From Rhodopseudomonas palustris (GTDB lineage: Bacteria; Pseudomonadota; Alphaproteobacteria; Rhizobiales; Xanthobacteraceae): a stretch of DNA of 64,000 nucleotides. Positions 1-64,000 of this stretch are shown piece after piece. The stretch covers positions 3,842-67,841 of the forward strand of contig JACRJB010000006.1 of NCBI GenBank assembly GCA_016215605.1, given 5' to 3'. The notes under the pieces were generated by a model. That model saw only the letters and a list, made by a program, of their open reading frames with translations, had not been told where the DNA came from and searched no databases. How positions within the stretch are numbered: position 1 is the first letter of the stretch; every line of letters begins with the position of its first letter. The position numbers and the translations under genes were made by a program.

Positions 1-585
1 TTCGACGCGGTGCGCGACGCGCTGCTGATCGTCTCCGACAATGAAGGCATCGGCATTTCGCGGCGGCGGGTGACGCTGTCGACCTCCGGCGTGGTGCCGA
101 ACATCAAGCGCACCGGCGAGGAGATCGGCGTGATGCTGGCGATCTCGCTGCACGCGGTGCGCGATGAGCTGCGCGACGAACTGGTGCCGCTCAATCGGAA
201 GTATCCGCTGAAGGAATTGCTGCAGGCCTGCCGCGACTATCCCGGCGCTTCCAACGCGCGCCGCATCACCTTCGAATATGTGATGCTGAAGGGCGTCAAC
301 GACTCGCTCGACGACGCGCGGCGGCTGGTGCAACTGCTCAAGGGCATTCCGGCCAAGATCAACCTGATCCCGTTCAATCCGTGGCCCGGCTCGAAATACG
401 AGTGCTCGGATTGGGACCAGATCGAGAAATTCTCCGAATACGTCTTCAACGCCGGCTACTCGTCGCCGGTCCGCACCCCGCGCGGAAGAGATATTTTGGC
501 CGCCTGCGGCCAGCTCAAGAGCGAAACGGAAAAACTCTCCGTCCGCGAACGCGACGCCCTGCGCGCCATGGCGATGACGGATTGA
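1..585 (+). CDS. rlmN: 23S rRNA/tRNA m2A methyltransferase RlmN, 3' part (5' end outside window)
   Basis: Motifs [38 protein letters not shown]; frame is open from base 1. Confidence 0.95.
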
Positions 586-610
586 TGCACAGCCTCGCTC
601 CCCCCACTGT

Positions 611-753
611 CGTCACACGCGGGCATGACCCGCGTGTCCATCTTCTTCGAAGAGGATGGATTGCCGGGACAAGCCCGGCAATGACGTGGGTTGTTGTGCA
701 TAGGCAGCGAGTAACAACCGCCGTCATGGCCGGGCTTGTCCCGGCCATCCACG
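611..753. repeat. CGTC-type REP family A: inverted doublet (611-642, 655-686) plus single copy (722-753)
   Basis: cgtc-acacgcggg-catga-cccgcgtgt-ccatc; gatgg-attgccggg-acaag-cccggcaat-gacg; cgtc-atggccggg-cttgt-cccggccat-ccacg. Confidence 0.9.
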
Positions 754-778
754 CCTGGGCATCAAGCGAAGGCTTGCC

Positions 779-1297
779 ATGTCGCTGATCGGCCACCTGT
801 TCGCCGTCGCGTTCGGCTTTCTGTTCGCGAGCATCGCCGCGGGCGTGATCGTGGTCGGGGCGATGCTGTTCCCCGAGATCAGCGCGATGACCGATGCGCC
901 GCTCGATCAGGACACGATGAACATCGTGATGGGGTTCGGCTTCATCTTCGTGTCCGGTTTCGCGTTGGTGCCGGCGCTGATCGTGGTGTTGATCACCGAA
1001 GCGTTTTCGATCCGCAGCGCGCTGGCCTATGCGATCGGCGGCGCGCTGGTCGGCGTCGGCTGCTATCTCGGGCTGGTGCCGTTCGACCCGGCGACGCTGC
1101 ATTTCGACGGCATAGTCCGCCGGCATCTCGAAATCATGACCGGCGCCGGCATCGTCGGCGGGCTGGTGTATTGGCTGATCGCCGGCCGCAATGCCGGCCT
1201 GTGGCGCGACCCGCCGCCGACGCGGTCGCGGACCGCGATGGCGCCGGCCCCGCAACCGCCGCAGCCGGTGCCGCCCGCGCCGCCGCCTGCCGCATAG
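779..1297 (+). CDS. Hypothetical integral membrane protein with Pro-rich tail
   Basis: 172-aa ORF, host-like codon usage, several hydrophobic segments. Confidence 0.75.
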   Translation: MSLIGHLFAVAFGFLFASIAAGVIVVGAMLFPEISAMTDAPLDQDTMNIVMGFGFIFVSGFALVPALIVVLITEAFSIRSALAYAIGGALVGVGCYLGLVPFDPATLHFDGIVRRHLEIMTGAGIVGGLVYWLIAGRNAGLWRDPPPTRSRTAMAPAPQPPQPVPPAPPPAA

Positions 1298-1339
1298 CGT
1301 CGCCTTTTCATCCCCAACCGCCTCGGCTAAACCCCGCCC

Positions 1340-2119
1340 ATGAACCGGACCGGACTTGTCATCGCGCTGGCGTTGTTCGCCGTGATCGGGCTCTTGTTCG
1401 GGCTCCATCCGGAGCTCGACATGAAGCTCGCGGCGCTGTTCTACGATCCCGCCACCAAGCGGTTTCCGATGAGCAGCGTCGGCCTCGCGGCGTTCTCGCG
1501 CGACGCTGCGATGTGGATCGCCTGGGCGATCGCAGCGCCGTCGATCGTCGCCTTCGTGGTCAAGCTGGTGCGGCCGGACAAGCCGCTGCTGGTCAAGGGC
1601 CGCACCATGGCGTTCCTGCTGATCAGCATCATCCTGGCCGCCGGCATCCTGACCAATCTGACCTTCAAGAGCCATTGGGGCCGGCCGCGCCCGGCGGCGG
1701 TCGCCGAATTCAACGGTCCGTGGCCGTTCAAGGCGTGGTGGGATCCGAGCGGCGCCTGCCCGAAGAACTGCTCGTTCTTCTCGGGCGAGGGCGCCACCGC
1801 CTATTGGACCTTCGCGCCGGCGGCGCTGACGCCGCCCTCGGTGCGGCCGTTCGCCTATGCGGCCGCGTTCACCTTCGGTACCGTCACCAGCGGGCTGCGG
1901 ATGGCGTTCGGCGGGCATTTCTTCACCGACGTCGCGATCGCCGGGCTGGTCACCTTCCTGGTGATCTGGCTGCTGTATGCGCTGATCTATCGCTGGGCCT
2001 GGAGCCGGACCACCGATGCCGGGATCGACGCGGCCCTGACCCGGGCGTTCTGGCCGCTGTACCGCTGGCGGCAGAAGCGCCGCGGCCACGATGTCGGACC
2101 GGCTCCGGCGGCCGTCTAA
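1340..2119 (+). CDS. PAP2-family membrane phosphatase
   Basis: KSHWGRPRP (K-x6-RP), FSGE (C2 variant), RMAFGGHFFTD (R-x5-H-x3-D), multiple TM helices. Confidence 0.85.
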   Translation: MNRTGLVIALALFAVIGLLFGLHPELDMKLAALFYDPATKRFPMSSVGLAAFSRDAAMWIAWAIAAPSIVAFVVKLVRPDKPLLVKGRTMAFLLISIILAAGILTNLTFKSHWGRPRPAAVAEFNGPWPFKAWWDPSGACPKNCSFFSGEGATAYWTFAPAALTPPSVRPFAYAAAFTFGTVTSGLRMAFGGHFFTDVAIAGLVTFLVIWLLYALIYRWAWSRTTDAGIDAALTRAFWPLYRWRQKRRGHDVGPAPAAV

Positions 2120-2154
2120 CCGATTAAACGCGTGCCCGCCGGCGCGAAGTTTGA

Positions 2155-3540
<1,386 letters not shown>

Positions 3541-3550
3541 GACCTTTACG

Positions 3551-3676
3551 GTCATTCCGGGGCGCACGCAGCGAAGCTGCGGGCGAACCCGGAATCTCGA
3601 AGTTCAGGGCACCCCTCGGTCGGACGCAGAACAGGGCGGGATTCCGGGTTCGCGCTACGCGCGCCCCGGAATGACG
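3551..3676. repeat. REP family B inverted doublet
   Basis: gtcattccggggcg...gaacccggaatc and ggattccgggttcg...cgccccggaatgacg. Confidence 0.9.
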
Positions 3677-3690
3677 GCCGTTGCTGACGC

Positions 3691-3719
3691 TTGTCATCGA
3701 ACCGTCATTTGCCGCTCAT
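3691..3719 (+). promoter_or_regulatory. Pho box (three 11-bp-phased units)
   Basis: TTGTCAT-cgaa-CCGTCAT-ttgc-CGCTCAT directly upstream of an alkaline phosphatase gene. Confidence 0.8.
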
Positions 3720-3750
3720 ACGGTCCGCGCTTCGATCCGGAGCCGTAGTG

Positions 3751-5502
3751 ATGATGCGTTTCGCCGTTCCCCTTGGTGCCCTGCTGCTGCTGAATTCGGC
3801 GGCCTCGGCGCAGACGATCTATCCGATCGATCGCGCCGAGATTCTGGCCGGCGCGAAATTCGATCTGAAGGTCGAGTTCGCCGGCGAGGTCAGCGCCGAC
3901 AAGGCGACGCTGACGATCAATGGCGCCGCCGCCGCAACCGTGTTCGGCAAGGCGCCGGAGCTGATCGCGCGCGAGGACGGCAAGCCGCAGTCGGCGCTGC
4001 TGTTGCGCGACATCGTGCTGAACCAGCCCGGCCACTACACCATCGAGGTCGGCGACGGCGCCGATCGCCGCAGCGTCGGCTGGACGGTGTACGACACCGG
4101 CCCGCGTCGCGCCAAGAACGTCATCCTGTTCATCGGCGACGGGCTGTCGCCGGCGCATCGCGTCGGCGCGCGGCTGCTGTCGAAGGGCATCGCCGAGGGC
4201 CGCGCCGGCGGTAAGCTCGCGATCGACGACATGCCGCAGATGGCGCTGGTCTCGACCGCCGGCAGCGATTCGATCATCACCGATTCTGCGAATGCGGCGA
4301 GCGCCTACGCCACCGGCCACAAGGCCGCGGTCAATGCGATGGGCGTCTATGCCGACCGCACCGCGAATCCGTTCGACGATCCGCGCGTGGAGACGCTGGC
4401 GTCGCTGGCGCAGCGGCGGCTCGGCCTGTCGATCGGCATCGTCACCAACACCGAGATCGAGGATGCGACGCCCGCGGCGGTGATCGCCCATACCAGGCGC
4501 CGCGCCGCCTATGACGAGATCGTCGCGCAGTTCTTCGCCGCGCAGCCCGACGTGCTGATGGGCGGCGGCGCCGCGCACTTCCTGCCGAAGAGCGCGCAGG
4601 GCAAGCGCAAGGACGACGTCGACTATCTAGCGAAATTCCGCGACGCCGGCTATCGCGTCGCCACCACGGCGACCGAACTGGAGGCCGCCGGCAAGGACGG
4701 CCCGCGCAAACTGCTCGGGCTGTTCGCGCCCGGCAACATGGACGGCGTGCTCGACCGCCGCTTTCTCAAAGGCGGCGGCGTCGCCAGGAATCCGGATCAG
4801 CCGGATCTGACTCGGCAGGTCGCGGTCGCGCTCGATCTGCTGTCGAAGAACGATGCCGGCTTCTTCCTGATGGTCGAATCCGGACTGATCGACAAATACG
4901 CCCACGCGCTCGACATGGAGCGCGCGGTCTACGACACCATCATGCTCGACAACGTGGTGCGGCAGACCCGCGACTGGGCTCGCGCCCGCGGCGACGACAC
5001 GCTGATCCTGGTGGTGGCCGATCACAATCATCCCAACGCGCTGGTCGGCACCGTGCGCGACGATCTCGCCGAGGGCGACGAGGCGCCGCTGCGCGAGCGG
5101 ATCGGCGTCTACGACCGCGCCGGCTTTCCGAACTATCCGGCGCCGGATGCGGACGGCTATCCGGAGCGCGTCGACGTCAGCCGACGGCTGGCGATCTTCT
5201 CGGCCAGCCTGCCCGATCACTACGAGACGCTGCGGCCGAAGCTCGACGGCCCGAACCAGCCGACCGAAGCCGGCGACAAGCCCGGCACCTTCAAGGCCAA
5301 TGAGAAGTACAAGGCCGTGCCCGGCGCGGTGCTGCGGATCGGCAATCTGCCGGCGATGATGAATGCCAGCGTGCATTCCGGCGAGGACGTGATCCTGACC
5401 GCCGCAGGCCCCGGCAGCGACCGCGTCCACGGCTGGATGGAAAACACCGATGTGTTCCGGGTGATGGCCGAAGCGCTCGGGCTCGCGGCTTCAGCCAAAT
5501 AG
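3751..5502 (+). CDS. Secreted alkaline phosphatase (PhoA superfamily) with extra N-terminal domain
   Basis: VILFIGDG, TDSANAASAYATG (Ser nucleophile), MVESGLIDKYAH, ADHNH, HSGEDV; signal peptide after Met at 3751. Confidence 0.9.
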   Translation: MMRFAVPLGALLLLNSAASAQTIYPIDRAEILAGAKFDLKVEFAGEVSADKATLTINGAAAATVFGKAPELIAREDGKPQSALLLRDIVLNQPGHYTIEVGDGADRRSVGWTVYDTGPRRAKNVILFIGDGLSPAHRVGARLLSKGIAEGRAGGKLAIDDMPQMALVSTAGSDSIITDSANAASAYATGHKAAVNAMGVYADRTANPFDDPRVETLASLAQRRLGLSIGIVTNTEIEDATPAAVIAHTRRRAAYDEIVAQFFAAQPDVLMGGGAAHFLPKSAQGKRKDDVDYLAKFRDAGYRVATTATELEAAGKDGPRKLLGLFAPGNMDGVLDRRFLKGGGVARNPDQPDLTRQVAVALDLLSKNDAGFFLMVESGLIDKYAHALDMERAVYDTIMLDNVVRQTRDWARARGDDTLILVVADHNHPNALVGTVRDDLAEGDEAPLRERIGVYDRAGFPNYPAPDADGYPERVDVSRRLAIFSASLPDHYETLRPKLDGPNQPTEAGDKPGTFKANEKYKAVPGAVLRIGNLPAMMNASVHSGEDVILTAAGPGSDRVHGWMENTDVFRVMAEALGLAASAK

Positions 5503-5510
5503 CAGCGGCG

Positions 5511-6089
5511 TCACCGCCCGCCGCACCAGCCGTCGCGATGGCCGCCGCCATAGGCGCGGGCGTAGCCGGCTTCGAGCAACGCGGCGGAGACGTTCGGCGT
5601 GCGCTTGGTCGCGACATCGGCGACGACGCGGCCCTGATATTTGTCAGGGCCGATATTGTAGATCGCGACCTCGCCCTGGCGCAGCATGTCGCGCAGCGCG
5701 TCGGCCGCGGCTTCGGCGAGTTTGAGCTCCTGCGCGCATTGCGCCTTCAGCTCCGGCGCGTCGATGCCGCGCAGCCGTACCCGGGTGGCGAGATCCATCC
5801 CCGGCCACAGATGCACCCGCGCCTCGAAGGTGTCGCCGTCGATGGTGTAGAGCACGTCGACCGGATGCCGCACCGCCGGGTTGCCGGCGCGACGCCACAC
5901 CGTCTCGCTGTCGTTGCTGATCGCCTGCGATTCCGGCTTCGCCCACGGCCACTGCACCCAGTGCCGCGCCGGCAACATCGTCCCCGCCGCGACGCCGAGC
6001 ACAAACACCCAGGGCCAGATCGACCTCAGCCGCCCGCGCCAGGGCAGCCGCGCAATCCGTACCGGGTTCGTTCTGTGTGGCAGGTGCAT
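5511..6089 (-). CDS. Thermonuclease (SNase-like) family protein
   Basis: IDGDTF, RLRGIDAPE, DKYQGRVVA; N-terminal TM; start uncertain. Confidence 0.85.
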   Translation of the reverse strand: MHLPHRTNPVRIARLPWRGRLRSIWPWVFVLGVAAGTMLPARHWVQWPWAKPESQAISNDSETVWRRAGNPAVRHPVDVLYTIDGDTFEARVHLWPGMDLATRVRLRGIDAPELKAQCAQELKLAEAAADALRDMLRQGEVAIYNIGPDKYQGRVVADVATKRTPNVSAALLEAGYARAYGGGHRDGWCGGR

Positions 6090-6194
6090 TTGTAAGTCCA
6101 GCTAGGGCGCAAAGGGGCGTAATTTAAACTAGGGGTTGTTCAGTGGAACGAGAAGGGATTAAAATCTCCGCACTTATTGCGGGGGTGCTTTCAG

Positions 6195-6539
6195 ATGGTT
6201 GATGACGTCACGCGCGGCCAAACAATCCCGCAGCCGCCAGAGATTTTTTCAATACCATCGGCACTTGTCGAACAATGGGGTGAAATCCCCCAGAATGAAC
6301 GGTTGCAGTTTCCACTTACGCGTCAGGATGTTGACCATCTGTTACTTGGTTTGTTGCGTTCGCTTGAAGCGCAAGCGACGCTAGAACGCATAGTTGTCGA
6401 TTGGTCCAACGGCCGACTGGAGCAAGCAAATTTATCTCTTGCCGAATTTAGGCGGCAGAATGTGGACGCGCAGAACAACATTCGACAATTGGTGTCTGCT
6501 GTCATGGCATCGGCCCTTCGCGAGCGGAAGAATGTCTGA
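6195..6539 (+). CDS. Hypothetical protein in lower-GC islet
   Basis: 114-aa ORF with atypical codon usage; overlaps next ORF by 8 nt. Confidence 0.55.
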   Translation: MVDDVTRGQTIPQPPEIFSIPSALVEQWGEIPQNERLQFPLTRQDVDHLLLGLLRSLEAQATLERIVVDWSNGRLEQANLSLAEFRRQNVDAQNNIRQLVSAVMASALRERKNV

Positions 6540-6957
6540 GATTCCCGCTGCGGCCGGCTACGCCACCTCAACCGTAGTTTTCGCGGCTGGACGTTTTGGC
6601 GGCTCAGGCCCTCCTGGGCCGCCCTTGCAGCCCCCGGGCGGAGGGGGCACATATGACGGCATGATAGAAGCACGTGTTGCGCGCCTGGAAGCGGATGTCG
6701 GCCATATCCAGAGGGATGTGGCAGAGATCAAGGTTGCCGTAAAAGAGGCGGGGCAGAACTTGACCGATCTAAGAATTTCAAGCGCAGCACTGACCGAGCG
6801 GGTCAGGCACCTTCCGACGTACGGCCAGAACCTTGCCATGCTTCTGAGCTTGCTGGCGCTGATTGCTGCTCTGGTTGTGTTCCAGGGCCAGATTCAGAAA
6901 TTTGTCGGTGTTTCGTCGGTCCCCGCTGCTTCGGGGGAGACGGCACCGAAGGCGTAG
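6532..6957 (+). CDS. Hypothetical coiled-coil protein with C-terminal TM (alternative start 6661)
   Basis: GGGGTYDGMIEARVARLEADVGHIQRDVAEIK, then a hydrophobic helix; ATG overlaps the upstream stop region. Confidence 0.6.
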   Translation: MSEIPAAAGYATSTVVFAAGRFGGSGPPGPPLQPPGGGGTYDGMIEARVARLEADVGHIQRDVAEIKVAVKEAGQNLTDLRISSAALTERVRHLPTYGQNLAMLLSLLALIAALVVFQGQIQKFVGVSSVPAASGETAPKA

Positions 6958-7002
6958 GAACCCGCTCCTTCGAAGCTAGCCTATCCGGATCCCCGCCGAC
7001 GC

Positions 7003-7224
7003 TCAGAAATCCGAGGCGATGCCCTTCACTTCCCAGTCGCCGTAGCGGGTCGGCTCGGGGCCTTTCGGACCCTGATACTCCTTGGCCCGCGCTTCGGCGT
7101 GCTGAGCGGCTTCGATGCGGCGCGCTTCGGCTTCGGCCAGCGCGCGCTTCGCCGCGTCGGGGAGTTCCTTGCGCGGCGGTTCGGTCGGCGTGGCCGTCAC
7201 GGTCTGCGGATCAGCTGTCGTCAT
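7003..7224 (-). CDS. DUF1674 / succinate dehydrogenase assembly factor 4-like protein
   Basis: C-terminal GPKGPEPTRYGDWEVKGIASDF signature. Confidence 0.9.
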   Translation of the reverse strand: MTTADPQTVTATPTEPPRKELPDAAKRALAEAEARRIEAAQHAEARAKEYQGPKGPEPTRYGDWEVKGIASDF

Positions 7225-7390
7225 CGGCTTCGCCTTTCATCGTCACGCGTTCCATCATATTGGGTCGTTGCCAGTCGATCGCGACAGCGGCGCGGCGATT
7301 CTTAGAATTGGCATATTCGCCTGCCATCCATCGCCGAAGTCGCGACGCGTCGTGCGCGGCATCTTCCCTCCAATGTGATACCCTCAATCC

Positions 7391-8743
7391 ATGCCTGCTC
7401 CAAGATTCGCACAGCCATCCGAGGCGCCAGGATTAACCGCGCGCCGGATCGCCGCCGACATCCTGGACGGCGTTTTGCAAAAGCGCCGGACGCTCGACGA
7501 ACAGCTCGAAGGCCCGGCCGCACATCCCGGCCTGAAAACGCTGCCGGATCGCGACCGCGCGCTGATGCGCCGGCTGGTCGCGACCATCCTGCGCCGGCTC
7601 GGCACGCTCGAACATCTGCTGGCGCGGATGCTCGATCGCGGCGTGCCGACCGACGCGCCGCGCGCCAAGAGCGCGCTGCTGATCGGCGCCGCGCAGATTC
7701 TCTGGATGGACGTGCCCGATCACGCCGCCGTCGACCTGTCGGTGCGGCTGGTGCAATCAGACCGTCGCGCCACCAAATATGCCGGCCTCGTCAACGCGGT
7801 GCTGCGGCGCTGCGCGCGCGAGGGCCAGCCGCTGGTGGATGAAGTTGCCGGCCAGGCGCTGGATGTACCGCAATGGCTGATGACACGCTGGCGTGCGCAT
7901 TACGGCGACGACGCCGCGCAGGCGATCGCGGTTGCGATCAGCCACGAACCTTCGCTCGACATTACGGTGAAGTCGGAGCCGGACCATTGGGCCGGGCGGT
8001 TGTACGGCGAGATGCTGCCGACCGGCACGGTGCGGACGCTGCTGCAGGGCTCGGTGAAGATGCTGCCGGGTTTCGAAGACGGCCAGTGGTGGGTGCAGGA
8101 CGCCGCCGCGGCATTGCCGGCGCGGCTGTTCGGCGATCTCGCCGGCAAGTCGGTCGCCGATCTGTGCGCGGCGCCGGGCGGCAAGACCGCGCAACTGGCG
8201 CAAGCGGGCGCGCGCGTCAGCGCGATCGACCGCTCTCCGGCGCGCGTCGCGCGGCTGCGCGAAAATCTGGCGCGGTTGTCGCTCGAAGCGGAGACCGCGG
8301 TCGCCGACGCCACCGAATGGCGCAGCGATGCGCCGGGCAGTTTCGACGGCGTTCTGGTCGATGCGCCCTGCGCCTCGACCGGCACCATCCGCCGCCATCC
8401 CGACGTCGCTTGGCTGAAGCAGGAGAGCGATATCGGCGCGTTGTCGGCGGTGCAGAGCCGGCTGCTGCAGAAGGCGGTGGCGCTGCTACGGCCCGGCGGC
8501 ACGCTGGTGTATTGCACCTGTTCGCTGGAGCCGGAGGAAGGCGAGCAGGCGATCGCCGCGCTGCTCGACGCCGAGCCAGGGATGCGACGCGTCCCGGTCG
8601 AGCCGGCCGAAGTCGCCGGCCTCGCCGAGATCGTGACCCCGGCAGGCGACCTGCGGACGCTGCCGTCGCATCTGCCCCACGCCGATCCACGGCTCGCGGG
8701 GTTCGACGGCTTCTATGCCGCACGATTGACCAAGCCCCTGTAA
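7391..8743 (+). CDS. rsmB: RsmB/Sun RNA m5C methyltransferase with NusB-like N-terminal domain
   Basis: VQDAAA, DLCAAPGGKT, VLVDAPCASTG, LVYCTCS, DGFYAARL. Confidence 0.9.
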   Translation: MPAPRFAQPSEAPGLTARRIAADILDGVLQKRRTLDEQLEGPAAHPGLKTLPDRDRALMRRLVATILRRLGTLEHLLARMLDRGVPTDAPRAKSALLIGAAQILWMDVPDHAAVDLSVRLVQSDRRATKYAGLVNAVLRRCAREGQPLVDEVAGQALDVPQWLMTRWRAHYGDDAAQAIAVAISHEPSLDITVKSEPDHWAGRLYGEMLPTGTVRTLLQGSVKMLPGFEDGQWWVQDAAAALPARLFGDLAGKSVADLCAAPGGKTAQLAQAGARVSAIDRSPARVARLRENLARLSLEAETAVADATEWRSDAPGSFDGVLVDAPCASTGTIRRHPDVAWLKQESDIGALSAVQSRLLQKAVALLRPGGTLVYCTCSLEPEEGEQAIAALLDAEPGMRRVPVEPAEVAGLAEIVTPAGDLRTLPSHLPHADPRLAGFDGFYAARLTKPL

Positions 8744-9071
8744 TCGCACGAAATTATTGGCGGCGCGCGCGCCGTCGGCGGGTTCGGGAGGCGGCCCGTC
8801 CACACCCCGCCCAACGGCAGGGTGTGTGCCTGGCCAATTCCGGACTAAAAGGATTCGAAACGAATTTTCGTTAATCCGAGGTTGCTTTGGTTCACAACAT
8901 CCTTTCGCCTCCGCCGCGCAGATGTCCGCAGAGCTGTTTCCATCAAAGCTGCCTCCACAGAAGCTGCCTGGGACCGCGAAGGTCGCCGACGTTTTGCTGA
9001 ATCTGAGACTCGCAGTCCGAAGGCCGCAGAAGGTCGTCGATGCGTTTCCTGAACCCGGGGCATTAACGCGC

Positions 9072-10826
9072 GTGTCATCCGCCCATCGCAGACGGATATC
9101 GAGCCTGATCGTGGGCCGCTTCGCGCGGAACATGGTGGCGCGTGCGTCCGGCGGTTCGGCGGCGCTGACGCGGCTGTGGCCGGGCCGCACCGACCGCCTG
9201 ATCATCGCCCCGCACGATTTGCGCACCGCCGACGCCACCCGCGCCGCCGAGATCTACGCCGGCCGTTTCGTGTTCGCCGGCAAGATCGTCACCTGCCACG
9301 GCCGCTCGATCTTCGATCTGGAGCCGCCGTCGGACGATTGGGAAGCGGCGCTGTTCGGATTCGGCTGGCTGCGCCATCTGCGCGCCGCCGACACCGCCAT
9401 CACTCGCGCCAATGCCCGTTCGCTGGTTGACGACTGGCTTGGCAACATGGCGCGCAACCGCACCGTCGGGCGGCGCCCGGACGTGATGGCGCGGCGGGTG
9501 ATCTCGCTGCTGTCGCAGGCGCCGCTGGTGCTCGGCGACACCGACGGCAAATTCTATCGGCGCTATCTGCGCGGCCTGACCCGCGAGATCCGCGCGCTGC
9601 GCCACGCGCTGCTCGACGTGCCGGATGGCGTGGCGCGGCTGCAGGTGACGATCGCGCTGTGCTACGCCGCGCTGTGCCTCGCCAATCAGGCGCGCAACAT
9701 CCGCGGCGCGACCAAGCGGCTGTCCGACGAATTGCAGCGCCAGATTCTGCCGGACGGCGGCCATGTCTCGCGCAATCCCGGCGCGCTGATCGAGCTGCTG
9801 ATCGACCTGTTGCCGCTGCGCCAGACCTTCTCGGCGCGGAACATCGCGCCGCCGCCGGCGCTGCTGAACGCGATCGACCGGATGATGCCGATGCTGCGGT
9901 TCTTTCGCCACGGCGACGGCAACATCGCGCTGTTCAACGGCATGAGCGGCACGCCGTCCGACCTGCTGGCGACGCTGCTCGCCTATGACGACAGCCACGG
10001 CACGCCGATGCCGAGCATGCCGCATTCCGGCTATCAGCGGATCGACGCCGGATCGACGCTGGTGATCGTCGATGCCGGCCTGCCGCCGCCGGCCAATGTC
10101 AGCCAGGACGCCCATGCCGGCTGCCTGTCGTTCGAACTGTCTTCGGGGCAGTGCCGGATCGTCACCAATTGCGGGATGCCGAGCACCAATCGCGACAGCT
10201 GGCGGGCGTTCGCGCGCTCGACGGTGGCGCATTCCACCGTCACCTGCCACGACACCTCGTCCTGCCAATTCGTCGAGCGCTCGGCGATGAAGCGGCTGCT
10301 GCAGGGCGCGCCGATCGTCGGCGGTCCGACGCTGGTCGACAACCGCCGCGAACAAGTCGCAGGCGGCGTGCTGCTGACCACCTCGCACGACGGCTACCGC
10401 GACAAGTTCGGGGTGATCCATCAGCGCGTCATCATGGTGAAGCACGACGGCTCGCGGGTCGACGGCGAGGACACGCTGTCGCCGGCGCAGGGCGGCCGCC
10501 ACCGCGCCGCGCAGGCCGACTACGCGCTGCGCTTCCATCTGCACCCGTCGATCAAGGCGAGCCGGCTCAGCGACGCGCACGGCGTGATGCTGGTGCTGCC
10601 CAATCGCGAGGTCTGGACCTTCGAGGCGCTCGACGACAAGGTCGATCTCGAAGACAGCGTGTTCCTCGCCGGCAATGACGGGCCGCGCCGCACCACCCAG
10701 ATCGTGATCCGGCAGAACTCGATCGAGGCGCCGAACATCCGCTGGAGCTTCATCCGCTCCAACGCCTCGCCGCAGGCGACCTCCGCCCGCCGCGCCGCCC
10801 GCCGCGAGCCCGAGTTGCCGCTGTAG
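9072..10826 (+). CDS. Heparinase II/III-like protein
   Basis: FFRHGDG, HAGCLSFE, RSTVAHST, SHDGY, RFHLHP; GTG start chosen at 9072. Confidence 0.8.
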   Translation: MSSAHRRRISSLIVGRFARNMVARASGGSAALTRLWPGRTDRLIIAPHDLRTADATRAAEIYAGRFVFAGKIVTCHGRSIFDLEPPSDDWEAALFGFGWLRHLRAADTAITRANARSLVDDWLGNMARNRTVGRRPDVMARRVISLLSQAPLVLGDTDGKFYRRYLRGLTREIRALRHALLDVPDGVARLQVTIALCYAALCLANQARNIRGATKRLSDELQRQILPDGGHVSRNPGALIELLIDLLPLRQTFSARNIAPPPALLNAIDRMMPMLRFFRHGDGNIALFNGMSGTPSDLLATLLAYDDSHGTPMPSMPHSGYQRIDAGSTLVIVDAGLPPPANVSQDAHAGCLSFELSSGQCRIVTNCGMPSTNRDSWRAFARSTVAHSTVTCHDTSSCQFVERSAMKRLLQGAPIVGGPTLVDNRREQVAGGVLLTTSHDGYRDKFGVIHQRVIMVKHDGSRVDGEDTLSPAQGGRHRAAQADYALRFHLHPSIKASRLSDAHGVMLVLPNREVWTFEALDDKVDLEDSVFLAGNDGPRRTTQIVIRQNSIEAPNIRWSFIRSNASPQATSARRAARREPELPL

Positions 10827-10891
10827 CGCAGGGCTGTTCCGACGATCCGCATCGTTGTGAAAAGCGCCGAAAGCTGCTATCGAGCAGCCGC

Positions 10892-10961
10892 CTCGCGCGA
10901 CTGGCGACCTTGGATGGAGCACCATCGGGAAGCGCGGGATTTAGCTGCCGCGCGCCTGGGC
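10892..10961 (+). promoter_or_regulatory. ZTP (pfl) riboswitch
   Basis: P1 CUCGCG/CGCGGG, conserved GACUGGCG, P2 GAUGG/CCAUC, GGGAAG, 3' GCCGCGCGCCUGGGC; directly upstream of purH. Confidence 0.9.
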
Positions 10962-10994
10962 ATAGGTTTTCCTAACGACACAGGATTCTTGCCC

Positions 10995-12587
<1,593 letters not shown>

Positions 12588-12595
12588 TCTTTGAA

Positions 12596-12730
12596 CCCTC
12601 TCCCCTTGTGGGAGAGGGTGGCGAGCGCAGCGAGCCGGGTGAGGGGACGCAGCCGAAGCTCAATGCCCGCCTCACCCCTCATCCGACGCGGACTGCGTCC
12701 GCGCCACCTTCTCCCACTAGGGGAGAAGGG
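12596..12730. repeat. Palindromic repeat family C doublet
   Basis: ccctctccccttgtgggagaggg...gggtgagggg and inverse cccctcatccg...ccttctcccactaggggagaaggg, between convergent genes. Confidence 0.8.
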
Positions 12731-12834
12731 AAGAGGCGACTGCCTCAACCGTCATCGCCTTTGCAGGCGGGCGATGACAATTGTTTTGCGAAAGCGGGGT
12801 AGCGACCCGAGGCCGCCGCCCCGCGCTCCACTGA

Positions 12835-13923
12835 TCAAGCCGCAGCACCTTCCTGCTGGGCGGTGCGCCGTGCCGATCGCCGGCTATCCACGGCTTCCGC
12901 CAGCTCGTGCAGCACCGTCTCGGTCGTCGCCCAGTCGATGCAGCCGTCGGTGATGCTCTGGCCGTACTGCAGCGGCCGGCCCGGGACGACGTCCTGCCTT
13001 CCGGCGACCAGATTGCTCTCGATCATCACGCCGATGATGCGGGCAGCGCCGGCCGCGAGCTGACGTCCGATATCGGCCGTGACCTTCGGCTGGTTCTCCG
13101 GCTGCTTGCTGCTGTTGGCGTGGCTGGCGTCGATCATCAGGCGCGGCGGCAGGCCGATTTTGCCGAGCTGCGCTGCGGCGGCTTCGACGCTGGCGGCATC
13201 GTAATTCGGCGTCACGCCGCCGCGCAGGATGACGTGGCAGTCGCTGTTGCCGGTGGTGGCCGCGATGGCGTTGCGCCCGCGCTTGGTCACCGCCATGAAA
13301 TGATGCGGCTGCGCGGCGGATTTCACCGCCTCCGCGGCGATCCGGACGTTGCCGTCGGTGCCGTTCTTGAAGCCGATCGGACACGACAGGCCGGACGCCA
13401 GTTCGCGGTGAATCTGGCTCTCGGTGGTGCGGGCGCCGATCGCCCCCCAGGCGACGAGATCGGCGATGTATTGCGGCGTGATCAGGTCGAGGAATTCGGT
13501 GGCGGCGGGCAGGCCGAGATTGTTCACGGCCGCGAGCACCTGGCGCGCCAGCCGCAGCCCCTTGTCGATCCGGAAGCTGCCGTCGAGGTCGGGGTCGTTG
13601 ATCAACCCCTTCCAGCCCACCGTGGTGCGCGGCTTTTCGAAATACACCCGCATCACGATCTCGAGCTGGTCGGCCAGGGTCTCGCGCAGCGCCGCCAGAC
13701 GGCTGGCATAGTCCATGGCCGCGGCCGGATCGTGAATCGAACAGGGGCCGACCACGACCAGCAGCCGGTCGTCGGCGCCGGTCAGGATGGCGTGAATCGC
13801 GCTGCGGCTCGCCGCAACGGTGCGGGTCGCGGTCAGCGTGCGCGGAACCTCGCCCATGACGTCGTCGGGCGTACTCAGTTCGGTGATCTTCTGCAGGCGA
13901 AGGTCGTCGGTGGTGGTCAACAC
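12835..13923 (-). CDS. aroG: Class I DAHP synthase (AroF/AroG/AroH type)
   Basis: VVGPCSIHD, RVYFEKPRTTVGWKG, IGARTTESQIHR, FKNGTDG, DASHANS, SITDGC; isozyme type not resolved. Confidence 0.9.
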   Translation of the reverse strand: MLTTTDDLRLQKITELSTPDDVMGEVPRTLTATRTVAASRSAIHAILTGADDRLLVVVGPCSIHDPAAAMDYASRLAALRETLADQLEIVMRVYFEKPRTTVGWKGLINDPDLDGSFRIDKGLRLARQVLAAVNNLGLPAATEFLDLITPQYIADLVAWGAIGARTTESQIHRELASGLSCPIGFKNGTDGNVRIAAEAVKSAAQPHHFMAVTKRGRNAIAATTGNSDCHVILRGGVTPNYDAASVEAAAAQLGKIGLPPRLMIDASHANSSKQPENQPKVTADIGRQLAAGAARIIGVMIESNLVAGRQDVVPGRPLQYGQSITDGCIDWATTETVLHELAEAVDSRRSARRTAQQEGAAA

Positions 13924-13957
13924 GGCAGTCTGCTCCTTGTGAGGAGACCTGCCGGCT

Positions 13958-13991
13958 CAAACGAAAAAGCCGCCAGGTCTGGCGGCTTTTC
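13958..13991 (-). terminator. Attenuator terminator upstream of DAHP synthase
   Basis: Minus strand gaaaagccgccag-ac-ctggcggctttttcgttt: 12-bp stem plus U-tract. Confidence 0.85.
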
Positions 13992-14011
13992 GGATTTCGA
14001 TGCTGCAATCT

Positions 14012-14089
14012 TCAGATCGAGCGAAATCCTCCCGCCGCCAGCGAGGTGCTAAAATAGAAGTACCAGAACGAGGCGGTCAGGTGGATCAT
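14012..14089 (-). CDS. Aromatic amino acid leader peptide MIHLTASFWYFYFSTSLAAGGFRSI
   Basis: Six consecutive aromatic codons; followed by antiterminator and terminator, then DAHP synthase. Confidence 0.85.
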   Translation of the reverse strand: MIHLTASFWYFYFSTSLAAGGFRSI

Positions 14090-14096
14090 GCGGCTC

Positions 14097-14125
14097 CTAT
14101 AGACCAAGCCGGGGTGGTTTGTCCA
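14097..14125 (-). promoter_or_regulatory. Sigma70-type promoter for the leader (likely leaderless transcript)
   Basis: TGGACA-N17-CTATAG, 7 nt before the leader ATG. Confidence 0.6.
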
Positions 14126-14137
14126 CGGCAGCGAATC

Positions 14138-15538
14138 TCATCCTTCCGCAGAGGGCCGCACCCGCGCCAGCAGCGCCAGTCCTGCGACGAAGAACAGCAC
14201 CAGCACCGCCATGCCGGCCTTCTGGCTCGCGGTGATGGCGGTGACGGTGCCGATCAGCAGGGGGCCGACGAACGACGTCACCTTGCCGGTCAGCGCGAAC
14301 AGGCCGAAATACTGCGCGATGCGGTCGCGCGGCGCGATCCGGATCAAGAGCGTGCGCGACGCGGCCTGCAGCGGCCCGCCGGCGATCCCGATCAGGCAGC
14401 CGAGCAGCAGATAGGCGCGCTCCGCCGGGGCGGCGAACAGCGCCGCGCCCGGCTGCGGCGGCGTCACCGCGACGAACAGGATGTGCGACGGATCGATCAG
14501 CAGGATGCCGGTGATCGCGATCAGCAGCAGCACGATCGAGCCGGCGATCACCCGCCTGGAGCCGAGCGCATCGTCGAGCCGGCCGCCGATGAAGGCGCCG
14601 AAGGTCGCGGCGATCGCCAGGATCACGCCGAAGCTGCCGATCTGGATCGTGCCCCAGCCGAACGTGCCGGTGGCGTAGATGCCGCCGAACGCGAACAGCG
14701 ACACGAGGCCGTCGGTGTAGATCATGTTGGCGAGCAGGAAGGCGGCGAGCGAGCGCCGCTGCGGCAGATCCCGCAGCGTCTCGCGCAACTCGCGCAGGCC
14801 TTCGCCGACCGCCGCCTTGACCGACAGTTTTGCCGGAAAATCCGGCGTCAGCAGAAACATCGGCAGCACGAACACGGTGAACCACAATCCCGTGAGCGGT
14901 CCGGTGATGCGGTCGCCCTGATGGCTCGCGGCGTCGAGTCTGAACAGCGGCGTGACGCCGAGCAGCGTCTTGCCGGTCTGCGGATTGGCGGCGAGGAAGC
15001 CGAGCACCAGGATCAGCGAGAGAATGCCGCCGATATAGCCGGTGGCCCAGCCGGTGCCCGACAGCCGGCCGATCTTCTCCGGCGGCACCAGGTTCGGCAT
15101 CATCGCGTTGTTGAACACGGTGGCGAATTCGACCCCGATGGTCGCCAGCGCATAGGCGATCAGCAGCGGCAGGATCACGCTGGAATCGCCCGGCCGGCCG
15201 AACCACATCAGCGACGAGCCGATCACCAGCATCGCGCCGAACACAGCGATCCACGGCTTGCGCCGGCCGGAGGCGTCGGCGACCGCGCCGAGAATCGGCG
15301 AGGCGAGCGCGATCAGGAAGCCGCTCGCCGCGGTGGCGAAGCCCCACAGCGATTGCCCGGTGGCCGGATCGGGCGCCACATAGGTGGCGAAATAGGGGGC
15401 GAAGATGAAGGTGGTGATCAGCGTGAAATATGGCTGCGCCGCCCAGTCGAACAGGATCCAGCCGGTGACCGCGGCGCGCGACGGATAGGTCTTCGGCGCA
15501 GCGCCGCGCGAGAGGTCGGACGCGATCGATGACGTCAT
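14138..15538 (-). CDS. MFS transporter (UMF1/Atg22-like)
   Basis: WILFDWAAQPY, YTDGLVSL, QAASRTLL, FGLFALTGK; about 12 TM. Confidence 0.85.
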   Translation of the reverse strand: MTSSIASDLSRGAAPKTYPSRAAVTGWILFDWAAQPYFTLITTFIFAPYFATYVAPDPATGQSLWGFATAASGFLIALASPILGAVADASGRRKPWIAVFGAMLVIGSSLMWFGRPGDSSVILPLLIAYALATIGVEFATVFNNAMMPNLVPPEKIGRLSGTGWATGYIGGILSLILVLGFLAANPQTGKTLLGVTPLFRLDAASHQGDRITGPLTGLWFTVFVLPMFLLTPDFPAKLSVKAAVGEGLRELRETLRDLPQRRSLAAFLLANMIYTDGLVSLFAFGGIYATGTFGWGTIQIGSFGVILAIAATFGAFIGGRLDDALGSRRVIAGSIVLLLIAITGILLIDPSHILFVAVTPPQPGAALFAAPAERAYLLLGCLIGIAGGPLQAASRTLLIRIAPRDRIAQYFGLFALTGKVTSFVGPLLIGTVTAITASQKAGMAVLVLFFVAGLALLARVRPSAEG

Positions 15539-15640
15539 CTTGTCTTCCCTGGACCGGCCGCCGTCTGGCGGGCCGCCCCGAAACCACTATAGGATTCTGA
15601 GCTGCAGGACAGCCCGACCCCCACCCGAACGGACTCTTGG

Positions 15641-17386
15641 ATGCGCACGATGACGAGGCTTCATCGCACGGCTGTGACAGCGCTGGTCGCGATCGTCGCG
15701 CTGGTGACGACACAGACGGCGGCGCCGGCGCAGGACATGCGCGGCGGCGCGGCGCGCGGACCCGTTGCCGCCACCGCCGTCGTCGCCAGACACGGTATGG
15801 TGGTGGCGCAGGAGCGGCTGTCCGCCGAGATCGGCGCTCGGTTCCTCGCCCGCGGCGGCAACGCGATCGATGCCGCGGTGGCGACCGGCTTCGCGATGGC
15901 GGTGACCTATCCGCGCGCCGGCAATCTCGGCGGCGGCGGCTTCATGGTGATCCATTCCGCGGCCAAGAACGAAGACGTCGCGATCGACTATCGCGAGACC
16001 GCACCGGCGGCCGCGACGCCCGACATGTTCCTCACCGACGGCAAGCCCGACGCGGCGAAGTCGCGCAATTCGGCGCTCGGCATCGGCGTGCCCGGCACCG
16101 TCGCCGGCCTGGCGCTGGCGCTCGACAAATACGGCTCCGGCAAGTTCACGCTCAGCGAGATTCTGCAGCCGGCGATCGAACTGGCGCGCGACGGCTTCAC
16201 CGTCGCCGACGATCTCGCCGACACGCTGCCGGACTGGCAGCGCCGCATGGCGCCGTGGCCGACGTCGCGAAAAGTGTTCGCCCGCGCCGACGGTTCGCCG
16301 CTGCAGGGTGGCGACCGGCTGGTGCAGAGCGATCTTGCCGCGACCCTGCAGGCGATCGCCGCGAGAGGGCCGGATGGATTCTATCGCGGCGAGGTCGCCG
16401 ACAAGCTCGCGCGCGGCGTCCGCGAAGCCGGCGGGCTGATCACCACCGACGATCTTGCCGATTATCAGGCGGTGGTGCGCCCGCCGGTGCGCGGCGTCTA
16501 TCGCGGCTACGACATCGTGGCGATGCCGCAGCCGTCCTCGGGCGGCGTGGTGCTGATCGAGACGCTGAATATCCTCGAGGGCTTTCCGTTGCGCGATGTC
16601 GCGCAGGGCAGTCCGCCGTCGCTGCATCTCTTGATCGAGGCGATGAAGCGCGCTTATGCGGACCGCGCGCGCTACCTCGGCGATCCGGCCTTCGTCGATG
16701 CGCCGGTCGCCAGATTGCTGTCGAAGGACTACGCCACGACGCTGCGCGCCGGCATCGACCCGGCCCGCGCCACGCCGGCGGCGCAGGCGTTGCCGCAGCC
16801 GAAAGAGGGCGAGAACACCACGCATTATTCGGTCGCCGACGATCAGGGCAACGCCGTCAGCAACACCTACACGCTGAATTTTCCCTACGGCGTCGGCCTC
16901 GTCGCCGACGGCACCGGCGTGCTGCTCAACAACGAGCTCGACGACTTCACCGCCGCGCCCGGCGCGTCGAACGCCTACGGCCTGGTCGGGTTCGGCGCCA
17001 ATCTGCCGGCGCCCGGCAAGCGGCCGCTGTCGTCGATGTCGCCGACCATCGTGCTGAAGGACGGCAAGCCGGTGCTGGTCACCGGTTCGCCCGGTGGCAG
17101 CCGGATCATCTCGGCGGTGCTGCAGGTGATCGTCGACGTGATCGACTATCGCATGAACGTCGCCGCTGCCGTCGCCGCGCCGCGGCTGCATCATCAATGG
17201 CTGCCGGACGAGGTCCGGGTCGAACAGGGCTTCCCGGACGCGACGCTCGATGCGCTGCGGACGATGGGCCACCGCATCGCCACTCCGCTCGGCCAGACCT
17301 CGGCGAACTCGATCCTCATCGACGCCGCCGGCTTCCACGGCGCGCCCGATCCGCGCACCCGCGGCGCGACGGCGGCGGGGCATTGA
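15641..17386 (+). CDS. ggt: Gamma-glutamyltransferase
   Basis: GGNAIDAAVA, DYRETAP, ENTTHYS, NNELDDF, LSSMSPT, GSPGGSRI; signal peptide. Confidence 0.95.
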   Translation: MRTMTRLHRTAVTALVAIVALVTTQTAAPAQDMRGGAARGPVAATAVVARHGMVVAQERLSAEIGARFLARGGNAIDAAVATGFAMAVTYPRAGNLGGGGFMVIHSAAKNEDVAIDYRETAPAAATPDMFLTDGKPDAAKSRNSALGIGVPGTVAGLALALDKYGSGKFTLSEILQPAIELARDGFTVADDLADTLPDWQRRMAPWPTSRKVFARADGSPLQGGDRLVQSDLAATLQAIAARGPDGFYRGEVADKLARGVREAGGLITTDDLADYQAVVRPPVRGVYRGYDIVAMPQPSSGGVVLIETLNILEGFPLRDVAQGSPPSLHLLIEAMKRAYADRARYLGDPAFVDAPVARLLSKDYATTLRAGIDPARATPAAQALPQPKEGENTTHYSVADDQGNAVSNTYTLNFPYGVGLVADGTGVLLNNELDDFTAAPGASNAYGLVGFGANLPAPGKRPLSSMSPTIVLKDGKPVLVTGSPGGSRIISAVLQVIVDVIDYRMNVAAAVAAPRLHHQWLPDEVRVEQGFPDATLDALRTMGHRIATPLGQTSANSILIDAAGFHGAPDPRTRGATAAGH

Positions 17387-17406
17387 AAGTAGTTAGTAGC
17401 AAGAGA

Positions 17407-17425
17407 TGTCATTGCCGGGCTTGAC
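17407..17425 (+). repeat. Truncated half REP of family A
   Basis: tgtcattgccgggcttgac, identical to 42322-42340, with no 3' arm. Confidence 0.75.
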
Positions 17426-17466
17426 AGATTGTGTGTGAGACGAATCCACTCCCCGCGCAAAGCGCG

Positions 17467-17610
17467 CTCCCTCTCCCGCTTGCGGGAGCGGGCTGGGGTG
17501 AGGGCGCCCCAGGCAATGAGCTGACTGCTCGCTAAATCAGCCTCGAAGTATGAGCTGCGACGCGCGGCTGCCCTCACCCCAACCCTCCCCCGCAGGCGGG
17601 GGAGGGGGCT
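17467..17610. repeat. Family C doublet
   Basis: ccctctcccgcttgcgggag...ggggtgaggg and ccctcacccc...ccctcccccgcaggcgggggaggg. Confidence 0.85.
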
Positions 17611-17729
17611 CGTCGCGGGCGTGGCGAGGGCTTAGGCTTGCAGATGAGGTCAACGTCTGGCCGCAAGCGGATGCGGCGGCGCTCTGCTAATCTGTCCGGC
17701 GATTCCGGTCGGGCGATCAGGAGACCACC

Positions 17730-18611
17730 ATGGCATCACTCAAAGGCAAGACCCTGTTCATCACCGGCGCCAGTCGCGGCATCGGGCTGGCGATCGCGCT
17801 GCGGGCGGCGCGGGATGGTGCGAACATCGCGATCGCCGCCAAGACCACCGAGCCGCATCCCAAGCTGCAGGGCACGATCTACACCGCGGCCGACGAGATC
17901 CGCGCCGCCGGCGGCCAGGCGCTGCCGCTGGTCTGCGACATCCGCGACGAGGCGCAGGTGATCGACGCGATCAATCGGACGGTCGCGGAGTTCGGCGGGC
18001 TCGACATCTGCGTCAACAATGCAAGCGCGATCAGCCTGACCAATTCGCAGGCGACCGACATGAAGCGCTACGATCTGATGATGGGGATCAACAGCCGCGG
18101 CACCTTCATGGTGTCGAAATATTGCATTCCGCATCTGAAGAAGGCCGCGAACCCGCACATTCTGATGCTGTCGCCGCCGCTCGACATGAAGGCGAAGTGG
18201 TTCGCGGCCTCGACCGCCTACACCAGCGCCAAGTTCGGCATGAGCATGGTGGTGCTCGGCCTGTCCGGTGAGCTGAAGGGCGCGGGCGTTGCGGTGAATG
18301 CGCTGTGGCCGCGCACCACCATCGCCACCGCCGCGGTCGGCAATCTGCTCGGCGGCGACGCGATGATGCGCGCCAGCCGCACGCCGGAGATCATGGGCGA
18401 TGCCGCGCACGCGATCCTGACCAGGCCGTCGCGCGAGTTCACCGGCCAGTTCTGCATCGACGACAAGGTGCTGTTCGACTCCGGCGTCACCGATTTCGAG
18501 CGCTACCGGGTCGACCCGTCGGTGCAACTGATGTCGGATTTCTTCGTCCCCGACGACGACATCCCGCCCCCCGGCGTCACCGTCGCGTCGCTGCCGGGGG
18601 CGAAGGGGTAG
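17730..18611 (+). CDS. SDR oxidoreductase (HSDL2-like)
   Basis: ITGASRGIG, AKTTEPHPKLQGTI, VNNASAI, YTSAKFGMS, NALWPRT. Confidence 0.9.
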   Translation: MASLKGKTLFITGASRGIGLAIALRAARDGANIAIAAKTTEPHPKLQGTIYTAADEIRAAGGQALPLVCDIRDEAQVIDAINRTVAEFGGLDICVNNASAISLTNSQATDMKRYDLMMGINSRGTFMVSKYCIPHLKKAANPHILMLSPPLDMKAKWFAASTAYTSAKFGMSMVVLGLSGELKGAGVAVNALWPRTTIATAAVGNLLGGDAMMRASRTPEIMGDAAHAILTRPSREFTGQFCIDDKVLFDSGVTDFERYRVDPSVQLMSDFFVPDDDIPPPGVTVASLPGAKG

Positions 18612-18654
18612 GGCGGATTGATGATGAGGCGCCGCGCTCGCCCCAAGCACAGCG

Positions 18655-18798
18655 AGCCCCCTCCCCCGCCTGCGGGGGAGGGTTGGGGTGAGGGCGACGC
18701 GAGCGATTACCTCTCGATGTAGTTCCAGGGAGCTGGGGCAAGCGCTGTGCCTGCGGCGCCCTCACCCCCGCCCTCTCCCGCACGCGGGAGAGGGGGCT
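18655..18798. repeat. Family C doublet
   Basis: agccccctccccc...ggggtgaggg and ccctcacccc...gggagagggggct, between convergent genes. Confidence 0.85.
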
Positions 18799-18842
18799 GC
18801 CGTGCCTGGGGTACTGGTCGTTACTCTAAATGAGCCTGTGAC

Positions 18843-19511
18843 TCACGCCTTCCCGATCTCGTACGGCCCGCCCTTGTCGAGCGCGCGCTGATAGGCGGGG
18901 CGGGCGTGGATGCGGGCGAGCCAGGCGGTGGCGTTCGGGTAGGCCTGGTCGAGGCCGGCCCTGGAGGCGGCGGCTTCCAGCGGGAAACTCATCTGGATGT
19001 CGGCGGCGGTGAAGGTCGGGCCGGCGAAGTAATCGCCCTTGCCGAGTTCGCTCTCCCAGAACGCCATATGCTGTCTGAGCTGCGGATCGACGAAGCCGGT
19101 GAGCGCGCCGGCGGCGACCGCCTTGACCAGCGGGCGCAGCAGCAGCGGCGCGCGCTGCGGCATCATCGTGAACAGCAGCTTCAGCAGCAGCGGCGACATC
19201 GCCGAGCCTTCGGCGTAGTGCAGCCAGTAGGTGTAGCGCAGCCGCTCCGGCGTCTTCGGCGGCGGGATCAGCCGGCCCTCGCCGTAACTGTCGATGACGT
19301 ATTCGATGATCGCGCCCGACTCGGCGATGACGGCGCCGTTGTCGGTAATCACCGGCGATTTGCCGAGCGGATGCACGGCGCGCAATTCCTTCGGCGCCAT
19401 CATGTCGGGCTGGCGCTGATAGCGTTTGATCTCGTAGGGCACGCCGAGTTCTTCGAGCAGCCACAGCACCCGCTGCGAACGTGAATTGTTGAGATGATGG
19501 ACGGTGAGCAT
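18843..19511 (-). CDS. Glutathione S-transferase
   Basis: HHLNNSRSQR, HPLGKSPVI, ESGAII, FTAADIQM. Confidence 0.92.
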   Translation of the reverse strand: MLTVHHLNNSRSQRVLWLLEELGVPYEIKRYQRQPDMMAPKELRAVHPLGKSPVITDNGAVIAESGAIIEYVIDSYGEGRLIPPPKTPERLRYTYWLHYAEGSAMSPLLLKLLFTMMPQRAPLLLRPLVKAVAAGALTGFVDPQLRQHMAFWESELGKGDYFAGPTFTAADIQMSFPLEAAASRAGLDQAYPNATAWLARIHARPAYQRALDKGGPYEIGKA

Positions 19512-19628
19512 GGCGGTCGCGAACCTCGTGGGCATTCCGGTCGAACGCAGTCATAGCCCGAACCGGGCGATCCGAGTGACGGAATTTCGCCCGGCCTGGC
19601 GCCGCCCGGCGCACGCCGATCCGGCGAA

Positions 19629-19964
19629 TCAGATCGGCTTGGCGCCGAGCGTGCTGCGCCAATGCGCGGCGCGGTCCTTGAGCTGGTTGTCGCGCAGATA
19701 GCGGTCGGCGTCGGGCTCGAACAGCTCCAGCGTCTCGATCGCGAAGGCGTCCGCGCCGTGGGCGGCCCAGATCTGCTGCAGCTCGCGGTTCGGATGGGTG
19801 CCGAGCCGCAGCGTGAACCAGATCTTGTTCTGCACCGTGTCCGGGTTGAGCGTCGGGCCGACCCACAGTGCGTCCGCCGCCGCGCAGCGCACCGCATAGA
19901 CCGCGGCTTTCGGCTTGCGCTCCTTGTAGGCGGCAATCGCCGCCTTGCGATGATCTTTGGTCAT
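19629..19964 (-). CDS. GIY-YIG-fold protein (LuxR-associated-like subfamily)
   Basis: YKERKP..AVYAVRC..WVG..N..N..F.L..G.HPN.ELQ..W..HG..AF.IE.LE pattern. Confidence 0.7.
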   Translation of the reverse strand: MTKDHRKAAIAAYKERKPKAAVYAVRCAAADALWVGPTLNPDTVQNKIWFTLRLGTHPNRELQQIWAAHGADAFAIETLELFEPDADRYLRDNQLKDRAAHWRSTLGAKPI

Positions 19965-20023
19965 GGTCGGCCTCGGTGCGGTGGGAGAGGCGCGGGCAAT
20001 AACAGCGTAGGCAGGCCTTGTCA

Positions 20024-20041
20024 ATTTTACCCGGGTAAAAT
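20024..20041. promoter_or_regulatory. Perfect 18-bp palindromic operator candidate
   Basis: ATTTTACCCGGGTAAAAT between divergent genes. Confidence 0.6.
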
Positions 20042-20074
20042 AAATTGCCTCCAAGCCCAGCGGAGCAATCGCCG

Positions 20075-20686
20075 ATGCCATCTGCCACCAACCCGCGCTG
20101 CGTCGTGTTTCACGGCGAGCGCAAAATCGCGGAAGGCGACCTGCGCGCTGCCGCGGCGGCGGTCAAACCGCTGTTCGACCGCGACGAACCCGCCGTGCTG
20201 GTGTTCGACGCCGACACGTCGGCCCGCATCGAGTTCGACCTGCGCGGCTCGCTCGACGATGTGTTGGCGCGATTGCCGCCCGAACCGCCCCCCGCCGAAC
20301 CGGCGGCCGGCGACCATGCCGGGGCGCCGACGCGCGGGCCGGGCCGGCCGAAGCTCGGCGTGGTGGCGCGCGAGGTGACGCTGCTGCCGCGGCACTGGGA
20401 GTGGCTGGCGCAGCAGCGCGGCGGCGCCTCGGTGGCGCTGCGCCGGCTGGTCGACGAGGCGCGCCGCGCTTCGGTCGATCAGGATCGCGTCCGCGCCGCG
20501 CAGGACGCGACGCATCGCTTCATGACGGTGATGGCCGGCGACCGGCCGGGCTACGAGGAGGCGGCGCGGGCGCTGTTCGCCGGCGATGCGGCGAAGTTCG
20601 ACGGCTGCACGGCGTCGTGGCCGGGCGACGTCCGCGACCATGTCCGCCGGCTGGCGCAGGCCGCTCTGCGGACCGGACAAGGTTGA
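20075..20686 (+). CDS. DUF2239 family protein
   Basis: GPGRPKLGVVAREVTLLPRHWEWLAQQRGGASVALRRLV, FMTVMAGDRPGYEEA. Confidence 0.85.
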   Translation: MPSATNPRCVVFHGERKIAEGDLRAAAAAVKPLFDRDEPAVLVFDADTSARIEFDLRGSLDDVLARLPPEPPPAEPAAGDHAGAPTRGPGRPKLGVVAREVTLLPRHWEWLAQQRGGASVALRRLVDEARRASVDQDRVRAAQDATHRFMTVMAGDRPGYEEAARALFAGDAAKFDGCTASWPGDVRDHVRRLAQAALRTGQG

Positions 20687-20770
20687 TTGCCCGCCGGCGA
20701 AGCGCTAGGGTCGATGAAATGACGACAATCATATAAGGCGCGCCCGACGCGCCGTCCCGGGGGAGAGACC

Positions 20771-21373
20771 ATGACCCAGCCAGCGCCGCAATTCCTGTTC
20801 GACTTCGGCAGTCCCAACGCGTTTCTCAGCCACCGGGCGATTCCGGCGATCGAACAGCGCATCGGCGTGAAATTCGACTACGTGCCGGTGCTGCTCGGCG
20901 GCATCTTCAAGGCCACCAACAACCGGTCGCCGGCCGAGACGCTCGCCGGCGTCAAGAACAAGCGCGAATTCGCCATGCTGGAGACCGAGCGCTTCCTGAA
21001 GCGCTTCAAGGTCGCGCCCTATGTGTGGAATCCGCACTTCCCGGTGAACACGCTGAACCTGATGCGCGCCGCGGTGGCGGCGCAGCTCGACGGCGTGTTC
21101 GCGCCCTATGTCGAAGCCGCCTTCCACCACATGTGGGTCGAGCCGAAGAAGATGGACGATCCGGAGGTCGCGGCAGCGGCGCTGGCGTCGTCGGGGCTCG
21201 ACGCGGCGCGATTGTTCGCCCGCGCGCAGGAGCCCGAGGTCAAGGCCAAGCTGATCGCCAACACCGAGGACGCCGTCGCCCGCGGCGCGTTCGGCTCGCC
21301 GACCTTCTTCGTCGGCAAGGACATGTTCTTCGGCAAGGAGCAGCTCCGCGAGGTCGAGGAGATGTACGGCTAG
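20771..21373 (+). CDS. 2-hydroxychromene-2-carboxylate isomerase / kappa-GST (DsbA-like)
   Basis: FDFGSPNAFL, PVLLGGIF, GAFGSPTFFV, FFGKEQL. Confidence 0.88.
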   Translation: MTQPAPQFLFDFGSPNAFLSHRAIPAIEQRIGVKFDYVPVLLGGIFKATNNRSPAETLAGVKNKREFAMLETERFLKRFKVAPYVWNPHFPVNTLNLMRAAVAAQLDGVFAPYVEAAFHHMWVEPKKMDDPEVAAAALASSGLDAARLFARAQEPEVKAKLIANTEDAVARGAFGSPTFFVGKDMFFGKEQLREVEEMYG

Positions 21374-21388
21374 CCTGCCGCATTGCCC

Positions 21389-21424
21389 CGTCATTGCGAG
21401 GAGCGAAGCGACGAAGCAATCCAG
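21389..21424 (+). repeat. CGTC REP family D, single copy
   Basis: cgtcattgcgaggagcgaagcgacgaagcaatccag, identical to 62177-62212. Confidence 0.9.
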
Positions 21425-21428
21425 TATC

Positions 21429-21505
21429 GTAGGATGGGTTGAGCGGAGCGAAACCCATGCCGACGCCATCGATCCATGGGTTTCGCTCCGCTCAACCCAT
21501 CCTAC
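21429..21505. repeat. GTAG-type REP doublet (REPIN-like), family E
   Basis: Perfect 31-bp inverted repeat gtaggatgggttgagcggagcgaaacccatg with a 15-bp spacer. Confidence 0.9.
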
Positions 21506-21520
21506 AGGCCCGCTCGTGAT

Positions 21521-21551
21521 CGTCATAGCCGGAACGAGCCCGGGCATGACG
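21521..21551 (-). repeat. Variant family A REP
   Basis: Reverse complement reads cgtc-atgcccggg-ctcgt-tccggctat-gacg. Confidence 0.65.
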
Positions 21552-21584
21552 GCGACAACCAAGTCCAATCGAGAGGAGACGTCC

Positions 21585-22322
21585 GTGCAGCAGCGCAACG
21601 CCACCGTCGCGGTGATCGGCGCCGGCGACTACATCGGCGCCGAGATCGCCAAGAAATTCGCCGCGGAAGGCTTCACCGTGTTCGCCGGCCGGCGCGACGG
21701 CGCCAAGCTGGAGCCGCTGGTCCGCGAGATCGAGGCGGCGGGCGGCCGGATCGTGGCGCGCACGCTCGACGCCCGCAAGGAGGACGAGGTCGCCGCCTTC
21801 CTCAATGAGGCCGACGCCCACGCGCCGCTCGAGGTGACGATCTTCAACGTCGGCGCCAACGTCAATTTTCCGATCCTGGAGACCACCGACCGGGTGTTTC
21901 GCAAGGTCTGGGAGATGGCGTGCTGGGCGGGTTTCGTGTCGGGACGGGAGTCGGCGCGGCTGATGCTGCCGCGCGGACGCGGCAACATCTTCTTCACCGG
22001 CGCGACCGCGTCGCTGCGCGGCGGCTCGGGCTTTGCGGCTTTCGCCAGCGCCAAATTCGGCCTGCGCGCGGTGGCGCAGTCGATGGCGCGCGAATTGATG
22101 CCGAAGAACATTCACGTCGCGCATCTGATCATCGATTCCGGCGTCGACACCGCCTGGGTCCGCGAGCGCCGCGAGCAGCTGTGGGGCAAGGAGGCGCTCG
22201 CCAATCCCGACCTGCTGATGCCGCCGGCCTCGGTCGCCGGCGCCTATTGGCAGCTGTATCAGCAGCCGAAGAGCGCCTGGACCTTCGAGATGGAAATCCG
22301 CCCGTTCGGCGAGAAGTGGTAG
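21585..22322 (+). CDS. SDR oxidoreductase
   Basis: IGAGDYIG, FNVGAN, FTGATASLRG, FASAKFGLR; GTG start with GAGGAG RBS. Confidence 0.88.
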   Translation: MQQRNATVAVIGAGDYIGAEIAKKFAAEGFTVFAGRRDGAKLEPLVREIEAAGGRIVARTLDARKEDEVAAFLNEADAHAPLEVTIFNVGANVNFPILETTDRVFRKVWEMACWAGFVSGRESARLMLPRGRGNIFFTGATASLRGGSGFAAFASAKFGLRAVAQSMARELMPKNIHVAHLIIDSGVDTAWVRERREQLWGKEALANPDLLMPPASVAGAYWQLYQQPKSAWTFEMEIRPFGEKW

Positions 22323-22395
22323 CGGCCATGCAGCCGGCGCGCTCGCCATCGCCCGGCGGACGCGATATCACGTCGCAAAATCCAGGGAGTGAACG

Positions 22396-23316
22396 ATGCG
22401 GATTCTGGTGGTCGGCGCCGGTGCGATCGGTGGCTATTTCGGCGGACGGCTGCTGCAGATCGGGCGCGACGTCACGTTTCTGGTCCGGCCGCGGCGCGCC
22501 GAGGAGCTGAAACGCGACGGGCTGGTGATCAAGAGCCCGCACGGCGATCTGACGATCCCGAACCCGCCGGCGGTGCAGGCCGCCGATCTGAAGCCCGATT
22601 ACGATCTGGTGCTGCTGAGCTGCAAGGCGTTCGATCTCGACGACGCGATCGCCTCGTTCGCCGTCGGCGTCGGGCCGAACACCGTGATCCTGCCGTTGCT
22701 CAACGGCCTGAAACATCTCGACGTGCTCGACGCGCGGTTCGGCCGCGAGCGCGTGCTCGGCGGCCAATGCGTGATCGCCGCGATGCTCGACGCGCAGCGC
22801 CACGTCGTGCAGCTCGCGCCGATGAACGCGATCACCTTCGGCGAGCGCGACGGCAGCCTGTCGGACCGCGGCGGCGCCATCGCGCAGGCGCTCGGCGGCT
22901 CCTCTTTCGAGGTCCACCAGGTCGGCGAGATCCTGCAGGAGATGTGGGAGAAGTGGGTGTTCCTCGCTTCGCTCGCCGGCTCCACCAGCCTGATGCGCGC
23001 CGCCACCGGCGACATTCTGGCCGCGCCCGGCGGCGCCGATTTCATGCTCGGTGTGGTCGGCGAGATCTCGGCGATCGCGACCGCCGCCGGCCATCCGCCG
23101 CGCGAGGCGTTCCTGCAGCGGACCCGCGGCATGCTGCTGGCGGAAGGCTCCAAGCTCACCGCTTCGATGTTTCGCGACATCCAGGCCGGCGCGCAGATCG
23201 AGGCCGACCATGTCATCGGCGACCTGATCGCGCGCGCCGAGGCGGCGAAGATCGAGGTGCCGCGGCTGCGGGTGATCTACACCCATCTCAAGGCCTACGA
23301 GCGCCAGCGCGGCTGA
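22396..23316 (+). CDS. panE: 2-dehydropantoate 2-reductase
   Basis: VGAGAIGGYFG, LPLLNG, WEKWVFL, SMFRDI, IEADH. Confidence 0.88.
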   Translation: MRILVVGAGAIGGYFGGRLLQIGRDVTFLVRPRRAEELKRDGLVIKSPHGDLTIPNPPAVQAADLKPDYDLVLLSCKAFDLDDAIASFAVGVGPNTVILPLLNGLKHLDVLDARFGRERVLGGQCVIAAMLDAQRHVVQLAPMNAITFGERDGSLSDRGGAIAQALGGSSFEVHQVGEILQEMWEKWVFLASLAGSTSLMRAATGDILAAPGGADFMLGVVGEISAIATAAGHPPREAFLQRTRGMLLAEGSKLTASMFRDIQAGAQIEADHVIGDLIARAEAAKIEVPRLRVIYTHLKAYERQRG

Positions 23317-23579
23317 GTCGGTTTCGGCGTCGGCAAGCCCGGCCGCGTCATCCCCCGCGCGGCGCCGTCGGTCGGCGCGCTGCTTGCCGTGATCGGCGTC
23401 GCCCACAGGGCGCGCGATACCGACGGCGAATCCGTCGCGACACGGCTTATTCCAAGCGAATGATTTGCGTTCGCTTTCTGCGGCCTCATCCTTTCGTCTA
23501 CGCGATTCGGCGATCGATACCGATCGGGCCTCGTAAGCATCCGAGGCGCGCGTCGCGAAGCCTTTTGTTCCTTGCACAT

Positions 23580-23593
23580 TTGACCTGTTTCAA
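23580..23593. promoter_or_regulatory. Imperfect FixK/Fnr box
   Basis: TTGAC-ctgt-TTCAA. Confidence 0.45.
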
Positions 23594-23637
23594 TGACAAC
23601 GGCCGCGCCCAGCCGATGTGGCGCAAAATTATGCAAT

Positions 23638-23651
23638 TTGATTTCGATCAA
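23638..23651. promoter_or_regulatory. FixK/Fnr box
   Basis: Perfect TTGAT-ttcg-ATCAA, 62 bp upstream of ccoN. Confidence 0.9.
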
Positions 23652-23713
23652 ACGGCCACTTCGGATTCCGGGTTTGGTGCGACCAACTGCCCCGCCGAGA
23701 AAAGATTGATCAG

Positions 23714-25360
23714 ATGAATCAAGCTCTCACATCCAAACGGATCACCCTTGGCGAGGGTGGTCTGACGCTCGTGTTCACGCTGACCACGGTGCTTTGCGTC
23801 TATGCTGCGATCTTCGCCAAGGACGCGCCCTTCGCCTTCCACGCCGCTCTCGGCGCTGCCTTCAGCGCCTGGGCCGTCTTTGCGATCATCACGCGCTACA
23901 GCCGCCGCACCGGCCTGCCGCCGCAGGAAATCAACGGCGTGCCGAACTACAATCTCGGCCCGATCAAATTCCTGTCGTTCATGGCGATGTTCTGGGGCAT
24001 CGCCGGCTTCACGGTGGGCCTCTACATCGCGCTGGAGCTGGCCTATCCGGGCCTCAACGTCGCGCAATGGGTGAATTTCGGCCGGCTCCGGCCGCTGCAC
24101 ACCTCCGCGGTGGTGTTCGCCTTCGGCGGCAACGTGCTGCTGGCGACCTCGTTCTACGTGGTGCAGCGGACGACGCGGGCGCGGATCGCGGGCGATCTCG
24201 CGCCGTGGTTCGTGGCGATCGGCTACAACTTCTTCATCGTCATCGCCGGCACCGGCTATCTGCTCGGCGTCACGCAGTCGAAGGAATACGCCGAGCCGGA
24301 ATGGTACGCCGATTTGTGGCTGACCATCGTCTGGGTCGTTTATCTCCTGGTCTTCGTCGCGACGCTGATGAAGCGCAAGGAGCCGCACATCTACGTGGCG
24401 AACTGGTTCTACCTCGCCTTCATCCTGACCATTGCGGTGCTGCATCTCGGCAACAATCCGACGCTGCCGGTGTCGCTGCTCGGCTCCAAGTCGTACATCG
24501 CCTGGGCCGGCGTGCAGGACGCGATGTTCCAGTGGTGGTACGGCCACAACGCGGTCGGCTTCTTCCTCACCGCCGGCTTCCTCGCCATCATGTACTACTT
24601 CATCCCGAAGCGGGCGGAACGGCCGGTGTATTCCTATCGGCTGTCGATCATCCATTTCTGGGCGCTGATCTTCCTGTACATCTGGGCCGGTCCGCACCAC
24701 CTGCACTACACCGCGCTGCCGGACTGGACGCAGACGCTCGGCATGACGTTCTCGATCATGCTGTGGATGCCCTCCTGGGGCGGCATGATCAACGGCCTGA
24801 TGACGCTGTCGGGCGCCTGGGACAAGCTGCGCACCGATCCGGTGCTCCGCATGATGGTGGTGTCGGTCGCGTTCTACGGCATGTCGACCTTCGAGGGCCC
24901 GATGATGGCCATCAAGGCCGTCAACTCGCTCAGCCACTACACCGACTGGACCGTCGGCCACGTGCACTCCGGTGCGCTCGGCTGGGTCGGCTTCGTCTCC
25001 TTCGGCGCGCTGTACTGCCTGGTGCCGTGGGTCTGGGGCCGCAAGCAGCTCTACAGCCTGCGCCTGGTCAACTGGCACTTCTGGATCGCGACCCTCGGCA
25101 TCGTCCTCTACATCTCGGCGATGTGGGTGTCGGGTATCCTGCAGGGCCTGATGTGGCGCGCCTACACCTCGCTCGGCTTCCTCGAATACTCGTTCATCGA
25201 AACCGTCGAAGCGATGCATCCGTTCTATGCGATCCGCGCTGCGGGTGGCGGGCTGTTCCTGATCGGCGCGCTGATCATGGCCTACAATCTCTGGATGACG
25301 GTTCGCGTCGGTGAATCGTCCGAGGCCCAGCCGCGCGTCGCCCTGCAGGCCGCCGAGTAA
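23714..25360 (+). CDS. ccoN: cbb3-type cytochrome c oxidase subunit I
   Basis: [33 protein letters not shown]. Confidence 0.98.
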
Positions 25361-25371
25361 GGAAAAGGTCG

Positions 25372-26106
25372 ATGTCTTTCTGGAATCGTCACAAGATCTT
25401 CGAGACGAACTCGATCGTTCTGATCGTGGGCATCCTTCTCGTCATCGCGATCGGCGGCTTGGTCGAAATCACGCCGCTGTTCTACCTCAAGAGTACGATC
25501 GAGAAGGTGGACGGGATCCGTCCCTACACCCCGCTCGAACTCGCCGGCCGCAACGTCTACATCCGCGAGGGCTGCTATCTGTGCCACTCGCAGATGATCC
25601 GTCCGCTGCGCGACGAGATCGAGCGCTACGGCCACTACTCGCTCGCCGCGGAGTCGATGTACGACCATCCGTTCCAGTGGGGCTCCAAGCGCACCGGTCC
25701 GGACCTCGCCCGGGTCGGCGGCAAGTACTCCGACGACTGGCACGTCGCGCATCTGAAGAATCCGCGGTCGATCGTGCCGCAGTCGGTGATGCCGAGCTAC
25801 GCGTTCCTCGCCAGCAACACGGTCGATGGGGCGAGCCTCGCCGACCATCTGCGCACCAACCGCGTCCTCGGCGTGCCCTACACCGACGAGGACGTCGCCA
25901 AGGCGGCGGAAGATCTGAAGAGCCAGGTCGATCCCGACGGCGCCGGCGCGGCCGACCTGCTGAAGCGCTATCCGAAGGCCGTCGTCCGCAATTTCGACGG
26001 CCAGGGCGGCGCCCCGACCGAACTCGACGCGCTGGTCGCCTATCTGCAGATGCTCGGCACGCTCGTCGACTTCAAGCTCTACAACGAAAAAGCCAATCTG
26101 CGCTGA
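25372..26106 (+). CDS. ccoO: cbb3 oxidase subunit II
   Basis: [30 protein letters not shown]. Confidence 0.98.
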
Positions 26107-26115
26107 GGTGGGGAC

Positions 26116-26280
26116 ATGAAAGCGATCATCTCGGTCGAGAACTTCGTATCCAGCTTCGTCACCGTGTGGTGGACGCCGCTGTTCATGGTGATCTTCTTCG
26201 CCATCGTCGCCTACGCGCTGTGGCCGAAGAACAAGACGGCTTTCGACGACGCCGCGCGCATGCCGCTGCGAGAGGATTGA
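26116..26280 (+). CDS. ccoQ: cbb3 oxidase subunit IV (54 aa, below ORF-track cutoff)
   Basis: MKAIISVENF...IVAYALWPKNKTAFDDAARMPLRED between ccoO and ccoP. Confidence 0.92.
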   Translation: MKAIISVENFVSSFVTVWWTPLFMVIFFAIVAYALWPKNKTAFDDAARMPLRED

Positions 26281-26287
26281 TAGGACC

Positions 26288-27169
26288 ATGGCTGACCACG
26301 CACATCACGCCGAGATCGACAAGGTCACCGGCACCGCAACGACCGGCCATGAGTGGGACGGGATCAAGGAACTGAACACGCCGCTGCCGCGGTGGTGGAT
26401 CTGGACCTTTTACGCCTGCATCATCTGGTCGATCGGCTACTTCATCGTCTATCCGGCCTGGCCGCTGATGGACGGTTACACCAAGGGTCTGTTCGGCTAT
26501 TCGTCCCGCGCCGAACTCGCCGTCGACCTCGCCAACCTCGACAAGGTGCGCGGCGACAAGATGGCCGCGCTCGCCACGGCGCCGCTGGCCGAGATCGAAA
26601 AGGACCCGGCGCTGCTGGCGCTCGCCCGCGCCAAGGGCAAGGTGGTGTTCGGCGACAATTGCGCCGCCTGCCACGGCTCCGGCGGTGCCGGCGCCAAGGG
26701 CTATCCGAACCTCAACGACGACGACTGGCTGTGGGGCGGCACGCTCGACCAGATCGAGCAGACCATCAAGTTCGGCGCCCGGTCGGGCCACGACGACGCC
26801 CACCAGGGCAACATGCCGGCGTTCGGCAAGGACGGCCTGCTGACCAAGGACCAGATCGTCATCATGGCCAATTACGTCCGGTCGCTGTCCGGCCTGTCGA
26901 CCCGCTCCGGCGTCGATCTCGCCGCCGGCAAGCAGTTGTTCGCCGACAATTGCTCCTCGTGCCATGGCGACGAAGCCAAGGGCAATCCCGAGCTCGGCGC
27001 CCCGAACCTGACCGACAGGATCTGGCTCTACGGCTCGGATGAGGCTACTCTGATCGAGACCCTGACCAACGGTCGCGGCGGCGTGATGCCGGCCTGGACC
27101 GGGCGTCTCGATCCGGCCACCATCAAGGCGATGGCGGTGTACGTGCACTCGCTCGGCGGCGGCAAATAG
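26288..27169 (+). CDS. ccoP: cbb3 oxidase subunit III
   Basis: TGHEWDGIKEL, CAACH, CSSCH, MPAW. Confidence 0.98.
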   Translation: MADHAHHAEIDKVTGTATTGHEWDGIKELNTPLPRWWIWTFYACIIWSIGYFIVYPAWPLMDGYTKGLFGYSSRAELAVDLANLDKVRGDKMAALATAPLAEIEKDPALLALARAKGKVVFGDNCAACHGSGGAGAKGYPNLNDDDWLWGGTLDQIEQTIKFGARSGHDDAHQGNMPAFGKDGLLTKDQIVIMANYVRSLSGLSTRSGVDLAAGKQLFADNCSSCHGDEAKGNPELGAPNLTDRIWLYGSDEATLIETLTNGRGGVMPAWTGRLDPATIKAMAVYVHSLGGGK

Positions 27170-27276
27170 CCGCCCCCGCCGGACGGGATCCTCGCGTGTT
27201 GGGGGACGCGCGAGGATCGGACGACGCGCAAGACCACGAGCGCAAGCTCAGCGACGCTGACAAGAAGAACCCCGAA

Positions 27277-28743
27277 ATGAACAAGCCCCTGCGCGACACC
27301 GAACTGCTTCCGGACGACGACGGAGGTCCGCTCTACGCCGCCGGAAAGAAGATCTATCCGCAGAGCGTGTCGGGGTCGTTCCGCCGGATCAAATGGATCC
27401 TGATGGCGGTCTGCCTCGGGATCTATTACTTCCTGCCGTTCGTGCGCTGGAATCGCGGTCTCGCCGCGCCCGACCAGGCGGTGCTGATCGATCTGGCCAA
27501 CAACCGGTTCTATTTCTTCTTCATCGAGCTGTGGCCGCAGGAGATCTACTACTTCACCGGCCTGCTGATCGTCGCGGCGGTCACGCTGTTTCTGATGAAC
27601 GCGCTCGGCGGCCGGGTGTGGTGCGGCTATCTCTGTCCGCAGACGGTGTGGACCGATTTGTTCTACGCGGTCGAGCGCCTGGTCGAAGGCGACCGCCGCG
27701 AGCGGATGCGCAAGGCCGAGGAAGGCTGGTCGATGCAGCGCGGCGCCGAGCTGGTGCTGAAGCATTCGATCTGGCTGATGATCGCGTGGTGGACCGGCGG
27801 CGCCTGGGTGCTGTACTTCGCCGACGCGCCGACCCTGATCAAGGAGCTGGTCACCTTCCAGGCGCCGATGGTCGCCTATATCTGGATCGGCATCCTGACC
27901 GCGACCACCTACACGCTCGCCGGCTTCATGCGCGAGCAGGTCTGCGTCTACATGTGTCCGTGGCCGCGGATCCAGGCGGCGCTGACCGACGAATGGGCGC
28001 TCAACGTCACCTACAAATACGACCGCGGCGAAACTAGGACGTCGCTGAAGAAGGCCGCGCAGCTGCGCGCGCTCGGCGAGCAGGTCGGCGACTGCGTCGA
28101 CTGCAACCAGTGCGTCGCGGTGTGCCCGACCGGGATCGACATCCGCAACGGCCCGCAGCTCGACTGCATCCAGTGCGGCCTGTGCATCGACGCCTGCGAC
28201 AACGTCATGACCAAGATCGGCCGCCCGACCCGGCTGATCGGCTACGACAACGACATCAACATCCATCGCCGGATGGAGGGCAAGCCGGAGGTGTTCAAGC
28301 CGCTGCGTGCCCGCACCGTGGTGTATTCCGGCCTGATCGCCGCGATCGGCGCGGTGATGCTGTACGCGATGCTGACCCGCAGCCTGCTCGACCTCAACGT
28401 GCTGCACGACCGCAATCCGGTCGCGGTGCGGCTCAGCGACGGCTCGATCCGCAACGGCTACACCATCCGCTTCCTCAACAAGCGCGGTTTCGACCGCGTC
28501 GTCGCGGTCGACGTCGACGGTCCGCCGAACGCGGTGATCCACGTCGTCGGTTCGGACTCGATCACGCCGGACCGGCCGATGATCATTCTCGCCCGCGACA
28601 CCACCACCGAACTGCGCGTGCTGGTGGATTCCCGGCCGCAATCCGAGGAAGACCTCGCACCGTCGACGCCGGTGAAGTTCCACGTCACCGATATCGGCCT
28701 TGGCGAGGTCGCGACCGCCAAGGACGTCTTCGTCAAGCCCTGA
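27277..28743 (+). CDS. ccoG: Cytochrome c oxidase accessory Fe-S protein
   Basis: WCGYLCPQT, CVYMCPWPRIQ, CVDCNQCVAVCPTG, CIQCGLCIDAC. Confidence 0.95.
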   Translation: MNKPLRDTELLPDDDGGPLYAAGKKIYPQSVSGSFRRIKWILMAVCLGIYYFLPFVRWNRGLAAPDQAVLIDLANNRFYFFFIELWPQEIYYFTGLLIVAAVTLFLMNALGGRVWCGYLCPQTVWTDLFYAVERLVEGDRRERMRKAEEGWSMQRGAELVLKHSIWLMIAWWTGGAWVLYFADAPTLIKELVTFQAPMVAYIWIGILTATTYTLAGFMREQVCVYMCPWPRIQAALTDEWALNVTYKYDRGETRTSLKKAAQLRALGEQVGDCVDCNQCVAVCPTGIDIRNGPQLDCIQCGLCIDACDNVMTKIGRPTRLIGYDNDINIHRRMEGKPEVFKPLRARTVVYSGLIAAIGAVMLYAMLTRSLLDLNVLHDRNPVAVRLSDGSIRNGYTIRFLNKRGFDRVVAVDVDGPPNAVIHVVGSDSITPDRPMIILARDTTTELRVLVDSRPQSEEDLAPSTPVKFHVTDIGLGEVATAKDVFVKP

Positions 28744-28763
28744 ACCACCGATCGGAGCGCCCC

Positions 28764-29264
28764 ATGACTCGTACGACCTCCAAACCGCGGCAACTCACCG
28801 GCAAGGTGGTGCTGGCGTCGCTGATCGCGTTCTTCGGCGTGGTGTTCGGCGTCAACGGGCTGATGATGACGCTGGCGATCAAGACGCTGCCGGGCACCGA
28901 GGTCGACAGCGCCTATGCGGCCAGCCTCGCTTATGAGGGTGAAATCGCCGCCGCGCGCGATCAGGAGAAGCGCGGCTGGAAGGTCGCGGCGAATGTCGAG
29001 CGCCAGCCCGACGGCAAGGCGACGCTGCGGGTCGAAGCGCGCGACCGCGCCGGCCTGCCGCTGGCGGGGCTGAAATTCTTCGGCCGTCTCGAGCGGCCCG
29101 CCGACAAGCGCGAGGATCGCGAGGTCGTGCTCGCCGAAATCGGCAGCGGCGTGTTTCAGGGCGATGCCTCCGGCGTCGCGCCGGGCCGATGGGATCTGGT
29201 GCTCGAAGGCGATCAGGACGGCATCCGCATGTTCCTGTCGAAGAACCGGCTGCAGCTGAACTGA
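28764..29264 (+). CDS. ccoH: FixH family protein
   Basis: FFGVVFGVN, AYAAS..Y, GWK; position in ccoGHIS. Confidence 0.9.
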   Translation: MTRTTSKPRQLTGKVVLASLIAFFGVVFGVNGLMMTLAIKTLPGTEVDSAYAASLAYEGEIAAARDQEKRGWKVAANVERQPDGKATLRVEARDRAGLPLAGLKFFGRLERPADKREDREVVLAEIGSGVFQGDASGVAPGRWDLVLEGDQDGIRMFLSKNRLQLN

Positions 29265-29297
29265 CGAATCGTCAGAGCGGGATCAAAGGGTCGCTGC

Positions 29298-31493
29298 ATG
29301 TTGATGACGCGGGACTTCTCTCACTACGTCAAGGACGTCGATCAGCAGGTCGCGCATCTCGACCTCGCGGTCGAAGGCGTCACCTGTGCCGGCTGCATGG
29401 CCAAGATCGAGCGCGGCCTGTCGGCGATCCCGGACGTGACGCTGGCCCGCGTCAACCTCACCGACCGCCGCCTCGCGGTGGAGTGGAAGAAGGGCGCGCT
29501 GGAGCCGGCGCTGTTCATCGACCGGCTCGCCGAGCTCGGCTACAAGGCCTATCCGTACGAGCCGGTCCGCGCCGAGGTCGAAGAATCCGAGCGCTCGAAA
29601 TTCCTGCTGCGCTGCCTCGGCGTCGCCGCCTTCGCCACCATGAACGTGATGATGCTGTCGGTGCCGGTCTGGTACGGCGGTGATCTGTCGTCCGAAGCGC
29701 GCGATTTCTTCCACTGGCTGTCGGCGCTGGTGGTGCTGCCCTGCGCCGCCTATGCGGGCCAGCCGTTCTTCCAGTCCGCCTGGCGCGCGCTGTCGGCGAA
29801 GAGCGTCAACATGGACGTGCCGATCTCGATCGGCGTCGTGCTGGCGCTCGGCATGTCTCTGGTCGAGACCATCAACCACGCCGAACACACCTATTTCGAC
29901 GCGGCGATCATGCTGATCACCTTCCTGCTGGCGGGTCGCTTCCTCGACCAGAAGATGCGCCAGCGGACCCGTGCGGTGGCCGGCAATCTCGCGGCGCTGA
30001 AGGCCGAGACCGCGACCAAATTCGTCGGCCCCGACGAGATCAGCGAAGTGCCGATCGCCGCGGTGCGCGCCGGCGACATCGTGCTGCTGCGGCCGGGCGA
30101 GCGCTGCGCGGTCGACGGCAGCGTGGTCGAAGGCCGCTCCGAGATCGACCAGAGCCTGATCACCGGCGAGACGCTGTATGTGAAGGCGGAGCGCGGCACC
30201 CAGGTCTATGCCGGCACGCTGAACATCTCCGGCACGCTGCGCGTCCGCGTCGCCGCGGCCGCCGAAGGCACGCTGCTGTCCGAAATCACCCGGCTGCTCG
30301 ATCACGCGCTGCAGGCGCGCTCGCGCTACGTCCGGCTCGCCGACCGTGCCTCGCAGCTTTACGCGCCGGTGGTGCACGCCACCGCGCTGCTCACCGTGAT
30401 CGGCTGGGTGCTGGCCGGGGCGAGCTGGCACGACGCCGTCGTCACCGGCATCGCCGTGCTGATCATCACTTGCCCCTGCGCGCTCGGTCTGGCGATTCCC
30501 GCGGTGCAGACCGTCGCCTCGGGGGCGATGTTCCGCGCCGGCGTGTTGCTCAACGCCGGCGACGCGATCGAGCGCGCCGCCGCCGTCGATACCATCGTGT
30601 TCGACAAGACCGGCACGCTGACGCTGCCGGAGCTCGACGTCGTCAACGGCGCCGGCGTGCCGGACGAGATCTTCCAGCTCGCCGGCCGGCTGGCGCTCGC
30701 CAGCCATCATCCGGTCGCCGCCGCCGTGGCGCGCGCCGCGCAGGCCAAGGCGCCGCTGCCCGGAGTCACCGAGGAGCCCGGCCGCGGCGTGCGGGCGACG
30801 TTCAACGGCGAGGAGCTGCGGCTCGGCAGCCCGGCCTTCTGCGGCGCCGATGCTGAGGCCAACGCCATCCTCAGCGAAGATCCGGAAGTCTCGGTGGTCG
30901 CCTTCAGCCGCGGGGATCGGCACACGGTGTTCGCGGTCCGGCAGCTGCTGCGGCCCGACGCCGCCAAGACCATCGACGCGCTGACCAATCGCGGTATCGC
31001 CGTCGAACTGCTGTCCGGCGACCGCGAGCCAGCGGTGCGGCACGCCGCCGCCGCGCTCGGCGTCGGCGCCTGGCGCGCCGGGGTCACCCCGGCCGAGAAG
31101 ATCGCCCATATCGAGGCGTTGAAGGCGCAGGGCCGGGTGGTGATGATGGTCGGCGACGGCATGAACGACGCGCCGTCGCTCGCCGCCGCGCATGTCTCGA
31201 TGTCGCCGATCAGCGCTACCCATCTCAGCCAGGCCACCGCCGATCTGGTGTTCCTCGGCAAGGAGCTTGCGCCGGTGCTGGCCGCGGTCGACTATTCGCG
31301 CAAGGCGATGGCGGTGATGCGCGAGAATCTGACGCTGGCGATCGGCTACAATGTGCTGGCGGTGCCGATCGCGATCGCCGGCCTCGCCACGCCGCTGATC
31401 GCCGCGCTGGCGATGTCCGGTTCGTCGATCCTGGTGATGCTGAATGCAATGCGCGCCCGCCGGGTCCGCCTGGGAGGTGCGTCATGGAAGTGA
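29298..31493 (+). CDS. ccoI: Cu-type P1B ATPase
   Basis: CAGC, ITGE, CPC, DKTGT, HP, GDGMND. Confidence 0.95.
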   Translation: MLMTRDFSHYVKDVDQQVAHLDLAVEGVTCAGCMAKIERGLSAIPDVTLARVNLTDRRLAVEWKKGALEPALFIDRLAELGYKAYPYEPVRAEVEESERSKFLLRCLGVAAFATMNVMMLSVPVWYGGDLSSEARDFFHWLSALVVLPCAAYAGQPFFQSAWRALSAKSVNMDVPISIGVVLALGMSLVETINHAEHTYFDAAIMLITFLLAGRFLDQKMRQRTRAVAGNLAALKAETATKFVGPDEISEVPIAAVRAGDIVLLRPGERCAVDGSVVEGRSEIDQSLITGETLYVKAERGTQVYAGTLNISGTLRVRVAAAAEGTLLSEITRLLDHALQARSRYVRLADRASQLYAPVVHATALLTVIGWVLAGASWHDAVVTGIAVLIITCPCALGLAIPAVQTVASGAMFRAGVLLNAGDAIERAAAVDTIVFDKTGTLTLPELDVVNGAGVPDEIFQLAGRLALASHHPVAAAVARAAQAKAPLPGVTEEPGRGVRATFNGEELRLGSPAFCGADAEANAILSEDPEVSVVAFSRGDRHTVFAVRQLLRPDAAKTIDALTNRGIAVELLSGDREPAVRHAAAALGVGAWRAGVTPAEKIAHIEALKAQGRVVMMVGDGMNDAPSLAAAHVSMSPISATHLSQATADLVFLGKELAPVLAAVDYSRKAMAVMRENLTLAIGYNVLAVPIAIAGLATPLIAALAMSGSSILVMLNAMRARRVRLGGASWK

Positions 31494-31657
31494 TGGTGAT
31501 TCTGGTGCCGCTGGCGCTGGCGCTCGGGCTGCTCGGCCTCGGGGCGTTTCTGTGGTCGCTGAAGAGCGGCCAGTACGAGGACCTTGACGGCGCCGCCTGG
31601 CGCGCGATTTCCGACGACGACCAGCCGCTGCCGCCGCCGGCCCAGGAACGCGGCTGA
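31484..31657 (+). CDS. ccoS: cbb3 oxidase assembly protein (57 aa)
   Basis: MEVMVILVPLAL...FLWSLKSGQYEDLDGAAWRAI. Confidence 0.92.
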   Translation: MEVMVILVPLALALGLLGLGAFLWSLKSGQYEDLDGAAWRAISDDDQPLPPPAQERG

Positions 31658-31669
31658 AGGAGCGCTGAT

Positions 31670-31876
31670 ATGGCGATGCTCACCTACTACGATCCGGATG
31701 CCTTGATCCCGCGCCCCGCCCCGGCAGAGCCCCGCCTCGAGGTCCCGCCGGGCAGCGACGACGACGTCAAGGAACGCTGGCTGCAGGCCCAGCCGTGGCC
31801 GTACCGCGTCTTCGCACGGTGCTACCGCGCGCTGCGCAAGCTGCAGCCGATGTTCCCGCCGATGTCCTGCTGCTGA
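31670..31876 (+). CDS. Small hypothetical protein ending in Cys-Cys
   Basis: 68 aa, GAAGGAG RBS, 12 bp after the ccoS stop. Confidence 0.65.
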   Translation: MAMLTYYDPDALIPRPAPAEPRLEVPPGSDDDVKERWLQAQPWPYRVFARCYRALRKLQPMFPPMSCC

Positions 31877-31923
31877 GCGGCGACCGTCGTTCTCAGACGA
31901 GGCCGGCCCGCTTGTCGCAGCGA

Positions 31924-32054
31924 GCTCCCTCTCCCGCCTGCGGGAGAGGGTTGGGGTGAGGGCGCCCCGAGCAGTGAGTCCGCGATCCGTGGAGAGGAGT
32001 ACCCTTACCCCGGATCGCCGCGCGATCCGACCGCTCCCGCAAGCCGGAGAGGTT
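31924..32054. repeat. Family C doublet
   Basis: ccctctcccgcctgcgggagagggttggggtgaggg...ccggatcgccgcgcgatccga...; close to the 60377-60505 copy. Confidence 0.85.
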
Positions 32055-32159
32055 CCCAGCACCAAAGCGTTAAGCCGGTTTCATCGGGCTGATACAGACC
32101 GCGGCTATCAGGCCGGCATTCGCACACCGCGAATCGTCAGCTTCGAGTCAGCAGCCGCC

Positions 32160-32384
32160 ATGTCCCAAGCCGTCGCGTCCTCCGCCTTCATCATCGAAAT
32201 CCATTCGCGTGCCGCCGGCATCGTCGTCCGTGACGGCCGCGGCTTCCGCTTCCACGCCGCCACCGACGATTTCACCGCCCTCGACGGCCGGGACTTCCGC
32301 TCCGCCGGCGATGCCCACAAGGCCGCCCTGCGCCTGTTCGAAAGCCTGCGCCCCAGCCGCGGCTTGAAGCTCGGGCTGGCATAA
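32160..32384 (+). CDS. Small hypothetical protein
   Basis: 74 aa, FIIEIHSRAAGIVVRDGRGFRFHAA; strong host codon bias. Confidence 0.7.
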   Translation: MSQAVASSAFIIEIHSRAAGIVVRDGRGFRFHAATDDFTALDGRDFRSAGDAHKAALRLFESLRPSRGLKLGLA

Positions 32385-32416
32385 ACGGCCGGCGCTGCGT
32401 CTTCCGCCGATAAAAG

Positions 32417-32534
32417 CCATGGCCGGGACGAGCCCGGCCATCACGGAGGTCAGCGCTCTCCAACAAAGCTCAGCATCTTCTGGCCATGACGGGAGCCTCC
32501 CCCGTCATGGCCGGGCTCGTCCCGGCCATCCACG
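32417..32534. repeat. Family A REP cluster
   Basis: Reverse copy 32417-32445, truncated reverse arm 32482-32491, forward copy 32503-32534. Confidence 0.85.
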
Positions 32535-32705
32535 CCTTTGCCCTTGAGGCCCCGCAATGAGTGCGTCCGGCACAAAGGGGGCCGGTTGGTCGCCGCCGAG
32601 GCAGCCATGCCAAGCCGCAGCCCGGCCGCCCAAAAAGTCGGCTTGCGTGAAAAAATCTTCCACCTATGATGCGTCACATCATTTGATTTGGAAGAATGTT
32701 CTCTC

Positions 32706-33215
32706 ATGTCTGACGTCGAGACCCCCGTCGCCGAGACCAGCCGTCGCCTCGATGCGATTGATCGCAAGATTCTCACGGTCCTCCAACAGGATGCCTCGTT
32801 GTCGGTGGCCGAGATCGGCGACCGGGTCGGGCTGTCGTCGACGCCGTGCTGGAAGCGGATCCAGCGGCTCGAGGCCGACGGCGTCATCACCCGCCGGGTC
32901 GCGCTGGTCGATCAGGACAAGATCGGGCTCGGCCTGTCGGTGTTCGTCTCGATCGAGAGCGGCGACCATTCGGAGGCCTGGCTGAAGACCTTCGCCGACG
33001 CCGTCAGCGCCATGCCGGAAGTGATCGAGTTCTACCGGATGGCCGGCGACGTCGACTACATGCTGCGCGTCGTCGTCGCCGACATGCGCGCCTACGATAT
33101 TTTCTACAAGCGGCTGATCGGCACGGTGGCGCTGAAGAACGTCACCTCGCGGTTCGCGATGGAAAAAATCAAGTCGGTGACTGCGCTGCCGGTACCGCCG
33201 ATGAGTGCCGCCTGA
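32706..33215 (+). CDS. Lrp/AsnC family transcriptional regulator
   Basis: LDAIDRKIL, VGLSSTPCWKRIQRLE, EFYRMAGDVDYML. Confidence 0.93.
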   Translation: MSDVETPVAETSRRLDAIDRKILTVLQQDASLSVAEIGDRVGLSSTPCWKRIQRLEADGVITRRVALVDQDKIGLGLSVFVSIESGDHSEAWLKTFADAVSAMPEVIEFYRMAGDVDYMLRVVVADMRAYDIFYKRLIGTVALKNVTSRFAMEKIKSVTALPVPPMSAA

Positions 33216-33388
33216 TCAGCTGACACGGGTATGATCAGGCAGATGATCGGCTACTGATCAGTGATCTGCTCAATTCATCGGCAGTCCGACGGGAGTCGAG
33301 TAATCAGTTCCAGTTTCCGGGTTTAGCGGAAATTAGGACTAATCGCGGACATTCCCCGTGGTGCTACCAGTCACCAGGGCGGAAACAG

Positions 33389-34468
33389 ATGAATATTTCG
33401 GTCATTCGGAAGACCAGAACTAACGAGCCGGCCGTCGGCGACGAGCAGGCCGATATTTCCGCGCTGGTGGCGCGGCTGACCTCCGAGGTCAACGAGATCG
33501 CCTGCGGCAAGACCCGGTCGATCCAGAAGATCACCGGACAGATGAAGATCCTGGCGCTCAATGCGCTGATCGAGAGCGCACGCGCCGGCAAGCAGGGCGC
33601 GGGTTTCGCCATCGTCGCGCAGGAGGTGCGCAATGTCGGCGCGCAGATCGAGGAGATCGCCCGCGATCTCGAAAGTCAGCTCACCAGGCGCACCGGCGAC
33701 CTGATCAGCTCGATCGGCGACATGACCGAACGGTCGCGCGGCGACCGGCTGGTCGACCTGTCGCTCAACGCCGTCGAACTGATCGACCGCAATCTCTACG
33801 AGCGCACCTGCGACGTGCGCTGGTGGGCGACCGATTCCGCGGTGGTGGATTGCGCCGCGAGCCCCGATGCGGCGTCGGTGTCCTACGCCAGCGAGCGGCT
33901 GGCGGTGATCCTCGGCGCCTACACCGTGTATCTCGATCTGTGGCTGTGCGGCCTCGACGGCACCATCCTGGCCAACGGCCGGCCGGACCGGTTCGGCGTC
34001 GTCGGCAGCAGCGTCGCCGGCTGCGGCTGGTTCAAGGAGGCGCTGCGCCTGCACTCCGGTGACGAATACGTCGCCGGCAATGTCGAGCGGATGCCGCAGC
34101 TCGACAACGCCCAGGTCGCGACCTATTGCGCCAGCGTGCGCAGCGGCGGCCGCAGCAACGGCGCGCCGATCGGCATCTTGGCGATTCATTTCGACTGGGA
34201 GACGCAGGCGAGGGCGATCGTCCAGGGCGTGCGGCTCGATCCGCACGACCGCGCCCGCGTGCTGCTGCTCGACTCGCGCTTCCGCGTGCTCGCCGCGTCC
34301 GACGGCAACGGCCTGCTCGAAGAACGCTTCCCGCTGAAGGTCGGCGGCCAGCGCAGCGGCACCTACCGCGACTCCACGGGCGCGCTGATCGGCTTTCATG
34401 TCACGCCGGGTTACGAGACCTATCAGGGACTCGGCTGGTACGGCGTGATCGTGAGCGCGGCGGAGTAG
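33389..34468 (+). CDS. Soluble chemoreceptor-like protein: short MCP signalling hairpin plus C-terminal Cache-like domain
   Basis: ILALNALIESARAGKQGAGFAIVAQEVR near N-terminus; no TM; IDRNLYERTCDVRWWA. Confidence 0.75.
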   Translation: MNISVIRKTRTNEPAVGDEQADISALVARLTSEVNEIACGKTRSIQKITGQMKILALNALIESARAGKQGAGFAIVAQEVRNVGAQIEEIARDLESQLTRRTGDLISSIGDMTERSRGDRLVDLSLNAVELIDRNLYERTCDVRWWATDSAVVDCAASPDAASVSYASERLAVILGAYTVYLDLWLCGLDGTILANGRPDRFGVVGSSVAGCGWFKEALRLHSGDEYVAGNVERMPQLDNAQVATYCASVRSGGRSNGAPIGILAIHFDWETQARAIVQGVRLDPHDRARVLLLDSRFRVLAASDGNGLLEERFPLKVGGQRSGTYRDSTGALIGFHVTPGYETYQGLGWYGVIVSAAE

Positions 34469-34632
34469 GGCAGGATCCCGGACGATCCGCGCCGGATAGC
34501 GCGGCGCCTTTAAAGCCGCGCCGAACTCGTCGCCGGTTTGTCGCCGCGCCAAATCGATCGGCGGGCGCTCGGAAACTTATTCATTCGACCGCGTTTGGAC
34601 CCGAGATGTCGTCTCGGGAAACGGACCGGTCC

Positions 34633-35289
34633 ATGACGGAACTCAACGAATTTGAACTCTCGCGGCGGAACCTGTTGATGGGGACCGCCGCGACGCTGGC
34701 GCTCGGATCGCAGACGCTGCCGGCCGAGGCGCAGGGATCGTCGGCCGGCGTCAATGCGCCCGCTGCCGGAGCGCCGTCGATCGCCAAGGTGTCGTTCTCG
34801 GTGAACGGCACAGCGCGCGATGTCGCCGTCGACACCCGCACCACGCTGCTCGATGCCTTGCGCGAGCATCTGCATCTCACCGGGACGAAGAAGGGCTGCG
34901 ATCAGGGCCAGTGCGGCGCCTGCACGGTGATCGTCGACGGCCGGCGGATCGCGTCCTGCCTGTCGCTCGCCGTGATGCACGAGGGCGACACGATCACCAC
35001 AATCGAAGGCCTCGGCACACCCGACAACATGCATCCGATGCAGGCCGCGTTCGTCAAGCACGACGGCTATCAGTGCGGCTACTGCACGCCGGGACAGATC
35101 TGCTCGGCGGTGGCGATGCTCGACGAAATCAAGGCGGGCATTCCCAGCCACGTCACCGCGGATCTGCTGGCCGCGCCCCAACTCACCAACGCCGAACTGC
35201 GCGAGCGGATGAGCGGCAACATCTGCCGCTGCGGCGCCTATTCCAACATCGCCGAGGCGATCGCCGAGGTCGCGAGGAGCCCGGCATGA
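34633..35289 (+). CDS. paoA: Aldehyde oxidoreductase 2Fe-2S subunit (Tat signal)
   Basis: [35 protein letters not shown]. Confidence 0.88.
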
Positions 35290-36236
35290 AACCCTTCAGC
35301 TATCAACGCGCCACATCGCCCGCCGAGGCGGCCGCTGCCGCCGCGCGCGTCGAGGGCGCCAAATTCGTCGCCGGCGGCACCAATCTGCTCGATCTGATGA
35401 AGCTGCAGATCGAAACGCCGCAACATCTGATCGACGTCAACGGCATCGGGATGGACAGGATCGAGCCCATCCCGGAGGGCGGGCTGCGGGTCGGCGCGCT
35501 GGTCCGCAACACCGATCTGGCCGCCGATCAGCGCGTGCGCCGCGACTATGCGGTGCTGTCCCGCGCGCTGCTCGCGGGCGCCAATCAGCAATTGCGCAAT
35601 CAGGCCACCACCGCCGGCAACCTGCTCCAGCGCACGCGGTGTCCTTATTTCTACGACACCAACCAGCCCTGCAACAAACGCAAGCCCGGCAGCGGCTGCA
35701 GCGCCATCGGCGGCTACAGCCGGCAGCTCGCGGTGGTCGGCGTCAGCGATGCCTGCATCGCGACCCATCCGAGCGACATGGCGGTGGCGATGCGGGTGCT
35801 GGATGCCGCCGTCGAGACGGTCGGCGCGGACGGCGGGACACGCAGCATTCCGATCGCCGACTTCCATCGCCTGCCCGGCGACACGCCTCAGATCGAGACC
35901 ACGCTGCGCCCCGGCGAACTGATCACCGCGGTGACGCTGCCGAAGCCGGTGGGCGGCACGCATCTCTATCGCAAGGTGCGAGACCGCGCGTCGTTCGCCT
36001 TCGCGCTGATCTCGGTGGCGGCGATCGTGCAGCGCGACGGCAGCGGGCGGGTCGCGCTCGGCGGCGTCGCCCACAAGCCGTGGCGCGTCGAAGCCGCCGA
36101 GCAGGAGCTGCCGCGCGGCGCCAAGGCGGTGGCGTCGAAGCTGCTGGCGAACGCCACGCCCACCGACCACAACGCATACAAGCTGCCACTCGTCGAGCGA
36201 ACGCTGGGCTCCGTGTTGGCCGAAGCGAAAGGCTGA
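35286..36236 (+). CDS. paoB: Aldehyde oxidoreductase FAD subunit
   Basis: [32 protein letters not shown]. Confidence 0.88.
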
Positions 36237-36240
36237 GCCG

Positions 36241-38472
36241 ATGAAATTCGATCGCCCCGCCACCACCAATCCGATCGACCAGCTGCGCGTGATCGGCCAG
36301 CCGGTCGATCGCGTCGATGGTCCGCTGAAGACCACCGGCGTCGCCCGCTACGCCTATGAGCACCACGACGCCGCGCCGAATGCCGCCTACGGATACGTCG
36401 TCGGGTCTGCGATCGCCAAAGGGCGGATCGCGTCGATCGATCTCGCCGCCGTCAAGGCGGCGCCGGGCGTGCTCGCGATCGTCACCGCGGAGAACGCCGG
36501 CACGTTCGGCAAGGGCGATCGCAACACCGCCCGGCTGCTCGGCGGGCCGCAGATCGAGCACTATCATCAGGCGGTCGCGCTGGTGGTGGCCGACAGCTTC
36601 GAGCAGGCGCGGGCGGCCGCCGAGCTGCTGCGGGTGAACTACGCGCCCGAGACGGGTGCGTTCGATCTGAACGCCGTCAAGGGCGATGCGAAGCCCGCCA
36701 AGGTGATGTCGGATCCCGGCGACACGGCGGTCGGCGATTTCGCCTCGGCCTTCGCCGCGGCGCCGGTCAAGATCGACGAGACCTACACCACGCCGGACGA
36801 ATCCCACGCGATGATGGAGCCGCACGCCTCGATCGCGGCGTGGGACGGCGACCGGCTGACGCTGTGGACCTCCAACCAGATGATCGCTTGGGGCGTCGGC
36901 GATCTCGCCAAGACCCTGAACATGCCGAAGGACAACATCCGTCTGCTGTCGCCCTATATCGGCGGCGGCTTCGGCAGCAAGCTGTTCCTGCGAACCGATG
37001 CGGTGCTCGCCGCGCTCGGCGCCCGCGCGGCGGGGCGGCCCGTCAAGGTGACGCTGCAGCGCGCGCTGCTGTTCAACAACACCACGCACCGCCCGGCGAC
37101 GATCCAGCGCATTCGGATCGGTGCGGCGAAGGACGGCAAGATCACTGCGATCGGGCACGAAAGCTGGTCCGGCGATCTGCCGGACGGCGATCCGGAGGCT
37201 GCGGTCAGCCAGACCCGGCTGCTCTATGCGGGCCCCAATCGCATGACGGCGACCCGCCTCGCCGTGCTCGATCTGCCCGAAGGCAACGCCATGCGCGCGC
37301 CGGGCGAGGCCTCGGGCATGATGGCGCTGGAAGTCGCGATCGACGAGATCGCCGAGAAGCTCGGGCTCGACCCGGTCGAATTCCGAATTCGCAACGACAC
37401 CCAGACCGTGCCGGACGTCAGCGCCAAGCCCGGGGACAAAGCCGCACCCGCGATGCCGTTTTCGCAGCGCCAGTTGGTCGAATGCTTCCGGACCGGCGCC
37501 GAGAAGTTTGGCTGGAGCAAGCGTAGCGCCCGGCCGGGCGCGGTTCGCGACGGGCGCTGGCTGGTCGGCATGGGCGCCGCCGCGGCGTTCCGCAACAACA
37601 TCCTGACCAAATCGGCCGCGCGCGTCCGGCTGGAGCAGGATGGCAAGGTGGTGGTCGAAACCGACATGACCGACATCGGCACCGGCAGCTACACGATCAT
37701 CGCGCAGACCGCCGCTGAGATGATCGGCGTGCCGCTGCAGCGGGTCTCGGTGCGGCTCGGCGACTCGCGTTTCCCGGTGTCGGCCGGTTCGGGCGGCCAA
37801 TGGGGTGGCAACAACTCCACCGCGGGCGTCTACGCCGCCTGCGTCAAGCTGCGCGACGCGATCGCCGGCAAGATCGGCTTCAACTCGGCCGAGGCCGACT
37901 TCGTCGACGGTTCGGTGCGCGCCGGCAATCGCAGCGTGCCGCTCGCGGACGCGGTGCGCGGCGGCAGCCTGCAGGCCGAGGACGGCATCGAATACGGCGA
38001 CATCAGCAAGAAGGCGCAGCAATCCACCTTCGGGGCGCATTTCGTCGAGGTCGGCGTCGATGCGGCGACCGCCGAGATCCGCGTTCGCCGGATGCTGGCG
38101 GTGTGTGCCGCCGGCCGGATCCTCAATCCGAAGACCGCACGCAGCCAGGTGATCGGCGCGATGACGATGGGCGTGGGTGCGGCCCTGATGGAAGAGCTGG
38201 TGGTCGACGACAAGATCGGTTTCTTCGTCAACCACGATCTCGCCGGCTACGAAGTGCCGGTGCACGCCGACATTCCGCATCAGGACGTGATCTTCCTCGA
38301 CGAGACCGATCCGATGTCGTCGCCGATGAAGGCCAAGGGCGTCGCCGAGCTGGGCATCTGCGGCGTCGCCGGAGCCGTCGCCAACGCCGTCTACAACGCC
38401 ACCGGCATCCGCGTCCGCGACTATCCGGTCACGCTCGAAAAGCTGATCGACCGCATGCCGCCGGTGGGGTGA
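36241..38472 (+). CDS. paoC: Aldehyde oxidoreductase molybdopterin subunit
   Basis: IGGGFGSK, MRAPGE, TDIGTGSYT, GSGGQWG, KGVAELG. Confidence 0.88.
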   Translation: MKFDRPATTNPIDQLRVIGQPVDRVDGPLKTTGVARYAYEHHDAAPNAAYGYVVGSAIAKGRIASIDLAAVKAAPGVLAIVTAENAGTFGKGDRNTARLLGGPQIEHYHQAVALVVADSFEQARAAAELLRVNYAPETGAFDLNAVKGDAKPAKVMSDPGDTAVGDFASAFAAAPVKIDETYTTPDESHAMMEPHASIAAWDGDRLTLWTSNQMIAWGVGDLAKTLNMPKDNIRLLSPYIGGGFGSKLFLRTDAVLAALGARAAGRPVKVTLQRALLFNNTTHRPATIQRIRIGAAKDGKITAIGHESWSGDLPDGDPEAAVSQTRLLYAGPNRMTATRLAVLDLPEGNAMRAPGEASGMMALEVAIDEIAEKLGLDPVEFRIRNDTQTVPDVSAKPGDKAAPAMPFSQRQLVECFRTGAEKFGWSKRSARPGAVRDGRWLVGMGAAAAFRNNILTKSAARVRLEQDGKVVVETDMTDIGTGSYTIIAQTAAEMIGVPLQRVSVRLGDSRFPVSAGSGGQWGGNNSTAGVYAACVKLRDAIAGKIGFNSAEADFVDGSVRAGNRSVPLADAVRGGSLQAEDGIEYGDISKKAQQSTFGAHFVEVGVDAATAEIRVRRMLAVCAAGRILNPKTARSQVIGAMTMGVGAALMEELVVDDKIGFFVNHDLAGYEVPVHADIPHQDVIFLDETDPMSSPMKAKGVAELGICGVAGAVANAVYNATGIRVRDYPVTLEKLIDRMPPVG

Positions 38473-38485
38473 AGCGGACGGGGGA

Positions 38486-41011
<2,526 letters not shown>

Positions 41012-41154
41012 CTAGCCCAAAGTGGCATGCAGCAAGTTATTGAAGAAATGGGATTTTTGAGGAGTTTCGCAAGCCCGGAATCGGCCGATTCGCGGGCCCT
41101 GAATCGAGCGCTTGCGGGCGCCGGTTCCGGCGCCTGCACCTCGCCGGAATCCGC

Positions 41155-42294
41155 TCAGCTCCGCGGCGAACTCCGGCCGGAATCGACGGTGAAAATCTCG
41201 GCGCCGGCGCCGATCTCGGCGAAGGCTGCAGGGTCGGCGCCCGTCATCCAGACCTGGGCGCCGAGCTTCGCCAGTTCGTCGAACAGCGCCGCGCGCCGCG
41301 ACGGGTCGAGATGCGCCACGACTTCGTCGAGCAGCAGCAGCGGCGTGATGCCGGTCATCTCCGAGACCAGCTGCGCATGCGCCAGCACCAGGCCGATCAG
41401 CAGCGCCTTCTGCTCGCCGGTGGAGGCGTCGCGCGCCGGCATCGCCTTCGGCGCGTAGATCACCTCGAGATCGGTCAGATGCGGGCCGTCGAGGGTGCGG
41501 CCGGCGGCGGCGTCGCGCGGCCGGCCCTCGCGCAGGATGGTGCGATAGCGATCCTCGACCGCGGTGGCCGGCTCGGTCAGCAGCGCGCTTTCCATCCAGC
41601 CGTCGAGCATGATCTTGGCCGACGGAAACGCCGAGGCGGCGCCGCGGGCGTCGAGCATCGCGGCCAGCCGCATCGCGGTCTGGCCGCGCATCGCCGCCAC
41701 GGCGACCGCGAGTTCGGCGGTCTCGCGTTCGACCGCATCGAGCCAGTGCGAGTCGGCGTTGCGATAATCCTCGAGCAGGCGGTTGCGTGATCTGAGACTA
41801 CGGTCGAGCGCCGAGACCCGGCCGGAATGCTGGCTGTCGATCGCCAGCACCAGCCGGTCGAAGAACCGCCGCCGTTCCGATGCCGCGCCCATGAACAGCC
41901 CGTCCATCGCCGGCGTCAGCCAAACCATGCGCAGATGATCGCCGAACGCGGTGGCCGAGCCGACCGGCTCGCGGTCGATCCGGCAGCGCCGCGTCGTCGC
42001 GGTCTCGGCGCGCGTCGGATCGATCCCGGTGCCGAGCGTCGCCAGCCCGAGCGCGCCCTCGACCTCGGCCGCCACCGCCCAGGAGCCGTCGCCCTGATTG
42101 TCGGCGACATCGTCGAGCGTGGCGCGCCGCAGCCCGCGCCCCGGCGACAGAAACGAGATCGCCTCCAGGCAATTGGTCTTGCCCGCCCCGTTCGCCCCGA
42201 CCAGCACCACCCGCTCCCCACGCGTCGTCAGCCCCGCCACCCGATAATTGCGGAAATGCGTCAGCGTCAGGCGTGTGATGCGGGAGGCGGTCAT
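41155..42294 (-). CDS. recF: DNA replication/repair protein RecF
   Basis: GANGAGKTN, RRRFFDR, STGEQK, LLLDEV. Confidence 0.95.
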   Translation of the reverse strand: MTASRITRLTLTHFRNYRVAGLTTRGERVVLVGANGAGKTNCLEAISFLSPGRGLRRATLDDVADNQGDGSWAVAAEVEGALGLATLGTGIDPTRAETATTRRCRIDREPVGSATAFGDHLRMVWLTPAMDGLFMGAASERRRFFDRLVLAIDSQHSGRVSALDRSLRSRNRLLEDYRNADSHWLDAVERETAELAVAVAAMRGQTAMRLAAMLDARGAASAFPSAKIMLDGWMESALLTEPATAVEDRYRTILREGRPRDAAAGRTLDGPHLTDLEVIYAPKAMPARDASTGEQKALLIGLVLAHAQLVSEMTGITPLLLLDEVVAHLDPSRRAALFDELAKLGAQVWMTGADPAAFAEIGAGAEIFTVDSGRSSPRS

Positions 42295-42321
42295 GGGGCA
42301 GGAACGTTCGTGTTCTGAAGC

Positions 42322-42688
42322 TGTCATTGCCGGGCTTGACCCGGCAATCCATCGTCCGCGTCAGCGGACAATTTCATCATAGATATCGCGCCATTCCGGA
42401 TTGCCGGCGACGATCAGGTCGACCTTCCACTCGCGAGACCAGTGCTTGATGTTCTTCTCGCGCTGGAGCGCCGCAGTAATCGTGTCGTGGGCTTCGAAGT
42501 AGACCAGAATTTTGATGTGATAGCGCTTGGTGAAGCTTTCCGCGAGCCCTTCGCGGTGCTCGTACACCCGCCGCACGAGGTCATTCGTCACGCCGACATA
42601 TAGCGTGCCACCAGGGGCGCTGGCGAGGATGTAAACCCAATAGGTCATCCGAAGAGGATGGATTGCCGGGTCAAGCCCGGCAATGACG
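42322..42688. mobile_element. Putative REP-flanked GIY-YIG nuclease cassette
   Basis: Perfect 31-bp inverted repeats (42323-42353, 42657-42687) enclosing a single gene, inside dnaN-recF; mobility is inferred. Confidence 0.6.
42361..42648 (-). CDS. GIY-YIG nuclease family protein (95 aa)
   Basis: YWVYIL...LYVGVTNDLVRRVYEH...EKNIKHWSREWK..LI..NPEW; catalytic Tyr/Arg/Glu pattern present. Confidence 0.9.
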   Translation of the reverse strand: MTYWVYILASAPGGTLYVGVTNDLVRRVYEHREGLAESFTKRYHIKILVYFEAHDTITAALQREKNIKHWSREWKVDLIVAGNPEWRDIYDEIVR

Positions 42689-42739
42689 AACTGTGCTCAC
42701 TCGTCGAGGTCCGGTGCGGGAAGATATCCCCGGTATGCC

Positions 42740-43858
42740 TTACACCCGCATCGGCATCAGCACGTACAGGGCGTTCTTCTTGTCGCGGTCCTGGATCAGG
42801 GTCGGCGAGCCGGGGTCGGCGAGTTTCAGCACCGCGACTTCGCCTTCGATCTGGGCGGCGATGTCGAGCAGATAGCGCGAGTTGAAGCCGATATCGAGCG
42901 GGTCGGAGGCGTATTCGACTTCGAGCTCTTCGGTGGCGCTGCCGGAATCCGGATTGGTCACCGACAGCACCAGCTTGCCGGCGCTGAGCGCCAGCTTGAC
43001 GGCGCGGCCGCGCTCGCTGGAGATCGTCGAGACGCGATCGACCGCGGCTTCGAAATCCTTCTTGTCGACCACCAGTTCCTTGTCGTTGTTCTGCGGAATC
43101 ACGCGGCCGTAGTCCGGGAAGGTGCCGTCGATCAGCTTCGAGGTCAGCACCACATTGCCGATGGTGAAGCGGATCTTGCCGGCGGAGAGTTCGAGGCCGA
43201 TCTCGGCGTCGTTGTCCTCGATCAGCCGCTGCACTTCGCCGACGGTCTTGCGCGGCACGATCACGCCCGGCATGCCGGCGGCGCCGGCGGGCTGCGCCAG
43301 ATCGACCTGCGCCAGGCGATGGCCGTCGGTCGCGACCACGCGCAGCTTGCCGTCCTTGGCCGAGCCGGCGGTGTGCAGATAGATGCCGTTGAGATAGTAG
43401 CGGGTCTCTTCGGTCGAGATCGCGAACTGGGTGCGGTCGATCAGCCGCTTCACGTCGGAGGCGGTGAGGCTGAACGAATGTGACATCTCGCCGGCGGCGA
43501 GATCCGGGAAGTCGCTCTCCGGCAGCGTCTGCAGCGTGAAGCGCGAGCGGCCGGCGCGGATCGCCAGCACCGAGCGGTCGCCGTCGCTTTCCAGCACGAT
43601 CTGCGAGCCGTCCGGCAGCTTGCGGACGATGTCGTAGAACATGTGCGCCGGCACCGTGGTCGAGCCCGCGGTCGCGGTCTCGGCCGGCAGCGTCTCGGTG
43701 ACTTCGAGGTCGAGGTCGGTCGCCTTCAGCGACAGCTGGGCGTTTTCGGCGCGCACCAGCACGTTGCCGAGGATCGGGATGGTGTTGCGGCGCTCGACCA
43801 CGCGGTGGACGTGGCCCAGCGACTTCAGAAGTTGCGCGCGTTCGACCGTGACCTTCAT
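42740..43858 (-). CDS. dnaN: DNA polymerase III beta clamp
   Basis: RRNTIPIL, ATDLD, STEETRYYLNG, ATDGHRL, GTFPDY, LMPMRV. Confidence 0.97.
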   Translation of the reverse strand: MKVTVERAQLLKSLGHVHRVVERRNTIPILGNVLVRAENAQLSLKATDLDLEVTETLPAETATAGSTTVPAHMFYDIVRKLPDGSQIVLESDGDRSVLAIRAGRSRFTLQTLPESDFPDLAAGEMSHSFSLTASDVKRLIDRTQFAISTEETRYYLNGIYLHTAGSAKDGKLRVVATDGHRLAQVDLAQPAGAAGMPGVIVPRKTVGEVQRLIEDNDAEIGLELSAGKIRFTIGNVVLTSKLIDGTFPDYGRVIPQNNDKELVVDKKDFEAAVDRVSTISSERGRAVKLALSAGKLVLSVTNPDSGSATEELEVEYASDPLDIGFNSRYLLDIAAQIEGEVAVLKLADPGSPTLIQDRDKKNALYVLMPMRV

Positions 43859-44099
43859 TGTAAAACCCGCCTGATCCGCACCCGCATCGTGTGATGGAGT
43901 CGCCGGAGGTACTGGAGAAGCCGGGCGGCCCGAAACGGCGCCACGGCGATGGGGACCCTGCGGGTGTCGCCCGAACCCGCGGGGGGTCCGCAGGGTGGCG
44001 TGGTTACGCGGCGGACGCAAGGGTGCGTCGCGCCGATGCTGCGGAATTTCCCCGAGATTCGGCCCGAGACGGCCGGCGGCGCCGCGCGATGGCGCCGCG

Positions 44100-45518
44100 C
44101 TATTCCTGCAGCAGGCGCTTGAGCGACTCGACCTCGTCGCTCAGCGTGTTGTCCTTGGACACCAGACCTTCGATCTTGCGCACGGCGTGCAGCACCGTGG
44201 TGTGGTCGCGCCCGCCGAAGCGGCGGCCGATTTCCGGCAGCGAGCGCAGCGTCAGCGTCTTGGCCAGATACATCGCCACCTGGCGCGGCCGCACCACATT
44301 GGCGGTGCGGCGCGACGACAGCAGGTCGGAGCGGCTGACGTTGTATTGCCGCGCGACGACGCGCTGGATGTCCTCGATCTTGATCCGCTTCGGCTCCTGC
44401 GGCCGGATCAGGTCGCGCACCTCGTGCTCGGCCATTTCCAGCGTCACCGGCTGGGCGTTGAGCTTGGAGTGCGCCAGCAGGCGGTTGATCGCGCCCTCGA
44501 GGTCGCGGCCGTTATGCGTGATGGCACGCGCCAGATATTCCAGAACCGGCTGCGGCACGTCGAAGCTCGCATGATGCGCGCGCGCCGCGACCACGCGCGA
44601 CTTCAGGATGCCGAGCCGCAGGTCTTCGCCGAGCGGCGCCATTTCGACCACCAGACCGCCGGCGAGCCGCGAGCGCACCCGCTCGTCGAGGCTTTCGAGA
44701 TCGGCCGGCGGACGATCGGCCGCGACCACCACCTGGCGGCCGGCGTCGATCAGCGCGTTCAGCGTGTGGCAGAACTCGGCCTGGGTGGTCTTGCCCTGCA
44801 GGAACTGCAGATCGTCGATCACCAGCACGTCGATGCCGCGCAGCGCTTCCTTGAAGGCGAGCGAGGTCTGCGTCTTCAGCGCGGCGACGAAGCCGTACAT
44901 GAACTTCTCGGCGGTGAGATACAGCACCTTGCGCTCGGTGCCGGAATTGCCGGCCCAGGTCACCGCCTGCAGCAGATGCGTCTTGCCGAGGCCGACGCCG
45001 GAATGGATGTACAGCGGGTTGAACATCACCGGATCGCCGCGGCGGCCTTCGGCCACCTGCTTGGCGGCGGCATGCGCCAGCGTGTTGGAACGGCCGACCA
45101 CGAAGCTCGCGAACGTCAGGCGCGGATCGAGCGGCGAGCCGCCGAGCGCGTCGTGGCTGGTCGAGGCCGGCGCGGTGGCGTAGTTGCGCGTGTCGGTCGC
45201 CGGACGATGTTCGTCGCGGCGCTGCTCGGCCGGCGCCGGCGCTTCCTTGGTGGTGGCGGCGCGCATCGGCGATCGCACGGTGAGATCGATGCGGCAGACT
45301 TCCGGCATTTCCGCCTGCCAGCAGGTCAGCACCTTGTCGGAGTAGTGGGTCTGGATCCAGCTCTTCAGAAACCGGGTCGGCACCGACAGATGCACGCTCT
45401 CCTGCTGAACGGCTTCGAGATCCATGCGCGCGAACCAACTCGAATAGACGTCCTCGCCGACGCTCGAGCGCAACCGGCCTTTGACGCGAGACCAGCGATC
45501 ATGTTCCATATTCGACAT
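44100..45518 (-). CDS. dnaA: Chromosomal replication initiator DnaA
   Basis: [46 protein letters not shown]. Confidence 0.98.
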
Positions 45519-45678
45519 TTCAGCAGCTTTTCAGATTGAGTGATGGTCAACGCGGCGGGCAAAACCATGACGGTTTCACGCCACGCCGCGGCGTCGCGAA
45601 GCAAACTCCGGACGCGGATCTTCCGTTCGGCAACGCGCCGACGTCAGTCCGGGATCCGATTAATGGGGTTGCTTCAGG

Positions 45679-45807
45679 TCAGCGCGGACTCGACGGATGC
45701 ACCGGAGTTCGGGCGCTGCTGCGACTGATGATGGTGGTGGAGCTCTTGAAATAATCTCGGTCCGAAACATCGGCATGCTGGAATGAAGCGTGGAATTCGT
45801 TGCTCAT
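45679..45807 (-). CDS. Candidate 42-aa upstream ORF in the dnaA leader
   Basis: GGAGGGGGAGG RBS, then MSNEFHASFQHADVSDRDYFKSSTTIISRSSARTPVHPSSPR. Confidence 0.4.
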   Translation of the reverse strand: MSNEFHASFQHADVSDRDYFKSSTTIISRSSARTPVHPSSPR

Positions 45808-46239
45808 GAAACCTCCCCCTCCTGACGCGCTTGCACGCGGCAAGATGTCGTCAAACCCCGAGTCAATTCTTCGTCCAATGCCGCGTCGTCGTCTTTCGTG
45901 CCAGCCGGTTGCCGCTCGCCGCGTCGTTCTTCGTCGGGAGCGTTCGCAAGCGAACGCCACACGAATTCGGACACAGCTTCGCCGGTCTCATATTGCTATG
46001 AGTGACAACCCGGCTGTCATTTGAAAAACGCCGCGAACACGCATACCGCCGCCGATCTGCATGCCCGCCCCTGGTTCTCAAACCGCGCTGATCTGAAGAA
46101 CCGTGGGCGTCGCGGGCGATCTAAGAAATACACGACCGCCGTTTTGCCGCAACGAATATGATTCGATCGGAGCGTCGCAAAACCCGGCGCGAGGTCCGCG
46201 CGATTAGGCAGTCGTACTTTTCGGCAACGGCAAGATTTT

Positions 46240-46270
46240 GAATCTGTGCACAGATTCGCAATGTGGATGA
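46240..46270. promoter_or_regulatory. Palindrome with two GANTC sites next to a DnaA G-box
   Basis: GAATCTGTGCACAGATTC (46240-46257) and TGTGGATGA, i.e. TCATCCACA on the minus strand (46262-46270). Confidence 0.55.
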
Positions 46271-46782
46271 GGCGTGACAAATCCAGCGCACGCCTAAAAG
46301 TTTTTCATGAATCCTTTACCTTTGACGGCTGCGCGACGGGCTTTTCAAAGTGCTCGTCTGCGCTTTGCCGATAAGTGTTTCGCTGACCGCGTTTTTTCGT
46401 GAGCGTTCAGACAGGGTAACCCACGCCGCGCGTGCACTGCGTAAGGTTCCGAGGTCAGCGATGCCGCGTTGATACGATCGCCGACGCGTCGCGAGTTCCG
46501 ATTGTGCCACAGTGCTTTTTTAAACAGCGTCTAGACTGCTTGACGATCGCGCACGACGCGCATCGCGCAGCATTGCGCGCGGACGAACGATCGTCGACAC
46601 GCGTGCACTGCGTTTACCATGCGGATGTGTGACGAGCGTCGCGATCGCGCATCGCGCGATGCGGAAGCAAGCGAAGAAAAATTTCAGCGAAATCGATGCG
46701 TCGACGGAATGCAATCCGCGTCGGAACGCCGGCGCGCAAACGGCGCGCGTGTTGCGCGCAAAAAAGCGGGCGTGTTGCGCGC

Positions 46783-46812
46783 AAAAAAAAATGCCCGGCC
46801 GAGCCGGGCATC
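46783..46812 (-). terminator. rpsT intrinsic terminator
   Basis: gatgcccggc-tcg-gccgggcat followed by a U9 run. Confidence 0.85.
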
Positions 46813-46835
46813 TGATTCTGTTCTGAACTTGAGAA

Positions 46836-47102
46836 TTACTTCCCGAGTTGCGCGATCCGATGCGCGAGACGCGACACCTTCCGGCTCGCGGCGTTCTTGT
46901 GAACGATGTTGCGCTGGGCGGCGCGCATCAGCGCCGGCTCGGCATTCGCCATCGCCTTCAGCGCGGCCTCGCGGTCGCCGCTGGCGATCGCTTCTTCGAC
47001 GGTCCGAACCGAACCGCGCATCTGGGTGCGGCGCGACTTGTTGACCGCGGTGCGCCGGGCAATCTTGCGAGTCGCTTTCTTCGCGGAAGACGTATTGGCC
47101 AT
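46836..47102 (-). CDS. rpsT: 30S ribosomal protein S20
   Basis: [25 protein letters not shown]...[12 protein letters not shown]. Confidence 0.98.
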
Positions 47103-47288
47103 GTTCTCTCAAATCCTGCGGCGGCCTCCGCTGCGGAGGGCCGGGCTGATGGCGATGCCGCCGATGATCGGAGCCTCGCCGTGTGTTCCCGATGTTCCTG
47201 AAGCTTGTCCCTGGAGCCGGCGGGCCGAAATCGCGACGCCGCTTCAAAGAACAGCGGCGGCAGGGATGACCCCACCGCCATTGCCGGC

Positions 47289-47317
47289 CTTATAAAGCCA
47301 CCGCTTTCCAGCGTCAA
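47289..47317 (-). promoter_or_regulatory. Sigma70 promoter of rpsT
   Basis: TTGACG-N17-TATAAG; implies a 5' UTR of about 180 nt. Confidence 0.75.
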
Positions 47318-47477
47318 CGGCTGTGGCGACGGGAGTTTCCGCGCCGGCCGGCGCCGGCGGCCGCTCCGGGCCCGAAACCGCCCCTCGTCGGCCGGGATAA
47401 GTCGCTGGCGAGGTTGTCTTTTGTGCGGCCGCCCGGTAGATGCGGCCCGGGGGCGGTCAATTCCCTTGGGGTGGACG

Positions 47478-47795
47478 ATGATCCGCGGGTTCTTTCGACT
47501 GATCGGCTTGTTGCTGCTGACCGGGGGGTTCATCTTCCTGGTCTATGACGGCGCCCGTTCGGTCGCCGACAGCTCGCTGCAATGGACCCGGCTCGGCGAG
47601 TTCTGGAACGACGTCCACCAGTCCAGCCAGCAGACCTTCCGGGTCTGGATCGAGCAGGCCGCGCCCTGGCTGTGGACCCATGTCGTCAAGCTGCTGCTGG
47701 CGCAGCCGACCTTCGCGGTGCTCGGTGGCGCCGGCCTGCTGCTGATGCTGCTGTTCCAGCGCCGCAAGCCGCTGATCGGCTACGCCCGCGATTGA
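47478..47795 (+). CDS. Hypothetical membrane protein
   Basis: 105 aa, two hydrophobic segments, YDGARS...W..LG.FW. Confidence 0.75.
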   Translation: MIRGFFRLIGLLLLTGGFIFLVYDGARSVADSSLQWTRLGEFWNDVHQSSQQTFRVWIEQAAPWLWTHVVKLLLAQPTFAVLGGAGLLLMLLFQRRKPLIGYARD

Positions 47796-47965
47796 CGGGC
47801 GCCGCGGCGCCGTCTGCCGTAACAACCCTGTCGGTTGCGGCGTAGACACCTATATCCAGAATTCAGTTGAGAGCCGGTGGCGACAGCGTCAGGCTGCGCC
47901 CGGCGTTCATCGAGCAACAGGGCGGCCGGGCGAGATGGATCGCCGCGGCGCGCCGGGAGGTGTCC

Positions 47966-48622
47966 ATGTTCTTCATGCGCAAGTCGACCGCGATGCCGAG
48001 CCGCAGCGAGGCGCTGCCGGGCCGCGCCACGCCGATCCCCACCGCGCGCAGCCATTTCGTCAACGGCCACCCGATCCAGCCGCCTTATCCGTCAGGGCTG
48101 CAGCAGGCGGTGTTCGGGCTCGGCTGCTTCTGGGGTGCGGAGCGTAAATTCTGGGAACTCGGCGACGGCGTCTACAGCACGGCGGTCGGTTACGCCGGCG
48201 GCTACACGCCGAACCCGACCTATGAGGAGGTCTGCTCCGGCCGCACCGGCCACACCGAAGTGGTGCAGGTGGTGTTCGATCCGACCAAGATCTCCTACGA
48301 GACGCTGCTGAAGACGTTCTGGGAGAGCCACGACCCGACCCAGGGGATGCGCCAGGGCAACGACGTCGGCTCGCAATATCGCTCGGCGATCTACACCTTC
48401 GGCGACGCACAGGCGCGCGCCGCGGCCGCGTCGCGCGACGCCTATCAGCAGGCGCTCGCCGCCAAGCGGCTCGGGCCGATCACCACCGAGATCGCGCCAG
48501 CTGCGGAGTTCTATTTCGCCGAGGACTATCACCAGCAATATCTGGCAAAGAATCCGGCCGGCTATTGCGGCCTCGGCGGCACCGGCGTGTCCTGCCCGAT
48601 CGGCGTCGGCGTCACCGCCTGA
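47966..48622 (+). CDS. msrA: Peptide methionine sulfoxide reductase A
   Basis: [29 protein letters not shown]. Confidence 0.96.
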
Positions 48623-48665
48623 TACCAAGGCCCGCCTCCGGCAGGCTCTCCACGCGCACTACGCA

Positions 48666-48690
48666 CCTCTCCCGCAAGCGGGAGAGGGGG
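48666..48690. repeat. Family C single hairpin
   Basis: cctctcccgcaagcgggagagg downstream of msrA. Confidence 0.65.
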
Positions 48691-48839
48691 CGCGCTGCGG
48701 CTGGGGAGGGGCGCGCTGCGGCGAGCGGCAGACGCCTGAGTCTGAAAAGGCGCAACCGGCGAGCGCCCCGCGAAACTACGCAACCGCCAACAATTTGTTA
48801 ACCCTAACGGGGCATAAACGGAGCATCTCGTGGAGAGGG

Positions 48840-49499
48840 ATGCCTCCAGTGCGTTTGGACCGTGCGTTTCGATTGTCGATCATTGCGGTGACCGCCGCGC
48901 TCGCCCTCGGCGGCTGCATGCGGCGCCAGGGTCCTGTCGCCGTCCAGCCCTCGAACACGCTCGACAGCATGGCCTATGGCGGCGGTTATGCCCCGGCCGG
49001 TCCTGTCGCCTACGCGGCCACGCCGCCGGCCGGTCCGCAGCCCGAATATCGCCTCGACGCCGGCGACAAGCTGCGCATCGTGGTCTACGGCCAGGAAGGT
49101 CTCACCAATACCTACGCGATCGATGCGTCCGGTTCGATCACCATGCCGCTGATCGGCAGCGTGCCGGCGCGCGGCCGAACCGCAGCCGGCCTCGCCGCCG
49201 CGGTCACCGCGCGGTTGCGCAACGGCTTCATCCGCGAGCCTTCGGTGGCGGTCGAGATCGACTCCTACCGGCCGTTCTTCATTCTCGGCGAAGTGCTGGC
49301 GCCCGGCCAATATCCCTATGTGCCGAACATGACCGTCGAGAGCGCGGTCGCGATCGCCGGCGGCTTCTCGCCGCGCGCCCGCCGCGACAGCGTGACGCTG
49401 ACGCATCCGCAGGACGGCGTCATGGTCCGCGCCGTCGTCCCGCTCGGCACGCCGCTGACACCCGGCGACACCGTGCTGGTCAGCGAACGCTGGTTCTGA
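48840..49499 (+). CDS. Polysaccharide export lipoprotein (Poly_export/SLBB)
   Basis: Lipobox LALGGC, YRLDAGDKL, GSITMPLIG, GEVLAPGQY, AIAGGF. Confidence 0.88.
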   Translation: MPPVRLDRAFRLSIIAVTAALALGGCMRRQGPVAVQPSNTLDSMAYGGGYAPAGPVAYAATPPAGPQPEYRLDAGDKLRIVVYGQEGLTNTYAIDASGSITMPLIGSVPARGRTAAGLAAAVTARLRNGFIREPSVAVEIDSYRPFFILGEVLAPGQYPYVPNMTVESAVAIAGGFSPRARRDSVTLTHPQDGVMVRAVVPLGTPLTPGDTVLVSERWF

Positions 49500-49567
49500 C
49501 GTCGCGACGCGCCGAGCCTGTCGCTGAGTCCGTGCCGGATCAGGTCGATCCGGCCTGCTCCTCTTCG

Positions 49568-49957
49568 TCAAGCGGCCGTCTGGCGGCGACTGTCCTGGGT
49601 GCGGCCGTCATAGCCCCACGACTGCGCCGGCACTTCGTCGACGACCACGTAGGTCGCAGGTTGTAGCTCCGGTCCCAGCACCGCCTTCAGTACCTCCATT
49701 TCGGCCTGAATGAACCGCGCCTTCTCGTCGGCCGAATTCGTCCCCGCCGTGACCGTCGCGTGGACGTGCGCAGCGACGCCGACCGCTCGCCGCCCGATCG
49801 TCCAGCCGGCCGCAGCCGGCTGCTCTACCAGCACGCTGGTGAGGGCCCCGACTTTTCCCAGCGCCTGCTCCATCAGATCCGTCGTGGCATCCTGAAGATG
49901 CCGGATCTGTTCTGGTGTCAGCGCCGGCCCATGGACCGTGATGCGGACGAACGGCAT
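49568..49957 (-). CDS. Tautomerase superfamily protein (two beta-alpha-beta units)
   Basis: N-terminal Pro (MPFVRIT), AGTNSADEKARFI, SWGYDGRTQ. Confidence 0.8.
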   Translation of the reverse strand: MPFVRITVHGPALTPEQIRHLQDATTDLMEQALGKVGALTSVLVEQPAAAGWTIGRRAVGVAAHVHATVTAGTNSADEKARFIQAEMEVLKAVLGPELQPATYVVVDEVPAQSWGYDGRTQDSRRQTAA

Positions 49958-50096
49958 TGAATCCTTCATTGCCTCGCAAGCCCCGCGTCCTGCGGGCCGG
50001 CGGTAATGCGATTGTGTGCGTGAAGCGGGACGGTGGGACCGGATCGGCCGGGCCGCCGGCAAGTCGTGCTTGCGGCGGCCCCGGCTCCGGACCTGA

Positions 50097-50648
50097 TCAG
50101 GCCGCCTTGCGGGCCGCGATCGCCGGGAAGTCGATCTCGGTCTTGGCGACTTCGTTGATGTAGTTCGTCCAGGTGTTCAGCGCGACGTGCTGCACGATCT
50201 CGACGATTTCGGCGTCGTCGTATCCGGCCAGCTTCACCGCCCGAATGTCGTCGTCGCCGACATGGCCGCGCTCGCGCGCCACCTTGGCGGCGAAGCGGAC
50301 GGCGGCGTCCGCCTTGGTATCATTCGAGGCGCCGCTGCGATTGGCGGTGATCTCGGCGTCGTCGAGCTTGGCGAGGTTCTTGCCGATGTAGGTGTGAGCG
50401 GACAGGCAATAGTCGCAGCCGTTGATCTCGGCGACGGCGAGCGCGATGCGCTCCCGGGTCTGGGCCGACAGCGCGCCCTTGCCGAGCGCGGCCGACAGTC
50501 CGAGATAGCCTTCGAGCGCCGCGGCGCTGTTCGAGACCAGGCGGAACAGGTTCGGCACCATGCCGAGCTGCTTCTTCACCGCTTCGAGAAACGGCCGCGA
50601 GGCCTGCGGTGCAGCTTCGATCGTGGCGGGAATGGAGAGGCGGGACAT
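50097..50648 (-). CDS. AhpD/carboxymuconolactone decarboxylase family protein
   Basis: RERIALAVAEINGCDYCLSAH. Confidence 0.88.
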   Translation of the reverse strand: MSRLSIPATIEAAPQASRPFLEAVKKQLGMVPNLFRLVSNSAAALEGYLGLSAALGKGALSAQTRERIALAVAEINGCDYCLSAHTYIGKNLAKLDDAEITANRSGASNDTKADAAVRFAAKVARERGHVGDDDIRAVKLAGYDDAEIVEIVQHVALNTWTNYINEVAKTEIDFPAIAARKAA

Positions 50649-50892
50649 GAGCATTTCCTTTCGGGTCGGCCGTGTTGGTTCGGCCTTCTCGAATTAGGCC
50701 GGGGCCACGACCCCCGACAGCCGTTGATTTTGGGAGTGCGCCTCTCGTTTCCTGGGAGACGGACACCGCACCAAGCGCCCGCCGCGCCGGAGGCTCGCCG
50801 CGTTCGCGCCGCGCAGCGGGGCGAGGTCGCTTCCACAAATTCCGATTCCCGCCTAACAGTGGGGGATCGTTGCCGGTGAGCTGGAAGATCCG

Positions 50893-51798
50893 ATGGATCG
50901 GTTCGAGTCGATGTCCATCCTGCTGCAAGCCGTCGAGGCGGGGAGTCTGTCTGCCGCGGCGCGGAAGATCGGCGTGCCGCTGGCGACCGTGAGCCGCAAG
51001 GTATCCGAGCTCGAGGCGCATCTGAAGACGCGGCTGTTCAATCGCTCCGCCAAGAAGCTGTCGCTGACCGATGCCGGGCGCGACTACGTGGTCGCGTGCA
51101 AACGGATACTCGAAGACCTCGACGAGGCGGAGCGCGTCGCCTCGGGCGAATACAGCGCGCCGCGCGGCAGCCTGGTCGTCACCGCGCCGGTCGTGTTCGG
51201 GCGGATGCACCTGCTTCCGGTGATGCTGGCGTTTCTCGAGGCCTATCCGGACATCGACATCCGGTTGCTGCAATCCGACCGGGTCTCGAACCTGCTCGAA
51301 GAACATGTCGACCTCGCGGTCCGGATCGGCGAACTGCCGGACAGCAGCCTGGTGGCCACCAGGGTCGGCTCGACCCGCAAGGTGGTTTGCGGAAGTCCAA
51401 ACTATTTCGCCGCCAGAGGCGTGCCGCAAACTCCGGACGATCTGCGCACGCATCAATGCATCACCTTCGAAACGCTGGGCTCGCCGGATGCGTGGACGTT
51501 CACGATGGGCGAGGCTGATCCGTCCGTGGCGGTGCGGTCACGGCTGGTCGTCAGCACCGCCGACGCCGCAATCGATGCTGCGATCGCCGGCACCGGCGTG
51601 ACGCGGGTGCTGTCGTATCAGATCCAGGATGCGGTCAGGGATGGCCGGCTGATGGTGGTGCTGAAGCCGTTCGAGCCGGCCGCATGGCCCGTCAGTCTCG
51701 TCCATACCGGTCAGCGGCTGCTGCCGAAGAAGATGCGGGCGTTTCTGGATTTTGCCGCGCCGCGGCTCAAGGCGGCGTTGTCGAAACACGCGATCTGA
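50893..51798 (+). CDS. LysR family regulator
   Basis: GSLSAAAR, VSRKVSELE, RLFNRS, DLAVRIG. Confidence 0.93.
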   Translation: MDRFESMSILLQAVEAGSLSAAARKIGVPLATVSRKVSELEAHLKTRLFNRSAKKLSLTDAGRDYVVACKRILEDLDEAERVASGEYSAPRGSLVVTAPVVFGRMHLLPVMLAFLEAYPDIDIRLLQSDRVSNLLEEHVDLAVRIGELPDSSLVATRVGSTRKVVCGSPNYFAARGVPQTPDDLRTHQCITFETLGSPDAWTFTMGEADPSVAVRSRLVVSTADAAIDAAIAGTGVTRVLSYQIQDAVRDGRLMVVLKPFEPAAWPVSLVHTGQRLLPKKMRAFLDFAAPRLKAALSKHAI

Positions 51799-51833
51799 GC
51801 CCGCCAGCCGGTTGAGCCGTCGCTCCATCGACT

Positions 51834-51922
51834 CGTCATGGCCGGGCTTGTCCCGGCCATCCAGGTTTGCGATCCGGCGCGATTTTCAAGACGTGGATGC
51901 CGGCTATCGGCGAGGCATGGCG
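51834..51922. repeat. Family A REP plus degenerate inverted partner
   Basis: cgtcatggccgggcttgtcccggccatcca, then gtggatgccggc...gcatggcg. Confidence 0.75.
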
Positions 51923-51943
51923 GATCACTGATAGCGGACGTTG

Positions 51944-52618
51944 CTACGACTTCAGATGCGCCGCGAAGAACTCGAGGCTGCGCCGCCAGGCGAGGTCGGA
52001 GCTCGGCTTGTCGTAGCTGGCGCGCTCGTCGCAGCCGAAGCCGTGCTGGGCGCCCGGATAGACGAACACCTCGACCTCCGGGCGTTTGCTCCGGATGGTC
52101 TCGACGTCGGCGAGCGGAATGCCCGAATCCTTCTCGCCGAAATGCAGCTGCGTCGGCACGGTCGGCTTGTCGTCGGCGAAGCGGACGATGGCTCCGCCGT
52201 AATAGCCGACCGCCGCCTTCAGGCCGCCGAGCTTGGTGGCCGCCGCGAAGGCGACGCTGCCGCCGAGGCAGAAGCCGATGATCCCGACCGGGCCGACGTC
52301 GCGCACCGCGTCGATCGCCGCCTGGGTGTCGCGCAGCATCGCCGGCCAGTCGGGCGCGGCGACGAATTTGCGCGCCACCGCGACTTCGTCCGGCGAATAG
52401 CCGCTCTGGAAGTCGCGCTCGATGCGGTCGAAGATCGCCGGCGCGATCGCCGTGTAGCCGGCCGCGGCGAAGCGGTCGCACACCGCGCGGATGTGGTGAT
52501 TGACGCCGAAGATCTCCTGGATGACCACCACCGCCGCTTTCGGCGTGCCGACCGGATCGGCCCGATAGCCGCCGAGTTCGAATCCATCGTCAGCCGTCAG
52601 CGTGATGTCGTGTCCCAC
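51944..52618 (-). CDS. Dienelactone hydrolase family protein
   Basis: IQEIFGVN, GFCLGG, HFGEKD, HGFGC. Confidence 0.92.
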   Translation of the reverse strand: MGHDITLTADDGFELGGYRADPVGTPKAAVVVIQEIFGVNHHIRAVCDRFAAAGYTAIAPAIFDRIERDFQSGYSPDEVAVARKFVAAPDWPAMLRDTQAAIDAVRDVGPVGIIGFCLGGSVAFAAATKLGGLKAAVGYYGGAIVRFADDKPTVPTQLHFGEKDSGIPLADVETIRSKRPEVEVFVYPGAQHGFGCDERASYDKPSSDLAWRRSLEFFAAHLKS

Positions 52619-52666
52619 GAGTGATCCTCTTGTCGATGTTGTCTGGAGAGATGGTCGGGCGCGGCG

Positions 52667-53071
52667 CTACTGCCACATCCAGTTGCGGCCCCAGTCGCCC
52701 TTCCAGCCGGTCAGCCGGCCGTGGCGGAATTGCAGATACAGCCGGTCGCGCCGATTGAAGAAGCCGCTGCCGCCCTGGGTGCGGATCGCCAGCAGGATTT
52801 CATCGCCGGGCCGGCCGCTGACGTAGTTCAGCGGCGTGCCGAGCGCGTGTGCCGCGGTGACGGCATCCATGCCGAATGCCAGCGGCGTGGTGTTGGACTG
52901 CGTCTCGGTGAACGGCGGCGCGACGATCGCCGGCGCGAATTGTTGCGCCGAGGCCGGCGCCGCGATCAACGCCGCCGCGAGCGCCGCGGCGAGCCGGACC
53001 ATCGCGGCGCGCCGCAACGGCTGCGGCGTGGGCGCTCCGGCGATCGGTGAGTTTACGGGATGTGACATCAT
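52667..53071 (-). CDS. Hypothetical secreted protein
   Basis: Signal-like N-terminus; LYLQFRHGRLTGWKGDW; start uncertain. Confidence 0.65.
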   Translation of the reverse strand: MMSHPVNSPIAGAPTPQPLRRAAMVRLAAALAAALIAAPASAQQFAPAIVAPPFTETQSNTTPLAFGMDAVTAAHALGTPLNYVSGRPGDEILLAIRTQGGSGFFNRRDRLYLQFRHGRLTGWKGDWGRNWMWQ

Positions 53072-53261
53072 GGTCCTCTCGATCGCGCGATCATAGCGGC
53101 GGCTTGCGCCGAAGCCGAGCGTGCAACTGATCAAATCCGGACAATGTCGATCAAATTGCGCTGGAAAAAACATCCGTCATTAAGAATGCCCATTAAGCAG
53201 TGGGAACCAATTTCCCGCTAGGGATGTCCTCGGCCCACGTTCTATCCCATTCGGTGATTTC

Positions 53262-54368
53262 ATGAATGCAGTCGCTCGACAATCCGCGCCCCAATCCCAA
53301 CCGCGACGGCGGCTGCTGCTGGCGTCCGACCGCCGCGATCAAAGCGCCGATCTCGCTCGCATTCTGGCCGGAGTCGCCGACGTCGAAATCGTCTCCACCG
53401 CGCAGCTGCCGGAAGCCCCGGCGCGCGACCTGTCCGGCATCGTGGTCGATATCAATCTGCGTTCCGCCGAGAGCGTGCAGCTGGTCAAGCACCGGCTGCT
53501 CGGCGGCAGTTACCGGCCGTTCCCGCGGCTGTTCGTGCTGGCCGACGAACTGCATCACGGCTCGATGCAGGCCTGGGCGCTGGGCGCCACCGACACCATC
53601 GCCCGCCCGTTCGATCCGCGCGACCTGCTGGCCCGCATCCGCGCCGCGTTCCCGGACGCGTCGGAGATCACCGCCGACGCCCGCGCCGAGGCGATGAGCA
53701 AGGGCGTCGCCGCCGCGCACGGCGTGCTGGTCAAGATCTTCGAGCGGCTGCCGGCCGGCAAGCCGCTCAGCTATCAGGACGTGCTCGCGGCCGAGGGTCC
53801 GATCCTCAAGGCGATCAAGCGCAGCTCGCTGCGCGAATGGCTCGCCACCGTGGGGCGCCATCACAACGAGAGCTATCGGCTGGCGCTGTTCGCCACCGGC
53901 TACGCCGTCGCCTTCGCCCAGCATCTCGGCATGCGCGAGGAGGACCAGCGCCGCCTGACCCGCGCCGCGCTGCTGTTCGACGTCGGCAAGGCCTATGTCG
54001 ACGTCGGCGTGCTCGACGATCTGGACAATCTGCAGGGCGAGCGGCTGCGCAAATTCCGCGACCACCCGCGCCGCGGCTACGAGGCGCTCGCCGCCGAAGG
54101 CAGCTTTCCGCGCGAGACCCTCGACGTCGTGCTGCATCACCACGAACTGCTCGACGGCAGCGGCTATCCGGATGCGCTGCACGGCGACCAGATCAGCGAC
54201 ATCGTCCGCATCACCACCATCGTCGACATCTTCACGTCGCTGGTGGCGCAGCGCAAGAACCACGTCCCGCTGATGCCGCTGCAGGCGTTCTCCAGGATGG
54301 AAGCGATGGACGGCCAGATCGACCAGCGCCTGCTGCAGGCATTCCGCCCGGTCGCGCTCGGCGGGTAG
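53262..54368 (+). CDS. REC-like plus degenerate HD-GYP domain protein
   Basis: LLFDVGK (HD changed to FD), HHELLDGSGYP, IVDIFTSL. Confidence 0.8.
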   Translation: MNAVARQSAPQSQPRRRLLLASDRRDQSADLARILAGVADVEIVSTAQLPEAPARDLSGIVVDINLRSAESVQLVKHRLLGGSYRPFPRLFVLADELHHGSMQAWALGATDTIARPFDPRDLLARIRAAFPDASEITADARAEAMSKGVAAAHGVLVKIFERLPAGKPLSYQDVLAAEGPILKAIKRSSLREWLATVGRHHNESYRLALFATGYAVAFAQHLGMREEDQRRLTRAALLFDVGKAYVDVGVLDDLDNLQGERLRKFRDHPRRGYEALAAEGSFPRETLDVVLHHHELLDGSGYPDALHGDQISDIVRITTIVDIFTSLVAQRKNHVPLMPLQAFSRMEAMDGQIDQRLLQAFRPVALGG

Positions 54369-54403
54369 TTCGCCCCGCCATTCGGGGTCGCCATTTTGCG
54401 CTC

Positions 54404-54554
54404 CGTCATTCCGGAGTCGCGATGTTCCGCTCCGTCATTCCGGGGCGCGAACGCAGTTCGCGAACCCGGAATCCCGAGCTGTCCTGCTCCACCTGACGTT
54501 GCCAGAACCTCTGGATTCCGGGTTCACGCGCGTTGCGCGTGCCCCGGAATGACG
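54404..54554. repeat. Family B doublet (54433-54554) preceded by a duplicated head (54404-54414)
   Basis: cgtcattccgg twice; partner ggattccgggttc...gccccggaatgacg. Confidence 0.85.
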
Positions 54555-54566
54555 TGAGGCGAGCGC

Positions 54567-56153
54567 TTACCCCACCAGCATCTTGCGCAGTTCCGCCTTC
54601 GCCACCTTCTCCAGCGTCGAGCGCGGCATGTCGTCGACCAGGCGGACCTCGCGCGGGCGCTTGAAATCGGCGAGCGACTTGGCGCAGGCCGCGAGGATCC
54701 GGTCGGCGAGGTCCGGCCCGGCGCCGTCGACGCCGCCCGCCGGGATCACGAACACCACCGGCACCTCGTCGAGCATCGGGTGCTTCTTGGCGACGACCGC
54801 GGCCTCGCGCACGCCCGGCACGGTGATCACCACCTGCTCGATCTCCGACGCCGCGACGTTCTCGCCGCCGACCTTCAGCATGTCCTTGGCGCGGTCGCCG
54901 AATTTGATCGCGCCGTGCTCGAGCAGCGTGACGCGGTCGCCGGTGATGAAATAGCCGTGCTCGTCGAACGAGCCGCTCGTCGCGGCCTCGTTGTACAGAT
55001 ACTCCTTGAACAGCGACAGGCCGGGCACGCCCTTGATCAGCAGATTGCCGGTGTCGCCGACCTCAGTCGGCGCGCCGTCGTCGCCGACGATGCGCAGGCT
55101 GTATTCCGGCGCGGCGCGGCCGATCGACATCGGCGTGTTGGGCTGGTCGGCCTCGGCGATGATGCCGTGGGTGATGGTTTCGGTCATGCCCCACCAGCCG
55201 ATGATCTTGATGCCGAACCCGGCGAAGGCCGGCGGCTCGGCGACCGCGGTGCCCCACAGCCGGAAGCTGTGATGCTTCGGCGTCTCCTGCTCCATCAGCG
55301 CCTTCAGGCAGAACGCGATGTTGGAATTCCAGGTGCAGCGATGCTCCAGCGCCACCTTCCAGAACCGGCTCGACGAGAACCGCGGCTGCACCACGCAGGT
55401 GCCGCCGACCCACAGGCTGGCCAGCATCGAATAGGCCAGCGCATTGGTGTGGAACAGCGGCAGATACGCCAGATGCACGTCGTCGGCGCGCAGCGTCTGG
55501 TGCGCGGCGTTGATCTTGGCGCCCCACAGCGCGTTGGCGTGGGTCCACAGCACCGCTTTCGGCCGCGACGTCGTGCCCGAGGTGTACTGCACGCTGCACG
55601 GCGCGAACGGATCGGTCGGCCGCCGCGGCCGGTCGGCGCTGTCGCCGAACAGGCTGTCGAACGAGTCCGCCTTGGCGACCGGCTGGGCCGGCAGCGGCGA
55701 GCCGGGATCGTGCGCGATCACCGCGATCCAGCGCAGCTTCTTGCAATTGGTCGCGACCAGATCCGCATAGGCCGGCTGGGTGATGGCGGCGACGGCGTCG
55801 CAATGGTCGGCGAAGTAATCGATCTCGGCGGCGGCCGAGCGGGTGTTGGTGGTCACCGCCAGCGCGCCGAGCTCGACGCAGGCGAACCAGCTCAGCAGGA
55901 ACTCGGCGCAATTGTCGAGATGGATCAGCACCGCGTCGCCCGGCTTGACGCCGCGCGCGGCGAGGCCGGCGGCGAGCGCCCCGACCCGGTCGTGAAACTC
56001 GCCGTAGCTCCAGCTTCGTGCCGGCGCGTCGAACGGCGCCCAGACGATGAACGGATGGTCGCGCCGGGTCTGCGCGTGCAGCCGCAGCAGCCACGGCACA
56101 TCCATTCCGGCGAACGGACTGACGATCCCCGGCGCGTCGCTGAGTGGCGGCAT
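54567..56153 (-). CDS. AMP-binding acyl-CoA ligase (CaiC-like)
   Basis: YTSGTTSRPK, PLFHTNA, WGMTET, FITGD, KVGGENV. Confidence 0.9.
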   Translation of the reverse strand: MPPLSDAPGIVSPFAGMDVPWLLRLHAQTRRDHPFIVWAPFDAPARSWSYGEFHDRVGALAAGLAARGVKPGDAVLIHLDNCAEFLLSWFACVELGALAVTTNTRSAAAEIDYFADHCDAVAAITQPAYADLVATNCKKLRWIAVIAHDPGSPLPAQPVAKADSFDSLFGDSADRPRRPTDPFAPCSVQYTSGTTSRPKAVLWTHANALWGAKINAAHQTLRADDVHLAYLPLFHTNALAYSMLASLWVGGTCVVQPRFSSSRFWKVALEHRCTWNSNIAFCLKALMEQETPKHHSFRLWGTAVAEPPAFAGFGIKIIGWWGMTETITHGIIAEADQPNTPMSIGRAAPEYSLRIVGDDGAPTEVGDTGNLLIKGVPGLSLFKEYLYNEAATSGSFDEHGYFITGDRVTLLEHGAIKFGDRAKDMLKVGGENVAASEIEQVVITVPGVREAAVVAKKHPMLDEVPVVFVIPAGGVDGAGPDLADRILAACAKSLADFKRPREVRLVDDMPRSTLEKVAKAELRKMLVG

Positions 56154-56277
56154 GGTCTCTCCCTGTGCTGCGGCGCTTTCCGCGCGGCGGCAATTGGCCG
56201 CGGCGCTTCGCGCGTCTGTTGTTGGTTGCCTCGCCCTTGTGCCACCCGCGGCGGCATCGCGCAATTCAGTCCGCTGT

Positions 56278-56421
56278 CGTGTCCCGGACGCGATGCAGCA
56301 CGCAGTGCTGCTCCGCAGATCCGGGACCCCGGTTTGTTTGCGGCGCTCCAGCTCATCGGGGCCCCGGATCTGCAGCGCACCACGCCGCAACGGCGGCGCG
56401 CTGCGCAGCGTCCGGGGCACG
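56278..56421. repeat. Palindromic element family F
   Basis: Terminal inverted repeats cgtgtcccggacgc / gcgtccggggcacg with internal hairpins; single copy in window. Confidence 0.6.
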
Positions 56422-56546
56422 AACCTGTTAGTTCCCGTCCCGACGATGATTTGCCCATTCCCGCAGTGCAGCTTGAGCCGCCTGCAACCTTTGCTACACT
56501 TCCCATCGGACCGCGCGCCACGACGCGGCCGCACAGGGAGTGAACG

Positions 56547-57524
56547 ATGATCACACGCCGCAGCGCGATCCAGGCGATCGCGATGGCTGCCACGGCGAGC
56601 ACGCTGCTGCCGCGCCGCAGCTTCGCGCTCGACTACCCGACCCGTCCGGTCCGGTTCATCGTCGGCTATCCGGCCGGCGGCGCCACCGACATCCTGGCGC
56701 GCCTGATCGGCGCCAAGCTGTCGGAGCGGCTCGGCCAGCAATTCGTCATCGAGAACAAGCCGGGCGCCGGCAACAACATCGGCACCGAAGCGGTGGTGAA
56801 CGCGCCGGCGGACGGCTACACCATCCTGCTGGTCAATCCCGCCAACTACATCAACGCGTCGCTCTACGCCAAGCTCAACTTCGAATTCGTCCGCGACATC
56901 GCCGGCGTCGCCGCCTTCAACCGCACCGCCAATGTGATGACGGTCAACAGCCAGGTGCCGTCGAAGACCGTCGCCGAGTTCATCGACTACGTGAAGACCA
57001 ACCCCGGCAAGGTCAATCTCGCTTCGTCCGGCAACGGCACCTCGGTGCATCTGTCGGGCGAGATGTTCATGGCGATGACCGGGGTGAAGATGCAGCACGT
57101 GCCGTATCGCGGCGCCGCGCCGGCGATCACCGACATGCTCGGCGGCCAGGTGCAACTGATCTTCGACAACATGCCGTCGATCATCCAGCACATCCGCGGC
57201 GGCTCGCTGCGCGCGCTGGCGGTGACCACCACCGAGCGCTCCGCGCTGCTGCCGGACGTGCCGACGCTGGCCGAAACCGTGCCTGGCTACGAGGCCAGCG
57301 CGCTGTTCGGCATGGGCGCGCCGAAGGCGACGCCGCCGGAGATCGTCGCGAAGCTCAACTCCGAGGTCAACGCGGTGCTGGGGGATCCCGCCGTCAAGGC
57401 GCGCCTCGTCGAACTCGGCGGCGCGCCGCTGATCGGCCCGCCGGCGGCGTTCGACAAGATGATCGCGGACGAGACCGCCAAATGGAGCAAGGTGGTGAAA
57501 TTCGCCGGCCTCAAGGTCGAGTAG
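56547..57524 (+). CDS. Bug/TctC tripartite tricarboxylate transporter substrate-binding protein
   Basis: Tat-like TRRS, YPTRPVRFIVGYPAGGATD, ENKPGAG, VPYRGAAPA. Confidence 0.92.
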   Translation: MITRRSAIQAIAMAATASTLLPRRSFALDYPTRPVRFIVGYPAGGATDILARLIGAKLSERLGQQFVIENKPGAGNNIGTEAVVNAPADGYTILLVNPANYINASLYAKLNFEFVRDIAGVAAFNRTANVMTVNSQVPSKTVAEFIDYVKTNPGKVNLASSGNGTSVHLSGEMFMAMTGVKMQHVPYRGAAPAITDMLGGQVQLIFDNMPSIIQHIRGGSLRALAVTTTERSALLPDVPTLAETVPGYEASALFGMGAPKATPPEIVAKLNSEVNAVLGDPAVKARLVELGGAPLIGPPAAFDKMIADETAKWSKVVKFAGLKVE

Positions 57525-57619
57525 CAGCCGATCGCGCGGCCTGCCCGCAAGGCCGGCCGGATCGCGCACCGCCGCGATCCGGTCCCGCGCCTGCGACAAT
57601 CCATCGTGACTCCAATCCC

Positions 57620-57644
57620 GGAACGTTCGCGGCAGCGCATCGTT
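57620..57644 (+). promoter_or_regulatory. EcfG (general stress) promoter
   Basis: GGAAC-N16-CGTT, about 50 bp upstream of the DUF3551 gene. Confidence 0.75.
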
Positions 57645-57695
57645 GGCTGGACATGTCGGCACGGTGACATGCCCAACCCCGAAAGGAGATCGACG

Positions 57696-57977
57696 ATGAA
57701 GAGTCTGGCTTTGGCCGCGATGGCCCTCGGTGCGCTCGGCGCGACGCAGCTGATGACCGCGCGGCCCGCGGCCGCGCAGGTCGAATATCCGTACTGCAAG
57801 CAGGGTGCGCAGCAGGGCTATCCGGGCAACTGCAATTTCGTCAGCTTCGAATCCTGCCGCTATGCGGCGCAGGGCACCGGCGGCAATTGCGTCGCCAACC
57901 CGCGCTACAGCGCCTGGGGCGGCGGCTATGGCAATGCCTATGGCTACGCGCCGGCCTACGGCCCGTCGGACTACTGA
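57696..57977 (+). CDS. DUF3551-like small secreted Cys protein
   Basis: Signal peptide; YPYC..GNCNF.S.E.C...A.G.GGNC..NP; GAAAGGAG RBS. Confidence 0.8.
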   Translation: MKSLALAAMALGALGATQLMTARPAAAQVEYPYCKQGAQQGYPGNCNFVSFESCRYAAQGTGGNCVANPRYSAWGGGYGNAYGYAPAYGPSDY

Positions 57978-57981
57978 CCGC

Positions 57982-58209
57982 TCAGACGCCGCGTTCCTTG
58001 CGGCTGAAGTTCGACAGATGGCCCTCGCGCGCGGCCTGCGCGCGGGCGGCCCTGACCAGCCCCTTGCTCTTGCCGGGCGGCGCGGGGCGCGAGATCAGCC
58101 GCTCCATCCTGCGGCTACCGCAGGACGGGCAACGCGGCTTGTCGGAAAATCCGACCAGCAGTTCGCTGTCCGTGTCGCAATCCCCACAATGAAACCCGTA
58201 AAGCGGCAT
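57982..58209 (-). CDS. FmdB-family zinc ribbon protein
   Basis: MPLYGFHCGDC...CPSCGS..MERLIS. Confidence 0.85.
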   Translation of the reverse strand: MPLYGFHCGDCDTDSELLVGFSDKPRCPSCGSRRMERLISRPAPPGKSKGLVRAARAQAAREGHLSNFSRKERGV

Positions 58210-58259
58210 CGCCGCGCCTCCTGAAGCCGTTCGACAACGGCTTTGCAGGATCCGGACCA

Positions 58260-60116
58260 TTACCGCCGCGTGTTGTCGATCACCGCCAGCAGCGCCGCGC
58301 CGTAATGCTCCAGCTTCTTGTCGCCGATCCCCGGAATGCCGCGCAGCTCGTCGAGCGAGCGCGGCCGGGCGGCGGCGATGCCGTCCATCGTGGCGTCGTG
58401 CAGCACCACATAGGCCGGCACGCCGCGTTCGCGCGCCACCCCGGCGCGCCAAGCTTTGAGCGCCGCGAACAGCTCCGGATCGCCCGCGGTCTCGCGCGGC
58501 GCCGCGCCGACCAGATCGCCGCGGCGGGATTTCGCCCGCGGCGGCCGGCCGGCGGGCTGCTCGCGCAGCATCACCTGGCTCTCGCCCTTCAGCACCGCGC
58601 GCGAACTCTCGGTGAACTTCAGCGCGCCGAACGCCTCGCTGTCCGGCGCCAGATGGCCGAGCGACACCAATTGCCGGATCACCGCGCGCCATTGCTTCTC
58701 GTTGAACTCGCCGCCGATCCCGAACACCGAGAGCTTGTCGTGGCCGAATTGGCCGACGCGCTCGGTCAGCCGGCCGAGCAGCACGTCGATCAGGTGCTGC
58801 GCGCCGAACCGCTGGCCGGTGCGATAGGCGCAGGACAACAGCTTCTGCGCCGCCACCGTGCCGTCGATCACCTTGGGCGGTGTCAGGCAATTGTCGCAAT
58901 TGCCGCAGCGCTCCTGCGCCGCCGTCTCGCCGAAATAGCCGAGCAGCCGGGTGCGCCGGCAGCCGGTGGATTCGCACAGCCCGACCAGCGCGTCGAGCTT
59001 GCCCATCGACACCCGCTTGAAGGCGTCGGAGCCGGTCGACTCGTCGATCATCCGGCGCTGCTGCACGATGTCGCTGAGGCCGTAGGCCATCCACGCATCC
59101 GACGGCTTGCCGTCGCGGCCGGCGCGGCCGGTCTCCTGGTAATACGCCTCGATGCTCTTCGGCAAATCGAGATGCGCAACGAAGCGCACGTCCGGCTTGT
59201 CGATCCCCATGCCGAACGCGATGGTGGCGACGATCACCACGCCGTCCTCGTTGATGAAGCGGTCCTGGTTGCGCGCGCGGATCTCCGCCGGCAGCCCGGC
59301 GTGATACGGCAGCGCGGTGATGCCGGCCTTGCACAGCGTGTCGGCTGTGTCCTCGACCTTGGCGCGCGACAGGCAATACACCACGCCGGAATCGCCGACA
59401 TGCTTGTCGGCGATGAACGCCTTGAGCTGCGCCGGCGCGTTCTGCTTGTCGACGATGGCGTAGCGGATGTTCGGCCGGTCGAAGCTCGACACGAAGCACG
59501 GCGCGTCGGTGAGCGACAGCCGCTCGGCGATCTCGCGGCGGGTCAGCGCATCGGCGGTGGCGGTCAATGCGATCCGCGGCACATTGGGGAATTTGTCGGC
59601 GATCGCCGACAGGCCGACATATTCGGGCCGGAAGTCGTGGCCCCATTGCGACACGCAATGCGCCTCGTCGATCGCGAACAGCGACAGCTTCGCCCGCGCC
59701 AGCATCGAAAGACACCGCGGCGTCAGCAGGCGTTCGGGGGCGACGTAGAGCAGATCGAGTTCGCCGGCGAGCAATTGCCGCTCGATCGCGTCGGCTTCGG
59801 GGTAGGACAGCGACGAATTCAGCGCCGCGGCGCGCACGCCGGCCTCCAGCAGCCCGGCGACCTGGTCGCGCATCAGCGCGATCAGCGGCGACACCACGAT
59901 GCCGCAGCCGTTTCGCAACAGCGCCGGCAACTGGTAGCACAGCGACTTACCGCCCCCGGTCGGCATCAGCACCAGCGCATCGCCGCCATCGGCGACATGG
60001 CGGATGATCCGTTCCTGATGGCCGCGGAACGACGACAGCCCGAACACGTGATTCAGCGTCGACAGCATCCGGGCGTCGAGGTCGTCGTCGGTTTCAACGG
60101 CGGTGGAACGGATCAT
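58260..60116 (-). CDS. recQ: DNA helicase RecQ
   Basis: [45 protein letters not shown] domain. Confidence 0.96.
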
Positions 60117-60201
60117 CGCAGCGGGCGGGGGAGAGGAGCCATGAGGCTCGTATAGCCCAATCGCACCGATTCTGCGCTGCGATGTTGGCCCGCCTCAAGA
60201 A

Positions 60202-60318
60202 CGTCATTCCGGGGCGCGCCAAAGGCGCGAACCCGGAATCCAGAGCTGAGGACACGTCCAGAGGATGAACAGCGCGAGATTCCGGGTTCGCTCGCTGCGC
60301 GGGCGCCCCGGAATGACG
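60202..60318. repeat. Family B doublet
   Basis: cgtcattccggggcgc...acccggaatccag and gattccgggttcg...gccccggaatgacg. Confidence 0.9.
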
Positions 60319-60376
60319 AAAGGACATGGAGAGCGTGGACTGGCGTTGTGCACTCCCTCTCCCCGCGCACGGCGCG

Positions 60377-60505
60377 CTCCCTCTCCCGCTTGCGGGAGAG
60401 GGTTGGGGTGAGGGCGCCCCAGGCAGTGACTCAATGACTCGTCGAGAGGAGTGCCCTCACCCGGATCGCTGCGCGATCCGACCTCTCCCGCAAGCGGGAG
60501 AGGTT
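60377..60505. repeat. Family C doublet
   Basis: ccctctcccgcttgcgggagagggttggggtgaggg...cctctcccgcaagcgggagagg. Confidence 0.85.
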
Positions 60506-60558
60506 ACATTGTGCCGGATCGCAGACATCATGCGAAAATCAAGTGGCGTATGATCGCC

Positions 60559-62109
60559 TCACACGATCCGCGTTTCCTTGTTCCCCCAGTAGCGGTCGCG
60601 CAGCAGTCGCTTGTACAGCTTGCCGGTCGGCAGCCGTGGCAGTTCCTCGAGGAAATCGATCGAGCGCGGCACCTTCTGGCGCGACAGCGACTGGCCGCAG
60701 AACGCGATCAGTTCCTGCGCCAGATCGCTGCCCGGCTCGACGCCCGGCATCGGCTGGATCACCGCCTTGACCTCTTCGCCGAGATCCTCGTTCGGCACGC
60801 CGAACACCGCGGCGTCGGCGACCTTGGGGTGGGTGATCAAGAGGTTCTCGCATTCCTGCGGATAGATGTTCACGCCGCCGGAGATGATCATGAAGGTGGC
60901 GCGGTCGGTGAGGTGCAGATAGCCGTCGTCGTCGACATAGCCGACGTCGCCGACCGTGCTCATCGTGCCGTCCTCCGAGCGCGCCTCGGCGGTCTTGGCC
61001 GGATCGTTGAAATATTCGAACGGCGTCGCGGTCTTGAACCAGATCTGCCCTGGCGTGCCTTTCGGGCAGGGCTGCATCCGGTCGTCGAGGATGTGCAGGT
61101 CGCCGAACATCACCTTGCCGACGGTGCCGCGATGCGCCAGCCATTCCTCGCTGTTGCAGGCGGTGAAGCCGAGGCCTTCGGTGGCGCCGTAATATTCGTG
61201 GATGATCGGTCCCCACCAGGCGATCATCTGCTCCTTGACCTGCGGCGGGCAGGGCGCGGCGGCGTGGATCGCGACTTCCAGCGTCGACAGATCGTACTTC
61301 CGGCGCACCTCCTCGGGCAGCTTCAGCATCCGCGAGAACATCGTCGGCACCAGCTGGCTGTGGGTGACCTTGTACTTTTCGATCAACGCCAGATAGTGCT
61401 CGGGATCGAAATGCTCCATCAGGATCACGGTGCCGCCGTCGCGGATGGTGAGGCCGACCGCGGCCTGCGGCGCCGAGTGATACAGCGGCGCCGGCGACAG
61501 ATAGATCATGTCGTTGCGATACTTCCACAGCATGTTGAGGAAGTGGAACAGCGGCAGCGGCTGCGACGGCGGCTGCTCCGGCAGCGGCCGCAGGATGCCC
61601 TTGGGCCGGCCGGTGGTGCCGGACGAATACAGCATCGCGGTGCCGAGGCTCTCGTCGGCGATCGGCGTGTCGGGCAGGCCGCGCGTCGCCTGCGCGAGGC
61701 CGACGATCCGCTCGCTCTCGCCGTCGCCGTCGGCGACCACGCACAGCGTCACGTTCGGGCATTCCTTCAGCGCCTCGCGGGCGACGTCGAGCTTCGCTTT
61801 CGAGGTGATCAGCGCCTTGGAGTCGCTGTTGGTCAGGATGTAGACCAGCTCGGCGGCAGTCAGATACGAATTGACGCAGGTGTAGTAGGAGCCGCTCCGC
61901 TCGCCGGCGCCGCAGGCCTCGAGATAGCGGTCGTTGTTCTCCATGAAGATCGAGAAGTGATCGAGCCGCTTCAGGCCGTGGTTGCGCAATAGATGCGCGA
62001 GGCGGTTGGTGCGCGCTTCGAGCTCCGCATAGCTCACGGCCGCGCCGGTCGAGGCCATGATGAAAGCGGGGCGGTCGGGATGGGTCTTCGCGAACTGGCC
62101 GGTGTACAT
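60559..62109 (-). CDS. AMP-binding acyl-CoA synthetase
   Basis: YSSGTTGRPKG, APLYHSAP, YGATEG, TVGDVG, ISGGVNIYP. Confidence 0.92.
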   Translation of the reverse strand: MYTGQFAKTHPDRPAFIMASTGAAVSYAELEARTNRLAHLLRNHGLKRLDHFSIFMENNDRYLEACGAGERSGSYYTCVNSYLTAAELVYILTNSDSKALITSKAKLDVAREALKECPNVTLCVVADGDGESERIVGLAQATRGLPDTPIADESLGTAMLYSSGTTGRPKGILRPLPEQPPSQPLPLFHFLNMLWKYRNDMIYLSPAPLYHSAPQAAVGLTIRDGGTVILMEHFDPEHYLALIEKYKVTHSQLVPTMFSRMLKLPEEVRRKYDLSTLEVAIHAAAPCPPQVKEQMIAWWGPIIHEYYGATEGLGFTACNSEEWLAHRGTVGKVMFGDLHILDDRMQPCPKGTPGQIWFKTATPFEYFNDPAKTAEARSEDGTMSTVGDVGYVDDDGYLHLTDRATFMIISGGVNIYPQECENLLITHPKVADAAVFGVPNEDLGEEVKAVIQPMPGVEPGSDLAQELIAFCGQSLSRQKVPRSIDFLEELPRLPTGKLYKRLLRDRYWGNKETRIV

Positions 62110-62176
62110 CGTGTCCCTCGTGGTGATGCGTGCCTGAGCTTCTGGTTGTTGTTGTTGAAGTCGACTAATCCCACTC

Positions 62177-62261
62177 CGTCATTGCGAGGAGCGAAGCGAC
62201 GAAGCAATCCAGAGCTAAGCGCTCGGGGCTTGTGGATTGCTTCGCTTCGCTCGCAATGACG
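62177..62261. repeat. Family D doublet
   Basis: cgtcattgcgaggagcgaagcgacgaagcaatccag and tggattgcttcgcttcgctcgcaatgacg. Confidence 0.9.
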
Positions 62262-62284
62262 GAACCGATGTCATCGCGCGTGCC

Positions 62285-63427
62285 TCACGCCGCCAGTTCG
62301 AGGATCTCGCGCACCTGCGCGGGACCGTCGATCTTGCGGGGGTTGCGCGGCACCCATGGCGTGCCCATCGCCTGGCTGGCGATGCGTTCGAACTGGTCGG
62401 GGCCGACGCCGACCTCGCGCAGCGAGCGCGGCATGCCGAGCACGCGGATCAGCGCGTCGAGCACGTCGCCGGCGTCCTCGCCGGGGTGGCCCATCGCGGC
62501 GGCGACCAGCGCCTGCCGCTCGGCATTGGCGGTCTTGTTCCAGCGCATCACCGCCGGCAGCATCACGCAGGAGGTGTGGCCGTGCGGCACGTCGAACACC
62601 GCGCCGAGCACGTAGCCGATGCCGTGGCTGGCGCCCATCGGCACCCCCGCCGCCAGCGCGCCCATCGACAGCCAGGTGCCGATCTGGCAGTCGAGCCGGG
62701 CGTCGAGATCGGTCGGGTCGGCCTTCACCCGCGGCAGCGCGCTCGCCAGCATCGCCAGCCCGCGCAGCGCCTGGGCGTCGCCGTAGGGATGCGACTCGCG
62801 CGAGCAGATGCCTTCGACGCAATGGTCGACCGCGCGAATCCCGGTCGACAGCCACAGCCATTCCGGCGTGTGCACCGTGATGGCGGGGTCGAGAATCGCG
62901 GCGCGCGGCATCACCAGCGGATGCGCGAACTTCTCCTTGACCCGCGTCGCCTCGTTGGTGACGCCGGCCATGGCGCTGAATTCGCCGCCGGAGATCGTGG
63001 TCGGCACGCTGATCTGCCGCACCGTCGGCGCCACCGGCGACGGCCGGTTGGCGACCCGGTCCATATCTTCGACGGTGGTGATGTCGTTGGCGAGGCAGAT
63101 CTGCACCGCCTTGGCGCCGTCGGTGATCGAGCCGCCGCCGACCGTGACGATCAGGTCGGCGTCCGCGGCCCGCGCCATCTCGGTGGCGGCGATGATGGCG
63201 CTGCGCGGCGAATGCGCCGGCATCGCGTCGAACAATGCGGCGCAGCGGCCGCCGAGCGCGGCCTTGATCCTGGCGATCTCGTCGGTGGTGCGGTTGAGGG
63301 TCCCCGAGACCATCAGCAGCGCGCGCTGCGCGCCGATCCTGTCCATCTGGGCGGCGACAGCCTCGGCCGCCGGCTGCCCGTAAACCACTTCCTCCATGGC
63401 GCCGAACACGACGCGTCCCGTCTGCAC
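62285..63427 (-). CDS. Iron-containing alcohol dehydrogenase (maleylacetate reductase-like)
   Basis: GGGSITDGAK, VPTTISGGE, DHCVEG, HGIGY, HGHTS. Confidence 0.88.
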   Translation of the reverse strand: MQTGRVVFGAMEEVVYGQPAAEAVAAQMDRIGAQRALLMVSGTLNRTTDEIARIKAALGGRCAALFDAMPAHSPRSAIIAATEMARAADADLIVTVGGGSITDGAKAVQICLANDITTVEDMDRVANRPSPVAPTVRQISVPTTISGGEFSAMAGVTNEATRVKEKFAHPLVMPRAAILDPAITVHTPEWLWLSTGIRAVDHCVEGICSRESHPYGDAQALRGLAMLASALPRVKADPTDLDARLDCQIGTWLSMGALAAGVPMGASHGIGYVLGAVFDVPHGHTSCVMLPAVMRWNKTANAERQALVAAAMGHPGEDAGDVLDALIRVLGMPRSLREVGVGPDQFERIASQAMGTPWVPRNPRKIDGPAQVREILELAA

Positions 63428-63641
63428 GTTTTTTCACTCCCAAGCTGGCCGCTTTTGCGAGGCCTTGGCGGCGATCCTAGCAGCCGCGCGGCGATCGGGA
63501 ACAAGAAAAATCGTCGCGCGCCCGGCTGCGTCCCACGCTCGTCGTCGGTAACATGAGACGTTTGTCGGATAGGCCTGTTATGGGGGTTGTCGATCCTCCG
63601 CGCCCATGTTGAATGCGCCCGGAACCAGGTGGGAGACAGGC

Positions 63642-64000
63642 ATGACCAGGGCCGTACTCGGCATTATCGGCGGATCCGGCATCTATGATTTGCCGGGGCT
63701 CGAAGACGTCCGCGAGGAAGCGATCGCGAGCCCGTGGGGCGAGCCGTCCTCGGCGGTGCGACGCGGCACGATCGCCGGCCTGCCGATCGTGTTCATGCCG
63801 CGCCACGACAAGGGCCACCGGCTGTCGCCTTCCGACATCAACTACCGCGCCAATATCGACGTGCTGAAGCGCGCCGGGGTCACCGACCTGATCTCGCTGT
63901 CGGCCTGCGGCTCGTTCAAGGAGGAGCTGCCGCCCGGCACCTTCGTGCTGGTCGATCAGTTCGTCGATCGCACCTACAAGCGCGAGAGTTCGTTCTTCGG
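63642..64000 (+). CDS. mtnP: S-methyl-5'-thioadenosine phosphorylase, 5' part
   Basis: GIIGGSG, SPWGEPS, RHDKGH, INYRANI, ACGS, DQFVDRT; truncated by window end. Confidence 0.92.
   Translation, partial: MTRAVLGIIGGSGIYDLPGLEDVREEAIASPWGEPSSAVRRGTIAGLPIVFMPRHDKGHRLSPSDINYRANIDVLKRAGVTDLISLSACGSFKEELPPGTFVLVDQFVDRTYKRESSFF

Follow-up and report, generated by a model that had tools for sequence, protein, structure and literature searches.

Positions 611-686 of the window (the whole 64-kb stretch of DNA that was analyzed) are a dimer of two unlike CGTC-tagged REP hairpins, whose CGTC tags point outward and whose CCA tails point inward. We favor as the probable explanation that this doublet is an ordinary unlike-unit REP dimer lodged in a normally tiny rlmN 3′ spacer, and that its subtype is cognate to the Ssn-like nuclease resident in the same window.

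The first arm (611-642, plus strand) consists of a CGTCA tag, a stem formed by CACGCGGG and CCCGCGTG around the loop CATGA, and the tail TCCATC. The second arm (655-686) reads CGTCA TTGCCGGG CTTGT CCCGGCAA TCCATC on the minus strand. Between them lies a 12-nt near-palindromic spacer (643-654; TTCTTC followed by GAAGAG), which is composed of two mirrored tail extensions. Read from the tag, the repeat unit therefore comprises CGTCA, a stem of 8-9 bp, a 5-nt loop, the complementary stem and the TCCATC tail, followed by a lineage-specific, pyrimidine-rich tail extension that takes the form (C/T)TCTTCG in the window. Judged from the sequences, the REP unit extends beyond its palindrome. As ssDNA, 605-692 is predicted to fold into a three-way junction (-30.4 kcal/mol, z = -6.5) of the two REP hairpins and a central 10-bp stem made of tails and spacer, in which cgaagag pairs with ttcttcg. 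A 29-nt core of the repeat occurs six times in the window at ≤3 mismatches, with 0 copies expected from 100 shuffles.

A third REP is present at 722-753 (plus strand; CGTCA TGGCCGGG CTTGT CCCGGCCA TCCACG), so the rlmN 3′ spacer contains three REPs rather than two. In the source metagenomes, this third copy stands out by its very high depth. Together with arm 2, it forms a tags-inward inverted repeat (657-695 and 713-751; 39 nt, 90% complementary) that extends 9 nt past the CGTC tags (GTGGGTTGTT / AACAACCGCC). Sequence comparison gives arm 2 a chimeric appearance: the loop and the flank beside its tag resemble the third REP, and the stem, tail and extension resemble the REP found next to the nuclease gene.

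As the preliminary description had stated, 648-686 matches 42650-42688 at 38 of 39 bases (CGAAGAGGATGGATTGCCGGGACAAGCCCGGCAATGACG). The lone mismatch is an A/T difference in the hairpin loop (ACAAG versus TCAAG), and the identity breaks off abruptly on either side. The match arises because the right arm of the doublet and the REP before the nuclease gene belong to one REP subtype and have the extension in common; stem, tail and extension are those of that 5′ REP, while the loop is that of the third REP. The shared segment includes cgaagag, which is the right half of the doublet's spacer plus c648. It had been described as a non-palindromic spacer between the REP and the nuclease start codon. 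Its location there is correct; "non-palindromic" does not hold, as in the doublet it forms half of the near-palindrome.

To place this 7-mer, we used 289 REPs of matching architecture, drawn from the window and 161 fetched loci (1.83 Mb). The exact extension, TCCA-TCCTCTTCG, was found in four of the 289. Besides both copies in the window, it is carried by a Bradyrhizobium MAG (L003) at the orthologous 5′ REP and by a Pseudorhodoplanes cassette (L034) at the 3′ REP, where it sits between the stop codon and the REP. When the extension was relaxed to TC-N(0-4)-CTTC(G/A), 17 REPs carried it, comprising seven at gene 5′ ends, two at gene 3′ ends and eight solitary copies. In two of the groundwater metagenomes containing this strain, depth rises in steps from a baseline of ~5 to ~15 (612-643), ~230 (648-651) and ~3500 (core), such that a few per cent of the core depth reaches cgaagag. 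At least six further contigs from the source metagenomes begin to match at 645-650 and have unrelated sequence upstream, and other dimers there have a nearly identical center, for example one in which GCGCATCCATCCTCTTCGGAAAC abuts GATGGATTGCC. Given its presence at the L034 3′ REP, at solitary REPs and on other contigs, the 7-mer is a recurrent REP tail extension and not a sequence specific to the gene leader. The possibility raised beforehand that cgaagag is common to all copies of the family is not what we observed, yet the 7-mer belongs to the repeat unit and not to the gene. Since the exact extension is rare, the 38/39 identity suggests that the two window copies are closer kin than the family generally, a kinship that could reflect copying or gene conversion in either direction.

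The nuclease gene (42361-42648, minus strand; ATG at 42646-42648) encodes a 95-aa, single-domain, Ssn-like GIY-YIG protein and lies between dnaN (42740-43858, minus) and recF (41155-42294, minus). The GIY-YIG domain was recognized at residues 3-75 (Pfam PF01541, E 4e-15) with no further domain, and the translation contains Y6 (VYIL), Y17 (LYVG) and E64 (QREKN), the positions mutated in Neisseria SsnA. By sequence, the closest solved structure is UPF0213 BH0048 (1zg2, E 1.4e-5) from a neighboring GIY-YIG group; PDB and NCBIfam have no Ssn entry, and UPF0213 is the nearest in them. Exact-protein look-ups returned no record of the nuclease or argG sequences, and the 172-aa neighbor protein had an exact match on just one 1.7-kb contig, which breaks at a REP.

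Both ends of the gene are marked by a REP. On the 5′ side (42657-42688, minus strand), the coding strand reads CGTCA TTGCCGGG CTTGA CCCGGCAA TCCATC, 51 nt past the dnaN stop. The 8 nt between this tail and the start codon (42649-42656, minus; CTCTTCGG on the coding strand) are the REP tail extension, so that the coding strand runs ...AATCCATC CTCTTCGG ATG. No Shine-Dalgarno-like sequence was seen between the 5′ REP and the ATG (42649-42688, minus; coding strand ...AATCCATCCTCTTCGGATG), nor 5′ of the ATG in orthologues (e.g., ATCAAACCAAATG). On the 3′ side (42322-42353, plus strand), TGTCA TTGCCGGG CTTGA CCCGGCAA TCCATC lies 27 nt upstream of the recF start. It is adjoined by a 6-bp stop-codon hairpin (42354-42369, minus; GTCCGC-TGAC-GCGGAC), and this side of the cassette reads GTCCGC TGA CGCGGAC GATGGA... 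The hairpin has compensatory GCCCGC...GCGGGC counterparts in the orthologues L002, L013, L014 and L016-L018. The two cassette arms (42322-42353 and 42657-42688) are 97% complementary over 34 nt and have the same polarity as the arms of the doublet. As a side observation, the REPs create spurious open reading frames beginning MDCRVKPGND... (42658-42885, plus; 41798-42352, minus); such frames likely contaminate the protein databases of this clade, and the REPs explain them for genome annotation.

We scored dnaN-gene-recF synteny by the presence of recF plus C-terminal dnaN codons. In 23 of 80 related loci recF begins ~50 nt past the gene and dnaN C-terminal codons precede the 5′ REP, so the dnaN-gene-recF arrangement is conserved and vertically inherited (80-87% protein identity). 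This comparative evidence marks the resident cassette as a long-standing syntenic locus, not a recent insertion or a recently active element.

These features bear directly on the proposal in the preliminary description that internal deletion of the cassette gave rise to 611-686. We found no gene-derived sequence in the doublet, whose 12-nt spacer is accounted for entirely by the two mirrored tail extensions. When the spacer was aligned with the cassette 3′ end, the inner flanks (TCCATC-TTCTTC versus TCCATC-GTCCGC) agreed at only 3/6 bases, whereas the left inner flank agreed with the mirror of the right arm, that is, with the mirrored 5′ extension, at 5/6. The conserved stop-codon hairpin is missing from the doublet. 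Both cassette arms are of the TTGCCGGG/CTTGA type, whereas the doublet arms are CACGCGGG/CATGA and TTGCCGGG/CTTGT. The finding of the same 7-mer at the L034 3′ REP, and of related forms at solitary REPs, as well as the synteny of the cassette in 23/80 loci, also argue against this origin. Lastly, no target-site duplication is visible at the rlmN 3′ site of the window, where no direct repeat surrounds 611-686 or 611-753. We consequently regard a non-autonomous, MITE-like derivation of the doublet by internal deletion of the resident dnaN-recF cassette as very improbable, although the doublet shares the cassette's arm polarity, the 38/39 identity takes in the 7-8 nt adjoining the start codon, and the exact extension is rare among family members. 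It is also true that the doublet, read on the minus strand, consists of a TTGCCGGG arm and then a GCGCGGG-like arm, an order also seen from the 5′ to the 3′ arm of the cassettes at L025, L029, L032 and L048, which are Afipia-, Pseudolabrys- and Pseudorhodoplanes-like loci. The doublet does resemble MITEs in being a short element with inverted ends like those of a gene-bearing unit and in its presence or absence at orthologous sites, but it differs from them in that it has no target-site duplication and no parent-derived internal sequence, and in that the gene of the supposed parent is not a transposase.

Presence and absence were assessed by comparing the rlmN 3′ spacer (window 586-778) in 80 metagenome loci that contain the rlmN C-terminus (L082-L161). 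The distance from rlmN to the next gene is 0-12 nt in many of them (L084, L087, L093, L095, L100, L104, L129, L135, L137, L148 and L151). In other loci the spacer measures 68-190 nt and holds different repeats, including CGTC dimers of the CCGGG type (L083, L094, L096) or the TTGCGAG type (L082, L085, L089, L102) and an unrelated non-CGTC repeat (L090, L097, L103). Loci that are ~93% identical in rlmN differ in the occupancy of this site, and the dimer of the window was found in none of the 80. The window is only 81-86% identical to these loci, too distant for a base-by-base comparison of junctions. The rlmN 3′ site is a hot spot of repeat gain or loss. Four metagenome runs with the same strain (X1-X4) had an unchanged doublet, and no joint skipping the doublet, which would indicate polymorphism within the population, was seen in X1-X4, contigs being assemblies that drop rare variants. 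As a separate observation, ATGGC/ATGCC flanks both sides of the TTGCGAG-type insert in L085 and L089, and a single ATGGC is present at the start codon in the empty loci L087 and L093. This may be a 5-nt ATGGC target duplication in L085/L089, representing one event at ~92% identity.

The position of the doublet 25 nt past the rlmN stop could also be taken to mean that the element acts mainly in RNA, as an rlmN terminator or mRNA stabilizer, and that its likeness to the cassette is a by-product of a hairpin the genome keeps in stock. Arm 1 together with CCATCTTCTT is terminator-like on the plus strand (two such sites versus 0.2 expected), the predicted RNA fold is strong (z = -8.3), and an earlier survey places REPs mostly downstream of coding regions (PMC3733652). 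However, relatives with a 0-12 nt spacer have no hairpin, so the structure is not required at the rlmN locus, and the association of the repeats with the nuclease gene would be left unexplained. We judge a mainly RNA-level element to be highly unlikely. An RNA role as such is compatible with our preferred explanation of a REP dimer cognate to the nuclease: in the rlmN transcript, the first hairpin and its T-rich extension may act as a terminator or RNA stabilizer. An Rfam search returned only sub-threshold, microRNA-like chance matches, over 649-762.

The proposed link between the dispersed repeats and the nuclease gene was borne out across relatives. A scan of one genome per species yielded 543 stretches encoding protein relatives, and the window gene together with the best 80 of these 543 loci gave a set of 81 genes. 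A REP lies within 60 nt of the 5′ end in 62/81 genes and within 60 nt of the 3′ end in 62/81. Cassettes flanked on both sides numbered 61, of which 53 have their tails facing inward; this polarity is shared by 46/63 gene-less REP pairs, 44 of the 46 having unlike stems, and the window doublet is among them. Across several genera and genomic contexts, 7-15 nt separate the 5′ REP from the start codon.

The arms and extensions also follow gene lineage. In dimers with a TTGCCGGG arm, the partner arm is of the GCGCGGG, CCACCGGG or GCCCGGG type, and this unlike-arm pairing mirrors the asymmetry that cassettes of other lineages show between their 5′ and 3′ ends. The window doublet pairs its TTGCCGGG arm with a GCGCGGG-like arm, as do the cassettes of other lineages, and short-spacer dimers of the same construction (TTGCCGGG arm, palindromic spacer, GCGCGGG-like arm) were found at L073, L104 and L014 and on other source-metagenome contigs. 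Tail extensions are lineage-specific and common to cassette arms and nearby solitary REPs: the window's group has TCCATC..CTTCG, L031-L045 have TCCATGCTGA and L048-L050 have TCCATGATG. The first three extension bases equal those of the local cassette REP in 30/115 solitary REPs versus 8.0 expected (0/10000 permutations), a test that overstates independence because the loci are phylogenetically related and some solitary REPs adjoin cassettes.

Furthermore, a second GIY-YIG lineage (L055-L057, L073 and L075; 63-67% identical) is bracketed by REPs with a CTTGT loop and mostly TCCACG tails, a subtype also plentiful in the form of solitary dimers. The observation points to two cognate pairs of repeat and nuclease in Bradyrhizobium genomes. 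In the window this other abundant subtype (CTTGT loop, mostly TCCACG tails) is represented by the third REP (722-753), by a tags-inward pair of the TGGCCGGG/CTCGT subtype at 32414-32534 (32414-32445 minus, 32503-32534 plus), and by a single REP of the TGGCCGGG/CTTGT subtype at 51834-51865 (plus). Additional repeats were noted along the window. Another CGTC-tagged family, CCGTCATTGCGAGGAGCGAAGCGACGAAGCAATCCAG, has two identical copies (21388-21424 and 62176-62212), and a longer CGTC-tagged type, CGTCATTCCGGGG...CCCGGAATCC, occurs at 54433-54554 and 60269-60318; no cognate gene for either lies within the 64-kb window. A separate abundant family with no relation to the CGTC REPs, CTCCCTCTCCCGC-TTGC-GGGAGAGGG plus GGGGTGAGGGCG, often forms inverted pairs (17446-17631, 18634-18798, 31879-32010, 48652-48736 and 60355-60497).

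The association with the gene has to be weighed against spread of REP dimers independently of the GIY-YIG nuclease, through another transposase or through REP recombination and gene conversion. The gene flanks would then simply be two more intergenic landing sites for REPs, and the shared 7-mer would be the outcome of conversion between copies. Several unrelated families, among them the non-CGTC repeat of L090, L097 and L103, have independently entered the rlmN 3′ spacer, so such sites attract repeats whatever the nuclease. The chimeric look of arm 2 fits conversion as well, and no strand-joining or strand-transfer activity is known for a GIY-YIG nuclease. Even so, we consider nuclease-independent spread unlikely. 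It does not sit well with the spacing of 7-15 nt between 5′ REP and start codon that recurs in many genera and contexts, with a REP at each end in 62/81 genes, with the covariation of REP subtype and tail extension with gene lineage, or with the different, CTTGT-loop subtype around the second paralogue lineage. The published association of repeat and gene spans thousands of homologues (PMC11893778), which also argues against it.

To relate the window to known systems, we compared it with published repeat classes. Di Nocera, De Gregorio and Rocco 2013 (PMC3733652) describe a CGTC-tagged REP super-family with families CGTC-1 to CGTC-4, defined by a CGTC/TGTC tag, 8-9 bp stems starting AT, 4-5 nt loops and CCA tails. 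According to that study, the REPs are mostly dimers, often of unlike units, their hosts include Bradyrhizobium and R. palustris, and no dedicated transposase or other enzyme was concluded to serve them. The window REPs resemble this super-family in tag, stem, loop, CCA tail and unlike-unit dimers. CGTC is found at 611-614, 683-686 (minus), 722-725 and 42685-42688 (minus), with TGTC at 42322-42325, and the stem, loop and tail appear as ATTGCCGGG, CTTGA or CTTGT, CCCGGCAAT and CCA. Arm 1 has ACACGCGGG and a stem beginning AC, so it deviates in part from the AT start. The window REPs differ from the super-family in that they bracket a GIY-YIG nuclease gene, as in PMC11893778, and we found no description of a lineage-specific tail extension past CCA in PMC3733652.

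In Neisseria, the member named dRS3/NTS, CGTCATTCCCGCGMAVGCGGGAATCYRG, lies on both sides of ssnA, which encodes a single-domain GIY-YIG protein of 94 aa (Chenal et al. 2025, PMC11893778). SsnA of Neisseria meningitidis recognizes the hairpin exclusively in ssDNA and cleaves a few bases upstream of it; Y6A, Y17A and E64A mutants were reported, and the C after the palindrome is critical for binding while the three bases before it are critical for cutting (PMC11893778). The same paper finds thousands of Ssn homologues flanked by related motifs, and its discussion likens the repeat-gene-repeat layout to RAYT/REP. The window REPs share CGTCATT...AATCC termini with the Neisseria NTS, including the bases critical for binding and cutting. 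The window gene is likewise a small (94-95 aa) single-domain GIY-YIG with Y6, Y17 and E64, bracketed by inverted hairpin repeats that have a CGTCAT(T) tag and an (A)ATCC tail and that are also dispersed in the genome. However, the degenerate search string published for Ssn-related motifs (SRM) does not cover the window stems (TTGCCGGG, CACGCGGG, TGGCCGGG) and matches no REP in the window. The SRM string does match GCCCGGG-stem sister REPs flanking homologues of 62-73% identity (L034, L054, L064, L076 and others). The window system also differs in that its gene is fixed in a dnaN-recF replication/repair operon across Bradyrhizobium-like genomes, and its repeats are mostly unlike-unit dimers rather than large clusters. 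On the features examined, the window gene and its REPs appear to be a Bradyrhizobium-type member of the Ssn/CGTC-REP system. In addition, we noted a CCAC motif often lying 2-3 nt 5′ of the CGTC tag, such as gccacatCGTCAT and tccacctCGTCAT (604-610, L082, L085, L102, L007); its position is the region where SsnA-type enzymes reportedly cut.

REPINs are inverted REP dimers dispersed in intergenic DNA, and the RAYT gene that accompanies them is vertically inherited, usually single-copy and flanked by the same REPs. Several pairs of REP subtype and enzyme can coexist (Bertels and Rainey; Nunvar et al.; Ton-Hoang et al.). The window system resembles a REPIN in layout only: its enzyme is a GIY-YIG nuclease and not an IS200-like HUH tyrosine transposase, and its tag is CGTC and not GTAG.

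How the preferred cognate pairing of dimer and nuclease might operate can be outlined by analogy with Neisseria SsnA. In the ssDNA state, each arm would offer a hairpin on the strand that has CGTC at its 5′ end. The nuclease would bind that hairpin as ssDNA and nick a few bases 5′ of the CGTC tag, so that the nicks would fall just outside each end of the dimer, one per strand. We infer binding and cleavage by the window protein, as well as a possible role for it in dimer spread. With one cleavable site per strand and no known GIY-YIG joining activity, IS200-like peel-and-paste does not follow, and a role of the nuclease in spread would require host repair or copying. Among the literature searched, no paper later than PMC11893778 shows that Ssn mobilizes REPs. 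It is with considerable doubt that we put forward a broader idea, namely that unlike-unit CGTC REP dimers are REPIN-like non-autonomous replicators whose cognate enzyme is the vertically inherited Ssn GIY-YIG nuclease.

The pairing of repeat and nuclease (2025) and the class of CGTC REPs in Bradyrhizobium and Rhodopseudomonas (2013) are already known. The enzyme partner of CGTC REPs was an open question in 2013, and the Ssn work of 2025 gave a candidate but not a proof of spreading. To this, our analysis adds a REP variant of Bradyrhizobium type that escapes the published motif search, a nuclease gene fixed inside the dnaN-recF operon, REP tail extensions that covary with gene lineage, and an orthologous rlmN 3′ site whose occupancy varies, some relatives having it empty and others carrying different REP dimers there. 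If the broader idea were true, it would establish a second repeat-enzyme partnership, independent of RAYT. Subtype-specific pairs would then coexist within a genome, CTTGA-loop/TCCATC repeats with the dnaN-recF gene and CTTGT-loop/TCCACG repeats with another paralogue, with the window doublet as an "empty" unit belonging to the CTTGA-loop/TCCATC pair. The window and its relatives provide concrete substrates and loci with which to ask whether Ssn nucleases drive the turnover of REP dimers.

Follow-up and report, generated by a model that had tools for sequence, protein, structure and literature searches.

A predicted leader-peptide attenuator with a mixed Phe/Trp/Tyr codon run ahead of an aroG-type DAHP synthase gene

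The shikimate pathway is entered through 3-deoxy-7-phosphoheptulonate (DAHP) synthase, the enzyme at which carbon is committed to it; in E. coli, control of this enzyme is divided among three isoenzymes and two repressors. The stretch of DNA analysed here (the window; 64 kb, 67% G+C) carries an aroG-type gene for a class I (AroF/G/H-type) DAHP synthase of 362 aa, whose product scores 528 bits against NCBIfam model TIGR00034 (cut-off 173) and 523.6 bits against NF009395. Between this gene and an MFS transporter gene lie a short open reading frame with six consecutive aromatic codons and a hairpin followed by a U tract. The question raised by the locus is whether these sequences form a regulatory leader of aroG and, if they do, which amino acids are sensed. 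They very probably constitute a classical ribosome-mediated (leader-peptide) transcription attenuator for the DAHP synthase gene. On the best reading of the sequence, the leader would sense charged tRNA-Phe and tRNA-Tyr and, in the clade of the window, tRNA-Trp. The coordinates of all elements are summarized in Table 1.

Table 1. Elements of the aroG leader region in the window, listed in the direction of transcription
Feature	Position	Strand	Sequence and remarks
MFS transporter gene, stop codon	14140-14138	-	TGA; upstream neighbour of the leader
-35-like hexamer	14125-14120	-	TGGACA; GTGACA in relatives; position conserved in alignment A1 and in other alphaproteobacterial loci
-10-like hexamer	14102-14097	-	CTATAG; 17 nt beyond the -35 hexamer; CTATAT in relatives
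Leader ORF	14089-14012	-	MIHLTASFWYFYFSTSLAAGGFRSI; ATG 14089-14087; 25 codons and TGA (14014-14012)
Segment 1	14087-14072	-	GAUCCACCUGACCGCC; codons 1-6; 5' arm of the 1:2 anti-antiterminator in MFE folds
Aromatic codon run	14068-14051	-	TTC TGG TAC TTC TAT TTT (F W Y F Y F); codons 8-13
Segment 2	14041-14025	-	CUGGCGGCGGGAGGAUU; partner of segment 1, or of segment 3 through CUGGCGGC (14041-14034)
1:2 helix	14087-14072 with 14039-14025	-	GAUCCACCUGACCGCC with GGCGGCGGGAGGAUU; aromatic codons in the loop (MFE folds)
Inner hairpin between segments 2 and 3	14029-13992	-	-13.5 kcal/mol; holds the leader stop codon
Antiterminator pairing	14041-14034 with 13986-13979	-	CUGGCGGC exactly complementary to GCCGCCAG in the terminator 5' arm
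Intrinsic terminator	13990-13965	-	AAAAGCCGCCA-GACC-UGGCGGCUUUU; GC-rich; 11 bp (11-12), 4-nt loop; -17.2 kcal/mol
Segment 3	13990-13979	-	AAAAGCCGCCAG; terminator arm
Segment 4	13976-13969	-	CUGGCGGC; terminator arm
U5 tract	13968-13964	-	first U's pair with AAAA of segment 3
Segment 5	13958-13947	-	GAGCCGGCAGGU; directly after the U tract; complementary to segment 4 plus loop (ACCUGGCGGCU)
aroG initiation region	13946-13921	-	CUCCU (13946-13942) pairs with the SD
aroG Shine-Dalgarno sequence (SD)	13937-13933	-	AGGAG, within AAGGAG (13938-13933)
aroG start codon	13923-13921	-	GTG
aroG, class I DAHP synthase gene	12835..13923	-	regulated gene, 362 aa

The initial annotation had described a TGGACA-N17-CTATAG resembling a promoter, an ATG 7 nt beyond it, a 25-aa peptide with consecutive Phe-Trp-Tyr-Phe-Tyr-Phe codons and a leader segment complementary to the 5' arm of a terminator; each of these is present where it was placed, on the minus strand. 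A 12-bp stem with a U-tract 34 bp before the gene had also been reported. The stem and the tract stand, as 11-12 bp and U5. The distance does not, as it is 40 nt from the end of the U tract (13964) to the aroG GTG; this deviation is minor, and the earlier count began at about the end of its interval.

The aromatic run has no equal in its surroundings. In a scan of all six frames over the 64 kb, two runs of at least four aromatic codons were found, and a run of six was found only here. The signature GGCGG..CCGCC..GGCGG[CT]TTT likewise occurs once in the window, at the leader. Phe codons in the neighbouring genes are 62 TTC vs 5 TTT, and the run closes with TTT; the use of this rare codon at the last position would sharpen the response. 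A 31-aa ORF starting with TTG (14107) was considered as an alternative start of the leader peptide and was rejected, because it begins within the promoter spacer and is not conserved.

For comparison, 80 loci carrying the closest relatives of aroG were collected with one genome per species. The best relatives are found in Mesorhizobium (82-83% identity) and Bradyrhizobium (75-78%). Two alignments were used, A1 for Mesorhizobium and Bradyrhizobium and A2 for 46 leader sequences.

The promoter elements and the start of the leader are preserved in this set. CTATA is invariant in A1, and the motif GTGACA-N17-CTATAT is conserved in all alphaproteobacterial loci; it is close to the rhizobial sigma-70 consensus CTTGAC-N17-CTATAT. 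In the Xanthomonadales, TGTGCTATCAAT is found at an equal distance from the ATG. The -10 element is followed by the ATG after 7 nt in the window and after 7-9 nt across the alphaproteobacterial loci, and no conserved Shine-Dalgarno sequence precedes the leader ATG at any locus compared. For these two reasons the leader mRNA is predicted to be leaderless or near-leaderless, with the transcription start site at or next to the AUG. In the window alone, an AGGAG overlaps the -10 element and lies 4 nt ahead of the leader ATG. A simple promoter and terminator scanner called neither the leader promoter nor the terminator. CTATAG breaks the scanner's rule of a T at position 6.

The leader RNA can be divided into segments, and its helices are named below by the segments that they join. 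The 177-nt leader folds with z = -3.0 relative to dinucleotide shuffles. CCGCC is common to segments 1 and 3, as is GGCGG to segments 2 and 4. The antiterminator (2:3) and the terminator (3:4) are mutually exclusive helices; the 2:3 helix including the inner hairpin has a predicted energy of -32.5 kcal/mol. A 1:2 helix encloses the aromatic codons (hairpin -25.3 kcal/mol; duplex of segments 1 and 2, -20.9 kcal/mol). With the 1:2 helix, the leader has all four segments in the arrangement known from classical attenuators. The inner hairpin is retained in Mesorhizobium and Bradyrhizobium, with a change from G.U to A-U.

Ribosome stalling was simulated with a footprint of 30 nt on a transcript truncated ahead of segment 4. 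Segment 3 paired upstream when the footprint lay on the aromatic codons or ahead of them. When it covered segment 2, this upstream pairing was lost or sharply reduced. Two points count against the attenuator reading. A ribosome at the leader stop codon leaves CUGGCGGC uncovered in the clade of the window (20-nt gap), and when the truncated transcript is folded thermodynamically with no ribosome on it, the 2:3 helix often beats the 1:2 helix. As 2:3 often wins at equilibrium, the OFF state rests on kinetic order, with 1:2 forming first. The OFF state of the E. coli trp attenuator likewise relies on kinetic order.

The elements fit together in the following scheme. Transcription would start at or within 1-2 nt of the leader AUG, from a promoter of the CTTGAC/CTATAT type, as judged from the geometry. 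When charged tRNA-Phe, tRNA-Tyr or tRNA-Trp is scarce, the ribosome would stall in the FWYFYF run, covering segment 1 and leaving CUGGCGGC of segment 2 free, because segment 2 starts just past the leading edge of the ribosome. Segment 2 would then pair with GCCGCCAG of the emerging segment 3, no terminator would form, and RNA polymerase would read into aroG. When aromatic amino acids are plentiful, or when no ribosome is loaded, segments 1 and 2 would pair with each other, the 3:4 terminator would form, and an RNA predicted at about 126 nt would be released. We infer translation of the leader, termination in vivo and the identity of the amino acids that limit decoding.

The unit of ORF, antiterminator and terminator was found ahead of aroG in about 50 of the 80 closest loci. 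Its carriers belong to the Alpha-, Beta- and Gammaproteobacteria and include Mesorhizobium, Bradyrhizobium, Devosia, Roseovarius, Rhizobiaceae, Xanthomonadales (among them Xanthomonas/Stenotrophomonas) and Burkholderiales (among them Burkholderia/Paraburkholderia). Among the 80 loci, the unit is absent from Enterobacterales, Methylophilaceae, Rhodocyclales and other more distant homologues. The predicted leader peptides are MIHLTASFWYFSY..SSLAAGGLRSI in Mesorhizobium, MITVATSYFWYFSYDSSLAAGGSRSI in Bradyrhizobium, MINAATFYWYFSYPLPAEAIARVS in Devosia, MNANRSFYFWYYGFPMPLAEEGVRSP in Xanthomonadales, and MSAKFYFYFFWHLKPLADREG and MFARHFFTAYFYFSNSNPKAVE in Burkholderiales; Rhizobium and Neorhizobium have an interrupted variant, ..RFYSY... 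A comparison of upstream regions of orthologues had been proposed in the initial annotation as a check, and conserved aromatic-run ORFs are what it yields. The central claim of that annotation, namely that a DAHP synthase gene is preceded by a leader-peptide attenuator that mixes Phe, Trp and Tyr codons and had escaped annotation, is strongly supported by the recurrence of the unit with the same geometry, by compensatory changes in both helices (see below) and by the lack of an Rfam, Pfam or NCBIfam model for it.

Both alternative helices show signs of selection at the level of the RNA. Little or no variation is seen in A2 at GGCGG (segment 2), CCGC (segment 3) and GCGG (segment 4). The peptide stretch that segment 2 encodes nevertheless varies (LAAG, LADR, KAVE, PAEA), and within Mesorhizobium and Bradyrhizobium even the wobble positions of this segment are fixed. 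Selection therefore acts at the RNA level. In the terminator, 94% of the cells in A2 are paired and four pairs show compensatory change, for example G-C in alpha- and gammaproteobacterial loci vs A-U in betaproteobacterial loci. Its covariation score was matched by none of 500 shuffles, and slid registers collapse. For the antiterminator, 85.8% of the cells are paired. One of its core pairs changes from G-C to A-U in three sequences (L034, L045 and L041) from two lineages (Rhizobiaceae and Formosimonas), with no broken cells. This change tracks segment 2, because the partner in the rhizobiaceal terminator remains G (G.U pair). The 1:2 helix is better than shuffles (z < -1.64) in 20 of the 46 loci, including the whole clade of the window and Burkholderia; in about half of the 46 it is not significant, and it is weak in several beta- and gammaproteobacterial lineages.

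The geometry of the unit is also maintained. The last aromatic codon begins a median of 14 nt ahead of GGCGG, counted from its first base, and exactly 14 nt ahead in most loci, including the window. Such a spacing is expected if segment 2 is to stay free, just past the leading edge of a ribosome that has stalled in the run. The reading frame through segment 2 is conserved in 37 of the 46 leaders.

These observations bear on a simpler explanation of the locus, namely that the hairpin does no more than terminate transcription of the upstream MFS gene and that the aromatic ORF arose by chance. In favour of this, the hairpin and the MFS gene are on one strand, and the MFS stop codon precedes the hairpin by about 150 nt. 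Against this, the unit accompanies aroG in three proteobacterial classes and has a conserved promoter of its own, the six-codon aromatic run is unique in the window, and the spacing from ORF to helices is constant. A chance ORF next to an MFS terminator is effectively refuted.

Database searches addressed a different type of control, in which the leader would bind a metabolite or protein (riboswitch, T-box, or TyrR/TrpR/PhhR operator) instead of sensing the ribosome. Aromatic biosynthesis genes are under TyrR and TrpR control in enterics and under T-boxes in Firmicutes, which speaks for such a possibility. No Rfam family was matched at the gathering level at the leader, in the whole window or in 20 related loci, and riboswitch and T-box models gave no match even at E <= 10 in positions 13000-15000. 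A search for TyrR-box-like sites gave nothing close to the leader, and in the whole window just one weak match, at 45008. What is conserved is a translatable aromatic run whose frame and whose distance from the helices are both fixed, which argues against a binding leader. Control of this kind is very unlikely here, and a ribosome-sensing attenuator is the preferred reading.

The closest entry in Rfam is Phe_leader (RF01859), for which a full-length match below threshold was obtained (29.4 bits, E = 0.026, gathering score 55). This match is weak and lies at the level of architecture. The enterobacterial pheL-pheA leader that the model describes resembles the window leader in its four-segment layout and Phe-rich leader ORF. 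It differs in that pheL-pheA controls chorismate mutase/prephenate dehydratase through a run of Phe codons, whereas the window leader precedes a DAHP synthase gene and has a mixed F/Y/W run and a leaderless-like start. Pfam and NCBIfam contain no model for the leader peptides. Copies of the leader ORF in protein databases are named 'hypothetical protein' or 'uncharacterized', and elsewhere the ORF has been missed. The leader had no match in a plasmid collection, and the window sequence matches only metagenome DNA runs (groundwater and other metagenomes). Neither the leader sequence nor the gene name is present in the supplements of a paper on transcription start sites of B. japonicum (PMC4842269), and a paper on small ORFs of that organism (PMC5082802) makes no mention of the leader. 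In the open full-text literature, searched also with the peptide strings, no proteobacterial description was found; an earlier in-silico prediction in subscription journals is possible. The leader is apparently unnamed and is not covered by any Rfam, Pfam or NCBIfam model.

RNA runs matching relatives from Bradyrhizobium, Stenotrophomonas and Paraburkholderia were examined as Logan contigs of flat depth, whose ends are not interpretable. In two of the runs, both related to Paraburkholderia, the contigs break at the terminator.

Which of the three aromatic amino acids the leader responds to is less certain than the type of mechanism. A Trp codon lies within the run in 34 of the 46 leaders, usually a single one, and 11-12 of the 46 have none. 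A single central Trp codon occupies the same place in Mesorhizobium, Bradyrhizobium, Devosia, Roseovarius, most Xanthomonadales and Burkholderia. The same type of attenuator might effectively be a sensor of Phe, or of Phe and Tyr, with the single Trp codon not limiting for decoding. Phe and Tyr codons dominate every leader, and for the aroR leader of Corynebacterium glutamicum (F-Y-F) the account in PMC11802643 gives a response to Phe limitation and none to Tyr availability. On the other side, the Trp codon has kept its fixed place in many lineages, where it would be expected to drift if it were neutral. Moreover, no amino acid is scarcer than Trp, and two Trp codons are enough for the trp leader of E. 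coli to work, which also counts against a pure Phe sensor. A leader limited to Phe or to Phe and Tyr is possible and has some weight, and is the less probable outcome. Integration of all three amino acids by the leader is plausible from the codon content; it is put no higher because of the leaders that lack Trp and because the Tyr codon of C. glutamicum gave no Tyr response.

The closest tested analogue is the aroR-aroF locus of C. glutamicum. There, a leader peptide with Phe-Tyr-Phe controls DAHP synthase by ribosome-mediated transcription attenuation (Neshat et al. 2014, as presented in PMC11802643), and it is the sole experimentally tested case found at the entry enzyme of the pathway. It shares with the window leader the aromatic regulatory codons in a leader peptide before a DAHP synthase gene. 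It differs in that aroR belongs to an actinobacterium and has three regulatory codons without Trp, whereas the proteobacterial leaders have six to eight codons including Trp. Compared by description, the two also differ in that the proteobacterial family has its own conserved CUGGCGG/CCGCCAG module.

Leaders with mixed codons are familiar from the multivalent attenuators of E. coli, namely the thr operon (Thr and Ile) and ilvGMEDA (Ile, Leu and Val). These leaders mix codons of several end products, and therefore any one of them can relieve termination. They are like the window leader in combining codons in one leader, and the pathways differ. Multivalent attenuation and a leader peptide before a DAHP synthase gene are thus both already established, and the window leader is mechanistically an expected variation on a textbook theme, with no new mechanism. 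As far as found, mixed aromatic-codon sensing at the common entry enzyme is undescribed for Proteobacteria. What is notable is the breadth over three proteobacterial classes, the almost invariant CUGGCGG/CCGCCAG module and the mixed F/Y/W run. If the attenuator reading is true, translation itself would tell a single RNA of about 130 nt how much Phe, Tyr and probably Trp is at hand. Naming the family would improve annotation and would account for how rhizobia, Xanthomonas/Stenotrophomonas and Burkholderia/Paraburkholderia regulate their aromatic biosynthesis. For metabolic engineering, the leader would offer an obvious site for deregulation and a compact natural sensor of aromatic amino acids.

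A second function of the leader has to be weighed in view of the trpL leader (rnTrpL) of Sinorhizobium meliloti and relatives, an alphaproteobacterial leader ORF that begins at the transcription start site and from which termination releases a small RNA, features that are predicted for the window leader. The initial annotation had drawn on this precedent, which is real. The leaderless nature of trpL mRNA was demonstrated experimentally (PMC7298713, PMC10117765), and rnTrpL, starting at the trpL AUG, is both a leaderless mRNA and a trans-acting sRNA (PMC6614838, PMC7298713, PMC10117765). The two leaders differ in that trpL has Trp codons only, regulates trpE(G) and has demonstrated trans functions, whereas the window leader has mixed F/W/Y codons and precedes aroG. 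By analogy with rnTrpL, a trans-acting sRNA role for the terminated RNA is a legitimate proposal; the leaderless RNA of about 126 nt, or the 25-aa peptide, might act in trans in the manner of Sinorhizobium rnTrpL/peTrpL. It would be in keeping with the AUG 7-9 nt after the -10 element without a Shine-Dalgarno sequence, and with the very high nucleotide conservation between Mesorhizobium and Bradyrhizobium. That conservation is, however, accounted for by the alternative helices alone. The peptide shows no conservation beyond that imposed by the RNA segments, and its C-terminal 'LA..G' is merely segment 2 read in frame. An additional function in trans is therefore judged improbable, and attenuation in cis is retained as the reading of the locus.

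Downstream of the U tract, segment 5 forms a further conserved element. It is invariant across Mesorhizobium and Bradyrhizobium (GCCGGCAGGT in A1). The 4:5 hairpin has a predicted energy of -19.4 kcal/mol, and the same helix is predicted by RNAalifold. A partner of segment 4 at the position of segment 5 is significant relative to shuffles in all alphaproteobacterial loci and in several Xanthomonadales loci, with 4:5 covariation in Devosia (CGAGG with CCUCG) and Roseovarius. In the window, CUGCCG (13928-13923) at the aroG start could serve as an alternative partner of segment 5. Segment 5 and the 1:2 helix enclosing the aromatic codons were both missing from the initial annotation.

These pairings can be joined with the foregoing in one wider reading. 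The leader would be one member of an ancient attenuator family common to Alpha-, Beta- and Gammaproteobacteria, segment 5 would add a second layer that silences the translation of leaky read-through transcripts, and the terminated RNA and the peptide would act in trans. Pairing of segment 5 with segment 4 would be confined to read-through transcripts, and its partner would otherwise be the aroG start region; the terminated RNA would be leaderless and abundant, and it and the peptide would act in trans as rnTrpL/peTrpL do. Taken as a whole, this combination has little probability.

Coupling between the attenuator and the aroG initiation region was examined by enforcing the antiterminator or the terminator state and comparing the accessibility of the Shine-Dalgarno sequence and start codon in 46 loci. 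The mean difference was -0.007, with no systematic link between attenuator state and accessibility, and translational silencing of terminator-folded read-through RNAs as a feature of the family is unsupported at this value. For the window alone, accessibility was 0.43 vs 0.27 between the enforced antiterminator and terminator states.

The segment directly downstream of the attenuator U tract (segment 5, Table) and the 3' arm of the terminator are complementary; in the hairpin that the two would form, the U tract lies in the loop. Among the loci of the closest aroG homologues, an equivalent occurs at the matching position in L001-L014, L016, L018, L025, L034 and L072, with covariation of the pairing in Devosia and Roseovarius. 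Translational coupling via segment 5 was tested across the attenuator family, with a negative result.

Features of the window and of aroG homologue loci (L handles).
Feature	Position	Strand	Remarks
Segment 5	13947-13958	-	conserved; directly 3' of attenuator U tract
FYFFF run	27508	+	at least 4 consecutive aromatic codons
ZMP/ZTP riboswitch aptamer	10887-10968	+	RF01750; 58.6 bits vs gathering score 39
Terminator-like hairpin	12751-12778		GTCATCGCC..GGCGATGAC; between convergent purH (+) and aroG (-) 3' ends
Variant aroG leaders	L034:2331-2467; L045:2302-2438		Rhizobium tropici and Neorhizobium; peptides MSFAHAYASRFYSYRC.., MSFTSFYASRFYAYRC..
Tandem glycine riboswitch	L027:4474-4680	-	two RF00504 aptamers; Stenotrophomonas maltophilia

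TTT accounts for two of the four Phe codons of the aroG leader (14051-14053 and 14024-14026, minus strand), as against 5 TTT vs 62 TTC in four neighbouring genes; the regulatory aromatic run is closed by a rare codon (the TTT at 14051-14053). Apart from this run, the window has just one with at least four consecutive aromatic codons, FYFFF, which is probably part of a membrane-protein gene.

The Phe/Tyr codons of the two variant leaders are interrupted and Trp is absent. The terminator 5' arm (segment 3) reads CCGCUAG in these variants, for which an A in the antiterminator strand (segment 2) compensates. In sequencing runs X24 and X28 (for L008:2358-2407), assigned to one Bradyrhizobium-like organism, a second contig carries a Mesorhizobium-type leader (ATGAGCCGCATGATCCACCTGACCGCCTCG), which points to an additional organism or an additional copy in those samples.

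The RF01750 aptamer is located directly 5' of purH and is overlapped by the mechanical ORF start of this gene at 10857, which is therefore probably too far upstream. The tandem riboswitch of S. maltophilia is located approximately 1 kb downstream of aroG.

Follow-up and report, generated by a model that had tools for sequence, protein, structure and literature searches.

Between dnaN and recF of Rhodopseudomonas palustris lies a small gene for a GIY-YIG nuclease that is enclosed by two inverted hairpin repeats, an arrangement which raises the question of whether the enzyme and the repeats belong together and, if so, what the one does to the other. A sequence-only reading of the locus had proposed a RAYT-like cassette in which the nuclease mobilizes its own CGTC REPs. 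We examined the locus within the whole stretch of DNA that was analyzed (64,000 nucleotides, hereafter the window), together with homologous loci, and favor, at a probability of roughly 0.8, a different answer: that it represents a Bradyrhizobium-type member of the Ssn nuclease family with two cognate hairpin repeats, an enzyme predicted to cut single-stranded DNA at specific sites.

The nuclease gene (42361..42648, minus strand) opens with an ATG and encodes a protein of 95 residues that we predict to be a single-domain GIY-YIG nuclease, located between dnaN and recF just as the earlier reading had it. Along the minus strand the gene order is dnaA (44100-45518), dnaN (42740-43858), the nuclease gene, recF (41155-42294), and gyrB (38486-40927), with the dnaN stop codon 91 nt upstream of the nuclease start, and the Bradyrhizobium BTAi1 orthologs of this cluster carry the matching Pfam domains, including DNA_pol3_beta for dnaN. 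The recF start at 42294 is backed by orthologs; an alternative, longer recF ORF beginning at 42327 would extend into the adjacent hairpin. A Pfam search assigned residues 3-75 of the protein to GIY-YIG (PF01541, E=4.1e-15) as its sole domain, with neither a second domain nor the HUH Y1 (IS200/IS605-like) transposase domain, and NCBIfam and PADLOC searches with the protein returned nothing above cut-off. Residues Y6, Y17, R26, E52, and E64 are all present; across 66 homologs, Y6 and Y17 (of the GIY and YVG motifs), R26, and E64 are kept in at least about 90% and E52 in 98% or more. Among solved structures, those closest in sequence are UPF0213 BH0048 (1ZG2, E=1.4e-5) and EF2693 (1YWL, E=3.6e-3); the top PDB matches, to WD40 proteins, were set aside as repeat-driven noise. 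A weak GIY-like tblastn match at 7742-8002 was rejected as spurious, as it falls inside a 450-residue ORF (7391-8743, plus strand).

On the gene strand, the 5′ hairpin repeat (42657..42688, minus strand) reads CGTC-ATTGCCGGG-CTTGA-CCCGGCAAT-CCATC and ends 8 nt before the ATG, and the 3′ hairpin repeat (42322..42353), whose tagged strand is the plus strand, reads on that strand TGTC-ATTGCCGGG-CTTGA-CCCGGCAAT-CCATC, starting 7 nt past the nuclease stop codon and ending 28 nt before the recF ATG. The inverted repeat arms extend over 34 nt each (42323-42356 and 42654-42687) with 97% complementarity, of which 31 nt (42323-42353 and 42657-42687) are a perfect inverted match; the perfect 31-bp repeat at 7–8 bp from the stop and start codons that had been reported earlier is thus borne out, with coordinates that were off by one base at each end. 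The description of each arm as a hairpin with an outward tag also stands: each, folded by itself, gives a 9-bp stem and a loop of 5 nt (DNA free energy −10.9 kcal/mol, z = −3.9 and −4.9, none of 200 shuffles folding equally well), and the tags facing outward are TGTC on the left arm and CGTC on the right. Behind the 5′ hairpin there is no Shine-Dalgarno sequence, the 8–13 nt ahead of the ATG being ccatcctcttcgg in the window and similarly A/C-rich in orthologs; the remark that no ribosome binding site is evident was correct as read.

The sequence-only reading had held that no dedicated enzyme is established for alphaproteobacterial CGTC REPs. This was true of the survey of Di Nocera, De Gregorio and Rocco (2013), who described CGTC-3 REPs in Bradyrhizobium and R. 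palustris, often as inverted dimers, and found no associated enzyme, the repeats “apparently lack[ing] a dedicated transposase” (PMC3733652), but it has been superseded by the description of the Ssn family (Chenal et al., 2025, Nat Commun 16:2388, PMC11893778), whose tested members bind and cleave CGTC-tagged hairpins as single-stranded DNA. Ssn proteins are GIY-YIG proteins of about 94 residues, most of them flanked by repeats, and biochemistry has been published for four of them (PMC11893778). SsnA of Neisseria meningitidis (NMV_0044; 94 residues, single domain, CDD family cd10448) binds the NTS repeat CGTCATTCCCGCGMAVGCGGGAATCYRG, which is the oriented form of dRS3, only as single-stranded DNA, does not bind RNA, and cuts a few nucleotides upstream (5′) of the repeat; cleavage is governed by the three bases that precede the palindrome, binding by the C that follows it, and the mutations Y6A, Y17A, and E64A abolish cutting (PMC11893778). 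At least one such repeat lies near 71% of Ssn homologs, and 42% have repeats on both sides (PMC11893778).

The window protein is 52.2% identical to a chromosomal homolog of N. gonorrhoeae over residues 5-94 (tblastn, E=1e-25), a match that passes the homology threshold of tblastn E < 1e-10 used by Chenal et al. The partner in this comparison is the gonococcal locus rather than NMV_0044, and the gonococcal copy is without an in-frame ATG; its locus is ringed by NTS/dRS3 repeats (CGTCATTCCCGC..GCGGGAATCC). On the strength of this identity of 52%, the presence of Y6, Y17, and E64, and the conserved positions of the hairpins, we file the protein as an Ssn-family nuclease with cognate hairpins.

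The pairing of nuclease and hairpin recurs well beyond this locus. A scan of one genome per species gave 80 loci encoding relatives at 58–87% identity, in which a hairpin was scored as upstream if it had the same orientation and ended within 80 nt before the start codon, and as downstream if it was inverted and lay within 130 nt past the stop codon. Hairpins in these fixed orientations were present upstream in 65 of the 80 loci, downstream in 66, and on both sides in 59, relative to a background of 0.108 hairpins per kb elsewhere in the sampled loci, which amounts to a more than 100-fold enrichment at the flanks. Since many of the loci are orthologous, we grouped them by their neighboring genes; of about 38 distinct contexts, 30 have the upstream hairpin, 29 the downstream, and 26 both. 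Hairpin-to-ATG distances form three classes (12–13, 17–18, and 22–23 nt). More distant relatives (43–55% identity) on replicons of the plasmid collection have the same hairpin-flanked pattern: on pNL2 of Novosphingobium aromaticivorans the gene sits inside a perfect inverted pair (CGTCGCCCCGTG-CTTGA-CACGGGGC), and in Azospirillum lipoferum it is wedged at the sufB-sufC junction with a hairpin doublet on either side. Within 50 kb of Novosphingobium pNL2, and likewise of Azospirillum AZO_p3, that hairpin has no copies other than those flanking the gene, and the published table lists only two dimers on the entire 648-kb Azospirillum replicon (PMC3733652).

Hairpin type also follows the enzyme. 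Protein distance and upstream-hairpin distance are correlated across 30 independent contexts (Mantel Spearman r = 0.48, p ≤ 2e-4), a relationship to which host relatedness may contribute, and in the protein tree every clade is marked by a particular pair of stem sequences and by one loop, either CTTGA or CTTGT (our trees are neighbor-joining trees without support values). The paralogs L054 and L075 of a single Rhodoplanes genome differ in loop type, and other Bradyrhizobium genomes carry a second Ssn paralog type. An enrichment of the flanks in inverted CGTC REPs and a covariation of nuclease clade with REP type had both been put forward as checks of the sequence-only reading, and both were found. 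The comparative evidence supports regarding the nuclease gene and its flanking hairpins as a likely functional pair, not a chance association.

The hairpins themselves are strikingly conserved among the 22 intact orthologous loci at the dnaN-recF junction. The 5′ hairpin is at the same place in all of these, with a mean pairwise identity of 0.961, and the 3′ hairpin has a mean identity of 0.994, as compared to 0.92 for codon positions 1 and 2, 0.57 for codon position 3, and 0.32–0.47 for the spacer just outside the arms. Such changes as occur in the stems are all compensatory (ATTGCC/GGCAAT, ATGGCC/GGCCAT, GTTGCC/GGCAAC, and ATCGCC/GGCGAT). Given this identity and the compensatory changes, the hairpins are kept either by selection or by homogenization with the repeat pool. 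A logo built from 58 flanking repeats from independent contexts shows the GTC tag, the first A, the CGGG-CTTG(A/T)-CCCG core, the last T, and the CCA tail to be conserved at 80–90% or more, with the inner stem positions varying in paired fashion. This pattern mirrors the published mutagenesis of the SsnA site, in which the three nucleotides before the palindrome and the C after it matter.

With regard to the history of the unit, the cassette occupies the dnaN-recF junction in 25 of 25 sampled Bradyrhizobium-type loci (the window and 24 loci found by the genome scan), and also, at CP000494.1 3484-3771, in the photosynthetic strain BTAi1, in a sample that is biased toward occupied sites because it was chosen through the nuclease itself. 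The nucleases at this junction form a monophyletic clade, identical proteins are always in the same context, and the gene is under purifying selection (median dN/dS 0.067, dS about 1.3). Five of the 25 syntenic copies look broken, two by stop codons (L003 and L010), one by loss of the start (L012), one by truncation (L024), and one by an 18-codon deletion (L063); several loci are metagenome bins, and some of these frameshifts or breaks may be assembly errors. Because of these five copies we consider the gene to be dispensable in some lineages.

An empty dnaN-recF junction, for which the sequence-only reading had proposed looking in related strains, does exist. A search of metagenome contigs for a recF start at most 31 nt past the dnaN stop codon matched five contigs, four of which (L095, L097, L098, and L099) encode DnaN 89–95% and RecF 81–85% identical to the window proteins, the same range as in occupied species. 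These four share an empty spacer of 30–31 nt with neither gene nor hairpin and cluster with an occupied genome (L014), nested among occupied lineages, while L014 itself nests among the empty ones; the two stretches outside the cassette in L014 sum to 30 nt, as long as the empty spacer. In three sequencing runs there are contigs in which recF directly adjoins dnaN. Since the empty junctions are without any hairpin, gene and hairpins must have come or gone in company, and on at least one occasion the entire unit, hairpins included, has been gained or lost in one piece at this junction. Synteny, fixation, and a lack of flanking REPs among homologs had been named beforehand as evidence that would speak against a REP mobilizer; what we observe is a gene that is syntenic and vertically inherited within Bradyrhizobium, but repeat-flanked everywhere and with one empty lineage.

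Related hairpins are also found in the window away from any nuclease gene, as had been claimed, but these are sister subtypes and not copies of the flanking type, the CTTGA-loop sequence occurring in the window at the nuclease gene only. A search with the 23-nt core (up to three mismatches) gave five occurrences in the window vs. 0.00 expected, and the pattern GCCGGG-N5-CCCGGC eight vs. 0.04 expected. The gene-less copies (at 612, 660, 723, 32504, and 51835, and a decayed copy at 32419) have the loops CTTGT, CTCGT, or CATGA. Two of them form a doublet on both strands (612..685) with tags outward, the same topology as in the cassette: hairpin 612-642 reads on the plus strand with the stem ACACGCGGG and the loop CATGA, and hairpin 655-685 on the minus strand with the stem ATTGCCGGG and the loop CTTGT. 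Their tails pair across the 22-nt stretch that separates the two hairpin stems, and the doublet as a whole adopts a three-way fold (−30.4 kcal/mol, z = −7.6). The repeat at 723..753 (plus strand; GTCATGGCCGGGCTTGTCCCGGCCATCCACG) is of the subtype that flanks the second Ssn paralog in other Bradyrhizobium genomes. A second doublet, with tags inward (32414..32534), consists of a decayed left copy (32419-32441, tag GTG, without the CCA tail) and an intact right copy (32504-32534, plus strand, loop CTCGT), and a single gene-less repeat lies at 51835..51865 (plus strand; GTCATGGCCGGGCTTGTCCCGGCCATCCAGG). In four sequencing runs, the repeat bins were 20–200 times deeper than their flanks. The sequence derives from groundwater metagenomes, and it was found in no RNA run.

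By homology with N. meningitidis SsnA, we would expect the strand that reads (C/T)GTC-hairpin-CCA to fold when single-stranded, the 95-residue protein to bind the folded hairpin by way of its stem and of the C immediately after the palindrome, and the cut to fall 5′ of the GTC tag at a distance of a few nucleotides, with double-stranded DNA, RNA, and the complementary strand being spared. Because the arms are inverted and their tags face outward, either strand of the cassette would offer a single site for cleavage, located at the 5′ boundary of that strand. The hairpin-gene-hairpin unit is old and has the behavior of a domesticated resident, being inherited vertically and maintained under purifying selection in Bradyrhizobium, and the dispersed gene-less hairpins of the same superfamily, the CGTC-3 REPs, are its presumed genomic substrates. 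Candidate cellular roles that we infer for such an enzyme are the restriction of incoming single-stranded DNA, the processing of hairpins in single-stranded gaps, and repeat turnover. Bradyrhizobium is not known to be naturally transformable, and the role in transformation shown in Neisseria may therefore not apply here.

The strongest competitor to an Ssn-type resident is the RAYT-like mobilizer of the sequence-only reading, in which the nuclease would actively propagate the repeats that belong to it, with the cassette serving as autonomous master copy for a population of non-autonomous doublets. Much of the evidence above is compatible with it: the repeat-gene-repeat layout recurs at many unrelated sites, gene-less doublets share the tags-outward topology and the same subtype pairs, the Azospirillum gene has a doublet on either side as RAYTs are flanked by REPINs, hairpin type follows nuclease clade, and the dnaN-recF junction holds either the whole unit or none of it. 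A possible route would be for boundary cuts on opposite strands to leave full-length complementary 5′ overhangs that fill-in synthesis then duplicates. Against this, GIY-YIG enzymes hydrolyze DNA and are not known to join or transfer strands. Nor did we see recent copies, as identical proteins always shared one context and the dnaN-recF clade was monophyletic, and the gene-less repeats of the window differ in subtype from those flanking the gene. Chenal et al. raised the same repeat-mobilizing hypothesis, noting that NTS-ssnA-NTS resembles an insertion sequence and comparing it with IS200/IS605 transposases and REPs (PMC11893778); in Neisseria, however, the same repeat population tracks an HUH RAYT in size and decay, the repeats decaying where that RAYT is frameshifted (10.1101/2021.07.10.451892). 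We therefore keep the part of the earlier proposal that made the gene and its hairpins a functional pair (26 of 38 contexts) and set aside the mobilizing part, no copying having been seen; spreading by the nuclease strikes us as rather improbable.

The same low probability attaches to a broader version, in which the long-missing engine behind the CGTC REPs of Alphaproteobacteria, across their entire superfamily, would be the Ssn nucleases, making the system the GIY-YIG equivalent of the RAYT/REPIN symbiosis. In that case the cassette would be a discrete unit able to move cleanly into or out of a site, with the dnaN-recF junction as an example. Doublets would be duplicated when the two outward tags were cut on opposite strands and the gaps then filled in by synthesis, and each paralog within a genome (such as those of CTTGA-loop and CTTGT-loop type) would sustain a repeat population of its own.

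We regard as considerably less probable still that the gene is a selfish, homing-like element that lands in pre-existing pairs of repeats, with the hairpins being the remains of the target site, neither cargo nor substrate. Many stand-alone GIY-YIG proteins are homing endonucleases, the insertion contexts number about 38 and several are within operons (dnaN-recF here and sufB-sufC in Azospirillum), and tags-outward doublets with short spacers could be empty targets. Yet the empty dnaN-recF junctions carry no hairpin at all, the hairpin-to-ATG distance and hairpin subtype are specific to the clade rather than to the genome, the Rhodoplanes paralogs keep different loop types within a single genome, and the window protein is without the extra DNA-binding domain of GIY-YIG homing enzymes. 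That the hairpins are solely expression elements (mRNA stabilizers, terminators, or translation dampers), associated with the gene through the general abundance of REPs in intergenic DNA, is very improbable, for although REPs act on mRNA 3′ ends in Escherichia coli (PMC5082802), one hairpin lies just past the dnaN stop codon and the other just past that of the nuclease, and a Shine-Dalgarno sequence is absent, general abundance does not account for the enrichment over local background, for the lack of any copy besides the flanking ones within 50 kb in two other genera, for the fixed orientation and the covariation with protein clade, or for homologs that directly bind and cleave the repeats while SsnA leaves RNA unbound (PMC11893778).

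The pairing of nuclease and repeat that we return to, as an Ssn-type enzyme with its cognate hairpins, is real but was already published (PMC11893778). Among the modest additions made here is that its 9-bp-stem hairpins escape the published SRM search pattern, HGTCWYN(0-2)YYVSBRHN(0-5)WNVSBRGN(0-2)RNCYNB, so that Bradyrhizobium-type members would be scored as unflanked. Neither arm matches the pattern, which has no match in the whole window and also misses the sister subtype and the Novosphingobium-type hairpins; it does match the Azospirillum flanks and NTS. As it was hand-built from 29 genomes, we treat the pattern as a search tool and not as a definition, and we suggest that the association rates of 71% and 42% are probably underestimates because such hairpins are missed. 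For the same reason, recognition rules derived from the 8-bp-stem NTS may not transfer exactly to the window hairpins. In practical terms, the small genes annotated as “GIY-YIG nuclease family protein” in Bradyrhizobium and relatives can be called Ssn-like single-stranded DNA endonucleases, and “cognate hairpins of such nucleases” can serve as the name for the repeats that give rise to spurious ORFs such as MDCRVKPGNDE. A cassette that stands in a replication and gap-repair cluster and is absent from a related lineage also offers a natural comparison for the role of Ssn outside Neisseria, and the empty-junction lineage allows one to ask whether the repeats decay without Ssn. Strong arm conservation, cluster position, and an empty lineage make this a usable system, with the kind of object unchanged.

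Several known systems can be set beside this locus. Homing endonucleases of the I-TevI type have a separate DNA-binding domain and an intron, intein, or phage context, whereas the window protein has neither, its context being chromosomal and intergenic. The UPF0213 proteins with structures solved by structural genomics resemble it as small stand-alone GIY-YIG proteins, the similarity being weak and their function unassigned. The resemblance to RAYT/REPIN systems (Nunvar, 2010; Bertels and Rainey, 2011; Ton-Hoang, 2012) is more extensive, in that both have a vertically inherited gene with its own flanking repeats or doublets, one gene per repeat type, a repeat type that covaries with the enzyme clade, and an enzyme acting on single-stranded DNA hairpins that recognizes an unpaired tag at their foot (a property predicted for the window protein). 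The two nevertheless differ in kind, as a GIY-YIG hydrolase stands in place of an HUH Y1 enzyme with a covalent tyrosine intermediate, the folds are unrelated, and the tag is (C/T)GTC in contrast to the GTAG of RAYTs; the likeness in vertical inheritance is one of behavior only. Among repeats, the window hairpins have the (C/T)GTC tag, 9-bp stem beginning with AT, 5-nt loop, and CCA tail of the CGTC-3 REPs, and since they are of this class, the orphan CGTC-3 REPs and the Ssn repeats are of one kind. The difference is in the partner, which here and in Chenal et al. (2025) is a GIY-YIG nuclease that a survey of transposase genes would miss. Br-REP1 and Br-REP2 of B. japonicum USDA110 (PMC5082802) are different elements. 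The closest counterpart is the Ssn family itself. Its Neisseria NTS has an 8-bp stem, unlike the 9-bp stem and 5-nt CTTGA loop of the window hairpins, and the Bradyrhizobium-type gene is distinguished by its location in the dnaA-dnaN-recF-gyrB cluster in the loci sampled. In other respects the correspondence is close: a protein of 95 residues with a single GIY-YIG domain and with Y6, Y17, and E64 at the same numbering, a gene bracketed by oriented CGTC-tag hairpins whose stems start with AT and whose palindromes are directly followed by C, and hairpins of the same kind dispersed in the genome.

The nuclease gene is broken in five of the 25 syntenic copies at the dnaN-recF junction, at loci L003, L010, L012, L024 and L063: L003 and L010 carry stop codons, L012 has lost its start, L024 is truncated at the 5′ end and L063 has an 18-codon deletion. 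Both hairpin arms are essentially intact at all five of these loci, with a few substitutions affecting both arms at L063 and one substitution in the upstream loop at L024. As L024 and L063 are isolates, their disruptions are less likely to be binning or assembly errors than those in the MAG-derived copies. The window sequence (41800-43200; runs X1, X2, X8, and X17) was found mainly in groundwater metagenomes, and in sequencing run X17 occupied and apparently empty dnaN-recF junctions occurred together at similar depth.

Three consecutive hairpin repeats without a nuclease gene lie at 612-753 of the window, in the orientation +, -, +. The first two constitute a doublet whose tags face outward and whose tails pair mutually. 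This doublet has a three-way ssDNA fold of -30.4 kcal/mol and looks like the cassette minus its nuclease gene. A second Ssn paralogue (65-67% identity), present elsewhere in the genome in Bradyrhizobium spp. (L056, L057, and L073) and in one Rhodoplanes genome (L054/L075), is bracketed by hairpins with the CTTGT loop. The gene-less repeats of the window share this subtype, so its organism probably has the second paralogue too, beyond the 64 kb.

The hairpin arms themselves generate spurious ORFs starting MDCRVKPGND, at 42658-42885 (+) and 41798-42352 (-), and peptides encoded by the repeats are likely to be annotated as "hypothetical proteins." The longest recF ORF (41155-42327) has its start at 42327, within a hairpin; the ATG at 42294, which is 28 nt past the repeat end, is backed by orthologues. 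There is no obvious Shine-Dalgarno sequence before recF in the window, as is also the case for the nuclease gene. Downstream, recF and gyrB are adjacent in the window, unlike in BTAi1-type genomes (BTAi1 and relatives; L083, L085), where two genes come between them, one encoding a DDE transposase and the other a protein of 713 aa.

Further afield, the ssnA homologue of N. gonorrhoeae (L089, NZ_CP119142.1, 1881719-1881988) has no in-frame ATG, the nearby ATG being in a different frame, which points to a possible frameshift. Its record, NZ_CP119142.1, is a 2.17-Mb chromosome, though filed as a plasmid. The Ssn homologue of Azospirillum lipoferum 4B (L091/L094, AZO_p3 255506-255799) has two hairpin doublets, and gene and doublets together occupy the sufB-sufC gap within the suf operon. 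These doublets appear to be the sole two dimers in Di Nocera's table for that replicon.

At two other loci, L042 (3286-3524) and L047 (1497-3485), the nuclease gene adjoins hairpin arrays in which two stem types, ATTGCC and ACCACC, alternate, an arrangement that resembles BIME-like clusters.
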